Origin: Longimicrobiales bacterium
GTDB lineage: Bacteria; Gemmatimonadota; Gemmatimonadetes; Longimicrobiales; Gaopeijiaceae
Length of the DNA stretch: 64,000 nt
Reading direction: 5' to 3'
NCBI GenBank assembly: GCA_965202805.1
Contig: OZ241869.1
Span: 992,001-1,056,000 of the forward strand
The first letter of the stretch is position 1; the number at the start of each line of letters is the position of its first letter. The notes under the pieces are model-generated. The model was given only the letters and a program-made list of their open reading frames with translations, was not told where the DNA came from and did no database searches. Positions 1 to 64,000 of this stretch are shown here, piece after piece. Position numbers and translations under genes: made by a program.

Positions 1-1
1 G

Positions 2-1675
2 GACCGCACCGTCGAGCAGCTGGTCGAACTGGTCACGTGCCGGCGAGCCGACGGGAGCGAGGTGGCCCTGAGGCACTTCCCGCTGGAACGGCAGCTTCGC
101 CGCGCAGAGACGGTTCGCGCCGAGGAGATCGAGCTCTCGGTGCCCGACGGCCGGAGCGTGAAGACGCTGATCAACGCGACGCCGATCCAGGGGTCGGACG
201 GCGAGGTCGAGTCGGTCGTGGTCACGATGCAGGACCTGGCGCCCTTCGAGGAGATCGAGCGGATGCGCACGGAGTTCCTCGCGATCGTGGGCCACGAGCT
301 GCGCACGCCGCTCACCTCGATCCAGGGCTCGACCGGCGCGGTGCTCTCTGCCGAGCCGGGGTTCGCGCGGCCCGAGATGATGCAGTTCTTCCGCATCATC
401 GACGAACAGGCGGCCCGGATGGGCGGACTGATCCGCGACCTGCTGGATGCGGGGCGCATCGCGACCGGCACGCTGTCGGTCTCGCCCGGACCCGCGGACG
501 TGGCGGCGCTCGTGGACGCGGCGAGGACGAGTTTCCTGAGCGGCAGCGGCCGCCACGCGGTCGTCGCCGACCTGCCCGCGGACCTGCCCCGCGTGATGGC
601 GGACCGGGAGCGCATCGTCCAGGTCCTGACCAACCTGCTGTCGAACGCGGCCCGGCACTCCGCCGAGTCGTCGCCCATCCGCATCGGCGCACGGCGCGCC
701 CGCGACGCCGTCGAGATTTCGGTCTCCGATCGGGGCCGGGGCATTCCGCCGGAGCAGCTCCCGCACCTCTTCAAGAAGCACGCCGTCGGCGGCGACGGCG
801 CACGCGGTCTCGGGAGCGGTCTCGGCCTGGCCATCTCCAAGGGGCTGGTCGAGGCGCACGGCGGGCGCATCCGGGCCGAGAGCGAGATCGGCCGGGGCGC
901 CCGGTTCACCTTCACGGTCCCGGTGGCCGACGATCCCGCGGCGACGCTCCTGGCGGCGGATCCGGCCCGAGGCCCGGGGGTGATGTTCGGGGAGGGACGG
1001 GAGCCGGTGACGATCCTCGTGGTGGACGACGAGCCCGAGGTGCTCCGCTACGTCCGCGACGTGCTCCGTGCGGCAGGCTACGCCACGGTCTCAACGGGCG
1101 ATCACCGGGAGATCTCCGGCCTGATCCGCACCGAGAAGCCCCACCTCGTCCTGCTCGACCTGATGCTGCCCGGAACGGACGGCGTCAAGCTGATGGAGCG
1201 GGTGCCCGAGCTGGCCGACGTGCCGGTCGTCTTCATCTCCGCCTACGGGCGCGACGAGACGGTCGCCAGGGCGCTCGAAGCCGGGGCGGTCGACTACATC
1301 GTCAAGCCGTTCTCCCCGACGGAACTGACGGCGAGAGTCCGGGCGGCGCTGCGGCGCGGCGGCGAGCCCGCCCCGTTCGAGTCCGAGGGGCTGGCCATCG
1401 ACTACTACAGCCGCCGGGTGACCGTGGCCGGCCGCCCCGTGAAGCTGACGCCGACCGAGTACGAGGTGCTGCGGGTGCTGTCCCGGAACGCGGGGCGGGT
1501 CTCGACCTATCGCTCGCTGCTCAACCAGGCGTGGAGCAAACATCCGGGCAAGGTCGACCCGAAGCTCGTGCACGCCGTCGTGCAGACGCTCCGCCGCAAG
1601 CTGGGCGAGGACGCGTCCCGGGCCGCCTACATTCTGAACGAGCGCGGCGTCGGCTACCGGATGCCCGCCCCGTGA
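2..1675 (+). CDS. Hybrid sensor histidine kinase/response regulator (PAS-HisKA-HATPase-REC-winged-helix), 5'-partial
   Basis: H-box HELRTPL, N-box NLLSNAA, G-boxes [14 protein letters not shown], receiver VVDDE...LLDLMLP...KPF, OmpR-type w[12 protein letters not shown]...ERGVGYR; frame open to the window edge. Confidence 0.9.
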
Positions 1676-1741
1676 CCGCTAACCGACGCCCGGGATCACG
1701 CGAGCGGCGCCGGGCAGGCCTGACGGAGCCGGGCTGACGCG

Positions 1742-2179
1742 CTAGTTGAAGGTGTAGGTGCAGACCACCTCCGGGACTTCGTCCGACAAGACCGATGCCA
1801 CCTCGCAGATGGTCTCGTCGCGCACGAACAGCTGCAGGCTCACCTGTGGCGTGGCCTCCGTCTCCGGAGGTCGGCCAACGCTCACGAAAATGCGGGCCCC
1901 ACCGCCCAGTTCGAGATCTGCCCGGTAACCCGGATCGACGGTTGAAGTGTCGGCCGACACGACCTCTTCGCGGCGGTTGCCGAAGTTGTCGAAGATGTAG
2001 ACGAACTGGTTCGACGTGACCAGGGTCAGGGGACCCGGGCCCGGGCCGCCGACGACGATGCTTGCGGTCGTGGGAGCTTCGGTGGGCCCGTCCAGGATCG
2101 AGCACGCCGTCAGGGCCGAGAGGCCCGCAACGGCTGCGAACCAGCTAATCCGCATCCGCTTCGCGGCGCATGCACTCAT
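1742..2179 (-). CDS. Hypothetical lipoprotein
   Basis: Signal peptide with lipobox LTAC; protein-like composition. Confidence 0.65.
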   Translation of the reverse strand: MSACAAKRMRISWFAAVAGLSALTACSILDGPTEAPTTASIVVGGPGPGPLTLVTSNQFVYIFDNFGNRREEVVSADTSTVDPGYRADLELGGGARIFVSVGRPPETEATPQVSLQLFVRDETICEVASVLSDEVPEVVCTYTFN

Positions 2180-2388
2180 GAAATCACCTCATCGCAGGGG
2201 AACCGCGGGGCCCGCGGGCACGGTCGGGACGCCGTGGGCGCCACCTCCCTAATCGTGCCGGATTCGACAACGCTCCGCCAGTGGGCCGGCAGCCGAGGAA
2301 CGACGTGGCCGACCCGCGGCAGGCCCCGGATCCCACGGTGACGCGCCGCCGGAGCGTAGCGGAACGTCGACCCGGGGAGCGGCCCCGG

Positions 2389-2775
2389 TCAGGGAACCAG
2401 CGCGATGGCGTCGATCTCGACGCTCACGTTCCTGGGCAGCGCGCCCGCCTGCACGGTCGAGCGGGCGGGACGATGGTCGCCGAAGTGCTCGGCATACACC
2501 TCGTTCATGGCGGCGAACTCCCCCATGTCGGCCAGGAAGACGGTGGTCTTGACGACGGTGGAAAGCGACGCTCCGGACGCCTCCAGCACGGCCGCCAGAT
2601 TGCGCAACACCTGGTGCGTCTGCTCCTGGATGTCACCCCTGAGTAGCTCGCCCGTCGACGGGACCAGCGGGATCTGCCCGGAGGCGAAGAGAAGCCCGCC
2701 CGCCCGGATCGCCTGGGAATAGGGACCGATGGCCTTCGGGGCGCTGTCCGTGTGCACGACCGTTGTTCCGCTCAT
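2389..2775 (-). CDS. ridA: RidA/YjgF-family enamine/imine deaminase
   Basis: [40 protein letters not shown] motifs. Confidence 0.93.
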
Positions 2776-2781
2776 TGGGTG

Positions 2782-3933
2782 TCAGACTCCTTGGCTGGAT
2801 GCCGTTGTATGGTCGGGTTTCACCCGATTCCAGGACGCGACGCGTCCTCTTCCCTCGATGGGCCAGGTTTCCCAGCGCTCTCCTTCGTGCGCGATGACGC
2901 GGTCCTGCAGGTTCACCGAGACACAGACGTGGTTCGGCAGCAGACGCACCAGCTCGCCCACCCGTGGCCGCCAGTCCGTGCCCGTGACGTCCAGCACGCC
3001 GTGCTCTTCCGACAGGGCGACCACGCGCACCTCCGGCCGGCCGGCGAGGGCGGCGTACCCGGTGCCGGCCGTGTCGTGCAGCTCCTTCGAAAGCGCCTTG
3101 GAGCCCGCGTCCACCACCGCCCGCCCGGGGACCGCCGTGCTCACCACCGTGGCGAGGATCGAGTAGGCGCACTCGTGGTCGCGAGCCACGCCCATGCCGG
3201 TCATGTCCAGGTCGTTGTAGATGACTGTGCCGGCCCGGACCTCGGTCAGGCGGGGAAGCAGGTGGCTGTGCCAGAGCGTGGGGCTCGAGCCGCCGCTTAC
3301 GACCTCGGGGGCCAGGCCGGCTTCGGCGAGCGTCGCGCAGCATGACTCGAGCCGCTCCGCCAGCTCGCCGATCGCCTGCTCCTGCCCCGAGACGTGCGTG
3401 CGGATGTGTCCCGGGTAGAACATGATGCCCCGGTACTCCAGCCCCCCCGCATCGCGCGCCAGCGTCGCCAGCCGGGCGGCCTCGCCCGCCGTCTGCACCC
3501 CCACCCTTCCCAGCCCGACATCCATCTCCACCAGGACGCCGACCGTCCTTGCGGCCGCCCGGGCCGCCCCCGCGAGGCCGAGCAGCGCCACCTCCGAATC
3601 GAGGGCCACGGTCAGCGTGACGCCTTCCGGCAGCGCCATCAGGCGCGCCAGCTTCTTCTCTCCGAGGGGAGGATAGGCGAGCAGCAGGTCATCGCACACC
3701 CGGGACATGACCTCCGCCTCGTGCGGCGTGGCAACGGTGAGCCCCTGCGCGCCGGCTTCCAACTGGATGCGGGCGAGCGCGAGGCTCTTGTGGGTCTTCA
3801 CGTGCGGGCGCCAGGCGATCCCGTGGCGCGCCGTGTAGCCGGCCACCCTGGCCGCGTTGGCGCGCGCCCTCGCCAGGTCCACGAGGGCGACGGGGGTCTC
3901 CGCGTCCGCGAGACCGGCGGGGAGCCCGTTCAC
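2782..3933 (-). CDS. Fold-type III PLP enzyme (D-serine dehydratase/D-threonine aldolase-like, alanine racemase N-domain)
   Basis: TPVALVDL, RPHVKTHK (PLP Lys), GGSSP, DAGSKAL, SEEHG, PNHVC; GTG start overlaps the upstream stop. Confidence 0.85.
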   Translation of the reverse strand: MNGLPAGLADAETPVALVDLARARANAARVAGYTARHGIAWRPHVKTHKSLALARIQLEAGAQGLTVATPHEAEVMSRVCDDLLLAYPPLGEKKLARLMALPEGVTLTVALDSEVALLGLAGAARAAARTVGVLVEMDVGLGRVGVQTAGEAARLATLARDAGGLEYRGIMFYPGHIRTHVSGQEQAIGELAERLESCCATLAEAGLAPEVVSGGSSPTLWHSHLLPRLTEVRAGTVIYNDLDMTGMGVARDHECAYSILATVVSTAVPGRAVVDAGSKALSKELHDTAGTGYAALAGRPEVRVVALSEEHGVLDVTGTDWRPRVGELVRLLPNHVCVSVNLQDRVIAHEGERWETWPIEGRGRVASWNRVKPDHTTASSQGV

Positions 3934-4532
3934 CCGAGGGCCGCCTCCAGGGCGTCGAAGAACTCGCGGTCCTGCTCGGAAACCGGACCGATGCGCACGA
4001 AGCGGATCGTCCCCTCGCGATCGACGAGGTAGGTGGCCGGCAGACCGACGGCATGGAACGCGTCCATCGAGCGCATCTCCGGATCGTGCAGGATCGTGTA
4101 GGTCACGCCGTACTCGCCGGCGAACTCCCGCACGACATCCTCGAACCCGGCGTCGTCGACCGAGATGCCCACGATCTCGAAGCCCCGCCCGCGATGCTCT
4201 TCGTAGAGCGACTGCAGGAAGGGAGTCTCGAACCGGCAGGGCGCGCACCAGGTGGCCCAGAGGTTGACCAGCACCACCTGGCCGCGCAGATCGGAGAGCG
4301 CGATCGCCTCGCCGTCCAGCGTGGCCGCCTGGACGTCGGGCACCGGGTCTCCGGCGACCGGGGGGCCTTCGACGGGCGCGCACGCCGCGCAGAGCCAGAG
4401 GACGGGGAGGGCGGTCCGCAGGAGACCGGCGGCCGATCGTACCGGGATGAACCGGCGGAAGAGGGACCTGATGTCGATGCTCCTGGTTCGAAGGCAGCGT
4501 AGCGCAGTCGAGGGCGCGCGCCGTAAGTTCAA
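3930..4532 (-). CDS. TlpA/ResA-family thiol-disulfide oxidoreductase (lipoprotein-like); start uncertain
   Basis: VNLWATWCAPCRFE CxxC motif, GLPATYLVDREG; TTG start at 4532 is tentative. Confidence 0.85.
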   Translation of the reverse strand: MNLRRAPSTALRCLRTRSIDIRSLFRRFIPVRSAAGLLRTALPVLWLCAACAPVEGPPVAGDPVPDVQAATLDGEAIALSDLRGQVVLVNLWATWCAPCRFETPFLQSLYEEHRGRGFEIVGISVDDAGFEDVVREFAGEYGVTYTILHDPEMRSMDAFHAVGLPATYLVDREGTIRFVRIGPVSEQDREFFDALEAALG

Positions 4533-4701
4533 CCTCCGCTCCCGCAACCGCAACGATGCCGGAGTCAATTCCGGAGGCAACCCTTGCTCGCGCGCGCGGA
4601 CCTTACCCCCGAGCGCCGTGTACTGACGCCATCGCCCGCCACGCTCGCCCACGCCTCCAGTCAGCATCCGGCTGCGCGACGACATACGCCAAGGTCAGGC
4701 C

Positions 4702-7700
4702 ATGACATCCAACTCTTCGTCCGCCGTCCGCCGGAGCCTGCGCGCCGGGATCCTTTCTGCCGTCGCCGCACTGTCGGCCCTGCTCCCGCCCGAACCGATC
4801 GAGGGTCAGTACTTCGGGCGAAACAAGGTGCAGTACGATTCCTTCGACTTCCTGGTCATGAAGACCCCCCACTTCGACATCCACTACTACAACGAGGCCG
4901 CAGTCGCCATCGAGGACGCCGCCCGCATGTCCGAGCGCTGGTACGAGCGGCTGGCCCGCACCTTCCAGCACGAGTTCGAGCGGCCCAAGCCGGTCATCCT
5001 GTACGCCGACCATCCCGACTTCCAGCAGACCAACACCCTCTCGGGGTTCATCAGCGAGGGCACCGGCGGTGTCACCGAGTCGCTCAAGAACCGCGTCATC
5101 ATGCCGCTGGCGGGCACCTATCACGACACCGACCACGTGCTCGGACACGAGCTGGTGCACGCCTTCCAGTACAACATCGCCCAGTCGCGGACCGGAGGCG
5201 GATTGCGCGGCATGGCCCAGTTGCCGCTCTGGGTGGTGGAGGGGATGGCGGAATACCTCTCGGTCGGCAGCGAAGACCCTCTCACGGCCATGTGGCTGCG
5301 CGATGCCCTTCTGCGCGACGATGTGCCGACGCTCGAACAGATGACCCGCGAACGGCGCTTCTTCCCGTACCGCTTCGGCCAGGCCTTCTGGACATACGTT
5401 GGCGGCACCTACGGCGATGAGGCCGTAACCGAGCTGTACCGCCGCTCGCTCCGCGTGGGCTGGGAGAACGCCATCGTGAGCGTGCTGGGCAAGACGCAGG
5501 ACTCGGTGTCGGCGGATTGGCACCGGGCGATCGAGAGCGAGTACCGGCCGCTCATGGCGGGCCGCTCGGCGCCGGGCGAGGTGGGCGCCCTGCTGCTCGC
5601 TCCTTCCACGGGGGCGGGGGGCCAGAACGTGGCTCCCTCGGTCAGCCCCGACGGCCGCTACGTGGCCTTCATCTCCGAGAAGGACCTCTTCTCGGTCGAC
5701 CTGTTCATGGCCGACGCGCGCACCGGGAGAATCATCCGCAGGCTGTCGAGCGCCGCCTCCGACGCGCACATGGACGCGCTCCGCTTCCTGGACTCCTCGG
5801 GTTCATGGTCGCCGGACGGGCAGCTGTTCGTATTCGTGGCGATCGCTGACGGGGACAACCAGCTGGTGATCGTGGACGTCGATAACTCGGACGTGGAACA
5901 GCGCATCGCGGTGGAGACCGCCAACATCGGGGCCATCTCCAACCCCGCCTGGTCGCCGGACGGCCGTTCGATCGTGTTCGCGGGGCAGTCGGGGGGCATC
6001 TCCGACCTGTTCATGATCGACATCGAGACCGAACAGATCACCCGCCTCACCAACGACAAGCACGGGGACATGCAGCCCGCGTTCTCACCCGACGGCTCCA
6101 TGCTCGCCTTCGTCTCCGACCGGGGACCGGAAACGGATTTCACCGACCTCGTCTTCAGCCGCCCGCGCATCGCGCTTCTCGACATGGAGACCCGCGAGGT
6201 GCACACGCTCGACCTGTTCGAGAACGTCAAGCACCTCAACCCGCAGTTCACGCCGGACGGCCGGGGCCTCTACTTCATCTCCGACCAGGACGGCTTCAGC
6301 GACATCTACCGCGTGAATCTTCCCACCGGCGAGATCTACCGGGTGACCAACATCGCGACCGCGGTCAGCGGGATCACGAGCGGTTCGCCGGCCATGAGCG
6401 TCGCCGCCGAAACCGGCACCCTCGTGTTCTCGGTCTTCGATGAGTTCGAGTTCCACATCTACTCGCTCTCCTCGCAGGAGGCGGGGGCGGCTCAGGAACT
6501 GGCGCGCGAGGGTACGGAAATCCCCCTGGGCCGCCTGATTCCGCCGTCGGAGCCGCTCGTGCGCAGCCGGGTCGCGAACTACCTGGCCGATCCGCTCACC
6601 GGATTGCCTCCCTCGGGGACATACCGCTCCGAAGAGGCATCCACCTACGACCCCGGCCTGAAGCTCGACTACGTGGGTCAGCCCATGATCGGCATCGGAG
6701 CCGGGGACATCTACGGCAACAACCTGCAGGGCGGAGCCGCGGCGTTCTTCAGCGACATGCTGGGGGACCGCAGCCTGGGGGTCGCCGTTCAGGCCCAGGG
6801 CACCTTCAAGGATGTGGGCGGACAGTTCCTCTACCAGAACATGAAGCGGCGCTGGAACTGGGGCGTCTCCGGGGGACGAATACCCTATCAGCTGCTGTGG
6901 GCGAGCTTCGAACGTTCGCCGAACGGCATGCCGGCCTACCGGGCCCTTCGGGAGCGAATCTACATCGACTCCGCGATCGGGATGCTCGCGTACCCGTTCT
7001 CGACCACGCAGCGGATCGAGACCCGATTCGGCCTGACCCGCTACTCCTTCGACCTCGAGGAGGAGTACCTCTTCTTCGACCCGCTCGGGCGCCTGATGGA
7101 TCGGCGCGTCCGCGAGCTGGAGGATCCCCAGGCGCCGCTCACGCTCGTTCACGGGGCGATCGCGCTGGTGGGCGACAACTCCTACTCCGCCTTCACGTCG
7201 CCGGTGCGGGGGTCCAGGTACCGCTTCGAGTACGAGAACACGGTGGGCACCGCCGACTTCCATACCCTCACCGCCGACTACCGGCGGTACTTCAATCCGA
7301 TGCGCGAGCTCACCATCGCCTTCAGGGGGATGCACTACGGGCGCTACGGGATCACCGCCGCCGAGACCCAGACCGGCCTGCGCCAGATCTTCCTGGGGTA
7401 CGAGAGCCTCATCCGCGGCTACGCGAGAGAGAGTTTCGACTTCACCGGGTGCGTACAGGTGGAGGTCTGCATGGAATCGGAGCGCTACCGGCAGCTGTTC
7501 GGCCAGCGCATCCAGGTGTTCAACTTCGAGTTCCGGGTGCCCATAACCGGCGTGAGTCAGTTCGGCCTGCTCAACCTGCCTTTCCTTCCCATCGAGCTGG
7601 TCACCTTCGCCGACGTGGGCTTGGCGTGGGACAACTTCGGGGATGTCGATCTGCGCTTTGACAGAACGACGACGGACCGGGTCCCCGTCTTCAGCACCGG

Positions 7701-7818
7701 CATCTCGGCGCGGGCCAACCTGCTCGGCTTCCTGATCCTGGAGAGCTACTACGCCTACCCATTCCAGCGGCCCGACAAGGGCTGGCACTGGGGCTTCACC
7801 CTGGCGCCGGGCTGGTAG
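4702..7818 (+). CDS. Omp85/BamA-TamA-family outer membrane protein with N-terminal HExxH metallopeptidase-like domain and PD40/TolB-like propeller
   Basis: Signal peptide, QYFGRNKVQY, GHELVHAFQ, repeated P(A/S)(W/F/V)SPDG, C-terminal barrel with LIRGY motif and terminal Trp. Confidence 0.8.
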   Translation: MTSNSSSAVRRSLRAGILSAVAALSALLPPEPIEGQYFGRNKVQYDSFDFLVMKTPHFDIHYYNEAAVAIEDAARMSERWYERLARTFQHEFERPKPVILYADHPDFQQTNTLSGFISEGTGGVTESLKNRVIMPLAGTYHDTDHVLGHELVHAFQYNIAQSRTGGGLRGMAQLPLWVVEGMAEYLSVGSEDPLTAMWLRDALLRDDVPTLEQMTRERRFFPYRFGQAFWTYVGGTYGDEAVTELYRRSLRVGWENAIVSVLGKTQDSVSADWHRAIESEYRPLMAGRSAPGEVGALLLAPSTGAGGQNVAPSVSPDGRYVAFISEKDLFSVDLFMADARTGRIIRRLSSAASDAHMDALRFLDSSGSWSPDGQLFVFVAIADGDNQLVIVDVDNSDVEQRIAVETANIGAISNPAWSPDGRSIVFAGQSGGISDLFMIDIETEQITRLTNDKHGDMQPAFSPDGSMLAFVSDRGPETDFTDLVFSRPRIALLDMETREVHTLDLFENVKHLNPQFTPDGRGLYFISDQDGFSDIYRVNLPTGEIYRVTNIATAVSGITSGSPAMSVAAETGTLVFSVFDEFEFHIYSLSSQEAGAAQELAREGTEIPLGRLIPPSEPLVRSRVANYLADPLTGLPPSGTYRSEEASTYDPGLKLDYVGQPMIGIGAGDIYGNNLQGGAAAFFSDMLGDRSLGVAVQAQGTFKDVGGQFLYQNMKRRWNWGVSGGRIPYQLLWASFERSPNGMPAYRALRERIYIDSAIGMLAYPFSTTQRIETRFGLTRYSFDLEEEYLFFDPLGRLMDRRVRELEDPQAPLTLVHGAIALVGDNSYSAFTSPVRGSRYRFEYENTVGTADFHTLTADYRRYFNPMRELTIAFRGMHYGRYGITAAETQTGLRQIFLGYESLIRGYARESFDFTGCVQVEVCMESERYRQLFGQRIQVFNFEFRVPITGVSQFGLLNLPFLPIELVTFADVGLAWDNFGDVDLRFDRTTTDRVPVFSTGISARANLLGFLILESYYAYPFQRPDKGWHWGFTLAPGW

Positions 7819-7914
7819 GCCGAGGGCGGCGCGCTACCGCTTGCCCGGCGGTCGCCGCCGCCTGTCTGTCTGGCGGACGTTACGCCGGAATCGGCTGCCG
7901 GAACCCGCGGGCCG

Positions 7915-8871
7915 TCAGAAGATCGAGAGGCTGATGTACCTGCCGGGATTCTCCCGGATGTCGTCCAGCAGCAGCTGAAGGCTCGATGCGGCCGCGGTCA
8001 GGTTGACGTAGAGCGAGTCGTCGTGGGACAGCATTCCCAGCGTACCCTCCCCCCGCTCAACGCGAGCCAGGATCCCGCGCAGGTCGGTAATCGCCGGTTC
8101 GAGGACCTCGAGGTTCCGGTTGACGGCCGCGAGCGCGGAGTCCGCCCGCATGGCGGCGCTCTCGAGCGCGGGCGCCGTTGACGACGTCGTGCTGCTCACC
8201 GCGCGCGCGGCCTCGTTGATCGACTCCACGAGCTGGGCGAGCTCGCTCCGCTGCTCCCGCCCGATGGCCGCCAGATCCGTCAGCAGGGACTCGAGCTCCT
8301 GCGCGCTCGCCTGAAACGACGCCACCGTGGGCTCGGTCAGCAGGTCGGCGACCCGCTGGATCACGTCGGTGGCTTCGTCCCCGATATCCGACACGATTCC
8401 GAAGACGTCGGAAGTCACAGTCCCCTCAAGGACGTCGCCGCCCTCCGCCATGGCGGGGGAGTTTCCGGGCAGAATCTCCACGGTGCGGCCTCCGAGCAGG
8501 CCGATGCCCACCAGCCGCACCTGCGAGTCACCGGGAATCTCGTATTCCCCTTCGATCTCGAGCTCGATGCTCACCCCCTCGGGCACCATGACGAAGCTCA
8601 TCACACGCCCGATGTTGACGCCGCGCATCTGCACGGGATCGGATCTTCGCAGGCCTCCCGCGTTCTCCACCACGGCCATGACCGAGTAGCGCCCGCGGAA
8701 CATGGACGGATCGGTCAGCATGAAGAGGGCGATCAGCGTGGCCAGCACTCCGGCTACGATGAAGATCCCGACGCGCGCCTCGCTCATGAGCGCCCGCGGC
8801 GGGACGGCCTGGCTGAGTTCCGCGTCCGAGGGCCCGGAACTCGTCCGGTAGTCTGTTTCCGCTTCGTTCAT
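7915..8871 (-). CDS. mlaD: MlaD/MCE-family protein
   Basis: N-terminal TM, GGLRRSDPVQMRGVNIGRV MCE motif, GTLGML..DDSLY..NPGRY C-terminus. Confidence 0.88.
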   Translation of the reverse strand: MNEAETDYRTSSGPSDAELSQAVPPRALMSEARVGIFIVAGVLATLIALFMLTDPSMFRGRYSVMAVVENAGGLRRSDPVQMRGVNIGRVMSFVMVPEGVSIELEIEGEYEIPGDSQVRLVGIGLLGGRTVEILPGNSPAMAEGGDVLEGTVTSDVFGIVSDIGDEATDVIQRVADLLTEPTVASFQASAQELESLLTDLAAIGREQRSELAQLVESINEAARAVSSTTSSTAPALESAAMRADSALAAVNRNLEVLEPAITDLRGILARVERGEGTLGMLSHDDSLYVNLTAAASSLQLLLDDIRENPGRYISLSIF

Positions 8872-9668
8872 GTCGTTGCCACCAGGTCTACCGCCGCCTC
8901 GGCGGCGGTTCTGTCCACGAATGCTCTCACGATCGGATCGCTGCTTACCCGGAAGGCCGTGGGGCTGCCGAGGAACCGCAGCCGCCCACCTTCCAGCATC
9001 GCCACCCGGTTACACATCTCCAGCCCTCCCTCGATGTCGTGGGTCACGATGACCGAAGTCACATCCAGTTCGCGGGAGAGACGCCGGATCTGACGCTGCA
9101 CTCCCGCGGTGTTGACCGGATCCAGCCCGGTGGTCGGTTCATCCCAGAGGAGGATGTCCGGCCCTCCCACGATGGCGCGCGCGATCCCCACCCGCTTCTT
9201 CATCCCTCCGGAGAGCTCGGCGGGAAGCTTGGTCATCACTTCACGCGGGTCCAGGAGCACCCGTTCCAGCGCCTGCCACACCAGTCGCGCGATGCGCATG
9301 CCGGTCATGGCGCGAAGACGCCTGAGAGGCAGTCCCGTCTCCACGTTCTCGAAGACGTTGAGGGAGTCGAAGAGCGCCGCATGCTGAAACACGTACCCGA
9401 CCTTGTCGCGGATCTGCCGCAGGTCCCTGCGATCCCCGAAGAACACCGACCTGCCGTCCACCTCCACGTCGCCCCGGTCCGGCACGATGAGGCCGATGGT
9501 GGTCTTGAGCAGGACGCTCTTGCCGGCGCCCGAGGCGCCGAAGAGGCCGAACATCTCTCCCGGGTGGATGTCCAGGTCGATGCCCTCCAGCACGGGGAGG
9601 TCGAACGCCTTGTGGACTCCTCGATACCGGATGACCGGACGAGTCTGCATCGCGCCAGCAGTCCCCAC
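8868..9668 (-). CDS. mlaF: MlaF-like ABC ATPase
   Basis: Walker A GASGAGKS, LSGGMKKRVGIAR, DEPTTGLDP, VTHD. Confidence 0.9.
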   Translation of the reverse strand: MGTAGAMQTRPVIRYRGVHKAFDLPVLEGIDLDIHPGEMFGLFGASGAGKSVLLKTTIGLIVPDRGDVEVDGRSVFFGDRRDLRQIRDKVGYVFQHAALFDSLNVFENVETGLPLRRLRAMTGMRIARLVWQALERVLLDPREVMTKLPAELSGGMKKRVGIARAIVGGPDILLWDEPTTGLDPVNTAGVQRQIRRLSRELDVTSVIVTHDIEGGLEMCNRVAMLEGGRLRFLGSPTAFRVSSDPIVRAFVDRTAAEAAVDLVATT

Positions 9669-9674
9669 GGGCCG

Positions 9675-10478
9675 TTAGTCCAGCAGGAGGGGTGGGAAGA
9701 GTGCGTCCATGATCAGAACCGCCAGCGTCATGAACATGACCGCCTGCGTCGTCGTCTTGCCGACTCCTTCGGCTCCTCCCTCCGTCCGCAGTCCCATGTG
9801 GATGGCGACCACGGGGATCGTGAAGCCGAAGACGAGCGCCTTCGTGAGCGAGTAGAAGAGATCCCAGGACTGCCAGTAGAGACGAGCCCCGTACAGGAAG
9901 CTGTTGGGCCCGAGCCCCACGGTGAGCTGCGCCGAGACCATGCCCGCCAGGATTCCCACCAGGTTTGCGATCGCGACCAGGATGGGAACCACGATGATGC
10001 CCGCGACCACCCTGGGAGCGGCCAGAATCGACACCGGATCCCGCCCTACGCTGTAGAAGGCGTCGATCTGCTCGGAGACCTTCATGGTCCCGAGTTCCGC
10101 GGTGATGCGGGCGCCTACGCGGCCCACCAGGACGATCGCGGTCAGCACCGGTCCCATCTCCAGGACCACCGACTCGGCGACGATGCTGCCCAGCACGTAA
10201 AGGGGGATGGCCCCGGTGAACTGGTAGCCGCCCTGCTGGCTGGTGACGATGCCGGCGAGCACGGCCGTCAGGACCACGATGGGGATGCTCTGCACGCCCA
10301 TCACGTACATCTGGCGCAGGATCGACCGCAGCGAGACCCGGAGGCCCACGAGTGCGGCGACGATGTCGCGCAGCAGGATCGCGATCTCGCCGGAGTGCTG
10401 CAGCACGGTGCGGCCGGCGCGCGCCACCTGCGCCAGTCCGCGTTCGACCCGGGAAGGGGCCTCGGAGCGCCCCGTCAC
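9675..10478 (-). CDS. mlaE: MlaE-like ABC permease
   Basis: EMGPVLTAIVLVGRVGARITAELGTMKVSEQIDA, GGAEGVGKTTT; GTG start inferred. Confidence 0.9.
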   Translation of the reverse strand: MTGRSEAPSRVERGLAQVARAGRTVLQHSGEIAILLRDIVAALVGLRVSLRSILRQMYVMGVQSIPIVVLTAVLAGIVTSQQGGYQFTGAIPLYVLGSIVAESVVLEMGPVLTAIVLVGRVGARITAELGTMKVSEQIDAFYSVGRDPVSILAAPRVVAGIIVVPILVAIANLVGILAGMVSAQLTVGLGPNSFLYGARLYWQSWDLFYSLTKALVFGFTIPVVAIHMGLRTEGGAEGVGKTTTQAVMFMTLAVLIMDALFPPLLLD

Positions 10479-10722
10479 GGCCGGGAATCCGCGAGCGGCG
10501 CAGGCGCCGAACCCGTTCCGGCGAATGGCCCGATGCTCCTCATGCCTGCCGTTTTCTCCCTGGGTAACCTGCTGAGGTACAAGGGCTCTCCAACCAGTGC
10601 GCCACGAAGTGCCGCCGGGTACGCGCAGGATCCGCCCGCGCGCGCAGCCCATCGGCGTGGGAAGCATCTACGATTGCGGAGCCGATGGCAAGGGATCGCG
10701 GCTCCACCCGCGCATCATCGGC

Positions 10723-11436
10723 TCATGCGTCGGACACCGCGACCTCATCGGCACGGCGCGTCACCTCGTTCAACAGGGATTCGAGCCGATGCCGGTCCCC
10801 GGAATCGGAGTCGTGGTCCGGATCCCCGCCGGAGTGGCGGTCGGCCTCGAAGCGGCGCACGCATACGCGTACCCGGGCAAACGGCTTGGGGACGGCCATC
10901 CGGTCCCAGGAGTTCAGTCGCCAGTGGCGGTCCGACGCCAGGCCCATGGCCAGGACGGGCGCGCCGGACACGCGAGCCAGTACCAGGATTCCACGCTTCA
11001 GGTGTCGCGCCGGGCCTCGGGGCCCGTCCGGGACCAGGATGGGAGAGGAACCGCGGCGCCGAACGACGGCGCGAAGGGCCCACATCGCCTCGCGCCCGCC
11101 CGCGCTCGAGGAGCCGCGGACGATGCGCGCGCCCCATCGCCGCATGATGCGCGCAACCAACTCGCCGTCTCCCGACCGGCTGGTGAGGGCCGTGACGTCC
11201 ACGCCCTCCCCCCGCGCCATGCGCGCACCCGTAAAATACGCCCCGAGGATGACGCGGTCGTGCCAGAAGGCGAGGATGGCGGGCGGGCCGCCCGCGGCGA
11301 GCTGGTCCAGGTGCTCGCGGCCCTCCGCGATCTCGATGCGCCAGGTGCGGCCGAGGGCCTCGACGAACCAGCCCAGCAGCGTGGTTGCGAGGGCTCTCCG
11401 CCCGCGCTTGAGCCGCGTCGCGATGTCAGCACGCAT
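10723..11436 (-). CDS. DUF374/lysophospholipid acyltransferase-family protein
   Basis: AFWH, SRSGDGE, RGSSS.GG, PDGPRGP, SWDR..VPKPF motifs. Confidence 0.85.
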   Translation of the reverse strand: MRADIATRLKRGRRALATTLLGWFVEALGRTWRIEIAEGREHLDQLAAGGPPAILAFWHDRVILGAYFTGARMARGEGVDVTALTSRSGDGELVARIMRRWGARIVRGSSSAGGREAMWALRAVVRRRGSSPILVPDGPRGPARHLKRGILVLARVSGAPVLAMGLASDRHWRLNSWDRMAVPKPFARVRVCVRRFEADRHSGGDPDHDSDSGDRHRLESLLNEVTRRADEVAVSDA

Positions 11437-11503
11437 GCGGCGCTTCCCCTGCGGCGAGAAGTCGACCCGAACCTCGGAGGAGCGAAGTCCGCGAGGAGGC
11501 AAG

Positions 11504-11587
11504 TGCCGGGAGTGGGACTCGAACCCACACGCCCCAACGGGCAAAGGTTTTTGAGACCTTCGCGTCTACCTGTTCCGCCATCCCGGC
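11504..11587 (-). tRNA. tRNA-Leu (anticodon CAA), CCA not encoded
   Basis: GCCGGGATGGCGGAACAGGTAGACGCGAAGGTCTCAAAAACCTTTGCCCGTTGGGGCGTGTGGGTTCGAGTCCCACTCCCGGCA: acceptor stem, AAGGT/ACCTT anticodon stem around CT-CAA-AA, long variable arm, T-loop TTCGAGT. Confidence 0.95.
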
Positions 11588-11593
11588 AGGATG
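11575..11593. repeat. att core, left copy (CCGCCATCCCGGCAGGATG)
   Basis: Identical to 22929-22947; covers tRNA nt 1-13 plus 6 upstream nt. Confidence 0.88.
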
Positions 11594-11667
11594 TTCCCAG
11601 TGGTAATCTGGCTGAAACCATTGAACTTACGCGATTGCGTGTTCGGGTTCCAGCCAATTGGGTCCCG

Positions 11668-12837
11668 CTAATTGCGCGGAGAGCAGACGCCTCGGCGGTC
11701 CTCAAGGGCTCTCCTGAGCTGATCTTCGTCGGCTCGCTGGTAGCATTGGAGCACCGTTCGGGCCGTCTGCCAGCCGCCGAGCTCGCAGAGCACCTTGAGC
11801 GGCTGGTTCATCAGATCCGAAGCGAACTTCCGCCGAAGCGAGTGCCAGCCCCGGCCACGCTTCGGCTCCAGTCCCGCGCGTGCTTCGGCCTTCTGCCACC
11901 AGTCACGGACCAGCCAACGGCTGACGCATGTGGAGGGATCCTTGAAAGTAGGTAGCACAGGTAGGTCCCCGGGGCTGAAGCTCCCTTGCCGCGCCTCGTC
12001 GAGGACCGCGAGCGCCTGGACGGTCAACGGCGTTCGGTGCTCGTAGCCGGACTTGTCGTGCTCGCCCCGCCACCGGACGGTCTTGGTCTCGGTGTCGATA
12101 TCGGACCATCGAAGCTGCCGAATGGCCCCGATACGATGCCCCGTCTCGTGTGCGAGGACGAAGGCGACGCGGAAGCGCCAGTCCATCTCCGCCGACACGC
12201 CGAGCAGGGCCTCGTATTCCGCCTGTGTAAGAAGCACCCGGGTCGGATTCTTCTCCTTCGGCGTCCTGAGGCCTCTCAGGGGATTCGAATCGAGGAGGAG
12301 TCTCCCCTGCTCGTCCCTCGATTTCGCAGCCCAGTTGAGGACTGCGATCAGGAGCTTGAGGTCGTGTTCGATCGTTCGATCGGACACCGGCTTGCCGCTC
12401 GGTCCGACCTCGCCCGACCGCCGCGCCCGGATGAACCGGTCCCAGTCCCTCCGCGACAGCGTAGCCGGATCTCGATTCCGTCCGAGGAATCCGAGAAACA
12501 TCTTCATCGCGGCTCTGTCGTGGAGGCGCGACTGGCAGCCCTTGGTGGGCGTCACCTCCTCACCGTAGATGTCAAAAAGCCTCTCCAGCGTGAGCGGCTC
12601 GGGCTCGGCTTGTGCCTTGCCGTTCAACTCCGGGCCGACGAATCCGGCGGCGAACTCGTCCGCCTGCCGTTTCGCCCTCGCCCAGTCGCGGTGTCCGAGC
12701 GACCGGGTGCGCCTGCGCCCGTTCTCGCGCCACTCCACCTGGAACAAGCCGGTTTTCGGATCCGGGAAGACCCGGACCCTGTTCCGGCCCCACTCGCCGG
12801 CGCCGTAGCTCCGGCGGCTTCGTTTCGTGCGTGCCAT
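11668..12837 (-). CDS. Tyrosine recombinase/integrase
   Basis: Catalytic residues R (TGHRIG), K (HDKSG), HxxR (HSLRR), W (LGGW), Y (QCY); ATG at 12837 preceded by GGGAGG. Confidence 0.92.
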   Translation of the reverse strand: MARTKRSRRSYGAGEWGRNRVRVFPDPKTGLFQVEWRENGRRRTRSLGHRDWARAKRQADEFAAGFVGPELNGKAQAEPEPLTLERLFDIYGEEVTPTKGCQSRLHDRAAMKMFLGFLGRNRDPATLSRRDWDRFIRARRSGEVGPSGKPVSDRTIEHDLKLLIAVLNWAAKSRDEQGRLLLDSNPLRGLRTPKEKNPTRVLLTQAEYEALLGVSAEMDWRFRVAFVLAHETGHRIGAIRQLRWSDIDTETKTVRWRGEHDKSGYEHRTPLTVQALAVLDEARQGSFSPGDLPVLPTFKDPSTCVSRWLVRDWWQKAEARAGLEPKRGRGWHSLRRKFASDLMNQPLKVLCELGGWQTARTVLQCYQRADEDQLRRALEDRRGVCSPRN

Positions 12838-12983
12838 CGTTCGATTCCTCCCGATTCGATGGACTGCACGATCTGCGCGTTTGAAACCTCGCGCAGGGCT
12901 CGCCCGTCGTCCAGAGTTGGCGGCCCGGCCGGTTCTGGCGCGGGCGCGCCACGGGGGCGCTGGTTTCTGCGGTTTGTGGAGGA

Positions 12984-13034
12984 GCCAGATGTGTTTTCGC
13001 TGCACGAAAACCTCTGGCCGGGGGATGCCCCCGG
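12984..13034. other. Putative origin of transfer (oriT) hairpins upstream of mobC
   Basis: Nested inverted repeats GCCAGA..GTTTTCG-N5-CGAAAAC..TCTGGC followed by CCGGGGG-ATG-CCCCCGG, directly upstream of mobC. Confidence 0.55.
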
Positions 13035-13081
13035 ACCCCCGAAACGACACTTCCGCGCGCCACCAAAGGAGGCCGCCCGAC

Positions 13082-13426
13082 ATGGCCCGTCCCCGGAAGC
13101 CCGAGGCCGAACGCAGGAGCCGCACGATCGGCGTGCGCGTCACGACCGCGGAGGCCGCGGAGATCGCCGAGCGGGCCGGAGCGGCCCGCATGACGAGGGG
13201 CGGCTACATGCGCCGCAGGGCGCTCGGGCAGCCGGTCCGCGAGGCGGCCGTTCACCGTCTCGGCGCCAGGGAGCGGGTCGAACTCCACCGGATCGGCGTG
13301 AACCTGAACCAGATCGCCCGCGCCCTGAACTCGGGAGCGTCCGCACCGGCCGGGACGCTGGAGGCGGTCGAGCGGGTGGGCGATCTTGCGGCCGATCTTC
13401 TGAGCGGCGAGGGGCTGGACCGCTGA
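13082..13426 (+). CDS. mobC: MobC relaxosome accessory protein (ribbon-helix-helix)
   Basis: RTIGVRVT.AE...AG.T.GGYMRRRAL, ELHRIGVNLNQIARALN; AAGGAGG SD. Confidence 0.9.
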   Translation: MARPRKPEAERRSRTIGVRVTTAEAAEIAERAGAARMTRGGYMRRRALGQPVREAAVHRLGARERVELHRIGVNLNQIARALNSGASAPAGTLEAVERVGDLAADLLSGEGLDR

Positions 13427-14619
13427 TCCCGAAGATCAACGGACTGGGCCGCTCGTTCGCCGGGGTCGCGGCGTACTGCCTCCACGATGCCCCGGAGCCG
13501 GACGACCGCCGGCCGAGGACGTCGGAGCGGGTCGGGTGGGCCGACACCCGCAACCTCGCGACGTTCCGGCCGGAGCGGGCCGCGCGGCTGATGGCCGCGA
13601 CGGCGAGGGCGGCTCCCGACCTCAAGCGGCTTTCGGGCGTGGCGCGAGGGGGCCGGAAGCTGGCGAAGCCGGTCCTGCACTACTCGCTCAGCTGGGCGCA
13701 GGACGAGACGCCCGACAAGCGGGAGATGAGCCGGGCGGTGGACCGGAGTCTGGAGGCGCTGGGGCTGGAGGGCCACGAGGCGCTGATCGTCGCGCACGAG
13801 GACACCGGGCACCCGCATGTCCACGTCATCGCCAACCGTGTCGATCCAGAGACCGGGAAGGCGGCGACGCTGGGCAACAGCAAGCTCCGGCTGTCGCGCT
13901 GGGCCGAGGGCTACGAGCGCGAGCAGGGCCGGATCCGGTGCGAGAGGCGGGTCGAGAACAACGAGCGGCGGCGGGCGGGCAAGCAGGTGCTTCGCCTCAC
14001 GGGGGATCGGCCGCGCCACTGGGCGCGCGTCCGCCGCGAGGGGATGCAGCCCGGGCGGGCGCGGCGGGCGAGGACGCCGCGCGAGGAGGAGCGGGTCGAC
14101 TTGGAGGCATGGCGGCACCTTGAGGCGGAGGCTTGGGAGAAGGTCGAGGACGGGCGCGAGTGGGGCTTCCGGCACCTTGAGACCCGGGCGCGGAGGGAAT
14201 GGGCCGAGCTGCACAAGCGGCAGGAGGAGATGCGGCAGAGGCTCGACCGGGAGAGCCGTACCGTGCTCGGGCGGCTCCGGATCTGGCGGATCGAGCGCTC
14301 GTTGCGGGAACTGGTCGGTGCGGTCCGGGGCCGGGAGGACCTGGTCGAGGGCTGGCGCGACGATCTCGCCCGGAATCACAGGGACGAACGGGCCGCGCTG
14401 GGCAAGGCACACGGCGAGCGCGCCCGGGAGATCGAGCGCGGTGTGCGTAAGCACTATCGAAGCGGGCTGGTGGACGCGGAGCGGCGCGCATGGGCAGTGC
14501 GGGAGACGATGAGGGAGCGCCAAGAGACGGGGGAGCGGGAGAGCGGTCCGAGCATCATCATCCCCATTTCCCCCCGGCGCAAAGGCCCCGAGCGTGGCGG
14601 GGGAGGGTTCGAGCGATGA
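13423..14619 (+). CDS. MOBP-type (MobA/VirD2-like) relaxase, apparent CTG start
   Basis: (L)IPKI..GRSFAGVAAYCLHD motif I Tyr, HYSLSW motif II, AHEDTGHPHVHVIANRV HUH motif III, typical GPERGGGGFER tail. Confidence 0.88.
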   Translation: MIPKINGLGRSFAGVAAYCLHDAPEPDDRRPRTSERVGWADTRNLATFRPERAARLMAATARAAPDLKRLSGVARGGRKLAKPVLHYSLSWAQDETPDKREMSRAVDRSLEALGLEGHEALIVAHEDTGHPHVHVIANRVDPETGKAATLGNSKLRLSRWAEGYEREQGRIRCERRVENNERRRAGKQVLRLTGDRPRHWARVRREGMQPGRARRARTPREEERVDLEAWRHLEAEAWEKVEDGREWGFRHLETRARREWAELHKRQEEMRQRLDRESRTVLGRLRIWRIERSLRELVGAVRGREDLVEGWRDDLARNHRDERAALGKAHGERAREIERGVRKHYRSGLVDAERRAWAVRETMRERQETGERESGPSIIIPISPRRKGPERGGGGFER

Positions 14620-14844
14620 CCCTTGACGCGCGCCGAGATCTTCCGCCTCGGGATGTTGCCGGTGACCGCGTGGCGGAAAGTCGGTGCGATCAGCCGCGTG
14701 TAACGCCGCGCCGATTCAGGCGGCGGAACACAGCAAGCTGCCCAAAGTGATCCGGTTGCTTCTCGAGATCCCCGGATTGGACACGCTCCCGGCTGGCTTC
14801 GGTCCTACGCCCCCGCCTGGGAGAACCGGCGGCGCCATCCCCGC

Positions 14845-15261
14845 TCACGGAGAGCGCGCGACGAACACGGCCTGCAAGTGCGTCTCCCCCTCTTCCTTGG
14901 CAGCTATGAATCTGTGCCTGCCGTCCAAGACCGCCAGCGTACCGCCGGGCAGGCCGCGCACAACGAGCGGGCGGTCTCGATATGTCCGCTCCCGGCGCAG
15001 CTTTTCAATCCACTCGCGACAGGCGAGCGCGGGATCCTGAATGGAGACCACACGACGAAGCGCGATCCGTTCAGCGGGCAACGTCGCGCTCATGGTATCC
15101 ATGACATGCGTCCTCAGGTCCATTGCAATGGCGTGACCGGAGTCGTCGTCCCGAGTCGCGTCAATTGCTCGTTCGAGGCTAACAAACCAGCGCCTTAACG
15201 TCTCGCCATCGTACGTCCCCGCCGCCAACCCGTCCTCAATCTTCCCGACGGTCATGCTCAT
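14845..15261 (-). CDS. Small ParB/sulfiredoxin N-terminal-like domain protein
   Basis: RPLVVR...AVLDGRHRFIAAKEEGETHLQAVFV matches the ParB/Srx core; GGGAGG SD upstream of ATG 15261. Confidence 0.6.
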   Translation of the reverse strand: MSMTVGKIEDGLAAGTYDGETLRRWFVSLERAIDATRDDDSGHAIAMDLRTHVMDTMSATLPAERIALRRVVSIQDPALACREWIEKLRRERTYRDRPLVVRGLPGGTLAVLDGRHRFIAAKEEGETHLQAVFVARSP

Positions 15262-15660
15262 TTCAGTTGGCCTCCCGGCCTCTGGCCGCTGGCGGCCGTC
15301 CGTCGTCTCCAGCAAGCCACGGCATTTGGCCATCTCACGCGGGGAGGCGTCGGTGCCGATGTGGGCCAGTAGAGCGGCCGCGGTGGATGGCCGGAAGCCC
15401 CTGCCCTCTCATCCAAACCGAGCACCCGCGCGATAGCCGTCAGCCTGCCATGACACACCCCGTCCGCGAGGTGTCGAAAATGTCGGGGTCCGAGCGCTGT
15501 CCCGCGGGAGAGAGCGGAGCGCGGGCGCCGGTCAATCGGAATGGTGCGCAGGAAAGTCCCGTCGCGCGCGTCCGGTACGTCACTTCGCCGGTGACGCCAG
15601 AGGGTGCAAGCATCCGGTGCCATGCGGTCGCCGGCAGGCACGTGCCGGCACCGAGGACCC

Positions 15661-16158
15661 TCACCGGGCGGATTCCTCCCCACGAAAGGCCATCTGGATA
15701 GCGCGGCGTCGGTTGTCGGTGGCTTCTTTGTCCGCTCCCCAAGCGGCAATCCGTCTGGTTTGGGCAGCGCGCGTCTCCGGTGTCTCGTGCTCCGGGCACC
15801 AAACCGCGATTTTGACTCGCTCAGGGTGTTCCTGTAAGCACTCGGGACAGGGCTCTACGGCCGCGATGCGCCGGGCGGCCTCAAGGCAGACGCCGAACTC
15901 CGTTGCGTCTTCCAATTGCTGCGCCAGCTCCCACAGCATCAGGCCGGCACTGTCCCGTTGCCATGCACTGGCGTCCCGCAAACGGCCCGTGGCCACCCCG
16001 ACCGCCTTGAGTGCGTCCCGCTCGGTCGCCAAGCCCTTGCGAAGGGTTGCTGCGTAGCTCCAAGCCAGGGCGATCAGAAGAGACACCGCAATCGCCGCCC
16101 AGAGGGGAATCCCCCACCACAAGGCCAACACCGCAAGCACCGCCCACCGCCAGATCAC
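15661..16158 (-). CDS. Hypothetical membrane protein with CxxC...CxxH motif
   Basis: Hydrophobic N-terminus WAVLAVLALWWGIPLWAAIAVSLLIALAW; CPEC...CPEH; GTG start overlaps the upstream stop. Confidence 0.5.
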   Translation of the reverse strand: MIWRWAVLAVLALWWGIPLWAAIAVSLLIALAWSYAATLRKGLATERDALKAVGVATGRLRDASAWQRDSAGLMLWELAQQLEDATEFGVCLEAARRIAAVEPCPECLQEHPERVKIAVWCPEHETPETRAAQTRRIAAWGADKEATDNRRRAIQMAFRGEESAR

Positions 16159-16381
16159 GTCACCGGCGCTCCGGCTTTTCGCCCGCACTGGAGCAAGTCG
16201 GGAGTCACAGCCCGCCCCCATGAACAACGGGTGCCGCACCGACCGAAAGCTCCCTGTAGCGCGATGGAGAAGCCACGGTACACCGAGTCGAAAAGGTTGA
16301 CTTGTGGTTCCGGCATCCGTTCACCCCGCACTCCAAGCGGCTCCGAGTCGACCTCCAAGGAGGTCTCGCTCCGGTACGACG

Positions 16382-17809
16382 CTACCGTCCTCCAACGTCG
16401 CGTCTTGCCCGCTCAAGATCCCCTTGTCGGTATTGGAAACTGGAGCAGCGATCGTTGTAGCGGTCCACTATTCGGTCGAAGGCATCATGATCCCCCTCGC
16501 TCACTACGTTGGGGCGGTACCTTTCGATCATTCGATCCTCGCGTAGGCACCACCTCAGTTGCGGCAGGGACAGGATCAGGTCGGTGCCGGGCGGCGGCAT
16601 TTCGAAGCCGATTTCCTCCGCGGCAGGCGGCGACGAACGTACCGTGTCAGGCGGCTTACCGGTGTCGAGTAGCTGCTCGACCGCATTCTCGATGGTGACG
16701 TAGTCGGTGCCCGGCAGCCTTCTCGCGGCTCCGCTTCCGCGGCTGACCAGAACGATCGGGGTACCGGTGAGGTTGAGCGCGCTGGCCAGTCGGAGATTCG
16801 CCGACACGCGGTCGGCGTGTCGGTCCGAGTTGAGGCAGTCGCGAAACGCGCCGTCGTCGAGCCCCAAGGTACGGGCGTAGCCGACGAAGTTGCGAACAGG
16901 ATCGCCCGAAGCCGCCCACGAGAGCTGATTGTCGAAGAGCGTGGTGTGGTATTCCCAGTAGCGGTGCTGGTCCCCGGCACAGTGGGACGCTCTCGACGCG
17001 AGGAACGAGTTGGAGTGAATGCCCACAAGCGGCAGGTCGTAGAAGACGAACTTCGCCCGCCCCGTGCCAACTAGGTTCAACTCGATGAGAGGCTTGACGC
17101 CTGAGGCGAACATGGCGCAGCCCTGGCACTGATAGCCCCCGAACTCCACAACCGAGATGGGAGCGGCTGGGTCTCCCATTTCGCTTCCGTATGCCAGGTT
17201 GACGAGTTCTTCGTCGGAGAGATCGCCCAGGTCCACGGGCTCGGTGACCGCGCTGTTGAACACCGTCGAGCCGGTCGTATAGACCGCCGGCACCACGTTG
17301 ACGAGTACTTCGTTCATTCGATCGCGGATACCTTCCGTTGCGACCAACGCCCCTGCCACCACAACCAACCCAGCAGGTACTGCTACAAGCCACTTACGAC
17401 GCTGGCTGTTGGGCCTTCTGTTACGTCCGATCCCACTCGGGGAAGCGGCAGGTGGCCGCTGTGGATCCTCTTGGTCGTGCGAAGCCCACGCCCGCTCTTT
17501 GTCCCGCTGATCACGCTCTCGGTGGTTACGTTCCGAGCGCTGTTGCGGCTCGCGCTCTGGTTGTCGGGGGCCTTGCGGTCCCCGATGCTTGTGATCTTCC
17601 CGCCGTCGGGATCGCGTCCCTTCGATAGGCTTAAGGCGCTCGTAAGCTTCGCCGACCTGTTTGAAGATCCACTCAGAGGCCTTGTCTCCCGGATTCTTGT
17701 CCGGGTGGTGCTTCTTTGCCAAGCGTCGATATGCCGACCGGATCTCTTCCCAAGTTGCCCCTTGTTCGAGGCCGAGGACTTCGTACGGATCCAAGTCGCG
17801 ACTTCTCAT
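16382..17809 (-). CDS. DnaJ-domain / TM / DsbA-like thioredoxin fusion protein
   Basis: DPYEVLG...[15 protein letters not shown] domain; [49 protein letters not shown] DsbA features. Confidence 0.8.
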
Positions 17810-17952
17810 TCCGTCTCCGCAGCCGGTCTGTCGCCCCGCTCCCGCTGCCGGGCATTACGTTTCGAAACACGACCGCTCCCGGATCATGAGGGCGTGTGCG
17901 AGCATCGTACGGATCGAGAACCATGTCGGGCAAGCCTCCGGTTCTCCTGACC

Positions 17953-20379
17953 TTATCGCGCGGCCTCCCAGGCTTGCCGCATCCCCGGGAGCGCTTCGCG
18001 CAGGACCGCATCGATCCGGATGTACAGGCCCTGTATCCGCCGCTCCTTTTGCCCGGCCGTCAGGCTTCTGTCCATGCGGACCTGATCCCCTTCACGGCGA
18101 AGGCGCGACGCTTGCCGCTGAGCTCGCTCGCTTCGATTGTCCGCACGGCGGATGGCTGGCGGGATTCGAGCACGATTCCGTGAAGCCCCGGCGATCTGCC
18201 TGTCCAGCCAATCGGCCAGTTCATAGAATTCGTCGCTGGCTCGCGTGAACGTCCTCGGTCTTGTCGGTTGCAGGCTGTACACGCCGGTCAGCAGACGCGC
18301 GGTCTTCGGAAAAGGCTTGGGGCCGTTGCGCCTCGTATCCCACATGACTTGCTCGTCGAGTACCGCCACCACCGCGTTGCCAAGATGGCCCGTCCATCCC
18401 CGCACGAAGGTCTGGACGTGCAACGGCGACACGCTCAGCACCGATCCGACGGCCCGGTACGGCAGCGGAGTGCTGCGGTGGAAGTATCGTTCCTCAGCGG
18501 GCCAGTACATCATGTAGGCGGGGATGACTTCCTCCCCGAAGAAGTTGCGGTTGGTCCGGACTTCGACGAAGGGCTGTGCAACGGCCGGAATCCAACCCAC
18601 TGCCAGGTTGCCGTGAATCAACGACCAGACGAACTTCGGTCCCGCTTGGGTGCCGCTTCCGAACGTGAGGTCCAACGCCACTTCGGGCAGTTTCACGAAC
18701 ACGGCGCCGATTTGAAACGGAACCGGAATGCGGACGTCCGTGTCGCCCCAAGCATCGTATAGCGTCACCCAGGACGCTTTCTCGTAGTCGGTCTGATTCC
18801 GGTACTCGGCGCGCCGGGCATTCCAAAGATCGTTGTGCCACCACCCCGCTGCGGCCAGCAGCGACAGGCAGAGTCCCGACGCAAACGTCTTGGCGACGTG
18901 GCGCCTCCGCTCATGTCCCCACCGCGGCGCGCCCTTCGCGGCCCGCCGACGGAACCGGACGATCTGGTAGAGTTGATCGAAGCCCTGGATCGCGGCGTTC
19001 AGGAACGGCACGGTGTGGACGTACATTCGCCATCCCCGGGACGACCCGATGTTGGCGAAGTCCGCGGAGACCATGCGTGCGGCCCGGGCGGCCATGTAGT
19101 CCGTGGCGCCCGCCCTCCGAGCCCTCTGGAACTGATCGACCCGGGTACCCGCTTCGGCGATCCACGCGGGCCGTGTCAGCACGTAGACGAAGCGGGTCCA
19201 TCGTCGCCGAGTGATCCCACCCTGGATCGTGCCCCGGTTCTCGCCCCGCACGTCCCCCAGATGAACTTCCGATTCCACCAAGCCCGAGTAGAAGCCCCCT
19301 TGAAGCAGGTACTCGCGCATGCGGCGCGATCTCCCAGTGGCCAGATCGTGCATCGCGTGCAAGCCGCCAAAAAGCGTTCCCAAGAAGGGAAGCTGCCAGT
19401 ACCGGCCCGCCACGAAGCCTGCAAGCGTATCGCGGAAGAAGTTCTTGACGATGAACACCGGCATCGCGGTAATCATCGTCGAGACGGCCGTCTTGAAGGC
19501 GGCCAGGAATCGGATGAGTCCCGGCATCGGCGCCTCCGCGATGCTGCTCAGCATGGAGGCAAGCGCGTCGTCGCGGACCACGAAGCGTCTTCGTCTGCCC
19601 CGTACCACTGCCACGGTGGGACCGGCGCCATGTGTCTGGGTAGGACCGAGCGTTTCCGACGCGATACGGTTCCCATCGGGATGGCTCGTCACAGTATCGA
19701 ACAGTTCGCTACGGGCGCGACACGCGAGCGCGTTGTAGATGTTCCGGGCAAAGACGTTCCTGAGCGCGATGACCAGATCCCCGTCGAGCGCTTCCATCGC
19801 GTCATCATGTTCCGGTCGGTCCCGTAGAGAACCGTCGGCATTGCCGAAGGGCGCCAACACCGGGATGCCTTCCCTCCTGTAGCGCTCGGCTTCGGCCGCG
19901 GTCAGGTAGCGCATTTGGGTGTAGTAGAGCAGCATCGCGCGGTGAAGTCCGACGAGCCGGACCGCGAACTCGGCTACGTCGGGGTTCTCCGAGGCGTACC
20001 GGAGCAGACGGTGTTGCGCGGGCGAGAGCGGCTGCGCCGTGGCGCGGTGGTGATCGCCTCCGAACAATGCGGCGCAGTGGACGGCCTTCTCGAAATGGCT
20101 GTGGCCTTTCCTCGCGACCGGCTTGACGATGCTCCGCAGGCTATGCGTGTCCTCGACAGCCACTCGCCCGGTGCCGTCCGGCGACTCAGCGAACGCTCCG
20201 TAGCGCCAGATGTATTCAGCGAGGGATCTGGCGTGGTTGATGTCCTCGAAGCGGTAGCCCACGTCGTCGTTCCCAAACCACTCGCCTATCGTCTGTGCCG
20301 CGTGCCAGCGGTGAACGAAACGCGTGCGGATGGAGCGTAGGCGGCTGTCCGCAAGTCGCCCGATGCGCCGTGTACTCAT
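17953..20379 (-). CDS. LPD38-domain (large polyvalent protein / phage internal-protein C-terminal-like) protein
   Basis: KNFFRDT, ADFANIG, VPFLNAAIQG, RIPVPFQIGAVF..LPE, P..QPFVEV.TNRNFFG motifs recognised as LPD38-type. Confidence 0.7.
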   Translation of the reverse strand: MSTRRIGRLADSRLRSIRTRFVHRWHAAQTIGEWFGNDDVGYRFEDINHARSLAEYIWRYGAFAESPDGTGRVAVEDTHSLRSIVKPVARKGHSHFEKAVHCAALFGGDHHRATAQPLSPAQHRLLRYASENPDVAEFAVRLVGLHRAMLLYYTQMRYLTAAEAERYRREGIPVLAPFGNADGSLRDRPEHDDAMEALDGDLVIALRNVFARNIYNALACRARSELFDTVTSHPDGNRIASETLGPTQTHGAGPTVAVVRGRRRRFVVRDDALASMLSSIAEAPMPGLIRFLAAFKTAVSTMITAMPVFIVKNFFRDTLAGFVAGRYWQLPFLGTLFGGLHAMHDLATGRSRRMREYLLQGGFYSGLVESEVHLGDVRGENRGTIQGGITRRRWTRFVYVLTRPAWIAEAGTRVDQFQRARRAGATDYMAARAARMVSADFANIGSSRGWRMYVHTVPFLNAAIQGFDQLYQIVRFRRRAAKGAPRWGHERRRHVAKTFASGLCLSLLAAAGWWHNDLWNARRAEYRNQTDYEKASWVTLYDAWGDTDVRIPVPFQIGAVFVKLPEVALDLTFGSGTQAGPKFVWSLIHGNLAVGWIPAVAQPFVEVRTNRNFFGEEVIPAYMMYWPAEERYFHRSTPLPYRAVGSVLSVSPLHVQTFVRGWTGHLGNAVVAVLDEQVMWDTRRNGPKPFPKTARLLTGVYSLQPTRPRTFTRASDEFYELADWLDRQIAGASRNRARIPPAIRRADNRSERAQRQASRLRREGDQVRMDRSLTAGQKERRIQGLYIRIDAVLREALPGMRQAWEAAR

Positions 20380-21151
20380 GCCGTCCCGTGCGTCAAGTGA
20401 CCGTCACCATCAGCCAGTGAAGGGCGAGTCGGATGAGGGGGCACTGCATGTCGCCCCGCCCACTAGGAAATGCTCCCGGGCGGACGGGGTCCTTCAAGAT
20501 TCAACCCGATCTCCCAACAGCCGAGCGTGACGGACATATAACGTTGCTCGGCCCGCATCAAAAGGAGGCACATGGGACCCAGCCAGTTTCTCGCGCCCTC
20601 GATGGCTGTCAATTCGCGCCACGCGGCGGCGTCGGCCTAAGAGGCCATCGTGGGAGATGCAACCTTCCCCGACGGCCAAGCGCCGGATGTTCTCCCGCGG
20701 ACCACCGATTCACCGCCGGTCGAGGCCGTCGGTTTCGCAGGTGAGGTCTGGGGCGTGACCGGCGACCGCGTGGTCGGCGTTGCCACCGCTCCGGCGCCGG
20801 TCCCCCGGCCTCCGGGACGGGCTTCGCCCGTCCCTCCCGCCGGGTCGAGCCGCCGCGCCGACACCGACGGAAATCCCAAGGGTCTCAGGGAAGCGGAGCG
20901 TCCCTTGCCAGACCGCCGTGTTCAAACACGGCATCGGCTGGCTCTCCCGCCGCAGCGGCGTCTGTCCCCCTCCGTGTTCTCCTGCCTGAGGTCGATACCG
21001 CTGAACCGCTCCCGAAAACTCTCGGCGAGGGGGGAAAGCACCGTGCAACCGGGCGGCGGATCGACTGGGTAGACCGGCCTCGGTCACCTCGCTGTCCACA
21101 GGCCGTAACAGTCCGCGGCCATCGAGGAAACGCGGAGGATCGGAGCCAGCT

Positions 21152-22144
21152 TCACGGGTTTCGCCTCTCGCAGCGTCGCAGTTCCTCACGCCAAAATTCC
21201 GCCACCGCCGCCACGCCATCCGCGAAACCCGAAGCAAACGAGGGTTGCGCGAGTCGGTCCGCCAGATAGGAGGAGGGGCTATAAGAGGAGGAGTGTGGCA
21301 TCCATGCCGCCGCCACCGCCGCCGCGCTCGCGGCCCCGCTAACGAAGCCAGATGTGGCGTCCGCCACGTTTGGCTCCTCGCCCCGGCGAATCTCGTTGGT
21401 CCGTTCGATGGCGAGGGCTCCCGCCCACGCCGCCGCGTCATAGGCAATCCACCAAGCGACCGTCCGCGCCTTCGCCGCCGCCTCAAACTCCGCCCAGTCC
21501 GCCGCCGCCTCCGCCTCTTGTCTCGCGCTCATCGCCGCTTGCGCGGCCTCGAAGTATACAGAATCCCGGCGTGCCGATATGGCATTTCGCTTCACGAACG
21601 GTGAAAGTCCCTCCCATCGCGGCCCATACCTCGCCCGGGCCGCTGCCTCCGCCGCGCCCATATCTGCCGAAAACGCCTCCCACGCGTCCGCCTCCGTCTC
21701 TTCCGCCAACGCCCTCGCTTCTTCCGCCGCCCAGTACTCCCGCACTGCCTCCCACGCCGAATTCCTGGCCGCCCAGCTCCCATGCAGCGGCCTCATCACG
21801 CTCCCGGGTCCTAAGGTCGGGTCCGTAATCAGGTCCGCGATCCCTGTCAAACTCGCAGGCGCTCCCTCGGGGGCCGGTGCTAGGTCCGAGAGCCAAGCCG
21901 CTATTCTTCGGGGAAGTTCGCAAAGGTCCCTGTCCGGCAGGTCTTGGCCCGTGACGGCGACGGGGAGCACCAACAAGACCGCAAGCGTGATCGCCGTACG
22001 TCTTGCGGCCTCGGCTCTCAATGCCTTCGCCCACATCCGCGCTGCGCTGCGCTTCCCCCTAATAGGGCTCAAGGCCCGCGCCGCGCTTGCAGAGGCGTGG
22101 GCGCAAGACCCTGTGGACGCCGCCCTGTCGTTCGGTCCCGTCAT
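21152..22144 (-). CDS. Hypothetical Ala/Glu/Trp-rich helical protein with signal/TM segment
   Basis: 330-aa ORF, GGAGG SD, TAITLAVLLVLPVAVTGQ signal-like segment. Confidence 0.5.
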   Translation of the reverse strand: MTGPNDRAASTGSCAHASASAARALSPIRGKRSAARMWAKALRAEAARRTAITLAVLLVLPVAVTGQDLPDRDLCELPRRIAAWLSDLAPAPEGAPASLTGIADLITDPTLGPGSVMRPLHGSWAARNSAWEAVREYWAAEEARALAEETEADAWEAFSADMGAAEAAARARYGPRWEGLSPFVKRNAISARRDSVYFEAAQAAMSARQEAEAAADWAEFEAAAKARTVAWWIAYDAAAWAGALAIERTNEIRRGEEPNVADATSGFVSGAASAAAVAAAWMPHSSSYSPSSYLADRLAQPSFASGFADGVAAVAEFWREELRRCERRNP

Positions 22145-22444
22145 GCTGTCGCCTCCATGTACCGGGGGAGCGCGAGCGTGGCCCAGTCTGCCTCTGGGTT
22201 ACGTAGCCACCTCAGGCACGCACACCGCCGCGTCGGGCCACCGGGCCACCACGGCCAGCGCTGCTCTCTTGGCTGTCGCCGTCTTCCGTGCCTCATCCGC
22301 CTCCACCGCAGCCAAGATATCCGCATCCTCCACCCCAGCCGCCTCCAGCACCTCCCGCACTGAATCCGCCAGCCTCCTTGCCGAGGCCGCCTTCGCCTCC
22401 GCTCTCCACGCCTTTGCTAGGTCCCTCGCTTTACCATGGCTCAT
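22141..22444 (-). pseudogene. Small Ala-rich hypothetical protein, probably frameshifted near 22225
   Basis: 81-aa ORF (22199-22444) with SD; the alternative frame CLRWLRNPEADWATLALPRYMEATA ends in an ATGA overlap with the next gene. Confidence 0.35.
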
Positions 22445-22928
22445 TTGGCGGCCTCGTGCTCCTCAGGTGTGTCCGTTACGGGACCGGGACGTTCCGCCCC
22501 GCCTGGTCCGCTAAAACCTACCATCGTCCACGCGGCGTCGCCAACGAGTTGGCTGGAGCCGTTCCTCACGTCCAAACGCGCCAATTGGGTTGCCGCTCAA
22601 GCGGCTCCGATCCTTGGAAGTTCGGTCTCACGTCAACGATCACGGCGAGGACAACGAGGGCCGCGCGATCGCAGACCGAGGGGGCATGAACCAGCGTCGA
22701 GCGAAAGGAAGCTGGCTTGTGACGCGCCACGGCTTGCGACGGCAGTAAAGGGCGAAGGAAAGCCCTGACACGGGAGGCGGAAATAGTCCGAAGTCCCGCC
22801 ATCTGATACGGTTTCCCCGCCGTTTTAGCGCGCTGGAAGCAGACAATGGTGCAACGGCAAGAAACGCAGATCGTGCAGCCCTGATTGAACTTACGTGATC
22901 TCTTGCCGTGATTCGCGCCACCTGCAAC

Positions 22929-22947
22929 CCGCCATCCCGGCAGGATG
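22929..22947. repeat. att core, right copy (displaced 5' fragment of tRNA-Leu)
   Basis: CCGCCATCCCGGCAGGATG identical to 11575-11593. Confidence 0.88.
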
Positions 22948-22956
22948 GAGCGGTAT

Positions 22957-22985
22957 AAGCTACCCTGTAGCGCTTCGCCCGCAAA
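22957..22985 (-). promoter_or_regulatory. Putative native sigma70-type promoter of tRNA-Leu, now facing into the element
   Basis: Minus strand TTGCGG/TTTGCG-N16/17-TAGCTT ending about 15 nt before the tRNA 5' fragment. Confidence 0.45.
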
Positions 22986-23086
22986 ATGGGACTTGGCGCG
23001 GGTCTGCCGTCCTTGCAGGAGGTACGCCCAGGTCGACAAGGGACGCCGAGGCGGGGACGAGCGTCCGAGCGTAGCGCGGGAGCGAC

Positions 23087-23710
23087 TCAGAGTGCGACCT
23101 GGTCGCCCGCCGGCGTCTCCAGCACGGCAACCAGCCCCGCCCGCCCCACCGCCACTCCGAGCCCGACGCCGAGCCGATCCAGTTCGCGCCGCACCAACGC
23201 CGGATCGGGATGGCGCCCACTCAGCCGGACGAGGCGGACTCCCCGGTCGGGGAGTTGGGCACAGGGATGCGGGGTGTCACCCCAGTCGATGAAGAAGGGG
23301 ATGATGCCCTGCCGGGGAAGCGGCTTCCGGGGCATCGTGAGCGTCCAGGCGATGCGTTCGCCGCCGGGCCTGGTGCGGGACATGGGTCGCAGCGGACCCA
23401 GGAGGTGGCCGCCCGGACCGGCGGCCAGGCCGTCCAGATCGGCGGAACGGACCGCCCAGGTCACCAGCGCCGGCAGCGGGGCCTTGCCGCCGGTGAACCA
23501 GAGGCCGCCGGCCGGCGCCGGTTGCTCCGGGTCCGGACCCACGACCTCCAGGTAGATGCGGTCACCGATGCGCAACAGGCAGTTGCGCGTGCCGAGTCCC
23601 GGATGGCTGCCTCCGGGCGTCGGGTGTGCGCCGAGGCGTTCCTCGATGTCGCGCACCCCGGCCGCGAGGTCGGGAACCCCGTAGACGAGGTGGTCGGTTC
23701 CCGGGGGCAC
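23087..23710 (-). CDS. VOC/glyoxalase-like family protein; start uncertain
   Basis: DHLVYGVPDL, GGSHPGLGTRNCLL...YLEVVGPDPEQ, PFFIDWG..PHP. Confidence 0.85.
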   Translation of the reverse strand: MPPGTDHLVYGVPDLAAGVRDIEERLGAHPTPGGSHPGLGTRNCLLRIGDRIYLEVVGPDPEQPAPAGGLWFTGGKAPLPALVTWAVRSADLDGLAAGPGGHLLGPLRPMSRTRPGGERIAWTLTMPRKPLPRQGIIPFFIDWGDTPHPCAQLPDRGVRLVRLSGRHPDPALVRRELDRLGVGLGVAVGRAGLVAVLETPAGDQVAL

Positions 23711-23997
23711 CGGCTCATGACCAGGACGAGTCGCCACCCCGCGCGCACATTCGGAATCAGTCATTGATCGCGGGGTGGGAGGACGAGGTTGACGCATGGG
23801 GGTCCACGGCCGAGGGAAGGTTCGTCAACGTAGCACCGAACTGCGCTGTCCGGCGATGTGCGACAGGCGATGCCGGTACGATCATCGGCGACCCTCTGGT
23901 GAGCATCATCAGGAGGCGGGATGTTAGTTTGAGGTTGACGAGAATCCGTCGCCCCCGCGCGACGATGCGCCGGCTCCACGACCCAGGTAGCAGACCC

Positions 23998-26754
<2,757 letters not shown>

Positions 26755-26755
26755 C

Positions 26756-27544
26756 CTATCCCGCTTCGCGCGGGTCGGACGGGCGCTCGGAGGCCGGCGC
26801 GTCCAGAATCTCCTTGAGCACGAAGGCCCGCCGCAGCGAATCCCGGTCGCCGCCGCCGAAGAGCTCGCGGTAGAGCCGGGTGCGCCTGGGCGAGCGGCGC
26901 GTGGCACCCGGTGGGCCACCCGGCATGGGCACCAGTCCATCCCGATCCCGGTCGACGGCCGAGTCCCGCAAGGGCGCCGGTGCCCGGACGGCGGCAGCCG
27001 GCCGTGATCTTTCGTCCTGCCGAGCCGGCAATCGGCGGTCGCCGTCCGACTGTGGCCCATCGACTACCCGCCGCCGGCCGGGGCTCGGCACGCGCTCGTC
27101 CCGTGACCGCCCCCTGGCCTCGCCCCTCCGGCGCTCCTGGTCCGACGCTCGGCGGTCGCGGGCGATCGTCCTGCGCTCCTCGCGGCCGAGGGAGGACCCG
27201 CGACGCTCATCGGGCTCGGACGCCGCGGGCTCCGCCTCCGGTGTCTCCGGGGCGTCCTCCTCATCCTGTATTACACCCGTAATACCGGGCCCCATCAGCT
27301 TCTCGAGGTACCCCGGGCCCATGAGCTTCTCCAGCCCCACAAGCTCGCCCATGGCCTCGTCCGGCTCCTTCTTCCGCGCCCGGCCCTCTTCCGCCTGAGC
27401 CGGCGACGGCTCCGCACCCCACTCCTCGTCGCCCTCGTCCCCAGGGAGCGGCACCTGCTTCTGCTGGCCGCGGCGCGCCCTCGCGACGCTGTCGATGATG
27501 GACAGCGCCATAAAGATCAGGAAGAGGAGAAGTCCGGTGCTCAT
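26756..27544 (-). CDS. Hypothetical membrane-anchored protein (YqfB-like, third gene of the nfeD-floA operon)
   Basis: N-terminal TM, low-complexity middle, C-terminal SLRRAFVLKEILDAP motif. Confidence 0.6.
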   Translation of the reverse strand: MSTGLLLFLIFMALSIIDSVARARRGQQKQVPLPGDEGDEEWGAEPSPAQAEEGRARKKEPDEAMGELVGLEKLMGPGYLEKLMGPGITGVIQDEEDAPETPEAEPAASEPDERRGSSLGREERRTIARDRRASDQERRRGEARGRSRDERVPSPGRRRVVDGPQSDGDRRLPARQDERSRPAAAVRAPAPLRDSAVDRDRDGLVPMPGGPPGATRRSPRRTRLYRELFGGGDRDSLRRAFVLKEILDAPASERPSDPREAG

Positions 27545-27623
27545 GCTTTGTCGCGCATCCTGTGGCAGGAGCTCATCCGCCGCCGCCGTCGTCGAGCCAG
27601 AACCTCATCGGCCACCCTGCCGA

Positions 27624-28610
27624 CTACGCCAGGGGCTCGCCCGACCCGGTCTCGTCGTCGCCTGCGATGGAGTTCCGCATCGCGGTGTCCGCCTGCACGT
27701 TACGGTAGCGGATGTAATCCATCACTCCAAGGTTGCCGTCCCGGAAGGCGTCCGCCATGGCAAGCGGCACCTGCGCCTCGGCCTCCACCAGGTTGGCGCG
27801 CATCTCCTGCACCTTCGCGACGTTCTCCTGCTCGGAAGCCACCGCCATCGCGCGCCGCTCCTCGGCCCGGGCCTGGGCGACGCGCTTGTCGGCTTCGGCC
27901 TGGTCGGTCTGCAGCTCGGCGCCGATGTTCTTGCCCACGTCGACGTCCGCGATGTCGATGGAGAGGATCTCGAAGGCGGTCCCGGAGTCGAGCCCCTTGG
28001 CCAGCACCGCCTTGGAGATGCTGTCCGGGTTCTCCAGCACCGCCTGGTGCGTGTCCGACGAACCGATGCTGGAGACGATGCCTTCCCCGACGCGCGCGAC
28101 GATGGTCTCTTCGCCGGCGCCGCCGACCAGACGGTTGATGTTGGCGCGCACGGTCACGCGCGCGACCGCGATCAGCTGAATGCCGTCGCGCGCCATCGCC
28201 GCCACCCGGGGCGTGGTGATGACCTTGGGGTTGACCGAGACCTGGACCGCCTCGAAGACGTCACGGCCGGCCAGGTCGATCGCCGCGGCCTGGTTGAAGG
28301 AGAGTTCGATGTTGGCCTTGTCGGCGCTGATGAGCGCCGTCACCACGCGGTCCACCCGTCCGCCGGCGAGGTAGTGCGCTTCAAGGTCCGCGATGCGGAT
28401 GAAGAGCCCGGCCTTGGTGGCCCAGATGAGGGGCCGCACCACCGCGGGCGGAGGCACTTTGCGCAGGCGCATGCCGATCAGGTAGGTGATGCCCAGCCGC
28501 ACGCCGGCCGAGATGGCCTCGATCCACAGGCGCACGGGGACCGCCCACAGCACCATGAGGACGAGGACGATGATCAGAACCGGGAAAAACAGAGCGGCGA
28601 CGGCTTCCAT
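27624..28610 (-). CDS. floA: Flotillin-like protein FloA (YqfA)
   Basis: [48 protein letters not shown]. Confidence 0.93.
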
Positions 28611-28648
28611 TGGATGTCATCCGTGTGGGGGCAGGGGAGGCTTGAGTA

Positions 28649-30022
28649 TCAGGATTCGTGCTGCCTGGTGTTCGAGGATTTCTTCTTCACCGGTCTGACC
28701 ACGCACCGATAGCCTTCGGCGCTCAGAACCCGGATGTCTTCGCCTTCGGAGATGAACTCCGAATCGGCGACGACGTCCACCCTCTCGTCGCCGAAGAGCC
28801 CGGTCCCGGCAGGACGCAGGTCCGTGAGGGCCACGCCCTCCGACCCGATCAGATCGTCGCGCCGGCGAGCCGACTCGAAGCCGTGTTCGCGGTCGGTGGC
28901 GTCCTTCAGCAGCAGGCCGGAGCGCGCGATGTGGCGGCTGCGCGGGAGGCGTCGCAGCAGGGCCCAGGAGGTTACCAGGATGATGACCAGGCTGAGCGAG
29001 ACCACGGTGCTGGCCTGGGAGAAGTCCGCGGCCGTGGGAAGGCCGCCGAGCATGCTCATGAACACGCCGCCCACGATGGCCGCGATGCCGAGCAGGCCGA
29101 AGATGCCGAAACCCGGGATCAGGAGGGCTTCCACGGCCAGGAGCCCGACACCGCCCCCAACCAGGAGAAGATCGGTCCACCCGGCCAACCCCACGATCAG
29201 GTGCGAGCCGAAGTACGCCGACAGGCAGAGGACGCCTACCAGCCCCGGAGCGCCGAGCCCGGGAGTGCGGATTTCGATGATGAGCCCCAGGAACCCCAGC
29301 GAGAGCAGGAACGGGGCGACGGTCGGGTGGGAGAGGAAGCGCACCAGGCGCTCGGACCAGTTGATCGTGTGCCTGCGGATGGGGGCTTCGCGGGCGCCGG
29401 CCACCTCCAGCACCGCGTCGAGGTCGTCGACCTCGCGCGCGTACCCGAGGGCCACGGCCTCTTCGGTGGTGAGGGTGAGGAGCTGACCCTCCTCCACCAC
29501 GTCGGGAATGGCGATGGCCTCGTCGACCATGGCTTCGGCGACCGCCGGATCGAGTTCCGCGGCCTCGGCCAGCGCGCGCATCTCGCTTCGCATCGCCGAT
29601 ACGATCTTCTCGCTGGCCTTCTGGCCGGAGCCGTCCACCGGGGTCGCCGCGCCGATCACCGAGCCGGGGCGCATGAGGATGCCGTCGGTGGCGAGGGAGA
29701 TCAGGGCGCCTGCGGACAGTGCGCGGCGATTGACATAGGCGTACACGGGAATGCCGGCGTCCGCGATGGCGTCGCCGATGCGCTCGGCGGCGTCCACGCG
29801 ACCTCCCGGGGTGTCGATGTCCAGAACGAGCGCCGCGGCGCCCTCCGCCTCCGCTTCGCGGATGGCCCGCTCGATGGAGGGTGCAAGACCAAGCTCGATC
29901 ACGCCTGTGACCGGCACCACCACCACGGGTGCACGGCCCCCGGCGTCCTGTGGCGCTTCGCCAGCGACGAATCCCAGACTCGCGCCGGCGGCGACGAAGA
30001 TCCCGCCGGCCATGACACGCAT
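28649..30022 (-). CDS. nfeD: NfeD-family membrane-bound serine protease (YqeZ-like)
   Basis: IDTPGG, ALSAGALI, GAATP, LTLTTEEA, TM bundle, C-terminal TDLRPAG OB-fold. Confidence 0.9.
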   Translation of the reverse strand: MRVMAGGIFVAAGASLGFVAGEAPQDAGGRAPVVVVPVTGVIELGLAPSIERAIREAEAEGAAALVLDIDTPGGRVDAAERIGDAIADAGIPVYAYVNRRALSAGALISLATDGILMRPGSVIGAATPVDGSGQKASEKIVSAMRSEMRALAEAAELDPAVAEAMVDEAIAIPDVVEEGQLLTLTTEEAVALGYAREVDDLDAVLEVAGAREAPIRRHTINWSERLVRFLSHPTVAPFLLSLGFLGLIIEIRTPGLGAPGLVGVLCLSAYFGSHLIVGLAGWTDLLLVGGGVGLLAVEALLIPGFGIFGLLGIAAIVGGVFMSMLGGLPTAADFSQASTVVSLSLVIILVTSWALLRRLPRSRHIARSGLLLKDATDREHGFESARRRDDLIGSEGVALTDLRPAGTGLFGDERVDVVADSEFISEGEDIRVLSAEGYRCVVRPVKKKSSNTRQHES

Positions 30023-30367
30023 TGACGTCTTCACCTGTGTCGGTCCTCCTCCTTGCCGGCCTCCGAAACCTGCGGCTCTCCGCGTCGTCCTGTAATCCCC
30101 CGGTCCGCGCGCGCCGTTCCCGCAAGTTAGCAGCCCGTGGATGAATCCGCGCGCGCCGGGAGCGGCGCCCCGTCCCGCGCGCGGCGCGAAAGGGGCGGAG
30201 CATGGCTGCGGCGTGCCCGACGGCCCGGAGTTGAAACGGCACTTGCCCGCAGGGGCGCTCCCCGGCATGGTGGCGGTGTCCCGAAGCCATTGGCCGGCCC
30301 GCGATGGATCCGGCAATCCGTTTGCCCGCCCCGTTGCGCGCGCCGCAGCCCGACTCTTCCCAACCCC

Positions 30368-33300
30368 ATGTCAGCCATGCCCATCATCGCCCGCTCCGCC
30401 CGACGCTCGCTCGCCGCTCTGGCGCTCCTGACCATCGCGCTCCCCTTCCCGGCCCGCGCCCAGGTCTCCGTCGCCGACGCCCTCTCCAGCCTGTCCCTGC
30501 GCGAGATCGGACCGGCGGTTGCGGGGGGTCGCATCGCCGACATCGAGGTGAACCCCGCCGACCCGTCCGTGTGGTACGTGGCCGTGGGCTCGGGTGGCGT
30601 GTGGAAGACGACCAACGCCGGGGTCACATGGACCCCCGTGTTCGACGACCAGCCCACCTATTCCATCGGCGACCTCGCCCTCGACCCCGCGAACCCGGAG
30701 GTGGTGTGGGCGGGCACCGGCGAGAACGTGAGCGGCCGGCACGTGGCGTGGGGCTCGGGCCTGTACCGCAGCCGCGACGGGGGCGGAAGCTGGGAGCAGG
30801 TGGGCCTCGCGGACAGCGAGCACATCGGCAAGATCCTCATCCACCCCGACGACGGGAACACCGTGCTGGTCGCGGCGGAGGGCCCGCTCTGGTCGGCCGG
30901 CGGCGAGCGCGGCGTCTACCGGACCCGCGACGGCGGCAACACCTGGCAGCAGGTGCTCGCCCTCGACGAGCACACCGGGGTGACGGACCTCGAGTTCGCG
31001 CCCGGCAACCCGGACGTGGTGTACGCCGCCGCCTTCCAGCGCCGGCGCCACGTCTGGGGCTACATGGCGGGCGGACCGTCGTCTGGCATCCACAAGTCCA
31101 CCGACGGCGGAGACAACTGGCGCGAGGTGACGCGCGGGCTCCCCTCGGGCGACATGGGCAAGATCGGGCTCGCCGTCACGCCGGCCGACCCGGACATCGT
31201 CTACGCCACCATCGAGGCCGGCGACGAGGAGCGGGGCTTCTACCGGTCCACCGACCAGGGCGAGAGCTGGGAGCAGCGCAACTCCTACATCTCCGGGGGC
31301 ACGGGCCCGCACTACTACCAGGAGATCGAAGCCTCCCCCACGGACGCCGACCTGGTGATCCAGATGGACGTGTTCTACCAGATCACGCGGGACGGCGGCG
31401 CCACCTTCGCGACCCTGGGCACGGGCCGTGAAAAGCACTCCGACAACCACGCCCTCTGGTTCGATCCCGACGACACGCGGCACATGCTCGCCGGCACCGA
31501 CGCCGGACTCTACGAGACCTTCGACGAGGGCGAGACCTGGCGTCACTTCCCCAACATGCCCATCTCGCAGTTCTACAAGGTCGCCATCTCCAACCGGGAG
31601 CCCTTCTTCGAGATTCTGGGCGGCGCGCAGGATCTGGGGACGCTGTGGGGACCCTCGCGCACCACCCATGTCGAAGGGGTGCGCAACTCGGACTGGTACT
31701 TCCCCATGGGCGCGGACGGCTACGGGGTGCAGTTCGATCCCTCGGACCCGGACATCCTCTACCTGATGACGCAGGTGGGGAACCTGTACCGCGTCGATCG
31801 CCGGAGCGACGAGGCCATCCAGATCCAGCCCCAGCCCGAAGTCGGGGATCCGCCCGAGCGCTGGAACTGGGATTCGCCCATCCTGGTCAGCCCGCACTCC
31901 ACGAGCCGCCTGTACTTCGCGTCGCAGCGCCTTTGGCGGAGCGAGGACCGGGGCGATTCCTGGACGGCGATCAGCGGCGACCTGACCACGAATACCAATC
32001 GCTACGAGCTGCCCTTCATGGGCCGGGTTTGGGAACTCGACGCGCTGCACGACAACGGCGCGATGTCGATGTACGCCACCATCACCTCCATCAGCGAGAG
32101 CCCGGTTCAGGAGGATGCACTGTATGTCGGGACGGATGACGGGCTGATCCACTTCAGTCCGGACGGGGGCGGCAGCTGGAGCGGTGCGACGGCGCTTCCC
32201 GGGGTTCCGGAGCGCTCCTTCATCAACGATGTCGAGGCGAGCCAGCACGACGCGGCGACGGTGTTCGCGGTCGCGGACGCGCACAAGATCGGCGACTACT
32301 CTCCCTACATCTTCAGGAGCGACGACAACGGCCAAAGCTGGTCGTCCATCTCCGGGGACCTGGAGGATGGAACCATCGCGTGGGCGATCCAGCAGGACCA
32401 CGAGAACGCCAACCTGCTCTTCCTCGCGGCGGAGTGGGGCCTCTACTTCTCGCCCAACGGGGGCGCGAACTGGCACCGGCTTCCGGGGGCGCCCACCATC
32501 GCGTTCCGCGACCTGAAGCTGCATCGGCGGGACGAGGACGTCGTGGGAGCCACCTTCGGCCGCGGCTTCTACGTGCTCGACGACTACTCGCCGCTGCGCG
32601 AGATCGCGGGCGGGGCGCTGGAGGCGGATGGCGGCGCGGGGGTATGGCCGGTGCGGGACGCCTGGTGGTACATCCCCAGCGTTCCCAACCAGGCTCCGGG
32701 CCGCCCGACGCTCGGAACCGACGCCTACTCCGCGCCCAACCCGCCCTTCGGGGCGACGCTCACCTATCTCCTCCCCGAGGTGCCTTCGACGGCCGGAGCC
32801 CAGCGCGAAGAGCGGGAACGCGAGATGCGCGAGCTGGGCGCCGACGTGCCCTTCCCCGGATACGAGACGCTGCGCGCCGAAGCCGCCGAGAGCGGGCCCA
32901 GGGCACTGGTCCGGGTGTCGGATGCGAATGGCGAGCCCGTGCGCTGGGTGGAGGGTCCCGCGCGCGCCGGTTTGCATCGCATCGCCTGGGACCTGCGGAG
33001 ACCCGCGCCGAACCCCATCGACCTCTCGACTCCCGGATTCATCCCCCCGTGGGCGTCCGCTCCGGCCGGGCCGCTGGCTCCTCCCGGCGAGTACTCGGCG
33101 CAGTTGGTGCTGGTCACCGCCGACGGCGTGGAGGAGGTCGGCGGGGCGAGGAGCTTCCAGGTGAAGCCGGTTCCGAGCGCGCCTCCGGGCACCGACTTCG
33201 TGGCGGTGGCGGCCTTTCAGCAGCGCGTAAGCGAGCTGCAGCGGCGGATCGGGGTGGCGGGTTCCGAGCTCGGGCGCCAATCCGGGCGGCTTGGTTACAT

Positions 33301-33667
33301 GCGCGCCGCACTGCTGCGCACGCCCGCCGCGGGCGCCGAACTCTTCGGCCGCATCGACGAGGTCGAGCAGGCCTTCGCCGGCATCCGCCTCCGGCTCCAG
33401 GGCGACCAGCTGCGCGGATCGCTCAACGAGCCCGGCGTACCGTCGGTCGCCAACCGGGTGGGCAACGTCGCGGGAGGTCACTGGCAGACGCGCCAGAACC
33501 CGACCGCGACCCAGCGACGCAACATCGAGATCGCCGAAGGGGACCTCGCGGGCCTCGAGCGGGACATCGCCGGCATCATCGACGGGCCGCTGGCCGAGCT
33601 GGAAGAGGCGCTGGCCGCCGCGGGCGCGCCCTGGACGCCCGGACGGCCGGTCGGCCCGCCGCGCTGA
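30368..33667 (+). CDS. Secreted BNR/Asp-box (VPS10/sortilin-like) repeat glycosyl hydrolase-like protein
   Basis: Signal peptide, R.IGPA..GGRIAD, many S.DGG.TW Asp-boxes, GAQDLG, ATFGRGFYVLDD. Confidence 0.85.
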   Translation: MSAMPIIARSARRSLAALALLTIALPFPARAQVSVADALSSLSLREIGPAVAGGRIADIEVNPADPSVWYVAVGSGGVWKTTNAGVTWTPVFDDQPTYSIGDLALDPANPEVVWAGTGENVSGRHVAWGSGLYRSRDGGGSWEQVGLADSEHIGKILIHPDDGNTVLVAAEGPLWSAGGERGVYRTRDGGNTWQQVLALDEHTGVTDLEFAPGNPDVVYAAAFQRRRHVWGYMAGGPSSGIHKSTDGGDNWREVTRGLPSGDMGKIGLAVTPADPDIVYATIEAGDEERGFYRSTDQGESWEQRNSYISGGTGPHYYQEIEASPTDADLVIQMDVFYQITRDGGATFATLGTGREKHSDNHALWFDPDDTRHMLAGTDAGLYETFDEGETWRHFPNMPISQFYKVAISNREPFFEILGGAQDLGTLWGPSRTTHVEGVRNSDWYFPMGADGYGVQFDPSDPDILYLMTQVGNLYRVDRRSDEAIQIQPQPEVGDPPERWNWDSPILVSPHSTSRLYFASQRLWRSEDRGDSWTAISGDLTTNTNRYELPFMGRVWELDALHDNGAMSMYATITSISESPVQEDALYVGTDDGLIHFSPDGGGSWSGATALPGVPERSFINDVEASQHDAATVFAVADAHKIGDYSPYIFRSDDNGQSWSSISGDLEDGTIAWAIQQDHENANLLFLAAEWGLYFSPNGGANWHRLPGAPTIAFRDLKLHRRDEDVVGATFGRGFYVLDDYSPLREIAGGALEADGGAGVWPVRDAWWYIPSVPNQAPGRPTLGTDAYSAPNPPFGATLTYLLPEVPSTAGAQREEREREMRELGADVPFPGYETLRAEAAESGPRALVRVSDANGEPVRWVEGPARAGLHRIAWDLRRPAPNPIDLSTPGFIPPWASAPAGPLAPPGEYSAQLVLVTADGVEEVGGARSFQVKPVPSAPPGTDFVAVAAFQQRVSELQRRIGVAGSELGRQSGRLGYMRAALLRTPAAGAELFGRIDEVEQAFAGIRLRLQGDQLRGSLNEPGVPSVANRVGNVAGGHWQTRQNPTATQRRNIEIAEGDLAGLERDIAGIIDGPLAELEEALAAAGAPWTPGRPVGPPR

Positions 33668-33796
33668 GGGGAAGGGTTCGCGGCTCAACCCGACTCATCG
33701 CGCCGAGGAGCCCGGGTCCCCGCACCGGGGCCCTGACACTATAATTGTGCCGCCCATGCCGGATCCCACCACATCATCCATCAGGGAGAAACCCGA

Positions 33797-34597
33797 ATGA
33801 CCGACCAGACCCTGGTCCACTACGACGTCCAGGACGGCGTCTGCATCCTGACCCTCGACGATCCTCCGGCCAACACCTACACCTACGAGATGATGCAGCA
33901 GCTGGACGCCTGCATCCTGCGCGCGCGCATGGACGAGGACGCGCACGTCATCGTGCTCACCGGCAGGGGCGAGAAGTTCTTCAGCGCCGGTGCCAGCATC
34001 CAGATGCTCAACGAGGTGACGCCGACCTTCAAGTACTTCTTCTGCCTCCATGCCAACGAGACGCTCAACCGCCTCGAGCACACCCCGAAGCTCACCATCG
34101 GCGCGCTCAACGGGCACACCGTGGGCGGCGGGCTCGAGATCGCGATGGCGTGTGACCTGCGGGTCGCGCGCGCCGGCGGGTCGCGCATCGGGCTGCCGGA
34201 GATCAACCTGGGCGTGCTGCCGGGCACGGGCGGCACCCAGCGGCTGGCGCGTCTGGTCGGCAAGTCGCGCTCCATCGAGATGATGACCACGGGACAGCTC
34301 TTCGGCTTCGCCGAGGGCCTCGACCACGGCATCATCAACCGCGTGATCGAAGCCGACTCCGGGGACGACTTCATGGCGAAGGTCCTGGAGTTCGCGGGCG
34401 GCTTCACGCCGCCAGGGAAGGCGTCGAAGGCGGTCGGCCTGATCAAGAGGTCGGTGCAGACCGGGGCCGAGATCCCCTTCGAGACCGGCCTGGCCGTCGA
34501 GCGGGAGCTCCAGCAGCAGCTCTTCCAGAGCGAAGACGCCACAGAGGGCATCGCCGCCTACGTCGAGAAGCGCCGCGCCAACTTCCAGGGGAAATAG
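33797..34597 (+). CDS. Enoyl-CoA hydratase/isomerase family protein
   Basis: FFSAGA, NGHTVGGGLEIAMACD, GLPEINLGVLPGTGGTQRL. Confidence 0.9.
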   Translation: MTDQTLVHYDVQDGVCILTLDDPPANTYTYEMMQQLDACILRARMDEDAHVIVLTGRGEKFFSAGASIQMLNEVTPTFKYFFCLHANETLNRLEHTPKLTIGALNGHTVGGGLEIAMACDLRVARAGGSRIGLPEINLGVLPGTGGTQRLARLVGKSRSIEMMTTGQLFGFAEGLDHGIINRVIEADSGDDFMAKVLEFAGGFTPPGKASKAVGLIKRSVQTGAEIPFETGLAVERELQQQLFQSEDATEGIAAYVEKRRANFQGK

Positions 34598-34613
34598 AGG
34601 AGACGAATCCGCG

Positions 34614-36067
34614 ATGAACGACATGCGCGCGCGCGGGCTCTGGATCGACAACGAGAGCGTGCCCTCCGCCTCCGGGACCACGTTCGCCACCATCAACCCC
34701 GCGACCGGCGAGGTGCTCGCCGAGGTCGCGGAGGGGACTGCGGAGGATGTTGCGCGGGCGGTGGAGTCGGCACAGGCCGCGCTCGCGTCGAAGGCGTGGC
34801 GACGCACCGACGCCCACAAACGGTCGCGGCTGCTCTGGCGGCTGGCCGACCTGATCGAGCGCGATGCCCGGCTGATCGCCGAGACCGAGACGCGCGACAA
34901 CGGCAAGCCCATCTTCGAGTCGCGCTACGTGGACGTGCCCAGCGTGGTGGAGAACTTCCGCTATTTCGCGGGGCTGGCGGACAAGATCCAGGGCGAGACC
35001 ATCCCGGTGAAGGGGCCGTTCCTCAACTACACCCTGCGCGAGCCGGTGGGGGTGGTCGGGTGCATCGTGCCGTGGAATTTCCCGCTCTCGCTCGCGACCT
35101 GGAAGGTTGCCCCGGCGCTGGCGTGCGGGAACGCGGTGGTCCTGAAGCCCGCAATGGAGACCCCCCTGACGGCCCTGCTGCTGGGCGAACTGGCCGCGGA
35201 GGCCGGCTTTCCGCCGGGCATTCTGAACGTCGTCCCGGGATGCGGAACGCGCGCCGGCGCGGCCCTGGTGCGCCATCCCGGCGTGGATGCGATCGCCTTC
35301 ACGGGCTCGACCGAAGTGGGCAAAACCATCATGCGGGAGGCGGCGGACACGCTGAAGAAGGTCTCCCTCGAGCTGGGCGGCAAGTCGCCCAACATCGTCT
35401 TCGCGGACGCCGACCTGGGCAGCGCCGTGCGCGGCGCGAACACCGGCATCTTCTATGGAAAGGGCGAGGTGTGCGCCGCCGGCTCCCGCATCCTCGTGCA
35501 GGAGGCGGTCTACGAGGAGTTCCTCGACGGGCTGGCCGCCCGCGCGGGCAGGATGGCGGTGGGAGACCCCATGGGCCCGAAGACGCGCATGGGGGCGATC
35601 GTCAGCCGGAAGCAGCGGGACGTGGTGCTCGGCTACATCGAGGCCGGCAAGGCCGACGGCGCCCGACTGGTGGCGGGAGGCGAGGCGGCCACGGTGAACG
35701 GCAGGGGCAACTTCGTGCAGGCGACCATCTTCGCGGACGTCACCCCGGAAATGCGGATCGCACGGGAAGAGATCTTCGGGCCGGTGGCGGCGGTCATCCC
35801 CTTCACCGACACGGCCGACGCCATCGAGAAGGCCAACCGGACCATCTACGGGCTCGCGGCCGGGATCTGGACCCGCGACGTGGGCCGGGCGCACCGCATC
35901 GCCCGGGAAGTCCGTGCCGGCACCGTGTGGATCAACACCTACAACCAGTACGACTCGGGGTCGCCCTTCGGCGGGTACAAGCAGAGCGGGTTCGGCCGCG
36001 ACCTGGGCTACCAGGCGGCGCTGGACAAGTACACCCAGGTGAAGAGCGTGTGGGTGGCGCTGGACGG

Positions 36068-36071
<4 letters not shown>
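34614..36071 (+). CDS. NAD(P)-dependent aldehyde dehydrogenase
   Basis: PWNFP, FTGSTEVG, LELGGKSP, catalytic Cys GEVCAAG, EEIFGP, PFGGYKQSG. Confidence 0.93.
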
Positions 36072-37264
<1,193 letters not shown>

Positions 37265-37285
37265 CCGCCGTGGACTGCTAGCCCC

Positions 37286-38158
37286 ATGGCAACCCGGATC
37301 GAGCGCGTGACCGTCCTGGGCGCGGGGGTCATGGGTCACGGCATCGCCCAGGTGGCGGCCATGGCCGGGCACCGGGTCACCCTCCACGATCCCGACGCGG
37401 CGGCGGCCGAACGCGGCCTGGCCCGCATCCGCGCCAACCTGGACAAGGGCGTCTCTCTCGGAAAGGTGCGCGCGGAGGAGCGGGCAGAGGCACTCGACCG
37501 CATCTCTCCGGCGCCGTCGCTGGCGGCGGCCTGCGCACGGGCGGAGCTGGTGGTGGAAGCCGCCCCCGAGCGCATGGAACTGAAGCGGAGCCTCTTCCTC
37601 GAGGTGGAGGCCGCCGCGTCTCCCTCCGCGCTGCTGGCCACCAACACCTCCTCCCTCAGCATCGACGCGATCGCCGAGGTGCTCGCCGAGCCCGGTCGCT
37701 TCCTCGGGGTGCACTTCTTCAACCCGGTGCACCTGATGGCCCTGGTGGAAGTCGTGCGCGGCAGCCGTACGGACGCGGCCGTCCTGGACGCCGGCGTCGC
37801 ATTCGCGCGCGGCCTGGGCAAGGAGCCCATCGTCGTCCGGGACGCCCCCGGCTTCGCCTCCTCCCGCCTCGGCGTGGCCCTGGGGCTGGAAGCCATGCGC
37901 ATGGTGGAGGAGGGCGTGGCCGAGCCCGCCGCCATCGACAGGGCCATGGAGCTGGGCTACCGGCACCCCATGGGGCCGCTCCGCCTCACCGACCTCGTGG
38001 GGCTCGACGTGCGCCTGGCGATCGCCGAGTACCTGCACGAGAAGCTGGGCGGAGAGCGCTACCGTCCCCCCGCCATCTTGCGACGCATGGTGGAAGAGGG
38101 GAAGCTCGGAAGGAAGACGGGCGAGGGATTCTACCGCTGGGACAAGGGGGCACGGTGA
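37286..38158 (+). CDS. 3-hydroxyacyl-CoA dehydrogenase
   Basis: GAGVMGHGIA, TNTSSL, HFFNP, HPMGPL. Confidence 0.92.
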   Translation: MATRIERVTVLGAGVMGHGIAQVAAMAGHRVTLHDPDAAAAERGLARIRANLDKGVSLGKVRAEERAEALDRISPAPSLAAACARAELVVEAAPERMELKRSLFLEVEAAASPSALLATNTSSLSIDAIAEVLAEPGRFLGVHFFNPVHLMALVEVVRGSRTDAAVLDAGVAFARGLGKEPIVVRDAPGFASSRLGVALGLEAMRMVEEGVAEPAAIDRAMELGYRHPMGPLRLTDLVGLDVRLAIAEYLHEKLGGERYRPPAILRRMVEEGKLGRKTGEGFYRWDKGAR

Positions 38159-38285
38159 CAGCCGGACGACGGATTGCGTGGGCGGGGACCGCAACGGAGG
38201 CCGTAGCCCGGTGACTGCGCGCGGACCTGCCGATGGCGAATCGAAGCGGAACGCCGACGGTGGACCAGCGGCCGGCGGTGGACCG

Positions 38286-39086
38286 GTGACAGCGTCCGCG
38301 GGCGCACCCGGGTACCAGACCATCGTGGTCGAGCGCGAGGGCACGGTCGCGACCGTGCGCATCAACCGGCCCGACAAGCTGAACGCCCTCAACGCGGCAG
38401 TGCGGCGCGAAATCGCGCAGGCGATGGACCGGCTGGCCCACGACGACGGCGTGCGGGTGGCCGTCCTGTGCGGCACCGGCGAGAAGGCCTTCGCTGCGGG
38501 GGCCGACGTCGCCGAGTTCGCGGGGCGCACTCCCGGCGAACAGCGCCAGGTCTACCGGCGCCGGCGCGTGTACGACGCGGTGGCCGCCTTCCCCAAGCCC
38601 GTCATCGCCGCCATCCACGGCTTCTGCCTGGGAGGCGGGGTCGAACTGGCGCTCGCCTGCGACGTGCGCGTGGCCGACCCGAGCGCCCGCTTCGGCCAGT
38701 TCGAGATTCGCCTGGGGCTGATTCCGGGCGCCGGCGGAACCCAGCGCCTGGCGCGGCTGGTGGGGCCGGGACAGGCCGCGCGCATCGCCCTGAGCGGCGA
38801 CGTGGTCGACGCCGCCGAAGCCCACCGCATCGGCCTCGTCGAGATCCTCGCGGACGAGGGCGAGCACCTCGCCCGGGCCCGGGAGCTGGCCGGACGCATG
38901 GCGCGCTGGAGCCCCGTCGCGCTCGGGCTGGTCAAGGAGTCGCTCAGGGCCGCCGCCGAGACCCCGCTGGCCGAGGGGCTGGCGCTCGAGAAGGAGCTCT
39001 TCCTCGCGGCCTTCGCGAGCGACGATGGCCGGGAGGGCGTGCGCGCCTTCGTAGAGAAGCGCCGCCCGGAGTTCCGCGGACGATGA
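38286..39086 (+). CDS. Enoyl-CoA hydratase (PaaF-like); start uncertain
   Basis: NRPDKLNALN, AFAAGAD, GGGVELALACD, FEIRLGLIPGAGGTQRL. Confidence 0.88.
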   Translation: MTASAGAPGYQTIVVEREGTVATVRINRPDKLNALNAAVRREIAQAMDRLAHDDGVRVAVLCGTGEKAFAAGADVAEFAGRTPGEQRQVYRRRRVYDAVAAFPKPVIAAIHGFCLGGGVELALACDVRVADPSARFGQFEIRLGLIPGAGGTQRLARLVGPGQAARIALSGDVVDAAEAHRIGLVEILADEGEHLARARELAGRMARWSPVALGLVKESLRAAAETPLAEGLALEKELFLAAFASDDGREGVRAFVEKRRPEFRGR

Positions 39087-39382
39087 ACCTCGTGAAGCTG
39101 GTGCGCGCCGCGACCACGATCTACTTCGTGCTGTTCCTGGTCTTCGTCACCTGGCCGGGCTTCGTCCCCTTCAACCGCCCGCTGCCGCTGGTGCTGGGCC
39201 TGCCCTTCAACATGGCCATGATCGCGCTCTGGGTGGGGTTCGGGGCGGTGGTGCTCTTCGTGCTGGACCGCTCGGAGGAACGGCACAGGGCCGCGGCGCG
39301 ACCCGGATCCGGACCCCGGCGCACGCCGTCAGGCCGACGCGGTCGGGCCGGACACGAAGCCCGCAGCGGAGGAGCCACCTAG
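39083..39382 (+). CDS. Small membrane protein (DUF3311-like symporter partner)
   Basis: Two TMs, PLVLGLPF motif, directly upstream of the SSS transporter. Confidence 0.7.
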   Translation: MNLVKLVRAATTIYFVLFLVFVTWPGFVPFNRPLPLVLGLPFNMAMIALWVGFGAVVLFVLDRSEERHRAAARPGSGPRRTPSGRRGRAGHEARSGGAT

Positions 39383-40951
39383 ATGGAGCGCTGGCAGCTG
39401 ATCGCGGGCCTGATCCTGGTCTATCTGGCGGTGACGCTGGGGATCGGGCTGATGGCGGGCCGGCGCGCCTCCCGGAGCGTGACGGGCTATGTAGCCGGAG
39501 ACCGTCGCTTCGGGCTTCTCGTCATGTACTTCGTCACCGGGGCGACCGTCTTCTCGGCCTTCGCCTTCCTGGGCGGGCCGGGCTGGGCCTATTCCCGCGG
39601 CGCCGCCGCCTTCTACATCCTCTCCTACGGCGCCCTCGGAATCGCTCCCTGGTACTTCATCGGGCCGCGCGCGGCCGCACTCGGGCGGCGCTTCGGCTAC
39701 GTCACCCAGGCTCAGCTGCTGGTCGGACGCTTCCCCTCCCGCTTCCTCTCGGCGCTGATGGCGGCGCTCTCCGTGGCCGCGTTCGTACCCTACATCACCC
39801 TGCAGATGCAGGGGGCGGGCATCGTCATCGAGGCGGTCACCGACGGCCACGTCCCGCTGGCCGTGGGGGCCGCGATCGCCTACGGCATCGTGGCGCTGTA
39901 CGTGCTGACCAGCGGTGTGGCCGCGGTCGGATGGACCAACACCTTCCAGGGCATCTTCATGGTCACGATCGCCTGGTCGCTCGGCATCTATCTGCCGTTC
40001 CGCCTGTACGGCGGGGTGGGAGAGATGTTTGAGCGCATCCTGGCCGAGCGCCCGGAGATGCTCTCCGTCCCGGGCCTCACCGCCGCGGGCGATCCCTGGA
40101 GCTGGGGGGGCTACTCGAGCGCCATCCTGGTGAGCGCGATCGGGCTCATGATGTGGCCCCACCTCTTCATGAAGGCCTTCACCGCGCGCGACGACCGGAC
40201 GCTCCGCCGCACCGTGGTACTGTTCCCGACCTTCCAGCTCTTCCTGATCCCCGTCTTCCTGATCGGCTTCGCCGGAGTGCTGCTGCCGGAGTCTCCTCCC
40301 GGAGCCGACTTCATCCTCCCCTTCCTCATCCTGCGCTCCGAGCTGCCCGTGCTGGTGGTGGGCCTGTTCTGCGCGGGCGCCCTCTCGGCATCGATGTCGA
40401 CCGGGGACGCCCTCATGCACGCGGCGGCATCCGTGACCGTGGAAGACGGCGTCGGCCCCTTCCGCCGGCTGAGCGACGCCTCGCAACGCCGCCTCATGCA
40501 GGCGCTGGTCCTTGTGGTGGGGGTGGTCGCGTACGGGTTCGCGCTGGACGAGGACTCCTCGCTGGTGGTGCTGCTTCTGACCGCCTACGGGATCATCTGC
40601 CAGTTCGCGCCCCCCATCTGCGCCGCGCTCTTCTGGCGGCGGGCCACCACCCCGGGCATCGTGGCCGGCCTGGTCGCAGGCTCGGCGACGGCGGTCTTCT
40701 TCTTCACCACCGGGTACCTGGGGATGGAACTGCGCCCGCTCGACCTGCACGAGGGCATCCTGGGGCTCATGGTCCACATTCCGGTGCTGGTGGGGGTCAG
40801 CCTCGCGACGCAGCCGCAGGACCGTGACCACACCGAGGCCTTCCTGAACCCGCGCGGTTCGACGGATACCGCGGGCTCCCATGGCGCCGTTTCCGCGGAT
40901 GGCGCCGTTTCCGGGGGCACTGGCCCCGCGCACGATACCCGGCGCGGATGA
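39383..40951 (+). CDS. Sodium:solute symporter family protein
   Basis: Many TMs, YVAGDR, FSAFAFLGGPG, ALSASMST. Confidence 0.9.
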   Translation: MERWQLIAGLILVYLAVTLGIGLMAGRRASRSVTGYVAGDRRFGLLVMYFVTGATVFSAFAFLGGPGWAYSRGAAAFYILSYGALGIAPWYFIGPRAAALGRRFGYVTQAQLLVGRFPSRFLSALMAALSVAAFVPYITLQMQGAGIVIEAVTDGHVPLAVGAAIAYGIVALYVLTSGVAAVGWTNTFQGIFMVTIAWSLGIYLPFRLYGGVGEMFERILAERPEMLSVPGLTAAGDPWSWGGYSSAILVSAIGLMMWPHLFMKAFTARDDRTLRRTVVLFPTFQLFLIPVFLIGFAGVLLPESPPGADFILPFLILRSELPVLVVGLFCAGALSASMSTGDALMHAAASVTVEDGVGPFRRLSDASQRRLMQALVLVVGVVAYGFALDEDSSLVVLLLTAYGIICQFAPPICAALFWRRATTPGIVAGLVAGSATAVFFFTTGYLGMELRPLDLHEGILGLMVHIPVLVGVSLATQPQDRDHTEAFLNPRGSTDTAGSHGAVSADGAVSGGTGPAHDTRRG

Positions 40952-40969
40952 ACGGGATGCCCATCGTGG

Positions 40970-41332
40970 ATGAACCGGATGCCCGGAATGGCTGAAACGG
41001 CGGGAACGGCCGGCACGCCGGAGGAGCAGCTCGCCCGCATGCGGGATGTAATGGGCGAGGTGACCGACCGGCTCATCGCGCTGATGGGGGAACGCCGCAG
41101 GCTCGCCATCGAGATCGGCAGGATCAAGGAGGAGCTGGGACTCCCGGTCCTCGACCCCGCGCGGGAGGCTCGCGTGGTGCGTCAGGCGGCCGAGCGGGCG
41201 CGCGAACTGGGCGTGGACCCGGAGATGGCGCGCGACATCCTGTGGCGCATCATCGCATCGGCGCGCGAGGCCCAGGGAGGCCGCCGGCCGGGATGGCCCG
41301 ACCCGCCGCCGTCGGAAGGCAGCGGCCGCTAA
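40970..41332 (+). CDS. Chorismate mutase (AroQ-type)
   Basis: L..ERRRLAIEIGRIK...PVLDPAREARV. Confidence 0.8.
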   Translation: MNRMPGMAETAGTAGTPEEQLARMRDVMGEVTDRLIALMGERRRLAIEIGRIKEELGLPVLDPAREARVVRQAAERARELGVDPEMARDILWRIIASAREAQGGRRPGWPDPPPSEGSGR

Positions 41333-41386
41333 CCCGGAGCTGGTGCCGGTAACCCGGGCTGGTGCCGCTAGCCCGGGCTGGTGCTA
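41330..41386. repeat. Three ~19-20-bp tandem copies TA(A/G)CCCGG(A)GCTGGTGC between convergent genes
   Basis: Units begin at 41330, 41350 and 41369. Confidence 0.8.
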
Positions 41387-41635
41387 GTTCGGGTTGACCG
41401 AAACGAACTGGCGGTTCCTGCGCCGCTCGAACTTCACCACCCCGTCGACCAGCGCGAACAGGGTGTCGTCGCCCCCCCTCCCCACGTTGGTGCCGGGATG
41501 GAAGCGGGTGCCGCGCTGGCGCACGAGGATGCTGCCCGCGGTCACGGGCTGTCCGCCGTAGCGCTTGACGCCCAGGAACTTCGGATTCGAGTCCCGTCCG
41601 TTTCGGCTTGAACCGACGCCTTTCTTGTGTGCCAT
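41384..41635 (-). CDS. rpmA: 50S ribosomal protein L27
   Basis: [30 protein letters not shown]. Confidence 0.97.
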
Positions 41636-41677
41636 CTCGATTCCTTCCCCGCTCGGCGTCCAGCAGCCCGCGGACTG

Positions 41678-41992
41678 CTAGGTGACGATCTCGTCAATGC
41701 GCACTTCGGTGAACTTCTGGCGATGCCCCTGCTTCTTGCGGTATCCCTTGCGGCGCTTGCGCTTGAAGATGATGAGCTTCCGGTCCTTGCCGTGCGCCAG
41801 CACCTCGGCCCGCACCGCGGCGCCTTCGACCGTGGGCGTCCCGACCTCCGGATCGCCGTCACCCCCGCCGGTCATCAGCACGCGGTCGAAGGTGACCGTG
41901 GAGCCCTCCTCGGCGGCGAGCGCCGGAATCCGCACCCGGAGGCCGGGCTCGGCCCTGAACTGCTTTCCGCCGGTTTCGAACACCGCGAACAT
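41678..41992 (-). CDS. rplU: 50S ribosomal protein L21
   Basis: MFAVFETGGKQ, FKRKRRKGYRKKQGHRQ. Confidence 0.97.
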   Translation of the reverse strand: MFAVFETGGKQFRAEPGLRVRIPALAAEEGSTVTFDRVLMTGGGDGDPEVGTPTVEGAAVRAEVLAHGKDRKLIIFKRKRRKGYRKKQGHRQKFTEVRIDEIVT

Positions 41993-42104
41993 GCCTGCCT
42001 CTTCGTGTTGCTGGAGATACCGGACACGGGATTGTGCTACGAAGCTCCGCAGCCCGAAAAAGCTACAGAGTCCCCCCGCGAGGTCAAGGGGAAGTCTCGG
42101 ACCG

Positions 42105-43619
42105 CTAGACGGTAGCGTACTTCCCGGTCACGTCCACCTGCGCCCGCCCGGAGAGCAGACGGAACTGGTCTTCGCCCAGCAGGGGATCGTCCCGCAAGCT
42201 GATCTCGAGGCCGGTCGCGCTCGACACCCGCTTGCGGAAGTCCGGCTCCGAGTCGAGCACGTGCAGCGCCACTTCGGGATGGATGCGCACCGTAAGAACG
42301 CGCTCGCTCCTGGCGGCCGCGACGCGCCTGAGGCTGCGTTCCACCCGGCGCATCACGGTGTCGGGCGCGAAGACGCGGCCCAGCCCTCCGCAGTGGGTGC
42401 ACGGCTCCGTGATCGAGGTGAAGATCGACGGGCGCACCCGCTGCCGGGTCATCTCGATCAGCCCGAGTTCGGACACGGCGAACGCGCGGGTGCGGGCCCG
42501 GTCGCGCCCCAGGTGGGTGCGGAGTTCGTGCAGCACCCGGTCGCGGTCCTTCTGCGTGTCCATGTCGATGAAGTCCACGACCACGATTCCGCCGACGTCG
42601 CGGAGCCGGAGCTGGCGGGCGATCTCGCGCGCCGCTTCCAGGTTGGTCTTCAGGATGAGCGAAGCAGGATCGTTCTTCTTCCTGCCGGCGAAGCGCCCGG
42701 TGTTCACGTCGATCGACACCAGCGCCTCGGTGGGCTCGATCACGAGATGGCCGCCGGACTTGAGCCCGACCTTGCGCCGGAAGGAGCGGTGGATCTCCTC
42801 CTCGATGCCGCGGACGTCGAACAGCGGCTCCTGGTCCCGATAGAGCTTCAACCGGTCCAGCAGATCGGGCGCCACGCTCCGTACGTAGTCCTCGATCTCG
42901 CCGAAAATGACGGGCGAATCCACCGTGAGCGAGTCGAACTTGTCGCTGAACAGGTCCCGGATGACCCCGCTGATCAGGCGCGCTTCGCGGCGCACGACCC
43001 CGGGCCCGGAAGCGGCCTTTGCGGTCCGCTGGATCTCCAGCCAGCTTCCGCGCAGGCTCTCGAACTCGCGCGCGAACCGCTTCTCGGTCGCCTCCTCCCC
43101 CACCGTGCGCACGATCACCCCGCCTGAATCGGCCGGAACCACCTTGCGGGCGAGGGCGCGCAGCCGCGACCGCTGCCTGCGGTCCTCGATCTTGCGGCTC
43201 ACGCCGACGCGCGACGAGAACGGCATGTAGACGAGGAAGCGGCCGGCCAGCGAGACCTGGGCGGTCAGACGCGCGCCCTTGGTGCCGATGGGCTCCTTGG
43301 TGACCTGCACGGTGACCCGGTCGCCCTTGTTCAGCAGCTTCTGAATCGAGCGCTGCTCGCCATCGCGGCCGTTCCTGGACGGTTCGCCGTCCTCGTGAAC
43401 CACATCCGAGACGTGCAGGAATCCCGCTTTCTCGACACCGATGTCCACGAAGGCGGCCTGGATGCCGGGTAGTACCGCCTCCACGCGCCCCAGGAATACG
43501 TCGCCCACCAGCCGACCCTGGTCCGGACGGTCCAGCATCAGCTCTACGAGTCTCTTGTCTTCCAGCAGCGCCACCCGCGTCTCGCGCGAGGACGCGCCGA
43601 TGATGATCTCTCTCCTCAA
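42105..43619 (-). CDS. Rne/Rng-family ribonuclease (RNase G-length)
   Basis: S1 domain AAFVDIG, KEPIGTKGARL, SIDVNTG, LRLRDVGGIVVVDFIDM, CTHCGG Zn link. Confidence 0.93.
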   Translation of the reverse strand: MRREIIIGASSRETRVALLEDKRLVELMLDRPDQGRLVGDVFLGRVEAVLPGIQAAFVDIGVEKAGFLHVSDVVHEDGEPSRNGRDGEQRSIQKLLNKGDRVTVQVTKEPIGTKGARLTAQVSLAGRFLVYMPFSSRVGVSRKIEDRRQRSRLRALARKVVPADSGGVIVRTVGEEATEKRFAREFESLRGSWLEIQRTAKAASGPGVVRREARLISGVIRDLFSDKFDSLTVDSPVIFGEIEDYVRSVAPDLLDRLKLYRDQEPLFDVRGIEEEIHRSFRRKVGLKSGGHLVIEPTEALVSIDVNTGRFAGRKKNDPASLILKTNLEAAREIARQLRLRDVGGIVVVDFIDMDTQKDRDRVLHELRTHLGRDRARTRAFAVSELGLIEMTRQRVRPSIFTSITEPCTHCGGLGRVFAPDTVMRRVERSLRRVAAARSERVLTVRIHPEVALHVLDSEPDFRKRVSSATGLEISLRDDPLLGEDQFRLLSGRAQVDVTGKYATV

Positions 43620-43669
43620 ATCCCTGGTTTCTCCGCGAGTCGCGGGGCCCGGGACCGCCCGAGGGCTCC

Positions 43670-44911
43670 CTACCCCGCCTTAAGCTCTGCGGCTCTTCCG
43701 CTTCCGCCGGCCTCGCGCACCAGGTGCCGAGCGATCAGCAAGCGCTGGATCTCGCTCGTGCCCTCTCCGATCTCGCACACTTTCGCGTCGCGAAACATCC
43801 GTTCCACCGGGTAGTCGTTCGTGTACCCGGCGCCTCCCATGAGCTCGACCGCTTCCGTGGTGGCGCGCATCGACAACTCCGAGGCGAACAGCTTCGCCAT
43901 GGAGGCTTCCTTCGAGAAGGGGCGTCCCTGATCCTTGAGCCAGGCCGCGTGGTACGTCAGGTGCTTGGCGGCCTGGATCCCCGTGGCCATGTCGGACAAG
44001 CGGAATTGAACCGCCTGAAAGTCGTAAATCCTGTGCCCGTAACGTTTCCGTTGCAACGTATACTCCAGGGCGGCGTCAAAAGCTCCCTCGGCGATGCCGA
44101 GCGCCAGCGCGGCGATCCCTATGCGTCCGGAGTCGAGGGTGCGCATGAAGTTGACGAAGCCCTCGCCCTCGGCCCCGAGCCGGTTCCCGGCCGGTACGAA
44201 GACATCGTCCAGCACCAGCTCGCGGGTGTCCGAAGCCCGCCACCCCATCTTGTCTTCCTTGCCGCCCGCCCGAACGCCCGCGGTGAAGTCCAGTTCCGCG
44301 CTGTGTCCCACCCCCAGACGGCGGGCCGTCTCCAGGTCGCACGTCGGCTTGGTGACGATGAAGCTGGTGATGCCGCGGGTGCCCCGCGCCGGATTGGTGA
44401 GCGCCGTGATGGTGAAGATCTCCCCGACGCCGGCGTGGGTGATGAAGATCTTGGATCCGTTGATGCGGTAGCCGTCTCCCTCTCGCACCGCGCGCGTGCG
44501 GGTGCCCGCCGAATCCGAACCCGCCGCCGGCTCGGTGAGCCCGAAGCCCCCCAGCACGCGGCCGCTGGCGAGCAGGGGCAGGTACCTCCGCTTCTGCGCC
44601 TCCGTGCCGAAGGTCAGGATCGGGCTGGCCCCCAGCGTGGTGTGCGCCGACACCGTGATGGCGTGGCTGGCGTCGTGACGCGCCAGTTCCTCGACAACGA
44701 GGATGTAGCTCAGATAGTCGCGTCCCATCCCCCCGTACTCTTCCGGGATGGGAACCCCCAGGAGCCCCATCTCGCCCATGGCGCGCACGTTCTCCCACGG
44801 GAAGGTCTGGCTGCGGTCGATCTCGCCGGCGATGGGCGCGATGTGTTCGAGGGCGAAGGCTCTGACCCGTTCGCGCAGGTGGGTGTGTTCCGGACGGAGA
44901 TAGGCTTCCAT
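43670..44911 (-). CDS. Acyl-CoA dehydrogenase
   Basis: [51 protein letters not shown]. Confidence 0.93.
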
Positions 44912-44919
44912 CACTCCAT

Positions 44920-45000
44920 CTCCAATTCATGTGTTACTTCATGTGATATACGGTAACTCATTTATTATTTCATGTTTATATGATGTACAACATAAGGACA
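44920..45000. promoter_or_regulatory. AT-rich regulatory region upstream of the acyl-CoA dehydrogenase with TTCATGT direct repeats
   Basis: Abrupt AT-rich stretch; TTCATGT at 44926, 44938 and 44969. Confidence 0.5.
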
Positions 45001-45125
45001 ACGAAGGCCCGTATCCGGGTTGGAGGGGGCGCAACACATGTGGAAATGTACACCGCGGGCGTCGATAGGATGCGGGCGAGCCGCGCTGGCGCGCGGTTGC
45101 CGCGACCCGAGGCGCGGGGTGCCGG

Positions 45126-46283
45126 TCAGGGGATGAAGCCGATCTCCCAGATGCCGACGCGGAGGTGGCCCGCGCCCAGAAACTCGCCCGCCCACAGAGC
45201 GTCGTCCCCCAGGAAGTCGACAACCACGACTCCTTCCATCCTGGTGCGGGCGATCACGGTCGCCGTGGTGAGGTCGATGACGTCGATGTGGCCGTCCATC
45301 CGGTCAATGGTCTCGAGGCCGGGCTTCATCTCGAGCGTTACGCGCCCGTCGGGTCCGCGGCGCTCCTCCATCATGTCCAGCCAGTCGTCCCGGAGCTGCC
45401 ATGACATCACCCATAGCCGATCCTCGGAATCGACGCGCAGTGCGCGAATCGTGCTGGAGGGAGGGTTGTCCGGGGACTCCGGAGCTTCCGGGTCGCGGGG
45501 CGGATCGTTGAACCCGGGCTGGAGGAAGCCCGTGACTCGGCGGCCTTCCTCGTTCCACACCTCGATCTCGTAACGGCGGTATACCGGCGAAGAGAAGGTC
45601 CGGTCCGCGGCGTCCGTGGTGATGATCCGGTGGAACTGCGTCGAAGCCGACCGATCATTCGCGAGGACGATCCTGCCCCCGAAGGATCCTGCGATCTCTG
45701 CACCGAGCAGTATGTGGAGAGGCAGGTCGCGGGCATCGGGAGTGGGGTGCTCCATGTTCAGCACCCACCGCTCGCCATCCCCGAGGGGACGAACGGCGTG
45801 GATGAACCCGGGCAGTCTCTCGTCCTCGATGAGCGCGAAGTCCGGACCTACTACGCTATGGCGGAAGTTCCCGTTGTCGAAGATGTGTATGCGACCCTCC
45901 CGGTCCGTGTGCACGGGCATTGCGTTTTGCCATTCCAGAGGGCCCTCGCCTGCGCGGCCGACTTCTCCCACGTACTCGCCGGACGCGTCGAAGACCTTCA
46001 CCGCCTCGTACTGACCGAACCAGTAGTTGCCGGCGCTGTCGCGCACCATGTGGAACGCTGCGCGCAGATACCCGTCCCCGATCGTGTCGCCCAGGACAAG
46101 CACCCGCTCGAGGGTGATGCAATCCTCGCACAGGGACTCCGATTCGCGGATCAGGCGCATCTCGGTGCTGTCGGTGACGTCGGTCCAGTGGGCGCGGGGG
46201 GGCTCGTCGGGCTCCGAGCAACCGAGGAAGAGGCAGGGAGCGACGAGGGTCGCGAAGACGGCGACGGACCTGGAGATGCTCAT
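45126..46283 (-). CDS. Beta-propeller-type hypothetical lipoprotein
   Basis: Lipobox FLGC, GRAGEGPLEW motif of the 6-bladed propeller family, VDSEDRLWV. Confidence 0.7.
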   Translation of the reverse strand: MSISRSVAVFATLVAPCLFLGCSEPDEPPRAHWTDVTDSTEMRLIRESESLCEDCITLERVLVLGDTIGDGYLRAAFHMVRDSAGNYWFGQYEAVKVFDASGEYVGEVGRAGEGPLEWQNAMPVHTDREGRIHIFDNGNFRHSVVGPDFALIEDERLPGFIHAVRPLGDGERWVLNMEHPTPDARDLPLHILLGAEIAGSFGGRIVLANDRSASTQFHRIITTDAADRTFSSPVYRRYEIEVWNEEGRRVTGFLQPGFNDPPRDPEAPESPDNPPSSTIRALRVDSEDRLWVMSWQLRDDWLDMMEERRGPDGRVTLEMKPGLETIDRMDGHIDVIDLTTATVIARTRMEGVVVVDFLGDDALWAGEFLGAGHLRVGIWEIGFIP

Positions 46284-46588
46284 GCCATGGGAATCCTGAG
46301 TGGAGTTGTCACGAGGGAGTTCGCGGCCTGAGCCGGAGCCCGTCGTGGGTGGGCAGCGGCCGGACCTTGAGCCGTCCTGGTGGGCGTCACCACCTCTGCC
46401 GCTCCTGCGGGGCGCGGGAAGGGCTCGGGCCTGCGGGCGTCAAGGTAGGGGACAGCCCTTCGGGTTCGCCACCGGATGGCGCGCGGATCGGCCCTGGTGC
46501 CCTGCGCGTCCTCGCGTCATCACCCGCGTATTACGGTTGTATTACACTCCTTGCCGCGATGCGCCGGGTCGGCCCCTTCCTGCAACGG

Positions 46589-48100
<1,512 letters not shown>

Positions 48101-48369
48101 GGACCTGAAAGCTCGGCGCGGAGCCGGGGCGCTTCCATGGCCGGAGGGGACGATCTGCCCGAGGTGCCACGCCAGGAACGCGATCCTGGAAGGCAACACC
48201 GGCCGCATCGCATCGATGCCCCGGGAGTATCGATGCTCCGGGAGCGGTGCCTGTCCCGAGCGCGAGTTCTATACTGGATGCGCTGCTTGCGAAACGCGCC
48301 GCCGGTGACCCGACACGCTGGTCGGGCGAAACGGGTGCGGACCACGGCATCTACCGAGGAGAGAGGGCT

Positions 48370-49623
48370 ATGCGATATCGAACCATCCGGACCCGCGTGT
48401 TGCTGGCTGGAGGACTTGCTGCCGTGGCGGGGGCGCTGGCCTGCGCGCAGGATCCCGGGCAGGGCGCCCCGGGCGACGCCGGCGCGCTCGACGCCGATGC
48501 CGGCAACGGCGACGAACCCGTCCACTCCTCCGCGCGCCACGACTTCCGCGTGGTTACGGTCGCCGAGGGCCTCGACCACCCCTGGTCCATGGCGTGGCTG
48601 CCGAGCGGCGAGATGCTGATCGTCGAGCGGCCCGGGCGCCTGCGCGTGGTGCGCGACGGCGTGCTCCAGCCGGAGCCGGTGGCGGGCTGGCCGGAGGTCT
48701 ATCGGGACGAGGGCCAGGGGGGGTTCATGGACATCCTCCCCCACCCCGACTTCGCGGACAACCGCTGGCTCTACCTGAGCTACGGCAAGCCCAGCGAGGA
48801 CGGGGCCGAGGGCACCACTACGGTCGTGAGAGGGCGCTGGGACGATGGCCGGGTCACCGAGGTGGCAGAGATCTTCGAGTCCGATGCCTGGCATGGCAAC
48901 AACAACCACTTCTCGGGGCGCATGGCCTTCGGCCTGGACGGCTACCTGTACCTGACCGTCGGCGACCGCATGTTCGACCCCGACATGATGGCCGACCACC
49001 CGGCGCTGGACGTGACCAACCACATGGGCACCATCGTGCGCCTGCACGACGATGGCCGGGTGCCCGACGACAACCCGTTCGCGGGGGGCGGTGACGCGCT
49101 GCCCGAGATCTGGAGCTACGGACATCGCAACCTGCAGGGCCTCGCGGTGGATCCGGGCACCGGGGATGTCTGGTCAAACGAGCACGGGCCCCGGGGCGGC
49201 GACGAGCTCAACCTGATTTCGGCAGGAGGCAACTACGGCTGGCCGGTGGTCTCCCACGGCATCAACTACGACGGCACGGTCTACACGACGGCGGCATCCG
49301 GGGACGGGGTGGAGTCCCCGCGCTTCGTGTGGACGCCGTCCATCGGCATCTCCGGCATGATGATCTACCGCGGCGACGCGTTCCCCTGGTGGAAGGGCAG
49401 CGCGTTCGCGGGCGGCATGGTGGGCGAGCAGCTCGCGCGGGTCACTCTCGAGGGCACGGACGCGCTCGGGGTCGAGACGCTGCTGCACGGTGAGCTGGGC
49501 CGCATCCGGGACGTGCGCGAGGGTCCCGACGGGCTCATCTATCTCGCTCTGGAGCACGCGGAGGAGCTTACCGCGGTCGTGCGGCTCGAGCCCGTGGCGA
49601 GCGATGTGATGCCGCCGGAGTAA
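48370..49623 (+). CDS. PQQ-dependent sugar dehydrogenase (YliI/Asd-like) lipoprotein
   Basis: GLDHPWSMAW, GQGG, SYGHRN.QG, EHGPRGGDELN, GRIRDV. Confidence 0.88.
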   Translation: MRYRTIRTRVLLAGGLAAVAGALACAQDPGQGAPGDAGALDADAGNGDEPVHSSARHDFRVVTVAEGLDHPWSMAWLPSGEMLIVERPGRLRVVRDGVLQPEPVAGWPEVYRDEGQGGFMDILPHPDFADNRWLYLSYGKPSEDGAEGTTTVVRGRWDDGRVTEVAEIFESDAWHGNNNHFSGRMAFGLDGYLYLTVGDRMFDPDMMADHPALDVTNHMGTIVRLHDDGRVPDDNPFAGGGDALPEIWSYGHRNLQGLAVDPGTGDVWSNEHGPRGGDELNLISAGGNYGWPVVSHGINYDGTVYTTAASGDGVESPRFVWTPSIGISGMMIYRGDAFPWWKGSAFAGGMVGEQLARVTLEGTDALGVETLLHGELGRIRDVREGPDGLIYLALEHAEELTAVVRLEPVASDVMPPE

Positions 49624-49704
49624 GCCTCACCTGCGGCGACGACTGTGTGACGACGCTGCGGGGTCCGCTCGCCTCCGCCTGATGCTGCCCGGAAAATCTC
49701 TTTG

Positions 49705-50832
49705 CTATTCCGGGAAGCCAGCCTCGGGCATGTTGGGGATGATCCGGAGCGCGTTCGCGTAGTACACTTTGCGCAGAACGTCATCCGGAAGCCCCATGCC
49801 GTAGAGCTTCCAGAAGGCGTGGTAGTTCCGGTAGTAGTCGAAGTACTCGTCCTCGGTCTCGAAGACGCGCCAGTAGTAGGGATACTCGTCCGGCTGGAAG
49901 GAATCCTTCCCGAACAGGATGCGGTCCTGGTACCTGACGAAGAAATCGCGCGCGAAGCGGGGCTGGCGCCCGAGATCGTACAGCACCGCCCCGACTTCCC
50001 CGTGGACGTTCGGGAAGCGGTCGAAGAGGTCGCCCAGGCGCGCGAGATCCTGGGTATGCCATCCCATGTGCGCCAGCACCCAGGTCGTGTTGGGATGCTT
50101 CGCCAGCATCCGGTCGCGCTCGGCCATCAGCTCCTCGAAGGACGGGAAGCGTTCGCGGTCGAAGAAGCGGCGGTTGGGGAAGATGGCCAATTCGAGCCAG
50201 CGCTCGTTTTCGTAGTCGAGGGGCTGGAAGAACTCGGCGGGATCGGCCGTGTGGACGAAGACCGGGATCCCGAGGCGGGCCGCGGTCTCCCACACGATGT
50301 CGAGTTCGGGGTCGTCGAGCTGGAGGCGGGTGCCGTCGGCCTTGCGAGTCGTGAGCCCGAACTGCTTGCCGATCTCGCCGATGCCGACTGCCCCGGCGCG
50401 CACGTCCTCTTCCAGCCGGGCCGCGATGCGGGCACCCGAGCCGGGACCCACGTTGCGCAGGTCGAGGGTGGTGAAGAAGACGAAGCGATCCGCGTGGCCG
50501 GCGGCGCGCACCGCTTCGATCTGCCGGGTGAGGCGGCTGCCGGAGCTGCCCCGCGCCTGGACGATGACCTGCAGGTTCAGGTCGTCCATTGCGGCTACGA
50601 CCCGCTCGATGGTGGCCGGGTCGGCGAGCGACGGGGGATGCCCGTGGAGGTCGACAACCGGGAATTTCGCCCGCGGCACCGGGTTCTCGGGGACTACCAG
50701 GGTGGAGCGCGGCTGGTATTCGGTGATGCTCGGCGGCGGGAGGGTCGGCTGCGCGAAGTTCGGCCGACGGCCCTGCGCGGCCAGCGTGGCGGGCAGGAGA
50801 AGCAGCGCGGCGATCGGTGCGGTTCGGCGCAT
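49705..50832 (-). CDS. Amidohydrolase-2 family protein, secreted
   Basis: Signal peptide, DLHGH, VHTADP, AHMG, RILFGKD. Confidence 0.85.
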   Translation of the reverse strand: MRRTAPIAALLLLPATLAAQGRRPNFAQPTLPPPSITEYQPRSTLVVPENPVPRAKFPVVDLHGHPPSLADPATIERVVAAMDDLNLQVIVQARGSSGSRLTRQIEAVRAAGHADRFVFFTTLDLRNVGPGSGARIAARLEEDVRAGAVGIGEIGKQFGLTTRKADGTRLQLDDPELDIVWETAARLGIPVFVHTADPAEFFQPLDYENERWLELAIFPNRRFFDRERFPSFEELMAERDRMLAKHPNTTWVLAHMGWHTQDLARLGDLFDRFPNVHGEVGAVLYDLGRQPRFARDFFVRYQDRILFGKDSFQPDEYPYYWRVFETEDEYFDYYRNYHAFWKLYGMGLPDDVLRKVYYANALRIIPNMPEAGFPE

Positions 50833-51032
50833 GGGCGGGTGCTCCGGCGTGAGAGTGATCGGACACTCGGGGCGAGACGCGGATTGCGTTCGCGGCACGG
50901 AGACCGCGGGCCCCGGACGCATTCTGCAACTTGGCGAGAGGAGGCGGCGCCAGCCATGCCCGCCGGGCGTCTCCGCGGGCAGGAGGACCGGCTTCCTGAC
51001 TCTGGCGGAGTTGCCTTCGCCTGCCAAGCCAG

Positions 51033-51074
51033 TCTTTTGTCCGCCATTTCTTGCCGAAAGTGGCGGACAAAAGA
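51033..51074. repeat. Perfect 14-bp inverted repeat (TCTTTTGTCCGCCA-N14-TGGCGGACAAAAGA)
   Basis: Read directly in the divergent intergenic region. Confidence 0.85.
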
Positions 51075-51218
51075 GGTCGTCGGCGCCAACCCCCCGCCGG
51101 GGCCGCCGAGAGTTGGCCCGTTGCGGGAGACCCGTGCCATGTTGTGGGTGACCCCTTCCTCGAACCCCATGGTGGCCGGGACGCCCGGTCCGGGCCCACC
51201 GCAGTACCGGAGGTCGTC

Positions 51219-52301
51219 ATGACCAGTTCGTCGTTGCCACGGAGCACGCCCGCCTCGGTGTTGCCGTTTCTGCTGCTCGGGGTCGTTCCGCCCGCCGCCG
51301 CCCAGGAGCCGGTGGCCTGGGGGGAGGACCTGGTGTTCAACACCTTCTCGATCGTCGGCATCGACCCGGAGACGGGGGAGTCCGGAGTGGCGGTCACCAC
51401 GCGGGTGGCGTGTGTCGGCAACGCCGTCCCGTGGGTGCGGCCGGGGGTGGGGGCGGTCGCGACCCAGGGCGGCACCCGGCTCGAGTACGGGCACGACCTC
51501 CTCGACCTGCTGGAGCAGGGCGTCGCGCCCCGGGAAGCGATGGACCGCGTGGTGGCCGCGGATGAAGGCCGGGAGCGCAGGCAGGTCGGCGTCATCGACA
51601 TGCAGGGCCGGTCGGCGCAGTGGACCGGATCCGGCCAGTACGGGGCCGAGGACCGGGGCGACTGGGTCTGGGAGCGCACGGGCCTCAACTACGCCGCGCA
51701 GGGCAACGCGCTGGTGAGCACCTCGGTGGTCGACTCGGTGGCGGTCGCGTTCGAACGGACGGAGGGGTCGGGGCGCCATCTCGCCGACCGGCTGATCGAG
51801 GCCCTCTACGCCGGGCAGGTGCTGGGCGGGGACGGTCGCCACGGCCGTACGCAGTCGGCGGCGGTGCTGGTCGCGGATCCGCGGCCGGGCATGTCACGCC
51901 GCCAGGACGGGGTCACGACCGACATCAACGTCTGCGAACACCCGGAGCCGATACGGGAGGTGCGGCGCATCTACGACACGATCTCGGAGACGCTCGGCTT
52001 CCGCAGCCTCCAGCAGTTCGCCGGCCGCGACGTCCTCCAGCTCAAGGTGATGCTGCACGCGCTGGGGTACTACCGGCCGGATTCGGCGCCGCCCTCCACG
52101 GAAATGACGGACGCGCTCCTCTACGACCGGGAGACGGTGGAGGCGGTGGACGCCTTCCGCGCGGCTCAGGCCTGGCAGACCGCCGTGCCCGGGTGGGTGG
52201 ACGACAACACCATCGCGCGCCTGTGGAGCCGGCTGGAGGAGGCGGGGATCGCCGACGAGGTGCGCCAGCGGCTGCGCGAGGTGGTGCGGGTGAGGCGGTA
52301 G
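51219..52301 (+). CDS. DUF1028 (Ntn-hydrolase-like) protein with C-terminal peptidoglycan-binding-like domain
   Basis: NTFSIVGIDP..GE.GVAV, GVGAVATQ, AAQGN.L, GGDGR..QSAA. Confidence 0.82.
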   Translation: MTSSSLPRSTPASVLPFLLLGVVPPAAAQEPVAWGEDLVFNTFSIVGIDPETGESGVAVTTRVACVGNAVPWVRPGVGAVATQGGTRLEYGHDLLDLLEQGVAPREAMDRVVAADEGRERRQVGVIDMQGRSAQWTGSGQYGAEDRGDWVWERTGLNYAAQGNALVSTSVVDSVAVAFERTEGSGRHLADRLIEALYAGQVLGGDGRHGRTQSAAVLVADPRPGMSRRQDGVTTDINVCEHPEPIREVRRIYDTISETLGFRSLQQFAGRDVLQLKVMLHALGYYRPDSAPPSTEMTDALLYDRETVEAVDAFRAAQAWQTAVPGWVDDNTIARLWSRLEEAGIADEVRQRLREVVRVRR

Positions 52302-52456
52302 GAGAAGAACTCAGCGATGCTCGCGGCGCAGCACGACGCCCGGTCGCTGGCGGGCGGTGCGGCGAGCGGGGCACGTACAACGGCCGGGGTTGGGCGGCGT
52401 TATATTGGAGGATTGGGCGAGCAATCGGAAGCGTGGCGATGCGGCATGGTGGAGAG

Positions 52457-53650
52457 ATGAGCGAATCAATCCGGGAGAACGGCGCGGGCACCCGCGTCCT
52501 CGACTACCTGCACGCCGCCCGTGACCGGATGCGCGACCTGCTGGAGCGGCTGGTCGAGCTCGAGTCGCCCTCCATGATCGCCGCCTCCCAGCGCCCCGTG
52601 CAGGCCCTGCTGCGCGAGGCGATGAGCGACATCGGGTACCGATCCCGGGTCCTCCCAGGGCGTACGACCGGAGGCATCCTGTATGCCTCCCCGCGCGAGC
52701 GCCGCCATCCGGCTCCCTACCAGCTCATCATCGGGCACACGGACACCATCTGGCCCGTGGGCACCCTGAAGGGGATGCCCCTGCACGTGGAGCGGGGACG
52801 CCTTTATGGACCGGGTACCTTCGACATGAAGGCGGGCCTGGTGCAGGGCGTCTTCGCCGTGGAAGCACTCAGGCACTGTATCGGCGACCCCGAGGTTACA
52901 CCGGTCTTCGTCTACAACTCCGACGAGGAGATCGGCAGCCCGGATTCCAGGGAGCATATCGTTCGGCTGGCCATGCGTGCGGATCGGGCGCTGGTGCTGG
53001 AGCCGTCCCTGGGCGAGAGCGGGAAGCTGAAGACGACGCGGAAGGGGGGCGGGGACTTCACCGTCCACGTGACCGGGGTGGCCGCGCACGCGGGGCTCGA
53101 ACCGGAGAAGGGCGTGAGCGCGATCCTGGAACTCGCGCACGTGATCCGGCAGCTGCACGCCCTCAACGACCCGGTGCGGGGTGTGAACGTGAACGTGGGA
53201 ACCGTCGAGGGCGGGATTCGTCCGAACGTGATCGCGCCGGAGGCGAGCGCCGAAGTGGACGTGCGCGTGCCGACCCTCGCCGACGCGCGCCGGGTGGAAC
53301 AGGCGATTCGCGCCATCGAGGCCGTGGCGCCCGGGGCTTCGGTCGAGATCCGGGGCGAGATGGACCGTCCTCCCATGGAGCAGACGCCGGGCAATCGCCG
53401 GCTCTGGGAGCTGGCGCGGGACGCGGGGACGCAGCTGGGGCTGGAGATGGAAGAGGCCGGGTCCGGCGGAGGGTCGGACGGCAACACCACGAGCCTGTAT
53501 ACGCCTACGCTCGATGGGCTGGGCGCGGTCGGAGCGGGGGCGCACGCGAGCCACGAGCACGTGGTGCTGGAGCGCATGCCGGAGCGTGCCGCGCTGGTCA
53601 CGCTGCTGCTTGCGGCGCCGTCGATGCAGCCCTACGGGGCCGAGGCCTGA
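52457..53650 (+). CDS. M20 metallopeptidase (glutamate carboxypeptidase-like)
   Basis: GHTDT, GPGTFDMKAG, SDEEIGS, AAHAG, GGGSDG, GAHA..E. Confidence 0.9.
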   Translation: MSESIRENGAGTRVLDYLHAARDRMRDLLERLVELESPSMIAASQRPVQALLREAMSDIGYRSRVLPGRTTGGILYASPRERRHPAPYQLIIGHTDTIWPVGTLKGMPLHVERGRLYGPGTFDMKAGLVQGVFAVEALRHCIGDPEVTPVFVYNSDEEIGSPDSREHIVRLAMRADRALVLEPSLGESGKLKTTRKGGGDFTVHVTGVAAHAGLEPEKGVSAILELAHVIRQLHALNDPVRGVNVNVGTVEGGIRPNVIAPEASAEVDVRVPTLADARRVEQAIRAIEAVAPGASVEIRGEMDRPPMEQTPGNRRLWELARDAGTQLGLEMEEAGSGGGSDGNTTSLYTPTLDGLGAVGAGAHASHEHVVLERMPERAALVTLLLAAPSMQPYGAEA

Positions 53651-53726
53651 GGACCGGCGGGCTTCCGGGCGGGATCCCGGGCGAGTCCGCGCGAGCAGCC
53701 GGAAGAGGCGGGCGGACGCGGCCGGA

Positions 53727-53951
53727 TCAGAGTTGCCCGGCGCCCTCGTCGTCCGCGCCCTGGCCACGGACGCGCAGGTGGCGCAGCGCCAGTCCCGCGA
53801 GCAGCGCGGCCAGCGCAATCCAGATCAGCCAGGCGATATCGAGCAGCATCCCCGTCAGTCCCAATCCCGCTCCCACACACAAGAGCGCGACGCGCAGGTG
53901 CAGGTAGCGGTCCTCACGGGAACGGGACCGGCTCGCGAAGATGAACAGCAC
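53727..53951 (-). CDS. Small hypothetical membrane protein
   Basis: Two hydrophobic helices; GTG start next to the upstream stop. Confidence 0.55.
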   Translation of the reverse strand: MLFIFASRSRSREDRYLHLRVALLCVGAGLGLTGMLLDIAWLIWIALAALLAGLALRHLRVRGQGADDEGAGQL

Positions 53952-53952
53952 G

Positions 53953-54729
53953 TCAGTCCCGATTCCTGCGTTCGAGGAACCGCCGCACCCCTTCCCGGCA
54001 GGTGTACGTAAGTCGGGCGGCGACGTTGATCTGGGCAGCCCGCGCAATTCCCTGGTCGAAGTCGAGGCTGTCGAGATCGTAGAGCAGCGTCTTGGAAAGA
54101 GCGACGGAGGAGGGAGCACGGCGGGCGAGTTCCCTCGCGTACGCCATGACCGTCGCTTCAAAGCCGTCCGCGGAGATCACCCGGGTCGCGATGCCCCAGG
54201 CCAGGGCGTCGGCGGCGGAGAAGCGGTCGCCGAGCGTGGCCAGTTCGAAGGCGCGCGCCTCCGACACCTTGCGCCGCAACAGGGTCATCACCAGGGCGGG
54301 GACGAAGCCCAGGTGCACTTCCGGGTAGCCCAGTTCCGCTTCCTCGTGCACCAGGACCACGTCGCACGCGGTCGCCAGGCCACAGCCGCCGCCGAGTGCC
54401 CGGCCGTGCACCGCCGCCACCACGGGCTTCGTCAACTGGCGCATCTGACCGAAGAGATTGCCCATGCGCAGCGCGTCCGCATGGATCTTCTCGGGCCCCA
54501 TGCTGGTGATCCGTTCCATCTCGGCGAGATCAGCGCCGGCACAGAAGTCCACGCCGGCCCCCCGCAGGAGTACGACGCGCACGGAAGAGTCGTTGCGCGC
54601 TTTGGTGAGCGCGGCCTTCAGCGACTGCACCATGTGTGAATCGAGCGCGTTGCGCTTGTGCGGACGGTTGAGTGTCAGCGTCAGCACCCGGTCCCCGACC
54701 CGGGAAAGAAGTCGCTCTTCCACGCTCAT
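53953..54729 (-). CDS. Enoyl-CoA hydratase (methylglutaconyl-CoA hydratase-like)
   Basis: NRPHKRNAL, FCAGADL, GGGCGLATACD, YPEVHLGFVPA. Confidence 0.88.
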   Translation of the reverse strand: MSVEERLLSRVGDRVLTLTLNRPHKRNALDSHMVQSLKAALTKARNDSSVRVVLLRGAGVDFCAGADLAEMERITSMGPEKIHADALRMGNLFGQMRQLTKPVVAAVHGRALGGGCGLATACDVVLVHEEAELGYPEVHLGFVPALVMTLLRRKVSEARAFELATLGDRFSAADALAWGIATRVISADGFEATVMAYARELARRAPSSVALSKTLLYDLDSLDFDQGIARAAQINVAARLTYTCREGVRRFLERRNRD

Positions 54730-55115
54730 GAGTGTGTTTCGTCCTCTTCCCGGTCCCGGGGTATCCTGCCCCGCCCCCGGACACGCCTGGCGACCTCGTC
54801 GGGCACCTCCACCTCCATGCGCAACAGCGCAGTGGAAAACACCTTGCCCTGGGCGTCCATCATCAGGGAAACGGTCCCACCGCCGCCGAGCGCTCGGGGC
54901 AGCACGAAGTTCAGGGCGTTCAGGTTGGGAAGCTCGTAACGGGCGACCGTCCCCTTCACCATGTCTCCGAAGTGGTCCTGCACGCGGCCGGGAGTCAGCG
55001 CCTCGGCGAGCAGCGGATAGTGCTCGGGCTCGTAGGCGATCACGCCGATGTTGACCACGTCGCCCTTGTCGCCCGAGCGCGCGTGCGCGAGTTCGACGAG
55101 TTGGACGGCCGCCAT
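54726..55115 (-). CDS. AtuA-related small protein (AtuA C-terminal domain)
   Basis: AHARSGDKGD, RYELPNLNALNF..ALGGGG..SL..DAQGK. Confidence 0.85.
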   Translation of the reverse strand: MAAVQLVELAHARSGDKGDVVNIGVIAYEPEHYPLLAEALTPGRVQDHFGDMVKGTVARYELPNLNALNFVLPRALGGGGTVSLMMDAQGKVFSTALLRMEVEVPDEVARRVRGRGRIPRDREEDETHS

Positions 55116-55245
55116 GGTCAACGCCTCCGGGGGGTTCCGCGCCCGCCTGTGCCGATACGGCATGCGAGCGCCCGAGAGAAGATTGCAATCCCAGGCTCGG
55201 AAGGGAAACGTCCGGCCATCTTCGACGGCCGCCATGCCGGCGCGT

Positions 55246-56676
55246 TCATGCCTCCCGAATGTCCACATGCACAAAGGGCTCCACCGCCTCGCGCGGCACC
55301 AGGGCCGGCCAGAAGGCGGCCACTTCGCGCACGCGCGGGCGCCCCTCGCCGAAGCCGGTCACCGAGGGCGGGCCGGTCAGCACCAGCGGAGCGATCTCCC
55401 GGGTGAAGCGCGCCACCGGAGCCCGCTCGCGGCTGCGCACGGCGACCCGCAGCTGTACTTCGGGCAGGTCCGGCGGCGGCGGGCCCGCCAGCGCCCCGTG
55501 CGTCGAGTCCCACCCGACGAGGTCGGTGCGCATCTCGTCGAAGCGAAGCCCGAGCCGGTCCAGGCGGGCCCGCAGGACGCGGGCGGCCGCGCGCGCCTTG
55601 GCGGCCGCGTCCGGCCAGGCGTACACGAGCGTGCCGACGGCCCTCCACCCCCCCGAGTACACGATGGACGCCTTGAGCCAGCCGTTGGGCGGGCGGCCGC
55701 GCGCGCCCGTCACCCGCACCCGGTCCTTCCCCGCCCCGCTCAGGCGGACGGTGGTGAAGTCCGCGACCACGTCCGGCGTGGCATAGGCGGCCGGGTCGCC
55801 GATCTCGTAGACGATCTGCTCGGTGACGGTGGCGGGGCTCACGCGCCCCCCCGACCCCTCGTGCCTGGTGACCACGAACTCGCCGGAGGGCTCGGCCTCG
55901 ATGATGGGAAAGCCGACCCGGTCGAGGTCGGGGATGCTCCACCACTCGGCCAGGCAGTTCCCCCCGGTGCACTGGGCGCCGCACTCGTTGACGTGGCCCG
56001 CCACCACCCCGGCGGCCAGACGGTCGTAGTCGTCCGCCGCCCAGCCGAACTCGTGCAGCAGGGGCGCCATCGTGAGGGCGGCGTCCACGCAGCGGCCGGT
56101 CACCACCACGTCGGCGCCCCGCCCCAGAGCCTCCGCGGTCGGGAACGCGCCCAGGTAGACGTTGGCCCCCGTCACCCGCTCGCGGATGCTCGCCAGCGGC
56201 TCGCCGGTCTCCATGTTGCGCAGCTCGTGGCCGCCGGCGAGCAACTCGTCCAGCCGGGGCATGAGGTCGTCGCCGGTCACCACCCCCAGCCGCACGCGTC
56301 CGCGCACCCCCGCCCGCCGGGCCGCGCGCGCCACCTCCGCGGCGCATCCTCCGGGATTCACCCCCCCGGCGTTGGCGACCACCCGGATGCCGCGCTCCAG
56401 GCAGGCGGGCAGGATGCGCTCCATCAGCGAGACGAAGTCGCGCGCGTACCCGGCCTCCGGATTGCGGGCCCGCTGCTTGTGCAGGATCGACATGGTCACC
56501 TCGGCCAGGTAGTCCATGACCAGGTAGTCGATCGGTCCCTCCTCGACCTGGCGCACCGGCGCGTCCAGGTCGTCGCCCCAGAAGCCGCCCGCGCCCGCGA
56601 CCCGCACCGGGCGCGCGCCGCCGGACCCGCCGGGCCGGGAAGCGCGCGTTCCCCGGGGGACTCCGGATGCCGTCAC
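55246..56676 (-). CDS. Acyclic terpene utilization AtuA family (DUF1446) protein
   Basis: GFWGD, DYLAEVTM, NAGGVNP, ANVYLG, GHVNECGAQCTGGN, YEIGDP..Y.TPDV. Confidence 0.9.
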   Translation of the reverse strand: MTASGVPRGTRASRPGGSGGARPVRVAGAGGFWGDDLDAPVRQVEEGPIDYLVMDYLAEVTMSILHKQRARNPEAGYARDFVSLMERILPACLERGIRVVANAGGVNPGGCAAEVARAARRAGVRGRVRLGVVTGDDLMPRLDELLAGGHELRNMETGEPLASIRERVTGANVYLGAFPTAEALGRGADVVVTGRCVDAALTMAPLLHEFGWAADDYDRLAAGVVAGHVNECGAQCTGGNCLAEWWSIPDLDRVGFPIIEAEPSGEFVVTRHEGSGGRVSPATVTEQIVYEIGDPAAYATPDVVADFTTVRLSGAGKDRVRVTGARGRPPNGWLKASIVYSGGWRAVGTLVYAWPDAAAKARAAARVLRARLDRLGLRFDEMRTDLVGWDSTHGALAGPPPPDLPEVQLRVAVRSRERAPVARFTREIAPLVLTGPPSVTGFGEGRPRVREVAAFWPALVPREAVEPFVHVDIREA

Positions 56677-56680
56677 GGCC

Positions 56681-58441
56681 TCACGCCACGCCCGGGGGCA
56701 GGTGGAACGCCCCCAGGTGCGGCCCCGGGTTGTTGAGTGCCGCCCGCAGCAGCAGCGCCAGCGCCCCGCGCAGTTCCCCGGGCAGCACCACCTCGTCCAC
56801 GAACCCGCGGGCGCCGGCAAAGCGGGCATCCAGCTGGCGATCGTAGTCCTCCCGCACCTCGTCCATGCGCGTGCGCAGCTCCTCGTCCGGCACCTCGCCG
56901 CGCTCGCGAAGCTCCTCGAGCTGCCGGCTGAAGAGCGCCATGACGGCGCTCTCGCCCTCCATCACCCCCATCCTCCCCGTGGGCAGCGACAGGATGAAGT
57001 CCGGATCGAAGCCCTGGCCCGCCATGGCGTAGTAGCCGGCCCCGGAGGCGTGGTTGAGGGTCAGCACCAGCTTGGGCACGGTGGCGGTCGCCATCGCCTC
57101 CACGAAGTGTGCGCCCGCGCGGATGATCCCCGAGCGCTCCGCCTTCGGCCCCACCATGAAGCCGGATACGTCCTGTACGAAGAGCAGCGCTCTGCGGCGG
57201 CGATTCATGGTCTCGATGAAGCCGGCAACCTTCTCCGCGCTCGTCGTATAGACGATGCCCCCGAACCGGGGCGGCCCGCCTTCCGCGTCGCGCACCATGC
57301 CGCGGGCGTTGGCGATGACCGCGATCCGCATCCCCCGGATGGCGCCGGTTCCGCACATCATCTCGGGGGCGTAGTCGGGCTGGTACTGCACCAGCCCCGG
57401 CTCGTCCAGGATGCAGCGCAGGACCTCGGGCATGTCGTAGGGATGCCGGTGATCGTCGGGGAGGAGGTCGTAGAGGTCCTCGGCAGGCCGGGCCGGGCCG
57501 ATGCGGGAAGGTGCGCGCTCAGTCGGAGATCCCCGGGATTCGCCCGACGCCACCCCCTGTCCGGCCCGGTCCACGCCCGGGCGCGACGCATCTCCGGACA
57601 CGGCCCCGGCCCCGGCCCCGCGCGGGAGGGCCTCGATCAGCACGCGAATCTTCTCGATGCAGGCCGGATCGTCCTTCGCCAGGTAATGCGCGACCCCGCT
57701 GACCGATGTGTGCATGCGCGCGCCCCCCAGCTCCTCCGCCTCCACCGTCTGCCCGATGGCGCCCTTGACCAGGTTGGGACCCCCGAGCCCCATGAAGCTG
57801 GTGCCCTCCACCATCACGATCACGTCGGAGAGCGCGGGCAGGTAGGCGCCCCCGGCGATGCACGGACCCATGACCGCGGCGATCTGGGGGATTCCCAGGT
57901 AGCGGCGCATGAGGGAGTTGTAGTAGAAGATGCGCGCGGCTCCGTATTTTCCCGGGAAGACGCCTCCCTGGTACGGCAGGTTGACCCCCGCCGAGTCCAC
58001 GAGATAGACGATGGGGATGCGGCAGCGCATGGCGATCTCCTGCGCGCGCAGGATCTTGGCGATGGTCTCGGGCCACCACGCTCCCGCCTTCACGGTCGCG
58101 TCGTTGGCGACCACGACCACCTCGCGGCCGTGGACCCGGCCCACGCCGGTGACCACCCCGGCGGCGGGCGCGCGCCCGTCGTAGAGGTCGTGCGCCACCA
58201 GGAGGCCGATCTCGACGAAAGGCTCGCCGGGGTCGAGCAGCGCGGCGACCCGCTCGCGGGCCGTCCACTTGCCCCGGGCGTGCTCGCGCTCGATGCGCTT
58301 CGGCCCGCCACCCAGCCGCAGCCGCGCCCGCAGATCCTCGAGCTCCTCGGCGAGCCGGCGTACCCGATGGACGCCCGGGCCCCCGGCGGAGCCGCGCCCG
58401 CCGCTCCCGGCGCGAGCCGACCCGGCGCCGCGTGGGCTCAC
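56681..58441 (-). CDS. Acyl-CoA carboxylase carboxyltransferase (beta) subunit, MCC-like
   Basis: [48 protein letters not shown]. Confidence 0.9.
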
Positions 58442-58860
58442 GTCGCAGCCCGCGCCGACGAAGCGAACCACTCGCGGATGTAGCGGACCGCGTCCCTGGT
58501 GCGCGTGCCCGGCCCGAAGAGCCGGCCGATCCCCGCGGAGTGGAGGGCGTCCGCATCCTCGTCGGGGATGATGCCGCCTCCGGTGACCAGCACGTCGCCC
58601 AGTCCCGTCTCGTCGAGCAGCGCCTTCACCCGGGGCAGGAGGGTCATGTGGGCGCCCGAGAGAATCGACAGCGCCACCACGTCCGCGTCCTCCTGCAGGG
58701 CGGCTTCCACGATGGTCTCCGGCGTCTGGTGAAGACCGGTGTAGACGACCTCGAAGCCGGCGTCGCGGAAGGCGCTCACGATCACGCGCGCCCCGCGGTC
58801 GTGGCCGTCGAGTCCCGGTTTCGCCACCAGGACGCGGATCCTGCGGTGTGATGTCGTCAT
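58438..58860 (-). CDS. Cobalamin-binding (methylmalonyl-CoA mutase C-terminal) subunit
   Basis: [11 protein letters not shown] (DxHxxG), SILSGAH, GGIIP. Confidence 0.92.
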
Positions 58861-59885
58861 GGGTCCTCGTCCCCGGACAGGATACCTCCCCCGGCGAGCA
58901 AACGCCGTGCCGCTTCGTACACCGACTCCCGCCCGCCCGCCACCCTCCGCGCCGCCTCCGCAAAGCCGCCGTCCCCCGCCACCCGGCCCAGGTGAGCCTC
59001 CAGGGCGGTGCGCACCTCCGCCCGGATGCGTGCCTCCGCGCGGGCGAGGCGGCGTGCCTCCAGCGCCCCCGAGCCCGCGAGGCTGCGGCGGTGGTCCTCG
59101 ATGGCGTCCGCGATGGCGATGATCCCTTCGCCCGCCGTGGCGACCGCAGTGAGCACGGGGGGTTCCCACCCGGCGACCGCGCTGTCCCCCGCGGTGCGGC
59201 GGCGACCCAGCCCGACCGCGTCGCGCAGCTGTCGCACCAGCGCGCGTGCACCCGGTCGATCCGCCTTGTTCACCACGAGGACATCCGCCACTTCGGCCAG
59301 CCCGGCCTTCATGGCCTGTACTTCGTCGCCCGATTCGGGGGTGAGCACCACCACCACCGTGTCGGCGGCTTCCGCCACGCCCAGCTCGGTCTGGCCGACC
59401 CCCACCGTCTCCAGGAGGATGCGGCCGAACCCGCTCCCCTCCATCAGGTCGACGACGTCGTGCACCGCTTCGGCCAGGCCGCCGCCCGCCCCGCGCGTCG
59501 CCATCGAGCGGATGAAGACGCCCTGGTCGAGCTGGAGCGGCGCCATGCGCACCCGGTCTCCCAGAAGCGCGCCCCCGGAGTACGGCGACGTGGGGTCCAC
59601 CGCGACGATCGCCACCTCCTCTCCCGCGCCGCGGAAAGCCCGGGCCAGCGCCGCCACCAGGGTCGACTTCCCAGCCCCGGGCGGCCCGGTGATCCCCGTC
59701 CGATGGGCCCGGCGGCCGCGCCCCGCCACCTGCGCCAGCAGCTCGCGGAAGCCCGGGCGCCGATCCTCGACCACCGAAATGGCCCGTGCCAGCGCCGCCC
59801 GCTCACCCGCGCCGCACCGCTCCGCAAGCGACCGCCCCGCTACGGCCGCCACGGTCCGCGCCCCCTGGCCCGCTACGGCCGCCAT
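58857..59885 (-). CDS. meaB: Methylmalonyl-CoA mutase-associated GTPase MeaB
   Basis: [42 protein letters not shown]. Confidence 0.93.
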
Positions 59886-61543
59886 CGACGCGATCCAAGC
59901 CCGCGCGCGTGGCGCAACGGGTTGTCCAGCAGATGCGCGGGGACGACCAGCACGACCAGGAACAGCACCAGGGCGGCAAGCAGCCCGGCGGCCAGGACCC
60001 ACACGTTGTCGAGCGAGATGTAGATGATTGCCGAGATGAGCGCGGTGGAGGCGGCGAAGATCGACAGCAGCAGCCGTCGGCCCAGCAGGGTGAGGGAGCG
60101 CTCGATGCCCTGGATGTCGCGCGGATGCACCCGCACCCGCAGGTTCTCGCGTTCGGCCCGCACCAGCAGCTCGCGCGCGGACCGCACCAGCCCGCTGGTC
60201 TCGGACCACATGTCCCTGGCGATGGCGACCGGTTCCCGGCCCGCCGTGCGCAGAATCTCGCCCCGGTGGGCGCCCACCACCCTGCGGAAGACGGCGAAGG
60301 AGTCGAAGCGGGCGTCATAGGCGGCTCCGATGCCCTCGAGCAGCACGAGCGTGCGGAACAGGTAGACGAGTTCGCGCGGGAGCATGAGGGGCCAGGTGTA
60401 GAAGGTGTCCAGCACCTCGCGCACGCTGTCCTGAACGCGCCGCCGGCCGGCCTGTCCGTTCTTGCGCGCGCCCTCCACCACCCGCACGATCTCCGCAGCC
60501 GCCTCGCGGATCTCCCCGCGCGACACCTCCGGGCCGATCATCCCCAGCCGGTACATCGCGCCTATGGCGCCGTCGATGTCTTCGCGCATGACCGCCATCG
60601 ACAGGCCGAGGAGGCTCTGGCGGGTCCAGCGCGGCACCTCGATGACGGCGCCCCAGTCTAGCACCACCAGCGACCCGTCCTCCGCCACCAGCAGGTTCCC
60701 CGGATGGGGATCGGCGTGCAGGAACCCGTCCATCATCATCATGCGCAGGTATACCGAGGACAGCCGTTCCATCAGCAGGCTCGCCGAAGGGCGTCCCCGC
60801 CGCACGCGGTCTCCCAGGCGATCGATGCGGATGCCCTCCATGTACTGCATCACCATCACGTGCCTAGTGGTCATGTCGTCGAAGACGCGCGGCGCCCTGA
60901 CGGCGCGGTCCCCGGCGAAGGCGCGCCGGAAGCGCCTGGTGTTCTCGGCTTCCACCCGCAGATCCATCTCTTCCCGCACCTTCACGGAGAATTCGCGAAT
61001 CACGTTGGCCAGCGCCCGCATGTGGTGGTTGGGGAACAGCACGTTCAGCCAGAAGACGATCCGGAACGCGGTATCCACGTCCAGCGCGACCCGCTGTTCC
61101 ACGTGCGGACGGAGCACCTTCACCGCCACGTCGCGTCCGTCGAGCCGGGCCCGGTGCACCTGTCCGAGGCTGGCTGCCGCCATGGGCTCGCGGTCGAAGC
61201 TCTCGAACAGATCCGGGAGCCTGCCGCCGAGCTCCTTCTCGATCACGCCCACGATCGCGTCCGGGGAAGCGGGCGGCACCTGGTCGCGGAGCGTGCCTGC
61301 GGACGTCAGATAGGGCTCCGGAAGGATGTCGGCGCGCGAGGCGAACATCTGCCCCAGCTTGATGAAGGCAGGTCCGAGGGCAGCGATGGTCCCGACCAGC
61401 CGGGCGGCGCGGCGCTCGTGGTGTCGCGGCCCTCGGCGCGCAGGGCGTCCGACCACGATCCAGCGTCGGCGGTCGCGCAGGAACGCGATCAGGAACGGCA
61501 GCAGACGAAGCAAGACCCACGCAAATCGTGCGATGCGCCTCAT
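59873..61543 (-). CDS. AarF/UbiB (ABC1) family kinase-like protein
   Basis: LGPAFIKLGQ, AAASLGQVHRA, VAVKV, HADPHPGN, LDWG, C-terminal TMs. Confidence 0.9.
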   Translation of the reverse strand: MRRIARFAWVLLRLLPFLIAFLRDRRRWIVVGRPARRGPRHHERRAARLVGTIAALGPAFIKLGQMFASRADILPEPYLTSAGTLRDQVPPASPDAIVGVIEKELGGRLPDLFESFDREPMAAASLGQVHRARLDGRDVAVKVLRPHVEQRVALDVDTAFRIVFWLNVLFPNHHMRALANVIREFSVKVREEMDLRVEAENTRRFRRAFAGDRAVRAPRVFDDMTTRHVMVMQYMEGIRIDRLGDRVRRGRPSASLLMERLSSVYLRMMMMDGFLHADPHPGNLLVAEDGSLVVLDWGAVIEVPRWTRQSLLGLSMAVMREDIDGAIGAMYRLGMIGPEVSRGEIREAAAEIVRVVEGARKNGQAGRRRVQDSVREVLDTFYTWPLMLPRELVYLFRTLVLLEGIGAAYDARFDSFAVFRRVVGAHRGEILRTAGREPVAIARDMWSETSGLVRSARELLVRAERENLRVRVHPRDIQGIERSLTLLGRRLLLSIFAASTALISAIIYISLDNVWVLAAGLLAALVLFLVVLVVPAHLLDNPLRHARGLGSRRWRP

Positions 61544-61966
61544 GGTGGAGTCGTAGCCTCTTCGTCGCAGCGTGAAAGGGACGGGATGCCGTTGAGGCCG
61601 CGAGCTCCCGCGCCAGCGGACGAGGGGACCGGCCCCGGGCGGAATCCCCGAACGTGGAGACACCCGGTGCTGCAAAGCTGGCCGCAACCTGCCGGCTTCG
61701 TCTACCCCGGAGGCTGCACGGGGATCACGGAGCCGGATTCCGGGAAGCCGTCGGGCACCGGAAGGCGACCCTCCCGGTGGACGAGTCCGCGGCTGCGGCG
61801 CATCTTGGTCCCGGCCCGTGCAACCACGCGGACACTGTTCGAGTCCCAGGGAAGAGCCGACTGCGGGCTGCGTCGGCTTCTCGACGCCGCCATCGACCGT
61901 TTGCACCTTGTTGCGGACGAGTCCGGTCGCGTTTTCCTCAACTGCTCACGGAGGTTCCTCGAGACC

Positions 61967-63193
61967 ATGAACGCCAAGGCCGAACGCATCCGTTTCGGAT
62001 ATCCGACCAGGCTCGCGCTGCAGGGAATCGGCGCTACCGCCGCGCTGGTCCTCGCCGGAGCCTGTGGCAGCGAGGGCGCCGAAGGGGATCGCACCGGCCT
62101 CGGTCCGGTGCAGGCGGCGCTCGAACACGAGTTCGCCGTAATCCAGACCGTGCGCGAGCTGCCGGAGGGGCGCGTGCTGGTGGCCGATCCGCTGGGGCAG
62201 ACGCTGCTGGTGGTCGACATGGAGGCCGGAACCACCGCCTCCATCGGGCGCGTGGGCGAGGGCCCGGAGGAGTACCGCCAGCCGGACGCGGTATGGCCGC
62301 TGCCGGGCGACAGGTCGCTCCTCGTGGACCTGGGCAACGGGCGCCTGACGGAAATGGGCGCGGACCTGAGCTTCGGGGACACGCGGCCCTACATGCTGGG
62401 CTCCTTCCAGATGGGTGCGCCCCTGATGCTCGCCATTCCGCAGGGCGTGGACGGCCGCGGGGGGATCTTCTTCCAGGGCTTCGGGATGACTGCGGGCGGG
62501 GACGTCGCGGACTCCTCGCAGGTGCTCCGCTACGACCTGGAGACAGAGGCGGTGGACACGATGGCGAGCGTCAAGCTGACCGACCGCACCCGCCGCACCT
62601 CGGGCGGTCCGAACAACCAGAACGTGTCGATCTCGCCGATTCCACTCTCCCCGTCAGATTCGTGGGGGGTGGCGGCGGATGGCCGGGTGGTGGTCGCCCG
62701 CTCGGTCGCCGGATCGGAGGAGTTCTGGGTGGAGTGGTTCGCGCCGGATGGCGAGGTGACGCGCGGGCCGCCCTATCCGTACGCCCCGGTGGACATCGGG
62801 AGGGCGGAGATGGAGGAGTGGCGCGACGCCCAGGCCGAGACCGGCGGCGGCATGACCATCCAGGTCACCGGGGTCAACGGCAGAATGGACATGCGCGCGG
62901 GCCGCGGCGGGGCCCCGGGCAACGACGACCTGGACAGCTACGAGTGGCCCGAGAGCAAGCCGGCGTTCCAGGGACGCATTCCCGTCGACCCGACGGGACG
63001 CGCCTGGGTGCGGCGGCATACCGCGGCGGGCGATGCCCCCGTCTACGATCTCTTCGACGGCTCCGGGACGCGCACGGCGACCATCGAGCTGCCGATGGAG
63101 CGCCGGGTGGTGGCGTTCGGCGACGGCGTGGTCTACGCGGTGCGCATGGACGAGTTCGACCTGCAGTACCTGGAGAGGTACGGGCTGCCATAG
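61967..63193 (+). CDS. Beta-propeller-type hypothetical lipoprotein
   Basis: Lipobox LAGAC, IGRVGEGPEEYR, GRAWVRR, DEFDLQYLERY family tail. Confidence 0.75.
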   Translation: MNAKAERIRFGYPTRLALQGIGATAALVLAGACGSEGAEGDRTGLGPVQAALEHEFAVIQTVRELPEGRVLVADPLGQTLLVVDMEAGTTASIGRVGEGPEEYRQPDAVWPLPGDRSLLVDLGNGRLTEMGADLSFGDTRPYMLGSFQMGAPLMLAIPQGVDGRGGIFFQGFGMTAGGDVADSSQVLRYDLETEAVDTMASVKLTDRTRRTSGGPNNQNVSISPIPLSPSDSWGVAADGRVVVARSVAGSEEFWVEWFAPDGEVTRGPPYPYAPVDIGRAEMEEWRDAQAETGGGMTIQVTGVNGRMDMRAGRGGAPGNDDLDSYEWPESKPAFQGRIPVDPTGRAWVRRHTAAGDAPVYDLFDGSGTRTATIELPMERRVVAFGDGVVYAVRMDEFDLQYLERYGLP

Positions 63194-63270
63194 GCGAGGT
63201 GGCTGGCTGGGCGGGCGAAATAGCGGGGATGAAGCAAGGCTTACCGGAACCGTCAACATCTCTGCGGCAC

Positions 63271-63286
63271 TAGCTTAGCTAAGCTA
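63271..63286. promoter_or_regulatory. Perfect 16-bp palindrome TAGCTTAGCTAAGCTA (operator-like)
   Basis: Self-complementary AT-rich sequence in intergenic DNA. Confidence 0.5.
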
Positions 63287-63390
63287 AGACAAGTCTAAAG
63301 AGGGGCGCTGAAGTACCTGTCACCGCCACTGGGCAAGTGAGTTCGTGGAGCGGATCCGCACGGCGCTCAAGCAGTAGGACCGGCCTGAGG

Positions 63391-63711
63391 CTATTCTGTT
63401 TCGGCGATACCGGCCAGCTCGATCGGTGGCCGGTCGGGGAACCTCGCGATCAACGAGAGGCTGCCTCCCATTGCCTCGACGGTCTTGCGCAGCGTCGAGA
63501 GGAGGAGGTCGCTGCGCTGCTCCATCCTGGAGATGCCCTCCTGGCCGATGCCAAGTTCACGAGCCAGGCTGACTTGTGTGAGCTTACGGGCTTTGCGCAG
63601 TTCGCGCAGCGTCATCTCCTCCGCAATGAGTTCGGCAGCGCGCTCCTCAACCCGGCCCCGCCGCGTAGGGTCAAGTCCTTCGATCAGGTCGTCCACGTTC
63701 AATGCCATCAT
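63391..63711 (-). CDS. XRE-family HTH antitoxin (HigA-like)
   Basis: MTLRELRKARKLTQ..LA..LGIGQ..ISRMEQRSDLLLSTLRKTVEAMGG. Confidence 0.9.
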   Translation of the reverse strand: MMALNVDDLIEGLDPTRRGRVEERAAELIAEEMTLRELRKARKLTQVSLARELGIGQEGISRMEQRSDLLLSTLRKTVEAMGGSLSLIARFPDRPPIELAGIAETE

Positions 63712-63722
63712 GTTTCTCCTTC

Positions 63723-63824
63723 CTAAGCCAGTGTTGCCAAGTGTCGCTCGAAGCGCTCGTCGACCTTGCGGAGCACATGGAACTCGGGCGCGAACTCATC
63801 GGCGATCTCGACCGTCCAGTTCAT
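63723..63824 (-). pseudogene. RelE/HigB-like toxin remnant with in-frame internal deletion (33 aa)
   Basis: MNWTVEIADEFAPEFHVL fused to RKVDERFERHLATLA, matching the N- and C-termini of this toxin family; directly upstream of the antitoxin. Confidence 0.75.
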
Positions 63825-63831
63825 CGTTGCA

Positions 63832-63851
63832 ATATGTCTTCGACGACATAT
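63832..63851. promoter_or_regulatory. TA operator inverted repeat ATATGTC-N6-GACATAT
   Basis: Perfect 7-bp arms just upstream of the toxin start. Confidence 0.65.
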
Positions 63852-64000
63852 GCTGGCAATGGGCGGGGCATCCTTCTAGCGCACACTCACCCGAACAGCC
63901 GCTCTCCCAGCCCCCGCTCGCACGTGCCCATACCCTCCGTTGCCGCCCCGCATCCGCTCGAATCCTTCCACACCCACATCGATCAGGGGGATGCTCGGGT

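Follow-up and report, generated by a model that had tools for sequence, protein, structure and literature searches.

An integrative mobilizable element upstream of an intact tRNA-Leu(CAA) gene in a Longimicrobiales bacterium, and a predicted att-arm antisense RNA facing the displaced tRNA promoter

The window analysed here, a stretch of 64,000 nucleotides from a Longimicrobiales genome, contains an element of ~11.35 kb that is located directly upstream of an intact tRNA-Leu(CAA) gene (Table 1). The element is bracketed by an exact 19-bp direct repeat, CCGCCATCCCGGCAGGATG, which occurs only twice in the window, at a spacing of 11,354 bp (0.06 such occurrences expected by chance; none of 100 shuffled sequences with two matches). 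From the position of the tRNA gene it follows that the repeat comprises 6 nucleotides of leader plus nucleotides 1-13 of the tRNA. Empty sites, with the order VOC gene-promoter-tRNA, exist in 4 of 10 loci of the genus, and the tRNA-Leu(CAA) site bears an arm of this integrase family in 9 of 18 genus genomes, i.e., it is a hotspot. The repeat and the placement of the element in front of an intact tRNA, both of which had been proposed from the letters alone, are thereby confirmed, as is the expected empty site with the VOC gene next to the tRNA.

Table 1. Features of the element and its flanks (positions in the window)
Feature	Position	Strand	Basis or remark
tRNA-Leu(CAA), intact, single CAA copy of the genome	11503..11587	-	ARAGORN; Rfam RF00005
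attR copy of the 19-bp repeat (tRNA side)	11575..11593	.	repeat search
Predicted 7-bp overlap CGGGATG (tRNA +3..+9)	11579..11585	-	spacing rule of the family and natural brackets
Hairpin between the int stop and the tRNA, in the integrase-proximal arm	11605..11659	-	z -5.6 for 11590-11680
Candidate outward promoter TGGAAC-N17-TAAGTT, toward tRNA	11621..11652	-	sequence pattern; predicted
Tandem repeats AATTAGCGGGA / AATTGGCTGGAA, likely arm-type integrase sites	11648..11673	-	role inferred
Tyrosine integrase, 389 aa, aimed at tRNA 5' end	11668..12837	-	PF00589; phrog_1
Integrase leader: 16-mer GCAGATCGTGCAGTCC (12861-12876), SD (12846-12851), AUG-burying hairpin	12826..12876	-	predicted fold
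oriT-like region, inverted repeat 12993-13011 beside CATCTGG	12978..13100	.	
MobC/NikA-like relaxosome accessory protein	13082..13426	+	PF21983, PF05713
MOBP relaxase, start codon CTG	13423..14619	+	PF03432; NF041893
ParB/Srx-like ORF, weak match	14845..15333	-	phrog_1033 E 2e-4; SerK model E 3e-3
Cargo: DnaJ domain fused to DsbA/thioredoxin domain	16382..17809	-	profile matches
Cargo: LPD38-domain protein, C-terminal part of large polyvalent proteins	17953..20379	-	PF18857; phrog_9854
Two ORFs (330 and 81 aa), closest to the host promoter	21152..22144, 22199..22444	-	no family match in profile searches; Atlas blank for 21152-22144
Far-arm repeats AACGGCGGGGAA / GATGGCGGGA, likely arm-type sites	22794..22824	-	role inferred
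Far-arm stem CGGCAAGAG / TTCTTGCCG, loop with TAAGTTCAA (22885-22893) and antisense segment	22855..22908	-	
Antisense segment GGGCTGCACGATCTGC, complementary to integrase leader, one G·U	22866..22881	-	sequence comparison
attL copy of the 19-bp repeat	22929..22947	.	predicted overlap inside at 22933-22939
Native tRNA promoter TTTGCG-N17-TAGCTT, faces into element	22957..22985	-	conserved in relatives; predicted
Host VOC/glyoxalase-like gene	23087..23797	-	PF13468; adjoins tRNA in empty sites

The gene content supports the classification of this DNA as an integrative mobilizable element (IME): it encodes its own integrase with all catalytic residues present (R235, K262, H332, R335, W356 and Y366), is flanked by att repeats, has an empty counterpart in relatives, and combines a relaxase, MobC and an oriT-like region without a complete conjugation system. 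No conjugation families were detected among the 12 element ORFs scanned, and the coupling-protein family PF02534 was not found in genome G000. The relaxase begins with CTG, as compared with ATG (4) or TTG (1) in its homologues. The oriT-like region, whose CATCTGG we take to resemble a nic site, recurs in 36 distinct copies among the fetched loci and is present as well in a relaxase-less element, D. The core sequence CATCCTGC, presumably similar to the IncP nic consensus, was discarded as a nic site since it is host leader sequence. The recognisable genes do not share one strand: the DnaJ-DsbA, LPD38 and integrase genes are on the minus strand, mobC and the relaxase gene on the plus strand.

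The integrase is at most 31% identical to phage integrases, its best PDB match has an E value of 0.008, no Pfam match to an arm-binding domain was obtained, and the nearest Atlas clusters are mostly from Gemmatimonadota. As judged from sequence comparisons, it is a member of a Gemmatimonadota family, new here, with a fixed att geometry that can be written as motif, 35 nt, 7-bp overlap, 18 nt and GAATC. The genomes concerned are metagenome-assembled. Five of them contain 11-38 integrase matches each; 92 of the 117 matches, with loci capped at 30 and short fragments excluded, entered the pairing of ends and 90 were scored, together with 107 of 113 left-end matches. The rule gives identical overlaps at both ends, 22 of them different, for 34 of the 59 integrases to which a candidate left end could be assigned; the other 25, often within nested arrays, could not be paired. 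Altogether, 95 different overlaps occur among 193 left ends (194 matches with enough flank, less L247, which was dropped as a chance match). Targets track the integrase clades, each clade having its own; the predicted overlaps fall in the anticodon loops of tRNAs for Ile, Pro and Val and at +3..+9 of tRNA-Leu. Homologous integrases do sit at tRNA 5' ends, a point the original prediction had left for comparison: 12 of the 19 tRNA-targeted left ends in this clade are of the upstream type.

In the window the predicted overlap lies 35 nt from the TAAGTTCAA motif, and strand exchange most likely takes place within the acceptor stem (tRNA +3..+9). Natural variants place the crossover between about -2 and +9/+11, and the repeat identity stops at +13 here and at +9 to +11 in relatives. 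Islands upstream of tRNA genes are rare but known (159 of 3919 in Islander, PMC4383910), and tDNA islands with a displaced 5' fragment are treated in Zhao and Williams 2002 (as cited in PMC6563490 and PMC1635311). Our element has the Islander-class layout, with an intact tRNA, a co-oriented 5' fragment upstream and the integrase between them within 2-200 kb, and it resembles the 5'-fragment islands in its tyrosine integrase, its position and the fragment at its far end. It differs from what the available text of PMC4383910 describes, namely crossover subsites A, T and J only, in that our predicted crossover falls within the 5' acceptor strand and the fragment measures 9-13 nt. Like the IMEs outlined in PMC5704250, it has one tyrosine integrase, a relaxase, MobC, an oriT-like site and no conjugation genes, and would depend on a helper; unlike them, as far as the available account goes (mostly one copy, 2-6 for IMEs of low specificity, tRNA targets at 3' ends), the family is present in many copies per genome with clade-specific targets. 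Many target sites per family and nested insertions are shared with Tn916-type integrases (PMC8138268), which in the portion of that source available require no overlap homology and use AT-rich, loosely defined targets, whereas here the overlaps match at both ends in 34 of the 59 integrases and the targets follow clades and are not AT-rich.

Integration at this position would separate the tRNA from its promoter. In 8 of 18 genus genomes (those with an intact native region), a TTTGCG/TAGCTT pair with a variable spacer is conserved in front of the tRNA, and in the window the pair, TTTGCG at 22980-22985 and TAGCTT at 22957-22962, 17 bp apart, faces into the far end of the element. We assign it as the host promoter because of this conservation, a sigma-70 scan having given no call; together with the empty sites, this upholds the earlier view that the host promoter is aimed into the element. 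On the minus strand between this promoter and the first ORF, no intrinsic terminator was found, in a scan that we judge uninformative. At the other end, nucleotides 1-2 of the tRNA and its leader would be element-derived, and the tRNA very likely depends on transcription out of the element end, as had been predicted. The candidate outward promoter has a -35 that is weak compared with host TTG- promoters; its first position is T in 12 of 13 tRNA-upstream elements versus 5 of 125 others (28 of 166 integrases, those without an arm call, were excluded from this and from the clade-target comparison). This T may instead have a role in the local hairpin, and the TAAGTTCAA motif within the candidate promoter could alternatively be a host-factor site, possibly an IHF site, and the palindromes could be MerR operators. 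A plausible promoter is available to the tRNA in both the integrated and the excised states. The genome also encodes tRNA-Leu(TAA), a tRNA able to read UUG, and UUG accounts for 2865 of 860,336 sampled codons. A sister element 44.6 kb deep lies before the only credible tRNA-Ile(GAT) gene of the genome, and arm remnants without an integrase precede tRNA-Leu(CAA) in G001 and tRNA-Leu(TAA) in G000, at which remnant sites the native promoter was not found.

What the captured promoter reaches first, unnoticed in the original prediction, is the conserved hairpin of the far arm, whose loop holds a segment complementary to the integrase leader. That leader includes a remnant of the 3' end of xis. An xis-like HTH ORF ends over the int leader in 13 of 14 distant elements, and in-frame xis is found in only 38 of 162 close leaders; this copy is without xis, and a single xis exists elsewhere in the genome. 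The AUG is predicted to be paired in 149 of 150 close leaders. The antisense segment is conserved at 96-100% in 15 of 16 positions among the 193 left ends; at the sixth position of the TAA motif in the far arm, T is found in only 62%. An Rfam scan matched only the tRNA and nothing in the element.

Pairing between arm and leader was examined in 14 elements with integrases 42-52% identical, plus the window, two of the pairs being cross-contig guesses. The arm pairs with its own leader at +43..+52 in 14 of the 15, each leader being different. Cognate duplexes reach -45.9 kcal/mol as compared with -32.7±6.3 kcal/mol for non-cognate ones and rank first in 10 of 15 (G205 ranks fifth, and G241 fails at rank 13); none of 20,000 permutations did as well, a p-value that overstates the case because kin elements are not independent. 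Strand-neutral alignments contain 41 G·U versus 18 A·C, and the int-sense duplex is the more stable in 12 of 15. Four paired elements have one change mirrored and a second left as G·U. The far-arm stem itself co-varies (pair 12-55 is AU in 24 and GC in 19; 0 of 500 shuffles). Complementarity that co-varies with its target, as expected of an antisense regulator, is present. Wobble asymmetry in the close leaders was downgraded as pairing evidence, the leader's own hairpin also accounting for the same bias. With the segment added, predicted accessibility of the ribosome site increased in 10 of 15, decreased in G219 and changed little in 4; whole arms increased it in only 6 of 15, and in cofolding the whole arm of the window failed to open the leader (ddG -5.2 versus -5.2±2.9 for shuffles).

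We favour, at a rough probability of 0.55, a model in which the crossover occurs at tRNA-Leu +3..+9, the tRNA is fed by the element end and the displaced promoter faces the antisense arm; the antisense RNA from that promoter is predicted to control integrase production and not the cargo genes. Because the AUG lies inside a hairpin, integrase would normally be translated only when coupled to a xis located upstream. After excision, transcription leaving int would cross attP on the circle and reach the far arm, supplying the antisense segment, which would loosen the leader hairpin and allow Int to be made without Xis, so that integration would be favoured; integration would then take the arm away from int. 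With insertions of the upstream type, arm RNA would still be made after integration, from the host tRNA promoter, and this RNA might reach sibling elements that have the same 16-mer. Excision of the present copy would rely on the single xis elsewhere. The wider reading, that the family as a whole directs recombination by an att-arm antisense RNA that frees integrase translation only upon transcription across the arm, at the circle junction or from a captured tRNA promoter, with action in trans and an acceptor-stem subsite, we hold tentatively, at a little under even odds, and so too its component that retargeting occurs through an altered or flipped 7-bp overlap in a rigid att frame. That host promoters feed the far arm as a general rule was rejected, since 'other'-class left ends have no promoter-like pattern and most of the distant members are classical.

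In phage lambda, sib lies beyond int, across attP, and joins the int transcript only when the phage is unintegrated. A distal sequence that joins the transcript in the same state would be common to both systems, but sib lowers int mRNA from its 3' end (according to the available part of PMC5300877), and the distal sequence here complements the 5' leader of int and is predicted to raise translation. In ICEKp1 (PMC13023037) and ICEclc (PMC5812530), host tRNA and element-end promoters swap roles on integration, as is predicted for our element. As far as those partial accounts go, int directly follows the tRNA and is controlled through its transcription, in cis via the 5' UTR, a 15-nt end sequence of ICEKp1 being suggested, as a hypothesis, to pair with a stem-loop in that UTR. 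Here, by contrast, int points at the att site and the tRNA 5' end, 10 kb separate it from the host promoter at the far end, and the complementary segment, located 3' of int when the element is circular, covers the translation-start hairpin. In a literature search that left most subscription papers outside its range, the family, the acceptor-stem subsite and an att-arm RNA antisense to an int leader were all undescribed.

The same pairing evidence would suit an arm RNA that represses, the 16-25-bp duplex blocking xis-int coupling or being cut by RNase III, in which case the captured host promoter would keep this and sibling elements quiet. Duplexes of this length suit RNase III, the fall in accessibility in G219 and its near constancy in 4 more elements lean the same way, and so does the lowering of int mRNA by lambda's downstream sib (PMC5300877, in the part available). 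We nevertheless consider repression unlikely, given that the segment covers the AUG-burying strand, and not the SD or the AUG, and that accessibility rose ten times as often as it fell. Rather improbable is a reading of arm segment and leader as two inverted DNA sites bound by Xis, Int or some other protein of the element, without RNA pairing and with the promoter exchange as a by-product: the distance between segment and core is indeed constant, as for accessory sites, the whole arm folds upon itself, and some directionality factors are known to bind the int promoter as well, but the G·U excess, the preference for one strand, the mirrored changes accompanied by G·U, and conservation of the segment where in-frame xis is mostly absent argue against it.

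Very improbable, in our estimate, is the switch of the original prediction, by which integration and excision would turn on the cargo from the tRNA promoter and alter the supply of UUG-decoding tRNA. In its favour are the orientation of the host promoter, the lack of a detected terminator before the first ORF, the co-orientation of the DnaJ-DsbA and LPD38 genes and the hotspot nature of the site. Against it, there is no conserved cargo polarity (of 184 left ends that could be scored, 61 are followed by a first coding-like frame on the same strand, 81 by one on the opposite strand and 42 by none), the first gene of the G011 element at the same site is on the opposite strand, and the nearest recognisable cargo begins 2.5 kb from the host promoter. 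The missing xis and the CTG start of the relaxase gene argue likewise against it, as do the rarity of UUG, the presence of tRNA-Leu(TAA) and a plausible promoter in either state. Sequencing depth is even across the element and flanks, and the attP/attB check that had been proposed gave no joint in contigs of runs X1 and X2, nor was the 11575/22929 joint present in those of X24, X18, X19, X20, X22 and X13, contigs being prone to drop rare forms. Runs X1 and X2 are possibly from the source sample. One contig from an RNA run (X19, depth 114) joins the int 3' end to the far arm; it may alternatively represent a tandem junction or DNA.

How an integrase comes to be made without excisionase at the right moment has been worked out for few elements only, and an att-arm antisense RNA kept by compensatory change would, if true, be a compact and testable answer. 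The family is in addition a natural library that should be useful for learning how integrase specificity changes: its tyrosine integrases are close relatives (65-93% identical) that share one att geometry and have dozens of mapped targets. Elements or remnants before the single-copy tRNA genes Leu-CAA, Leu-TAA and Ile-GAT of this genome imply that host translation may need element-derived promoters, and, if the antisense model is true, the arm RNA of upstream-type members could act in trans on dozens of siblings that share the 16-mer.

The 11,354-bp IME upstream of tRNA-Leu(CAA) is real, and the original prediction made for it was half right in its interpretation. The exact 19-bp repeat that it claimed is borne out, with two exact copies in the window against 0.06 expected by chance; the repeat consists of 6 leader nt and tRNA nt 1-13, its copies are spaced 11,354 bp apart, and the CAA gene is present only once in G000, the genome that holds the window (4.02 Mb, a single contig). 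By its sequence, the element fits the IME class as described in the available portion of PMC5704250. The statement that every recognisable gene lies on the minus strand applies only once the mobilisation genes are set aside, MobC and the MOBP relaxase being on the other strand. Over its DsbA portion, the DnaJ fusion shares 87% identity with a chromosomal gene, a sign that the element may have captured this portion from the chromosome or exchanged it with a chromosomal copy.

Features of the window and of G000, including the sister elements B, C and D
Feature	Coordinates	Strand	Remarks
tRNA-Leu(CAA)	window 11503-11587	minus	
Tyrosine integrase			oriented toward tRNA 5' end; 6/6 catalytic positions present
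oriT-like region			
MobC, MOBP relaxase		plus	
Cargo and other ORFs			DnaJ-DsbA fusion, LPD38 protein, further ORFs without family hits
DsbA part of fusion	window 16671-17296		
Gene matching DsbA part	G000 3332464-3333114		
MITE-like repeat	window 20668-20943		~180-280 bp; copies at G000 483414, 1698005, 3538180 (84-86%); also in genome G011
Element B	G000:C1:2001249-2045917 (L169, L170)		44.6 kb; upstream of only credible tRNA-Ile(GAT); genes on both strands
xis-like gene in element B	G000 2044250-2044504		
Element C	G000:C1:3196622-3215520		in palindrome ACCCTGACGTWACGTCAGGGT
Element D	G000:C1:1109200-1115790 (L168)		in palindrome ACCCTGACGTWACGTCAGGGT; oriT-like region in common with window, no relaxase homologue
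Integrase-less arm remnant before tRNA-Leu(TAA)	G000:C1:370630-370810		first arm repeat lost, TGGAAT-N17-TAAGTT kept
tRNA-Val(TAC)	G000:C1:3960250-3960348		preceded by TAAGTTCCAAGCA, arm-like, two bases off the spacing rule
Left arms with antisense segment, no family integrase nearby	G000:C1:238907, 504232, 3312975		

The empty site expected in relatives does exist: of the 10 loci of the genus where the VOC gene occurs, this gene, the promoter and the tRNA are directly contiguous in four, two have at the same spot the left end (the end away from int) of the same integrase family, two have a short tRNA fragment followed by other DNA, and two have unrelated DNA after the gene. When the 18 genus genomes with a CAA gene are counted, G000 included, the family's arm lies directly upstream of that gene in 9 (7 with integrase, 2 with the arm only), the native TTTGC-N17/18-TAG[CG]TT in 8 and neither in 1. 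The 5' end of tRNA-Leu(TAA) is the same as that of tRNA-Leu(CAA); among the 12 tRNA-Leu(TAA) loci listed, 6 have the arm there, and G000 has it too.

The crossover can be predicted from a spacing rule that we derived from three paralogous G000 integrases (74-75%): a TAAGTTCAA-like motif, 35 nt, a 7-bp overlap (the predicted strand-exchange segment), 18 nt and GAATC. In 78 loci taken from titled MAG records, mostly Gemmatimonadota, the overlap falls on Ile and Pro anticodon loops, on palindrome centres and on CGGGATG, which is tRNA-Leu +3 to +9. Out of sample, a candidate left end was available for 59 integrases; in 34 of these the rule places one identical 7-mer at the two ends, and 22 different 7-mers are represented. 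Natural variants are consistent with the rule: the element's leader departs from the host's at -4 in G011 and at -2 in genome G008, and the left ends run out of tRNA identity at +10 to +14. By its sequence, the element belongs with the 5'-fragment tDNA islands, which number 159 of 3919 in the available part of the Islander account (PMC4383910), and its predicted crossover lies outside the subsites listed in that part, namely the anticodon, T-loop and junction.

A search of 19 genus genomes for the left-end pattern yields 263 matches, spread over 18 of them with at most 35 in any one; its reversed control yields 0. Five genomes have 38, 30, 23, 15 and 11 integrase matches at E<=1e-30, and a match at E<=1e-40 is present in 82 of 301 phylum genomes. 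There are 95 different overlaps among 193 left ends, of which 106 are unclassified by target, 50 occupy one or other of two multicopy palindromes, 18 sit within integrase genes of siblings, 5 at the Leu acceptor, 7 at anticodons as upstream-type insertions (in front of the tRNA 5' end) and 7 at tRNAs in the classical manner. The palindromes ACCCTGACGTWACGTCAGGGT and TCTGCCAWWWTGGCAGA, the family's commonest targets, occur at 15 and 21 places in G000, often paired ~30 bp apart; the 18 left ends within a sibling's integrase gene or leader are found in both orientations and include L144, L167, L207, L209, L237, L250, L261 and L285. Targets track integrase clades in a midpoint-rooted FastTree tree of 138 of 166 proteins, with support of 1.0 for the Leu clade, and related integrases use the same 7-mer in both orientations. 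At locus L071 an upstream-type and a classical-type integrase are each assigned to a tRNA-Ile, and their overlaps lie in opposite orientations. A 50% relative (L460, G182) has an upstream-type insertion at tRNA-Ala(TGC), and another such insertion is at tRNA-Val(TAC) (L458, G348). Members in other families, 42-52% identical, are mostly classical tRNA islands, and structure, phage-integrase and protein-cluster comparisons found no characterised relative of the integrase.

The idea that the captured promoter switches the cargo is not supported by the comparison. By a crude frame test, the first ORF after left ends is on the same strand in 61, on the opposite strand in 81 and absent in 42, and the G011 element begins with a gene on the opposite strand, so it is not the cargo that conservation points to. 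What is conserved in the far arm is a stem closing a loop, and a 16-mer within this loop matches the integrase leader in reverse complement. The stem co-varies, with pair 12-55 being AU in 24 and GC in 19 (0/500 shuffles), and over 186 arms the counts are GC 90, AU 64, GU 23 and AC 6.

In 13 of 14 distant elements, and in 38 of 162 close ones, the int leader is formed by the 3' end of an HTH xis-like gene; it is predicted to be folded over the AUG in 149 of 150. The duplexes of 28 paired close elements comprise 433 Watson-Crick pairs, 15 G·U and 0 mismatches, but with so little sequence variation this test is weak. The strong test comes from the 14 distant elements and that of the window, whose leaders differ and pair best with their own arms: cognate pairing is predicted at -45.9 versus -32.7±6.3 kcal/mol for non-cognate pairing, two arm/leader pairs of the set being cross-contig. 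The cognate value was reached in 0 of 20,000 permutations and ranked first in 10 of 15, a statistic inflated by relatedness; G241 fails and G205 ranks fifth. Aligned without regard to strand, arm and leader show 361 matches, 41 G·U, 18 A·C and 20 transversions, counts again inflated by relatedness; of the two strand choices, the int-sense duplex is the more stable in 12 of 15. Predicted ribosome-site accessibility rises in 10 of 15 with the free segment and in 6 of 15 with the whole arm; the folding predicted for the window's own pair shows no invasion of the leader by the whole arm.

Most members are without a host promoter at the left end, so in general arm RNA would have to come from transcription running over attP in the circle, or else from an internal promoter, and none of the latter could be defined. 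The circle would then express Int without Xis, the integrated state would couple Xis with Int, and where the insertion is of the upstream type, arm RNA would be made constitutively from the tRNA promoter. One contig of RNA run X19 joins the int 3' end of a relative to a far arm, which fits a circle or tandem junction, as RNA or DNA. The window copy itself looks stabilised, because it has no xis (the sole xis-like gene of G000 is in element B), its relaxase start codon is CTG, a PF02534 coupling protein was not found in G000, read depth is even across the element, and no excision joint was found in the run contigs, which drop rare forms.

As to how the tRNAs are transcribed, element B provides the 5' half of tRNA-Ile(GAT), and given its depth and its genes on both strands we infer that transcription of this tRNA must start from the element's end. 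In genome G001, the gap between tRNA-Leu(CAA) and an aconitase gene of divergent orientation consists of only ~130 nt of arm. The integrase-side arm, which adjoins the tRNA, contains TAAGTT, which resembles host TANNNT boxes, and a weak -35; T at the first -35 position is found in 12 of 13 tRNA-upstream elements versus 5 of 125 others, in two lineages only, and may serve a local hairpin instead. The alternative supply is read-through from int. In G000 the native promoter of tRNA-Leu(TAA), the gene behind the arm remnant, was not found, and a co-oriented gene could supply this tRNA by read-through.

Judged from the available portions of the accounts, the element would work like promoter switching in ICEKp1 and ICEclc (PMC13023037, PMC5812530) and like lambda sib retroregulation (PMC5300877), with a different layout; the ICEKp1 Discussion (PMC13023037), in the part available, suggests a related end-to-UTR pairing as a proposal only. 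Within the papers available to it, our literature search turned up no description of this integrase family and none of an antisense RNA encoded in an att arm. The value of the finding lies in the predicted acceptor-stem subsite, an integrase family that retargets, and an antisense arm that co-varies.
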